A stretch of 20,000 nucleotides of DNA, from assembly GCA_001275005.1 (NCBI GenBank), contig JWZX01003401.1, positions 49,313 to 69,312 of the forward strand. Direction: 5' to 3'. A program made the position numbers and the translations under genes. The stretch is from Chrysochromulina tobinii. Taxonomy: Eukaryota. Of this stretch, positions 1 to 20,000 are shown piece by piece. The notes beneath the pieces were generated by a model. The model worked only from the letters and a program-made list of their open reading frames with translations. It made no database searches and had not been told where the DNA came from. Positions within the stretch are counted from its first letter, which is position 1. Every line of letters begins with the position of its first letter.

Positions 1-185
1 GCACCTCAGTGCTTTCCAGAAGATTATGTTGTGGCTCTGTGCGGGGTTTTGGACAATGTTGACAACGACCGAAGGAAGCCTATCGAATGTGCTCTCGAAC
101 TTGAACTTGACTGTCGAACTTTCGGCACCCCGTTCGGACGTTCCGCAAGTTTCGACGAAACCAAAAATAAAGATTGGAGCCCATC

Positions 186-1379
186 ATGGGTTGCGGAGGT
201 TCGAGGCCACTGTCGGCCGCGGAGCACCGCGCCGCGGCACTTAAGGCAGCCATGAAGAAGGCGGAGAAGGACCAGAACGCTCGCCTCGATCGCCGTGAGA
301 GCTTGGCCGTAGTCGTTGACATTGAGGACGAAGCTGAGAAACATGCCGGTACCGTCCGGCTGGACGGCGTCATATTTACCGATCACTACCGGGTCATCGA
401 CAAGCTCGGTGAGGGCGCATTTGGGGTCGTCTCAAAGGTACAAAAAGTCACGGATGGCAAGGAATACGCGGCCAAGGAAGTGCTCCGTTCGCGGTGCCAG
501 CACGCCCAGCAGTGGAAAGCGTCTGTGGACGAGATGACTCTGTGGTCGATTATCAGCTCGCCATACCATCCATCCATACTGCAGCTCATCGAGGTCGTCT
601 ACTTGGAAGATGTGAGCTTTCATTTGGTGACGGAGGTCATGAAGGATGACCTGGCCGGCGCCTTCGGTCATTTCGAGATGTCCGAGCAGAACGCGCGAAT
701 GATCACCGTGCAGCTCGCCGCTGCCATCGCGCACTTGCACAAGAATCACTCGATGGCGCATCGCGACATCAAGCCCGAAAACGTCCTGTGCCGCCGACGC
801 CACAACCCGATGCTGGTCGGAAGCCTCAAGCTCGCCGATTTCGGCTTCTGTGCGAAATTCAGTGGAGGGCCCAAAGAGCCTTGCTTCTCCCTTTATGCTG
901 GCTCGGTCGACTACTTCGCGCCCGAGCTCGCGCAGATCGTGCGCGCGGTCAGAAAGAGGCAGTCACAGCAGGGCATGAAGTACGGCGCGGGGGTGGATTG
1001 CTACGCACTCGGCTGCGTGGTGTTCGAGATGTTTAATGGCTCGACACCGCATTACTTTCCCGATGAGAACAAGCAGATCGAGAAAATCATCAAGGGTGGC
1101 CTGGCCTACCCGAAGGATTCGTTTGGTATGGTGAGCTCGACCGGAATGGACTTTATGAAGCGACTGCTCGAGCCAGATCAGCGGAAGCGGATGACTATCG
1201 AAGAGGCCATGCGCCACAAGTGGCTGCAGTCAGTGCACGATAGCGCGCTGAGCGTGCAGATGGATGAGCCGGCTGATGGGGCGGCTAGGAAGAGCAAATC
1301 TCCAGACGAGCTACTTCGCGCCAAGCGACGCTCCGAGAGGGCGCAGAGTAAGAAAGAGGGGCCTACTTTCGTCGTTTGA
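186..1379 (+). CDS. Ser/Thr protein kinase, CAMK-group-like, with predicted N-myristoylation/palmitoylation start (MGCGGS)
   Basis: The ORF has GEGAFG (Gly loop), YAAK, HRDIKPEN, DFG, YFAPE, DCYALG and the R of subdomain XI. The first ATG at 186 gives MGCGGS. No intron is needed. Confidence 0.93.
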   Translation: MGCGGSRPLSAAEHRAAALKAAMKKAEKDQNARLDRRESLAVVVDIEDEAEKHAGTVRLDGVIFTDHYRVIDKLGEGAFGVVSKVQKVTDGKEYAAKEVLRSRCQHAQQWKASVDEMTLWSIISSPYHPSILQLIEVVYLEDVSFHLVTEVMKDDLAGAFGHFEMSEQNARMITVQLAAAIAHLHKNHSMAHRDIKPENVLCRRRHNPMLVGSLKLADFGFCAKFSGGPKEPCFSLYAGSVDYFAPELAQIVRAVRKRQSQQGMKYGAGVDCYALGCVVFEMFNGSTPHYFPDENKQIEKIIKGGLAYPKDSFGMVSSTGMDFMKRLLEPDQRKRMTIEEAMRHKWLQSVHDSALSVQMDEPADGAARKSKSPDELLRAKRRSERAQSKKEGPTFVV

Positions 1380-1576
1380 TTGAAAGGCCAAGGCCATGTG
1401 GGTGTGCTGTGGGGCGTTGGGTGTGCTGTGAATAGAACCAACTCGTCCGCGCACCCATGCGGCCCGCAGTGCGTAAGATGACTTTAACGGTAATGTCCAC
1501 CCTGATGTCCGAGAAAAGTCCCCCCGGAGGGTTTTGTGAAAAGTGGTTTCGGGTTGCAGCCCTGTCGCCTCCGAAA

Positions 1577-3641
1577 ATGACGGAAGCGGACTCCGGACGA
1601 GCGTCGGAACCGTCCGACGCCTGCGCTCCGATTCCCGCGCCGGGCGCGCCGGCGTCCACCAAATGGACGCCTCCAGCGATTCAGGCGCGAAAGCGAAAGC
1701 TTACAAGGATCTTCTGGCTGCTCGCAACCGTCCAGATTATCATCAACCTGGATGGCGGCGCGGTGCCCGCCGGCCTGCTGCACATCGGCGCGACCTTCGA
1801 CATGGGAACGTCCGAGCTCGGGCTCCTTGCGATGCTTGTCTACCAGGGCGTTGCGCTCGGCTGCCTCACGGTTGGCCCGGCGACGCGCTACATGTCGCCG
1901 CTGCGCTTTACGCAGTTGACGATGGCTCTGAACATTGCATGCACTTGCTTATTCGGAGCGGCTCAGTCGATGGGAATGCTCCTCGCCTTCCGCTTGCTGA
2001 TCGGCTTCCTGCAGGCGATGCCCGCCGTGTACTTCCCCGTGTGGGTCGACGAGTTCGCACCCGCGGATGCTGTGACGTTCTGGATGGCTCTCATAAACGC
2101 GGGAGGACCGCTCGGCATCACCATCGGCTACGTCTTCTCGGGCGCGATGACGAGCGGCGAGCTGGACCCGACCTCGGAGGCCTTCGTCCCGTGCGCCACC
2201 TCCGACGTCAGCTGTGCGTGGCGGGTCCCTTTCTACCTGCAGTCCGGGGCGCTCGTGATGCTCTTCTTCGGCATGCTGCTCATCCCGAAGAGCCTCTTCG
2301 ACCTGGGACAGGACAAGCCGCCTGCCGAGACCAAGGAGCCGGCAAACGCGCCAGTGGCTGCGCCAGGTCAGTCGCCGCGGCGCGAGTCGGCCGGCATGCC
2401 ATCGCCGTCGCCCGACCGATCGCCAGGCAATTCGCCCAAGACAACGCCAGACCTCGCGCCCAAGACAACGCCCATGACAAGCGTTGATCAGTCCGAGGCG
2501 CCCACCTCGTTGTCTGTCGCGGAGGTGGACGAAGAGAGGGGGGACGCGCCCGCCGGGACCACGCCCAAGACAACGCCCAAGAAGCGCAACCTCATCTGTG
2601 AGCTGTTCGGCAACGGCCCGTACATTTTCACCGTCATGGGACTCTCATCGCTCTTCTTCGTCGTCACAGGGGTGCAGGTGTGAATTACCTCGTACATCGT
2701 GGTGTTACGCGCTGCATGCGAGTGCTCACCACGACGCCCTCCTCTCCCCACAGGTGTGGGTGACCTCGTACATCGTGGTCGTCATCGGGAAGAGCCAGGC
2801 GGAGGTCACACCCGCGTTTGGCGTCACCTCCATCACCGCCCCCATCATCGGTGTGATCGCCGGCGGCATCTTCATTGACAAGATTGGCGGCTACAAGGGC
2901 GAGGCGGCGATGGCCCTCACGCTCAAGATTTGCTTCGCCTTCGCGTGCTTGGCGGCAACTTTTGCGATCACCTGCGCGTACGTACCCAAAGCCGTCGCCG
3001 ACCAGGGCGTTAGTTGCATCACAAATACCAGCTCGCCCTTCTACGTGGCGCCCGACGACGCCCGCGCCACAGCCGGCTTCTGGTGGTGCATCGGGCTGAT
3101 CTTTATCACGCTCGTCTTCGGCGGTGCCATCATCCCTGCGGCCATGGGCTGCCTTGTGTCGGCGGTCCCGCCCGACATGCGCAGCGTCGGATCGGCCTTG
3201 TCGATGTTCTGCTTCCAACAGTTTGGGTACGCTTTCTCGCCCCTCGCGTCTGCGCTCATCGGCGACTTGGCCACGTTTAGCCGTGAGGACATCATCGACT
3301 GCCTCGCCCAAACTTGCGCGGGGGGCGTCCAGACAGCTGACTGCCCCTCCAGCGCCGTCATCGATTTCGAGATGAAGAACGCGCAGACGAGGGCATCGCT
3401 CGAGCTGTGCTTCCAAGTAGTAATGCTGTGCGGCTTGCTAGGCGTCGCGTGCTTCTTCGCCTCGTGGCGCTTTGCCGTCGCTCATGCCAATCGTACCAGC
3501 GGAGAGGTACAGACCGCCAAGCCCAAGGTGGCCAACGTCAAGGTGGTGGAGGTGCGCACGGCAGAGGGCGAGATCGATATCTCTGAGATATCGCCGAGGA
3601 TCGATCCTAACGGACTCACTGTCATCGGCGACAAGATCTAG
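1577..3641 (+). CDS. Major facilitator superfamily transporter, Spinster (SPNS)-like; exons ~1577-2677 and 2754-3641
   Basis: Multiple hydrophobic helices and MFS motifs (FRLLIGFLQA, PVWVDEFAP, GGIFIDKIGG, VPPDMRS). Removing the phase-0 intron joins ...VVTGVQ to VWVTSYIVV in frame. The start ATG is uncertain (1577 preferred; upstream in-frame ATGs exist). Confidence 0.87.
2433..2582 (+). repeat. Dispersed coding repeat CGCCCAAGACAACGCC (PKTTP), 3 copies in the MFS central loop
   Basis: Copies at about 2433, 2457 and 2562, translating as SPKTTP, APKTTP and TPKTTPK. Confidence 0.8.
2678..2753 (+). mobile_element. 76-nt GT-AG intron, candidate introner-like insertion with a 29-bp target duplication
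   Basis: CAG|GTGTGA ... GCTCAC ... CCTCCTCTCCCCACAG|GTG. It is required to join the two MFS reading frames. 2675-2703 repeats 2751-2779 (26/29), and core 2713-2737 is shared with the RMND5 intron. The intron call is strong; mobility is inferred. Confidence 0.72.
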
Positions 3642-3731
3642 AGTGATGGAGAATGGTGCATGAAAGGTTTTTAATAGAAACTGAATTAACACCTTTTACT
3701 ATGAGGATTGGAGAATTCTGTACATGTGTCT

Positions 3732-5126
3732 ATGACGGACGGAGGCCGAATGATGATGGACTTGACCACAGCCATTGACACGATCAGCAAAAAGCGCAGG
3801 CTCGATCCGAGTGTGCAGAAGATTGACGAGCTCCTTGAGTTGCTCGAGGGCTGGGAAACACGTGTCCGCGGCGGCTCTGACGAGGCCGTCACCAAAGAGT
3901 TTGCTGCACTGCGCGAGCAGGTCCAGAGGCAGGAGACCAAGCAAGTGATCGCGGCGCACCACAAGGATGTGGTGTCAGCCGCGACGAAGCTGGGTAAGGT
4001 TGCAGATAAGGTCTACCCAAACTTGGAGCATGCAGTGCCACACTGCAGCTTCGCGCCAGAGCTCGTCTACCGAGCCATCTACGAGCATCTTCTCGTCTCG
4101 GGCCGATTCGAGGCGGCGCGCGTCTTCAGCGCCGAGGCGGAGCTAGTTGACCAACACGCGCTCACTGAAGAAATGCAGCTTATGTACGCGGCGTGCCGCG
4201 AGCTCGAGGCGGGAGGGACGGAACTCGTGAGTGCCTGGCTCCAAGAGCACGGCCACGAGCTGCGCGACCATGGCGCCATGCTCGAACTTGAGGTACTCCA
4301 GCTGCGCTTCACGCAGCGCGTGCTGAGCGGCGACACAGCCGGGGCGCTGCAGACGCTCCGCGACTTCTCCACGCGCCAGCTGTTGCGGGCAGGTGCCTCG
4401 GACGACGGCTCGGGCCCTCGACCCGGAGTATGGAGCGCGCCTCGGATGGCTGGAACTAAGGGGGTAGCTCAGACCTACCCCCTTACCGGAACGTCCTTCG
4501 ACGGTGCGCGCTGGCCGGTGCAGTCCTCTCAGCTGACGGCCGAAGCCCGGATGCGCAAGCTCGCGGGTGCGCTCGCGTACGCCCATCAGCCCGCGAGCTC
4601 GCCGTATGCTGAGATGCTCAATGAGCCAGCCCAGCGAGCTCAACTCCGAGATCTCTTCACGAAGGAGTACCTGCTGCGGCTGCGTCGGCCAGCGAGCTCA
4701 TCACTCGAGACGCTAGTGGACGCGGGCACGCTCGCTCTGCCCAAGCTCGCAAAGCTTGCCAGCGTGCTCAAGGACAAGTACGCGCGCATCTGCCTCGAGG
4801 GCGACACGCTGCCCCTCGAGATCGACCTTGGGCCACGCTTTGTACGCCACTCGGTCTTCACGTGCCCTATCTCCAAGGTGCGTTGATTGCCACTGATGAT
4901 CTGCCTTGCATGCAATTGCTCACTACGGCGCTTCAAACCTTTGACGTGCCCTATCTCCAAGGAGGCTGGCACGCCCGACAATCCGCCGATGCTGCTCCTG
5001 TGCGGCCACGTGCTCGGGCTCGCCTCGATCACCAAGCTCGCGCGCGGCTCGCGCTCGGCCCGGTTCAAATGCCCCTACTGCCCTGTCGAGAGCTCGATGG
5101 ACGATGCCAAGGCGCTCGATCTGTGA
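3732..5126 (+). CDS. RMND5: RMND5/GID2-like subunit of the CTLH/GID E3 ubiquitin ligase; exons ~3732-4877 and 4962-5126
   Basis: LisH-like segment (AIYEHLLVSGRFEAARVFSAEA), CTLH/CRA region (LELEVLQLRF; SSLETLVDAGTLALPKL) and, after splicing, the degenerate RING HSVFTCPISKE...NPPMLLLCGHVL...FKCPYCP typical of RMND5/Gid2. The start is among ATGs at 3732-3756. Confidence 0.88.
4434..4512. other. Extended inverted repeat / stem-loop within the RMND5 coding insertion
   Basis: Perfect 11-bp stem TAAGGGGGTAG (4457-4467) / CTACCCCCTTA (4475-4485) with a 7-nt loop. Outer stems: CTGG/CCGG and GGATG/CGTCC (each with one G-U pair), and AGCGCGC (4434-4440) / GCGCGCT (4506-4512). Confidence 0.7.
4878..4961 (+). 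mobile_element. 84-nt GT-AG intron, candidate introner-like insertion with a 19-bp exact target duplication
   Basis: AAG|GTGCGT ... GCTCAC ... CTCCAAG|GAG. It contains an in-frame TGA (4884-4886) and has no AG before 4960-4961. 4860-4878 equals 4944-4962 (ACGTGCCCTATCTCCAAGG). Core 4907-4931 is shared with the MFS intron. Confidence 0.72.
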
Positions 5127-5298
5127 CGACTCAAGCGTGTACACCCCGGGTATTGCTAAAAGAATTGTAACGCCTCTTCGTGGTTCGTAGTAAATATCAG
5201 AAGCCATCCAGCTACTTTTGGGGTGATGAAGCGTACATTGATGGATAGTACCGAGATGATAGTACCTAGAGCTAAAGATCTAATTCTACTGAGTAAAC

Positions 5299-6204
5299 TT
5301 ATGTGAATCGCCACCATCCGTCACGTTGCTGAACGAGGTCACATCTATCTACGCGCACAGAAGCCGCTGCCGTCCGTGTCAGCGAGACGAGCCGTACGGG
5401 ACGCTCAGGTGCCGCGCCTCCGTCCGCAGCGTCCGCACCTGCGACTAGTTCGGTCTGGCTGTCGAGGACAAACGCCGCGGGCGGCGCGCGCAGTATCTCG
5501 AGGAGCCGATCTGTGTGCGCGCTGCCATAAGGGCGGTCGGTGCCGTCGGTGAAGAGGAGCTTGCCGCCCGGCGCAAGCAGTATAGATGCAAGCTCGCCGA
5601 GCCGCTCGACGGCGGCCGAGTCGTACATGACGTCGGGCAGAAGTACCACGTCAAACGGTATCATGGAAGTGATGACGCCTCCGCGAGTCGGAGGCTTTTG
5701 CCAGTCCCATGCGACGGTGCATACGGCGCTCGCCACGTCATTGTCGCGAGCGCTCTGATCTGCGAAGGCCAGTGCAATGGGCTCAATGTCTATTGCGACC
5801 ACGCGCTTCGCTCCGGCAATAGCAGCACTGACCGCAAGAAGCCCAAGCCCGGTTCCAAACTCTAATACGGTTCTCCCGCGAACGAGCTCGGCGTGAGCGA
5901 GGACGTGATTCGCGAGCGCAATGCCACCTGGCCATAGTTGATTCCAATACCATGGTTCAGCGTCGGTAAGCCGCGCGTACTCGAGCGTAAGGAGCTCAAG
6001 ATAGCGCGACCCGGCAGACTCGCCCTCACACGCCTCTTGGGCAAAAGCGTGCGCTCTACGAATGTGGCTGCGCGTGATGAAATCCGAGGGCGGCACGCGT
6101 AGTGTCACACCGCGCAGCACCGCGCGTGCTTCGCACTGCTCCGGATCCGGCGGTGGAGACGCCAGCGCATCGGCTATTAGCCTTCGTCGATGTGCCCCAT
6201 TCAT
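5299..6204 (-). CDS. Seven-beta-strand lysine methyltransferase (Methyltransf_16 family), METTL20/ETFBKMT-like
   Basis: PWYWNQLWPGGIALA, VRGRTVLEFGTGLG (motif I), VVAIDIEPIA (post-I) and FDVVLLPDVMYD (DxxY motif II). Confidence 0.85.
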   Translation of the reverse strand: MNGAHRRRLIADALASPPPDPEQCEARAVLRGVTLRVPPSDFITRSHIRRAHAFAQEACEGESAGSRYLELLTLEYARLTDAEPWYWNQLWPGGIALANHVLAHAELVRGRTVLEFGTGLGLLAVSAAIAGAKRVVAIDIEPIALAFADQSARDNDVASAVCTVAWDWQKPPTRGGVITSMIPFDVVLLPDVMYDSAAVERLGELASILLAPGGKLLFTDGTDRPYGSAHTDRLLEILRAPPAAFVLDSQTELVAGADAADGGAAPERPVRLVSLTRTAAASVRVDRCDLVQQRDGWWRFT

Positions 6205-6336
6205 GGGTCAAGAAACATTCACAGTGGAAAGTCCCTGTGAATGTGATGGTCCCTCAACACAATCGTGGTGGGTTCCTAGGAGGCCCGCGGACAAGGGTCA
6301 CTGACAGGAAACCGGACCAAACCTAGCTTGAGCGTT

Positions 6337-6395
6337 ACTCACTCACTCTCACTCACTCACTCACGTCACTCACTCACTCACGCGTCACCACTCAC
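6337..6395. repeat. Imperfect (ACTC)n tetranucleotide microsatellite
   Basis: ACTCACTCACTCTCACTCACTCACTCACGTCACTCACTCACTCAC... in the intergenic spacer. Confidence 0.9.
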
Positions 6396-6465
6396 CCTGA
6401 ACCTAGCGCTCTCGATGCACCGCCATCGGGTTGGCGTGCCCCCCCAAGCCCTATCCCGCGACGAT

Positions 6466-6486
6466 ACTGACTGACTGACTGACTGA
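6466..6486. repeat. (ACTG)5 microsatellite
   Basis: ACTGACTGACTGACTGACTGA read directly from the sequence. Confidence 0.9.
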
Positions 6487-6650
6487 GTTATCCCATTCCC
6501 TCCGTGCGGCCTACAGCTACACGCTCGGCAGAGAACCCGACGGTGTCGTGTGCTGGTCGTTCTCACAGGGGCTCGTGGGTGCTGAGAGGCGCCGAGGCAC
6601 ACGCAAGGCACACCGACGTGACGATGGACAGAAGTGTGATTCGCGCCGAC

Positions 6651-8558
6651 CTACGCGGGGTGCCCACCATGATCACTCCTCGCTAACGCTGTTGGAGCAT
6701 CCATCAGCATCACTCCTCTCTGATCGATAATACGCTTGTTCGCAACGCGCACACAGAAGACGGCCGAGGTGGCGCCGATGGCCGCCCCAAAGCCGAGGGC
6801 AAGTAGGGCCACGAAGATCAGCCTGCCTATGTCGTCGCCGGGGGGGGGCGGAGAGACTTCGGGCGGTGTCGAGGGGGGGGGGCTGGGGGGGGCGGGAGGA
6901 TTGACGAGACCGCCGGATTGGGCGTCGGCGTCACCGTGGCCATGGATAGTTGCGTTGTATTGCTCAATGCAGCGCTGCCGCGTCGCCGAGCTGCGCATGA
7001 TCCACGCGCCGTCCTGGTTGGCGTACGGGTCCTCCGCATTGTCGGTTTTGGAACTCGAGCGCGACATGCAGCTCTCGGCATCGAGATTGATGTGAGCGAG
7101 TGACGGGTCGCCATTCGCGCCAGTGCCGTTGGCTGACATGCAACTGGAGCGCGACCAGTTGTACCACGCGTGGCTCTGGTTGACGATCGTGAGCAGACCT
7201 ACGCCGAACGTCGCCTGACGAAACGCCGACCAACTGGGCTGCGACGGGAGCCACGGCATGTAGGCGCCTTCGTAGTTGCCCCCATCGCCTAAGTTGAGGT
7301 AGACGGGGCCGCACTCGTCCACGAGGCCCCGGTAGACGGGGAGGGTGCGCTCATACGCATGCACGTGGCCCGAGAGTACAAGGTCGACTCCCGCCTCGTA
7401 CAGGTCCGCCTCCATGTGCTGCCTCATGAGCTCCGCCTCGCCCTTGTGGCCCGAATTCGTGTTGTACCAAGGCGCGTGCATCATCACGATCACCCACGGC
7501 GTCATGGACCGATCGATGCGCGCGAGGTCGCGGCGCAGCCAGCGGTGCTGAAGCGAGCCGGGCGCCGTCGCCGCGTACGAGCAGAGCGAGATCAGGTGCA
7601 CTGGCCCGACGTCTATTGAGTACCACAAGTTCGTCGGTGAGCCGCTCGCGGTATGGGGCATCGGGTAGCGAGCGTTATACGACACAAAGCCCTCACCGGA
7701 ACCGAGCTCGTGGTTGCCGGCGGTGGTCATCACTGGGACCGCGGCGGCGAGCGGCTCCATCATGCGTCCGTACGTGTCCCAGCGCGGTAGCCAGCCGTCC
7801 GCATAGCTCAGATCTCCCGCGAGGAGGACCACGCCGACCCCGACCGTCTCCGCCCGCCTGCGAAGCAGCTCCACGTTGGCACGAGAAGCGCGCGTCTGGC
7901 CGAGATCGGCGGTGAGGCCCACCGAGAACGGGTAGGTGCCCTCGCCACTCGTAGGATCGGGCGGCATCGTGAACGAATAGTCGCGCGTGTGGCCGGCGAC
8001 GCGGTAGCCGTATGTGCGCCCCGCCAGAAGCCCCGACAGCGTGGCCGTGCAGATGAGAGGCGTTGCGTAGATCATCGCCGGATTCCTGTAGGACCCAAAT
8101 TCGCCCGTTTTCAACGTCGTGGGTTCATAGTAGCTTTTTGACTGTCCAAACGGAAAGATGCTCAGCGCACTCGCCCAGCTGCTGGTGTTCTGCATCTGGA
8201 GGATTGCACGCTCATCCCATGGTGCACCCATACTGGGATGAATGAGTTCACTACCGACGTAGAGCAGCTGGCTGTATGCAGCAGCCGTGCCATTGACTGT
8301 CCTGCTGAACGAGTCGGGGCCCCAATAAACTACTGAAGGCCGAGTCTCATCATCAGCAGTCGCCCACGACACAACCATTTCACCCGGCCCCCCGAATGCG
8401 AGGTGCACCTGCTCCACGCAAAGCCGCTGCTGGTTGGTTAGGTTACAAACTGGCGGCGCGAGTCCATCGTCCGAGTCAGCGCTCAGCAGGCGCGAAGCTG
8501 GCGGCCGTGGAATATCCACCGTGATGGCAACAGCAGCAGCAAAACATGCCCACAGCAT
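6651..8558 (-). CDS. Purple acid phosphatase (metallophosphoesterase) with signal peptide, Pro-rich stalk and C-terminal TM helix
   Basis: All five PAP metal-ligand blocks are present: ADLG, GDLSY, GNHE, VMMH, GHVH. The N-domain has EQVHLAF...MVVSWAT. ATG 8558 gives the hydrophobic leader MLWACFAAAVA. The C-terminus has PPAPPSPPPSTPP followed by LIFVALLALGFGAAIGATSAVFCV. Confidence 0.93.
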   Translation of the reverse strand: MLWACFAAAVAITVDIPRPPASRLLSADSDDGLAPPVCNLTNQQRLCVEQVHLAFGGPGEMVVSWATADDETRPSVVYWGPDSFSRTVNGTAAAYSQLLYVGSELIHPSMGAPWDERAILQMQNTSSWASALSIFPFGQSKSYYEPTTLKTGEFGSYRNPAMIYATPLICTATLSGLLAGRTYGYRVAGHTRDYSFTMPPDPTSGEGTYPFSVGLTADLGQTRASRANVELLRRRAETVGVGVVLLAGDLSYADGWLPRWDTYGRMMEPLAAAVPVMTTAGNHELGSGEGFVSYNARYPMPHTASGSPTNLWYSIDVGPVHLISLCSYAATAPGSLQHRWLRRDLARIDRSMTPWVIVMMHAPWYNTNSGHKGEAELMRQHMEADLYEAGVDLVLSGHVHAYERTLPVYRGLVDECGPVYLNLGDGGNYEGAYMPWLPSQPSWSAFRQATFGVGLLTIVNQSHAWYNWSRSSCMSANGTGANGDPSLAHINLDAESCMSRSSSKTDNAEDPYANQDGAWIMRSSATRQRCIEQYNATIHGHGDADAQSGGLVNPPAPPSPPPSTPPEVSPPPPGDDIGRLIFVALLALGFGAAIGATSAVFCVRVANKRIIDQRGVMLMDAPTALARSDHGGHPA

Positions 8559-10575
8559 TTCCCACCGTCGGCAACACAGAAGATGACTCGTAATCAAGTT
8601 CAGTGGTGCTGCTGCTGCTGTGAAACAAACAAACGACTGTCGCGTCTGTCGTGTTAACGCACAAACGCGCACACTCTCCGGGCCCCCAAGCACGAGGGCC
8701 TCTATCGCAATGGACGGAGGTGTGGCCATTACCCGTTAATCGGCAAGGGGTGGATTCAAAACAACCGGCGCCTTCCTCGACGCGGCGGCGAGATTCCGCG
8801 ATCCAGAGATTGAGGGCCGCAAGATGAAGGAGGTCGCGCGCCTCTTCAAGTGAATGGCTCGCCGCTTCGTTGGTGACACATTGGAGCAGCGCCTTGCCAG
8901 CGGTTTCAGGCTCGAGGGTGGTGCCAGGGCTCCTCGGCTGGCTGAGAACCTCTGACAGATCCGACAGGGCTGGAGCGAGTTTTTGCTCGAGACGGCGCCG
9001 TTGCTCGTCGAGCCTTTCAAGCAGAGGTGGATGGACGCGACTTGACGAAACTTGTCGAGGTGGATGGACGCCGGCCTTCGAACGAACCGGGCTGCCTCCC
9101 AGCCGTGGTATCCCTTCCGGCCCGGCCAGACGAACCGGGCTGCCTCCCAGCCGTGGTATCCCTCCCGGCCTACGAGCGAGCGGCGCCGACCCAGACGCCG
9201 GTCGCGCTCGAAGTCGCTTCTGCCCCTCGTCCGGCTGATGTAACGGCTGATGTAACGGCTGATGTAACGGCTGATGTAACGGCTGATGTAACGGCTGATG
9301 TAACGGCTGATGTAACGGCTGATGTAACGGCTGATGGCCGGCCTCGCCAGCGCTCTCGTCCGAGTCGGAGTCCGTCGCCGAGTCGGCGCCTGCCGCCGAG
9401 TATGCGCCTGCCGCCGAGCCGCAGTCTATGGAGCCCGCAAGGGCGCCTGAATCGGCGCCGAGCCGCAGTCTATGCAACCATGACATAGAGCGGCGAGCTT
9501 GAACGGACGCATGGAGCTCGCCACTAGAGCGCTGCTGCGTCAGCTCGTGCTTAGTCGCCGTTCGCTCTGCATTGTTCTTGAAGAGCAGGGCGATCTTGAT
9601 CCCTGCGCTGCGCTGCTGAGCTGTACTGCAAGTAGATCGCGAGATGGGAGGGGTTTCGTCACGTCGGGTTTCGTCACGTCGGAGGCAGCTGCATGTGGAT
9701 GGCGAGATGGCACTTGATGAGGTTGGAGCCGCAGGACCTGCACGTGGAACTCCAAAACCATCGCCCGGTTCGGGATGACGCTCGTCTATGTCGTCCTCGC
9801 CGTGCCCCCCAACTTCATCGTCCTCCCCTCTACCTCCTCGTCCCCGCCCCTGCTCTCGGCATTTCTCATCGGCATCGACAGCACCCCCCGTGAGGAGAAG
9901 GCTCGGTGGTGCAGGGGCGCTGTGGTTTGCCAGCTCGGCATAGCTGCGCTGCAAAGGCAAGTGCCCGCGCTGAGCATGCGCATGGCGCTGAAGGCAATCG
10001 TAGGCGATTCTGCGAGAGGCGATCATCGGAGCCGACAACGGGCGCGGAATAGACCGAGAGCGCGATGCCAATGGATACGTAGCCTGAGGAGGGGCGGCGA
10101 CGAGAGCGGCAACAATGGCCCGTGCCTGGGTGGAGGCGGCTGTTGTTGCTGCCAATTCTGGAACTCGAGATGGAAGTGCGCTGCTGATCACCGGCGAGGT
10201 CAAGTGGACCACCTCGCCATTCGGAGCATGTGACGAGTCGCTGTACACGCGGACTTCACCTTGGAAACTGAGCCCCGACTTGCTAGGCCGCCACCCAAAT
10301 GCTCGAGGGTCGGCATTCGAACGCCAGGGTTTGCGTGTCCGAAAGGGCTGGGGCAGGATCAATGATGGCTTCGGCTTATGAATATGCGAGTTGCTGATTG
10401 AGAGCGTTTGCTGTACTCGCGCAGCTGATTGATCACTTGGTTGCAGGCCATCGAGTGAGACAGCGGTTGCCTTGGAGCTGGTGACGCGGCGTGATGGTCG
10501 CGAGTCGGAGCTGGCCCGTCGCGATAAAGTGTCGCCGAGCTGTCGATGCAGCGGCCCTTCACTGTGCGGGTTCAT
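8476..10575 (-). CDS. Hypothetical low-complexity protein (one or possibly two genes); boundaries uncertain
   Basis: A stop-free frame of more than 2 kb, first ATG at 10575. Its internal duplications mostly have periods that are multiples of 3. A helical-looking C-terminal block is present (LERLDEQRRRLEQKL...EEARDLLHLAALNLWIAE). No domain recognised; the 3' end overlaps the PAP start. Confidence 0.4.
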   Translation of the reverse strand: MNPHSEGPLHRQLGDTLSRRASSDSRPSRRVTSSKATAVSLDGLQPSDQSAARVQQTLSISNSHIHKPKPSLILPQPFRTRKPWRSNADPRAFGWRPSKSGLSFQGEVRVYSDSSHAPNGEVVHLTSPVISSALPSRVPELAATTAASTQARAIVAALVAAPPQATYPLASRSRSIPRPLSAPMIASRRIAYDCLQRHAHAQRGHLPLQRSYAELANHSAPAPPSLLLTGGAVDADEKCREQGRGRGGRGEDDEVGGHGEDDIDERHPEPGDGFGVPRAGPAAPTSSSAISPSTCSCLRRDETRRDETPPISRSTCSTAQQRSAGIKIALLFKNNAERTATKHELTQQRSSGELHASVQARRSMSWLHRLRLGADSGALAGSIDCGSAAGAYSAAGADSATDSDSDESAGEAGHQPLHQPLHQPLHQPLHQPLHQPLHQPLHQPLHQPDEGQKRLRARPASGSAPLARRPGGIPRLGGSPVRLAGPEGIPRLGGSPVRSKAGVHPPRQVSSSRVHPPLLERLDEQRRRLEQKLAPALSDLSEVLSQPRSPGTTLEPETAGKALLQCVTNEAASHSLEEARDLLHLAALNLWIAESRRRVEEGAGCFESTPCRLTGNGHTSVHCDRGPRAWGPGECARLCVNTTDATVVCLFHSSSSTTELDYESSSVLPTVGNAVGMFCCCCCHHGGYSTAASFAPAER
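9082..9170. repeat. Direct duplication, 41-bp copies at period 48
   Basis: ACGAACCGGGCTGCCTCCCAGCCGTGGTATCCCT(T/C)CCGGCC at 9082 and 9130; encodes GIPRLGGSPVR twice on the - strand. Confidence 0.9.
9232..9336. repeat. Perfect 12-bp minisatellite (CGGCTGATGTAA) x8.75
   Basis: Units start at 9232, 9244, ... 9328; encodes (HQPL)8HQP on the - strand. Confidence 0.97.
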
Positions 10576-10785
10576 GTGACCCTTGCTTCTTTGTCGTTCG
10601 CAAAGAAAATCTTGTAGCTGCCCTCGGCATGCAATTGAAGGGTTCGGATGACGCGTGTTCACACCTTGTTGGAAGTGTTGTGCGGGTGTGATCTCTAACA
10701 CAAGGTCAAGGACCGGACCGAAAGGATCGAACGGCACCTAGCGTCCAAACACCACAAACACAGGCGCAACCGAAAAGGCTCGCAA

Positions 10786-13700
10786 TCAGCACGACCACGA
10801 GCAAGGGCGCAACGTGGAGCCCATCAACTCGATCTTATCCATCCCCTCGTCCCCTTTGACCGGAACTGCTCTCGGCTGGCCGCCCTCGAGCTCGCCGAAG
10901 GCGTTGCTCGCGGCAGTGGGCATTTCAAGCGATTGGCCGCTGCCGGCCCTGGAAATGTCCATGGCCATGCGTGGAAGGTTGCGCCCCCCGTGGGCAATCT
11001 GGCTGCAGCACGCTGCAGGCGCCCCTCGGCTGATTGGCCCGAGCTCGTCTGGAAACTTGCTGCACAGCCCCTTCCACACGCCAAGGCTTAGTCCAAACAA
11101 ATGGCAGTGCGTCGTCGCCTCGACGTGCATTGCGCTCAGCACGGGAGCCAACGGCCCCGCTGAAAGCAAGCATCTCTGCCCCCACATAGTTCACACCCTC
11201 ATTTCGGCCGATGAGGTAGGAAGAGAGCGCGGGCATGCCCGTGCTGCTGGCATCCCGGTCGGTAATTTTGCGGTTCGCCATGGACGAGCTGCTGCGGGGC
11301 GGCGCCTGCCGGAACATGTTCGGCAGGCGCCGACCCCCCGCACGGAGCTTGCCCAAATCAACAAGGTAGAGCTTGACGGCGGGATCACCCTTCGTGATGA
11401 CAGTATCGCCCTCCAGGAAGAGCTCCGGACGGAGCGCGACGCAGAGCTCGATGAGCGGGAAGAAGGTGAGGCTGCTGAGCGCTGGCACACAGAGAATGTT
11501 GTTGCGGTGCATCCAAAGGCCGATGTCGCGGAGCAAAAAGGGTGGGAGCGCCTCTGTCAAGGACGTGTGCGAGACGCGCGGGTTGGACGAGATCAGCCGG
11601 TAGTAGGCAGTGATGCGCTGAACCAGATCCGATGGCAGCTGGTGATGCGTCGTGTAGTGCTGGAGGTAGTCAGTCTGTGTCTTGAACATCTCCTCCTCGC
11701 CGTCGTTCAAGCGCACCAGCGAGGAGATGAGGCCGATGAGGCAGGCGAAGAGTGATGCCGAAATAAGCGTGAGCAACATCGCGAAGACCGTCTCGAGCGC
11801 GTTCTGCGGCCGCACGTCGCCTAAGCCGACAGTGCTCATGTGCGACAGTGTGAAGTGGACTGCACGAAGGTACGAGAGGCCCACGTTCGAGTGCGCCCAA
11901 TCGGCGTCTTTCCATGCGATGTCCTCGGTCATCCAGTTGCGCCCCAGCGCGGACTTGGGGAGCGCGTACGCGTCAAAGAGCCAGAGGCATGCAAACCCAT
12001 GGCAGACGTAGACCCAGAGGCACGTAACCACCGCGAGGCGCGCCTGGCCACTCGAGAGATGAAGTTGGGGTGGCAGCAAGGCGAAGGCCACGCGGCAGTG
12101 CTCGAGGATGCGCGAGCAGCGCAGCAGCCGCGGCAGGCGCAGTAGAGCCACCGCGAGGAGGATCGTCTTTGTGTCGCTCGTCACAGCCAGCCCGATCGGC
12201 GCCAAGGCTTCGTAGGGCAGCGAAGCGAGCAAGTCCAGGCGCAATTTGACCTGCACATAGTGCGTGCGAATCGCCATGTGTGTGAGCTCCGACTGCATGA
12301 ACGTTTCGCGCCCTGGGGGGAGGAAGGGGAAGCAGTAGGCGCGCAGCAACGAGTCGCACAGAAGGATCACATCGATCGACCACTGCGGTACGAGCGCGGC
12401 CCATGCGTTGGCGACGCTCAAAGGACTTCGCGGCCCGAACACGGCGATGAGAAAGGGGATCGAGGTGGCTAGAATGGCCGTTGTCAGTGCCATAACGAGC
12501 TCCCACAGCTGCCTCGGCAGCGTCGAGGGTGGGAAGATGTATCCATGACTCGATGGCTGCTGGATGGGGACATCGCCGGTCGATGAGGACCTCTTGGACG
12601 CCTCGGACATCTTGCATGGTTCAGCGTGCCCTGGAGTGCTGTCACCACGGAGGATGGCTTGCTCGCGGACGATGCGCTCGTTGGTTGAGCGGTAACAGGC
12701 ATCGATGGATCGCACAAGGGACTCGAGTTTGGCAAGGTAAGCCGCGTCGCGATGCAGACCAAAGAGCGCGCACGCCGCGTCAAGCTGCGTGCGCGTGAGC
12801 TGAAGGACAACAGCACGCGTCACCGCGCGGACCGAGGCGTTGCGCGCCGTGCCTTGGAGAAAGAAGGAAACTTCACCGAGCACCGCGCCTGGGCCAACGG
12901 TGCCCACGACCGTCGACTTGGTCTGCTCAAAGTGGTCCTTGGCGAAGCCCATTTTCTCTCCCATAAGCGCTTCGGCTTTCCTTCGGCGATGAACGGGCGC
13001 CGAGAGCGAGGGACGGCGACCGGCCGTGAGCACCTCGAAGACGCCCTCGACAATGATGTACATATCTTGCGTGCCTTTATCGCCCTCGAGCATGAGCAGC
13101 TCGCTAGGGGTGATGACGATGCCGCGCATCTCATTTGTAATGTGGCCGAGGACGGCCCGCGGCAGCAGGTCTGCTAGCTTCGTCTTCGAGAGCAGCTCGA
13201 GCCGAATTGCTTTGGAGGTCTCGAGCTGGAGCTGTGGCGGGAGCTTGTTGAGTACAGCTTTATCCTTGTCGGCGCCACGGTAGTGCGACCAGACGAGGAA
13301 GCGGACGACGCGCTGCTGCAGTGGTGGCGGCACGGCGTAGCTCATCATGACCTTTTCCATGCTCGTCTGCACCATCGCATGCTCGTACTCCTCCTGGTCG
13401 AGTCGCGCGATCGCGTTCACGATGACGCCAAGACCTGTCGACGACAATGTCGAACCAGCAACAATGAGGAAGATCATGTAGTACGTCTCGGGCATCGTGT
13501 CGGGAACCATATCACCAATTGGCACGACCACGAACGTGCCAATTGAGATGTAAAGACCGCGAAGCCATGCGAGCACCGCCAGAGGCTGGCAACGCGCCGC
13601 GCCCTCGAGGACGACGACGTCGCGCGCCCACCACGAGTACGCTTGCCACGTGTGCGCGCTCGTGTTCGTCACGAAAGAGGCATCGAACTCGCGCCACCCG

Positions 13701-16700
13701 ATGTACGCCCACACGCATGCCGAGAGGTGTGAGAGCATGATGACGATAAGCACGAGACGGCCGAGGCGCATATGCTGCATAGTCATGGCCGGCGACTGAT
13801 TGAGCAGCCACACCTCGATGTTATACGTGTGGCGTGGCAGGAAGACGAGCAGTGGCAGCCGCAGCACCCAGATGATGCTCACAGCTGTCGTCATCGCGTC
13901 GGACACGGCGTCGCCGCCGTCGCGCACGCCAGCCATCGCAATGGAGAGGGCGTCGAGGACGAGCACGACGGCAAGAAGGAGCACCGCAAAGGGGAGCATG
14001 CCGTGTGCTTCATGCCACGCAGCAGTTGGCTTGTCCAACGTCTCCACCTTGCCCGCCGCGCTCCCGCCCAATGTACGCAACTGAACCCCAAGCAAGTCAA
14101 CGCCAATCGCCACGTCGACAAGGAAATCGAAGATACACAGGCCGACCGTGTCAGAGTACGACTCCTGCGCGGCGACCGTACTCGGGTCACAGCTGTCTGC
14201 GACATTAGGCAGTGGGTATATACTACTGCCGTTCTGAAGTGCCGCCGACCATTCGGCAGGCACGGCAAAGTGGTTGGAGAGAGACGCTCGGAACGGGTCG
14301 CCGCACAGCCGATAGAGGAGTAGCAGGCACAACAGGAGCGACCAAACGTGCGCAGAGCGCAGCTTCGCGGCCCAGCCATCTAGTGTTCGAAGAAGGCGCT
14401 GCGGTCGCAGCCCGCGCCCGCGTGCCGCCCCGACCTCGGCTGTGCCATCTGTCGCGATGAACAGGGCGGTCTCGTTGATGCGGCGTTCGGCGAAGCTGCT
14501 CGAGCCAAAAACATCGACGGCCCCCATGCACTTGAGGAGCTTTGGCGACTTGACGAGATTGCGGCAAATCGCCCTGTCACGCTCGCAGCTCGCTAGATAC
14601 CCCTCACGTGCATGCTCCTTGATCGTGGTCTCGAGCTCGGGAAAGCGGCTCAGCAGATCATCAAAGGACTTACGGCGGAGCACCAGGCACTCGCACAGCC
14701 TAATAGCAATCATGTCGCAACGATGTATGGCACCGAGCACAAACTCCTCTGCACCGATGCTGCCGCCATTTTGGATCTTCTCGAGCAGGATCGTATCCGA
14801 GCTCGGATCCGCATCGTCCGGTGAAGACGGCGTGTCGCCGGCCGCCCGCGCCATTGGAGTGGAAGTCAACTCACTGAGATTCGTCGAGCGGCCACCAAAC
14901 GATTCGGCGAGATCAACATCATCCTCAAACCTGCGTCGGGCTGACGGGCTCTCACTTCTGCTGCTGCTGATGAAGAGCCCGTCTAAGAGCCCGCGGCTGC
15001 CGCGGTCAGTAACCAGCGACCCCAGACGTTTAAAGCTCGCTGGCTGACTGGCTTCATTGAGCTCCGCCTCGTGAGAGCCCAGGGGCACGTCTGGCGGAGC
15101 ACTGGCGGCGTCTACATCGCCTGCGCGGCTCGCGAGGCGCATCCTTCGGTGCACCTCACCGCGCTCGAGGAAGATGATCCCGGTCGTCGCGTCGCCAGTC
15201 TTCGCGATGAAAAAGTTGGGCACGGTCAGCTCGACGCGCAACGAAGCGCCCACTCCGACCAGGAACGCCTCCGAGGAGTCGCAGAAGCACGAAACCGAGC
15301 GCACAATGTCCAGGTATAGGTGCGCGGTTGCGAGCGAGTGGAGAGAGGGCGGCAGCGAGCGCAGCAGCTGGGTCTCCGTGCGAATCCGCTCGCCGAGCTT
15401 GGAAAACATGATGATCTGCGAGCGCAACGGCTCGGCGATAAGGTTGCGGTGCACGAAGTCACGCACGACCGTCGCGTGCTCGGCGCGCGCCGCCATTGCA
15501 TCCACCAGCAGTGACATCATCGCGCCCGTAAATGCTGGGTACAGCAGCGCGCCGAAAGTGATGAAGATCGACGCGACCCACGTTTCGGCGATCGTTTTGG
15601 GCACGATGTCGCCGAGACCCATGGTGCTCACTGCCACAATCATCCAGTAGAGCGAGCGCAAGTATGAGTAAAAGGGGTTCGATTGGTCATCCGGATAAGC
15701 ATCGCTGGCCTCGCGCAGGTAGACCGCGTCTTGCATGAGCCATGATTGCGTGCTCAAGTCCGACGCGCTGAACGAGTCGCTATCGATGAGGCCGAGCCAC
15801 AGCCAGACACATGCGCCCCAGTGACAGACGACAAAGAATTGGATCACCATGCAGGTCATGCAACGGATGTGCTTAGGCGGCGGCTCGAGCCACAGCCAAT
15901 TATCTTGCATGAGCTCGACAATCTCGCCCATCCAACTCCCCGCACAGCGCAGCCGCACCAGTCGCGGTAGCATGAGCGCCGGCACCCACGATTGCGACGG
16001 ATGCCAAGCGTACCCTACCCATTCGTAGGGCAGGCAGCACACGATGTCGATTGCGACCCAGATGCGCTGCTTAAGCGTGGGACGGTGCGACTGCTTGCGC
16101 TGGACCATCACTAGGTGCCTCAGTTGGTTGAGATTGACCGCAGCGATGCGATCGCTGATCCCGTTGAGCTCACTCCAGAGCTGCAGCCAGAGCACGAGGT
16201 CCGTCACGACGTCGACAGCGAGCCAAGAGAGCTCAAGGCCTGAGCGCGACTCGAAAGCGACGCGGACGGGCAGTACCAGGGCCACATAGGAGACAGCCAG
16301 CAGGCGCAGCGCGAGCCAAAGGCTCGGCAGCACAAACCGCCACCAAGCCCGCCCGTCTTTGCGAGCCGCCTCGGCCTTTCGAGCCAACGTCATCTTGCTT
16401 ATGATGCCGTGCAAGGCGTGCACGGATGACGTTGGCCTGGATGGCTGTAAGGGGCCAACCCTCGACAGGGTGTCGGGTTCGCATGCCACTGGTATCGCTG
16501 CCTCCGACGCACGGGTCGAGGCATGCCTGGGCGCCGCTGCGTCTAGCGTGGCGGGCGAAAAGGTGTGTGGCGGTGGTGCAGCGCTCGGGTTGCGAGCCGC
16601 CATCAGACGCTCGACGTCCTTGCTGTGCAAGGCAAGCACCTCCACGAAAGTCGTCGCACGGAAATCGCTGCTCACTTCAACCGCACGTGTTGCAGCGGCA

Positions 16701-18511
16701 GGCAGAATACAGCTGCCCTCGTCGTACGTGCGAATGGCGTGGAGATGACCGCCTGATCGCCTCAGAAAGCGCGACATCGAATTCACTGAGGGCCGGCGCA
16801 CGCGCGAGCTTGGCTGGCTCACATTCACGCTGTTCGGATTGCCCTCCAGCAGGCCAGATTCGACGACCATCCCGCGGACGAGTAGCAACGCGTTCGTGCA
16901 TATCAGTGGCGTCATCGTGGCGGTACCATCCTCGGCGATGGACGAGCACTTGATCAAGTACTCATCCTTTGTGTAGAGCACGGGGGAGAGCAGCTCGGCG
17001 AGGGCGGAAATCGTGTCAGGGTCCGACCGCGCGAACGCGGGGATGGAACGCAGCAGCTTGTGATTGAGTGCAAAGATCACTTCAATCCGGAGGGACGAAG
17101 GCAGCCCCGCAAAGAAGGTGCTCTCGTTGGCGCCACGCAGATAGAGCCATTGGTACTGCAGGTACTCTCGGAGACGCCGGGCGAGCTCGGGGGGGATCTT
17201 GCGCTTCCTTATAAAGGCATCTGTACGCTCGACACGTGCCTGCCACGTCTCCTTCATCTTGTCAGAACGCATCAGCTCTGCCATCAACAACCCGACCGCG
17301 CCGGACGCCGTGAACGTGCTAATAACCATGACAGCTATGGTGAAGACCATCTCCTCCCATTTGGTGGGCACGATGTCGCCCAGGCCGACGGTGGTCATCG
17401 TGCCACACGCCCAGTAGTACGCGCGTGCATAGTGTAGCCAGTACTCTGCGGCCACCGAGAAATCGAACGCAAGCAGGCGAGGTGAGCTGCCGCAACGCGT
17501 GGTCGGCACCCACCCGGCTGCTGCGCACCGGTGGGGCGCGCGGCGAGGGGGCTCACTTCCTGCCAGCCCGACGTGTCGCCGGACCAGGTGCCCACCGCCT
17601 GCCATCCGCAAGCAACCAGATGCACGAGCAGGACATAGACGGGAACGTAGGAGGATAGCCGCGCCCAGCCAACCGTGAATCCCGCCTTGTGCCGCATACA
17701 CCAATATGCCGCGCGAATTGCATCCGGGAGGTGCATGAGGCGCAAGAGGCGCAGAAGCGAGACGGTCGTCCATGTGCGGAGCGACGCGTTGCCGAGCAGA
17801 ACAAATAGATCGACGGGCACCCATGCAACTAACCGGCTTAGAACCTTGAGGATGGCCAGACAAAGGCGCAGGTTGTGCGAGCACTTGGCATCTTCGTCAT
17901 CATCGTTGCCCTCGCCCGCTTCAAGGCGGTGCTCGTTGAGCTCTGACGGTGAACGCGTCACCTCCGGAGACTGAGTCACGCGCCTGCGCGCTTGGTTGCG
18001 CACCAGACGAGTCGAGCGGAGTACTAGGAATGCGACGTCCACGAAGTAGAGAGAGACGCAGTAGCCAGCAAGCTCAGGATACTGCAATGCTGGCTGGTCG
18101 GTGTATTGATCCCAGCCAATTGACGTGAAGGCCGAGCGGAACGGAAGCAGGACAGCGTGCACCATGATCAGGCTGCCGCTAATCAAGTGAAACAAGGTTT
18201 CGGTCCAATTGAGCGCTGCGACGTTCTGTGCTTTGAGCTCCTCTTGTTGCGATGCTGCTGGCCTCTTGTTGCGGTCCAGCATAAAGGACGCGACCGAACG
18301 CCATTGTGACTTTCGCCCAGGTCCCTTCATCCTGAGGCAGCCGCAGCGGCTCTTCTTCTAAGGCGTAGTGGAGATGAGCACAACCTCTGGGACGAGGTCG
18401 CAGGATCGCTCCACGCACTCCCAAGAGGCGGGACGCGAGGCGGGTTACGACTCTTGACGCCTTCGACCAGCCAGGAGTCAGGGTAAGTTTTTCCAGCACA
18501 AGTTTTTCCAT
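10786..18511 (-). CDS. Four-repeat cyclic-nucleotide-binding-domain cation/K+ channel (CNGK / tetra-KCNH-like), ~2,500 aa; predicted exons 18511-18419, 18357-17529, 17445-10786 with a frameshift near 11125
   Basis: Four tandem units, each with an S4-like segment, HxxACxW S5, pore loop (TTVGLGD, STMGLGD, VVVPIGD, STVGLGD), P-x-x-x-x-E, S6, C-linker (LP..L) and CNBD. The first exon is tentative; the alternative start is ATG 18330. Confidence 0.88.
17446..17528 (-). other. 83-nt GT-AG intron (phase 1) in channel repeat 1
   Basis: ACCG|GTGCGC ... GCTCAC ... CCGCAG|AGTAC joins frame 17395-18330 to frame 10925-17884 as ...EVSPLAARPTEYWLHYARAYYW. Confidence 0.75.
18358..18418 (-). other. Putative 61-nt GT-AG intron (phase 0) near the channel 5' end
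   Basis: GGA|GTGCGT ... GTGCTCATCTCCACTACGCCTTAG|AAG joins MEKLVLEK...RLLG in frame to KKSRCGCLRMKGP and removes the in-frame TAG. Confidence 0.55.
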
Positions 18512-18810
18512 ATTTGGAAGGTTTTGCTGGCGAGGGAGAAAAATACATCTCAGCACGACAGGGCCCCGGAAATGACTCGTGTAGACCGGCGGTGGTCTCA
18601 CAAGTCGAGAGCCGCCCAGGGCTCAGGCGCGGCCCCACCATGGTTCTTATCTGCACGCCGGAACAGCGCATATTCCCCACACTCCATTCCTCCACTGCTC
18701 CTATCCCCTCCACACGCAGCGACTCCACTTCCAGCACACCCAGTTCCGACCCGGCTTGTATGGGCGGGCGCCGATGAGCCTCCATCATCATCTCATCATC
18801 ATCTGACCAT

Positions 18811-20000
18811 TCACTTGAGCAGCATGGGCGCTGAGAACTTAGCAACGCGCTCCACCTCCTCATGGCGCAGAAGCTGCGCGGCAGGCGTCCCTAGGATGGT
18901 CTCCCCGATGATGAGCGAAGAGCGCTCGAGCTTCTCGATTGGGTTGGCATTGCGCAGGACGACTGTGTCGATGAGCGAATCGTCGAAGCAGTGCGTCGTG
19001 CACAGCACCACGTGAAGCGACGCGCAATCAATCGGGAGAGTGCCGGAGCGCGAAAGGCCGTCGAGCAAGTCGAAGGCGGCGGCTTTCCCACTCTTCTGCT
19101 CCGCCTCACCGAGCGTGCTGTTCGTTGGTTTGGCCAGAAGCGCCTTTTGCGAGCGCTTCTGCCAGATCGGGCCCACCTTGATCGTTGTTGCGCGCAGCGC
19201 ACCATCGACATCATGTTCCTCGAAGCGCGCGTCGAGTTCCGCAGGAACTTTGGTGAAATCGACTGCACCACCTTCGGCGCCTCCGCCGGCCTCCGGCGCC
19301 AGGGGAGCCTCTTTGGGCTCAAGCTTGGCTGTGGGAAGCTTGGCTGGCGCAGACGACGTACTCTGCGGCACGGATGCTGCTGAATCACAGCTCGCTGAAT
19401 CGTAGCTCTTGAGATTCGCCCGCGGCGGAGGCGCTCCGAACCCCCCCCCGACCGGGGGGGGGATATCCCCCCCCGGCGGGGGCTCCGAAGGCTGCGGGTG
19501 CGGCGCCAAAGCAGGCAGCGCCGCCGCCAAAGGCCATCGGCGCGCTGCATGGCATGCTCATGCAGCATGGCATAGCCTGGGGGCGCGGTGGTGCGGGGGG
19601 TGGTGCACATGCCATGCGGCGCGCTACCGAGTGGCTGCGCACTACCGAGTCATCAGAGTATTCCTCCTCCGAATGGGCCACCATGTGGCGAGGGTGAGCA
19701 TATTCAAAGGCCTGCTTCTCCGCTGCCACCTCCGCCTTCTTGGCCTCGTCGATCGTCGTCTTGATCGCCGCCACGTGTGCCTTGACCGCCGTGAGCTTCT
19801 CGGCGGCCGGGGCGTTCGCGTCGCCGTCGTACGACAGCAGATCGGACGGAATCTGATAGTCAATAAAGAGTTCGAGGAGGGTCTCGGTGAGCGCGGTCTC
19901 CTTGACGAGTGAATCCGGTGGCAGTCGGAGCAGCCTCTCGAGCTGCGGCTTGAGCTGGAGGACGAGCAGCCCGAAGACAGTCCCCTCAAGCTGCATCGAA
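18811..20000 (-). CDS. 3' part of a hypothetical protein gene (5' end outside the window), apparent 1-bp frameshift at 19454-19462
   Basis: Two overlapping GC3-biased frames with globular-looking blocks (LKPQLERLL...YQIPSDLLSY; AFDLLDGLSRSG...LHVVLCTTHCFD...NPIEKLERS). They join as GGGYPPPVGGGFGAPPP if one base is removed from a homopolymer. Function not recognised. Confidence 0.7.

Follow-up and report, generated by a model that had tools for sequence, protein, structure and literature searches.

Recent introns of Chrysochromulina are likely built from a host duplication and a splice-signal module copied from a neighbouring intron

Our analysis indicates that many recent introns of Chrysochromulina likely consist of a duplication of host sequence joined to a splice-signal module that was copied from a neighbouring intron. 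The intron family concerned is real, abundant, polymorphic and spliced where this was checked. The origin of new spliceosomal introns is a long-standing question, for which the current answer is mostly transposons. Module copying, if it holds, would allow new introns to spread by themselves, in a manner that genome surveys have so far missed; it modifies intron-gain routes already known, and there is a reasonable likelihood that it represents a distinct self-propagating mechanism.

Materials and Methods

The window, i.e., the whole stretch of DNA analysed, comprises 20,000 nucleotides of Chrysochromulina tobinii. It was present in 19 public runs, six of them RNA, two runs (X20 and X21) containing almost none of its words, and the RNA check covered the window's two introns. 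Family copies were sampled by a metagenome scan, in which 3 of 64 parts gave 135 loci; the number of matching stretches was estimated at about 2,600, over assemblies that are redundant. The loci analysed numbered 132 (765 kb), or 118 (667 kb) once overlaps were removed, 75 being classed as culture-type by contig name and the other 43 not being assigned to the culture. Five cross-group locus pairs (culture-type versus other) were 96-99% identical. Junction repeats were compared with a set composed of random positions and swapped flanks.

Results

The sequence-only reading had noticed a common core in two introns of the window, hosted by an MFS transporter gene and an RMND5/Gid2-like gene, respectively. 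The same figure was obtained here, 21 of 25 positions being identical between 2713-2737 and 4907-4931. When the branch motif TGCTCAC was forced, none of 3000 shuffles reached 21 matches (maximum 19), and the next-best matches to the core within the window were 18/25 and 16/25. The corresponding features are as follows.

1577..3641, + strand: MFS transporter gene, exon 1 1577-2677, exon 2 2754-3641, host of intron 1
2678..2753, + strand: intron 1, 76 nt, GT..AG, phase 0, type B
2675..2703, + strand: left copy of the intron 1 duplication, source of the 5' splice site, with three later substitutions
2751..2779, + strand: right copy of the intron 1 duplication, acceptor CAG and start of exon 2
2714..2737, + strand: intron 1 core, 24 nt, containing the TGCTCAC branch motif
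2738..2753, + strand: intron 1 pyrimidine tract and acceptor CCCACAG, travelling with the core
3732..5126, + strand: RMND5/Gid2-like gene, exon 1 3732-4877, exon 2 4962-5126, host of intron 2
4878..4961, + strand: intron 2, 84 nt, phase 0, type A
4860..4878, + strand: left copy of the intron 2 duplication, 19 nt, end of exon 1
4944..4962, + strand: right copy of the intron 2 duplication, 19 nt, source of the 3' splice site
4876..4907, + strand: 5' module of intron 2, donor site and TGATTGCCACTGATGA-type decamers, repeated and common to other type A introns
4908..4931, + strand: intron 2 core, 24 nt, two differences from the commonest form

Intron 1 is composed, in order, of the host duplication, a linker, the core, a pyrimidine tract and CAG. 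Its host was identified by the Pfam MFS_1 match of exon 1 (E 7.5e-17), homologues being also found, and the MFS frame is open over 662 codons once the intron is removed by coordinates; left unspliced, it brings a stop codon into this frame at 2681-2683. Excision of intron 1 from the mRNA has indirect RNA support. RNA contigs stop at 2682 in three of four runs and restart at 2751 in three of four, one contig extending to 2703 with the three exon 2 letters, and this fork at 2682 and merge at 2751 is the pattern predicted for a mixture of spliced and unspliced molecules; no direct splice joint appeared among the RNA contigs listed for the four runs. The intron is common to the closest MFS cluster, from related strains, and missing from the ORFs of relatives that are 81-88% identical. 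These read-through ORFs lie on contigs of 8-14.7 kb.

In intron 2, the order is 5' module, core, linker and host duplication with its terminal AG. The RMND5/Gid2-like product carries a CTLH domain (Pfam), and its protein cluster includes KOO20929.1 (rmnd5a, C. tobinii), a sister cluster including a C. parva model. Splicing was supported in three of four RNA runs, directly in X19, where a 1427-nt contig skips exactly 84 nt (GT..AG), and in X15 and X17 by the spliced continuation appearing as a loose end at 4878. Summed RNA contig depth reached 250-630 at 4876-4930, a segment which is itself repeated family sequence (20 similar copies of the 5' module among those listed), versus 3-11 on the exons. 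Splicing had been expected to restore the coding sequence without a scar. The X19 joint is indeed scarless, but two database proteins (P0001 and P0016) lack the Glu that follows the junction, consistent with usage of the next AG, so that the splicing of intron 2 is not always scarless.

Most of the listed RMND5 relatives read through the site without any insert, including ORFs on contigs of 9-20 kb. Given the contig sizes, and because ORFs from these sources also run into introns, they are probably genomic and unspliced. Six listed relatives terminate inside the intron 2 of the window. Four others carry a different insertion of 78 nt, composed of an 11-residue duplication and the core in frame, which breaks a few bases from the intron 2 break; empty alleles occur there too, and this configuration supports a template-switch reading. 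Both window introns are missing from ORFs of close relatives, contrary to the conserved intron positions that would have spoken against the family.

Direct repeats bracketing each intron, at an offset equal to intron length, had also been described. The offsets of 76 and 84 nt were found again, as was the exact 19-nt repeat of intron 2 (4860-4878 / 4944-4962), but the 29-nt repeat of intron 1 (2675-2703 / 2751-2779) is identical at 26 of 29 positions only. In the read-through ORFs of other strains, the left copy is free of the three mismatches, which therefore arose later, within intron 1's copy.

The core, defined as the 24-mer GCATGCAAGTGCTCACCACGGCGC, occurred in 297 distinct copies at ≤4 mismatches (0.76 Mb) and in none of the shuffled loci, so that the proposed mobile-intron family extends well beyond its two window members. 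Copies are clustered, their density falling from 0.56 per kb within 1 kb of another copy to 0.084 at 6-10 kb. Extrapolation from the flanks of seeded loci, which is biased upward, gives at most ~5,000 copies per 59 Mb, and ~400-800 for the exact pattern. According to the accessible text of PMC4580454, the C. tobinii genome has 16,777 genes, with about one intron each. No Rfam match was obtained in the window at the gathering threshold. A source in viruses was not supported, the single match in viral contigs having a host-like build and its longest ORF no Pfam domain.

A host duplication flanked 213 of 284 cores, versus 26/840 swapped flanks and 78/800 random positions, which bears out the long, variable-length duplications inferred from the window. 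Their median length was 28 nt, with 95% identity, a 5-95% range of 16-46 nt and continuous lengths, unlike the fixed target-site duplication (TSD) left by a transposase. Of the 292 non-redundant copies, 133 belonged to type B, in which a duplication beginning with GT or GC is followed by the core, the tract and AG; the median type B length was 79 nt, and lengths were evenly distributed modulo 3. Another 45 had a tract and no detected duplication, and 114 were others. Among these 114, type A was represented by 17 copies with the intron 2 5' module, a duplication being found in 12; the remainder includes bare cores as well as tandem arrays. CCCACAG was by far the most frequent tract end in the 133 type B copies.

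The division of labour between the two parts differs from that first proposed, in which the module supplied the branch point only and the duplications both splice sites: the module also carries one splice site. In the common type, exemplified by intron 1, it brings the branch point and the 3' splice site, the duplication giving only the 5' site; in the rarer type, exemplified by intron 2, it brings the 5' splice site and the branch point, the duplication giving only the 3' site. The target sites of type B are cryptic donors, G|GTRCG, that existed beforehand and occur in both duplication copies, with a G at -1 in 96 of 119 cases versus a background of 27%; this motif could reflect targeting or selection. 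Type B loci encode diverse genes, with at least four similar introns in non-paralogous genes, in line with the definition of introners.

The whole 24-nt core is nearly always kept. Its 3' end is nearly fixed (8/264 truncated), its 5' end variable (90/348 truncated), and the acceptor tract was present in only 9 of 87 5'-truncated copies. Alongside this polarity, the family displays two different 3' ends and a hypervariable tract. Random switching would be expected to erode the core, and the scarcity of the tract among truncated copies hints at a dedicated cis signal, which counts against template switching. A weak hairpin is predicted in the core (-4.3 kcal/mol as RNA, computed without a shuffle control), and was not counted as evidence. 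Likewise, the 11 cores that are truncated, lack a tract and have a duplication all show periods of 3n, an observation which was not counted since coding repeats give the same result.

A search for the same build, made independently of the core, returned 366 candidates versus one in shuffled sequence. They were distributed between the core family (121), a second family (106), others (64), wrong-strand views (55) and long ones (20). The second family is composed of CTGATGACCT-type decamers within the same build, 31 members ending in CTCCCTCATCAG. Two unrelated module families behave alike, which was counted for template switching and against a transposon. The idea that the core is simply the extended branch consensus of old introns was ruled out by these 106 same-build candidates devoid of core and by the polymorphic sites. 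One core-less candidate intron on the minus strand of the window, with an ambiguous acceptor, showed no junction repeat.

Recent gain was observed at the DNA level, one locus (L010) being empty at the site where another (L102) holds an 81-nt core intron. The L102 module is 53/53 identical to an intron of the same gene that lies 476 bp downstream, an identity found at no further site in the 133 loci. In a second case, the copy at L060:12534 includes letters that are host sequence at L060:10000, where they form part of the duplication in a separate gene further upstream; the join lies at five shared letters. Donors can therefore lie both upstream and downstream and act across a gene boundary.

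Statistical comparison of neighbours gave a similar picture. Non-consensus core variants were shared by 47 of 242 same-locus pairs, versus 20.1 +/- 4.3 after permutation, in a test that was run after a null test of whole-core similarity (no excess for near versus far pairs, that test being biased by seed hits). In the 75 culture-type loci, sharing concerned 42 of 213 pairs versus 18.2 permuted. Variant sharing peaked at 1-4 kb, and beyond 4 kb it was no longer significant. Tracts were distinct in 163 of 178 cases, yet more alike within a locus (p 4e-7), and upstream flanks of at least 8 nt were common to 5/229 near pairs versus 40/23,891 far pairs. On this evidence, the donors are more likely to be neighbouring introns than the discrete mobile module that had been envisaged, with a master copy. 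Several observations count against the neighbour-donor reading: polarised donor-recipient cases are only two, and the two window introns share no core variant with each other. A systematic donor search returned one clean case, and a second one that reduces to the 5' flank of the family itself. Microhomology at exon starts was not longer between neighbours (2.72 versus 2.62 nt, p 0.27).

Discussion

We consider it somewhat probable that the module is copied from a nearby intron by polymerase template switching on DNA, during the repair of a staggered break or a stalled fork. Repair synthesis would first copy about 15-45 nt of the target, and the polymerase would then switch to an intron no more than a few kb away, either in that gene or in the one next to it. 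From this donor it would copy the core, with or without the accompanying tract and AG or the accompanying 5' module, and synthesis would finally return to the target at the point where copying had begun. Exon copies would persist in type B if a cryptic G|GTRCG donor is present in the duplicated end, in type A if this end offers an AG, and also when they are in frame. Each new intron would itself become a donor, so that the family would spread without a master element. Pol-theta-type end-joining or break-induced replication may offer an analogue of such template switching. This mechanism is favoured by donors located on either side and across a gene boundary, by variable ends and by hitch-hiking host fragments. 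Two features count against it: few junctions overlap into the core, and copies other than type B are mostly in sense orientation relative to nearby introns (16/19).

The sequence-only reading had preferred insertion resembling target-primed reverse transcription (TPRT) or break repair to cut-and-paste transposition. Break repair is indeed favoured and a transposon fits poorly, but an RNA-templated, TPRT-like route is still a live rival, albeit one that we regard as unlikely. Here, a reverse transcriptase (from a LINE, a Penelope-like element or a repair polymerase) acting at a staggered nick would copy the 3' part of an intron from nearby nascent or circular intron RNA. Such a template explains the polarity of the core (3' end fixed, 5' end variable) and the sense orientation of copies better than DNA template switching does, and it agrees with the long, variable duplications, with the precise CAG|GT junction at the donor-like target G|GTRCG and with the downstream donor of L102 in the same gene. 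It is at odds with the L060 donor, which lies in a different, upstream gene, and with type A and bare copies, which end just past the core and not where the 3' end of an RNA would lie; neighbours on opposite strands likewise have variants in common (9/51 versus 4.3, p 0.034, in four loci only). A search for longer autonomous elements had been suggested. In the small portion examined, about 1% of the genome and hence a weak argument, no YxDD-type motif was found in 368 long ORFs, and Pfam revealed neither a reverse transcriptase nor a transposase domain in the 53 of these that were scanned.

It is improbable that the family is a classical non-autonomous transposon (introner) hopping locally with an unseen transposase. 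The sharply conserved 24-nt core, the high copy number and the polymorphic insertions would suit it, as would the introner families reported, in the accessible part of the literature, for other Chrysochromulina metagenome-assembled genomes (MAGs). Its poor fit arises from duplications of 8-50 nt instead of a fixed length and from two unrelated modules behaving alike. Variable ends with hitch-hiking host fragments and the 163 unique tracts out of 178 also speak against it, as does the lack of terminal inverted repeats (TIRs), which, as first reported, were seen neither in the window introns (no inverted pair at either of them among the 25 longest of 355) nor in the listed family copies. Still less probable is a two-step history, in which tandem exon duplication would create a weak intron and gene conversion from a neighbour would then add the module. 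Tandem re-duplication is common (L025 versus L064, 94 nt; arrays) and tandem duplication is an established source of introns in the accessible text of PMC3443670, but the filled L102 is set apart from the empty L010 by the duplication, which is near-perfect, and at once by the 53/53 module, and a duplication of 16-46 nt is by itself shorter than these introns (median 79 nt).

Taken further, template switching on DNA may amount to an autocatalytic, transposase-free intron factory in Chrysochromulina, in which any intron would template a new one nearby via repair synthesis, the splice site still lacking would come from a long host duplication, and a considerable fraction of all introns in the genome would be made in this way (of the order of 1,000-5,000 core copies by upper-biased extrapolation, with a second family of similar size). 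We put this forward tentatively, as a serious possibility. A cultured alga shows ongoing intron gain with a readable donor, recipient and empty site, and the route proposed unites three models that have been treated separately, namely duplication, break repair and intron transposition. A new search rule is suggested, i.e., one conserved intron end together with a long exon repeat. If the reading is true, such gain escapes introner screens that work end to end and may be overlooked in other eukaryotes.

Comparison with Known Systems

No published description of this core intron family was found in the accessible literature. In the accessible text of Gozashti 2022 (PMC9860276), introners are defined by similarity that reaches both intron boundaries, and the one Chrysochromulina MAG family figured there has TSDs of 4 bp, lacks TIRs and carries its 5' site. 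The family described here resembles introners, as far as that source documents them, in its many similar new introns, in one site being carried and the other co-opted from a duplication, and in the lack of TIRs noted for the figured family. As in introners, presence and absence alternate among close relatives (L010/L102 in DNA, RMND5 and MFS in read-through ORFs), and splicing in mRNA is seen directly for intron 2 and indirectly for intron 1. Unlike the figured 4-bp TSD, a duplication of ~16-46 nt forms one whole intron end here; moreover, ends are variable and donors are neighbours. Similarity does not reach both boundaries, since one end of the core introns is a site-specific host duplication. 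This accounts for a false negative of a large introner screen: in the accessible part of Gozashti 2025, covering 8,716 genomes, C. tobinii was scored with 0 introner families. TIRs with a fixed short TSD, which characterise TIR transposons and MITEs, were not found in the family.

A closer parallel to the repeats is provided by Daphnia pulex, where intron gain by double-strand-break repair leaves terminal repeats of 4-12 bp (Li et al., 2014, PMC4202315, accessible text). Both systems show staggered-break repeats at intron ends, parallel gains near the same site and population polymorphism, and, as in Daphnia, a direct repeat of the adjacent exon end lies at the far end of the new intron. The Daphnia repeats are shorter, and the accessible text of that report describes no shared module family or self-propagation. 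The tandem genomic duplication model, as presented in the portion of PMC3443670 available, likewise has a duplicated exon giving a splice site and the coding sequence restored; unlike in that model, the duplication gives one site here, the branch point and second site coming from another intron. Local intron copying is also shared with Oikopleura, for which the accessible text of PMC3879977 cites four near-identical intron pairs and copying within the same gene, and with Micromonas, for which an R-loop reverse-splicing model predicts nearby insertions of whole introns (PMC3879977 and PMC4540971, in the parts accessible). In contrast to the clean whole-intron insertion set out in these sources, the Chrysochromulina introns involve a partial intron and a long duplication, sometimes across genes.

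Other alleles at the two intron sites

At the RMND5 site, window positions 4845-4877 are duplicated in other strains by a second insertion of the core (the 24-nt motif carrying the TGCTCAC branch motif), different from the window's intron in this gene. One core variant is common to both insertions, and the same peptide is obtained from 16 of the 292 core copies; this sharing may reflect either a common donor or chance. The acceptor of the window's RMND5 intron is a tandem AAG/GAG (4959-4964), at which, in the protein comparison, Glu was absent from two database proteins, P0001 and P0016. In this same region, the NCBI rmnd5a model of C. tobinii, KOO20929.1, skips 25 residues and is probably mis-spliced. 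In the MFS gene, the homologue P0054 represents a different allele, which is divergent downstream of VWVISYI, terminates in core-like letters and is possibly another insertion at this site.

Core copies in metagenome loci

At L025:1543-1660, contig comparison revealed a tandem re-duplication (94 nt) of an entire core intron that is present once in L064. The sole core match in viral contigs, L133:3001-3024, displays a host-like duplication and pyrimidine tract. The longest ORF of this contig had no Pfam match, and L133 may be algal DNA.

Other features of the window

17444-17556, minus strand: candidate intron in a large channel-like gene, devoid of core and junction repeat
8666-8727: distinct repeated element close to the beginning of a predicted phosphatase-like ORF (6651-8729, minus strand)
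9232-9327 and 6333-6394: 12-nt tandem array and ACTC-type microsatellite

The channel-like gene segment is likely an intron; no RNA joint was found at this position. Within the repeated element, summed RNA contig depth reached 57-121 at 8697, compared with bin means of about 3-8, and loose ends were numerous. One base was absent at 19452 in all four RNA runs, which suggests an assembly error that splits the gene lying on the minus strand at the end of the window.

A second intron module family

A second family of intron modules, composed of CTGATGACCT/CTGATTGCCT decamers ending in CTCCCTCATCAG, was present in L011, L033, L045, L062 and other loci. It shares with the core family the construction by duplication, at a similar density.
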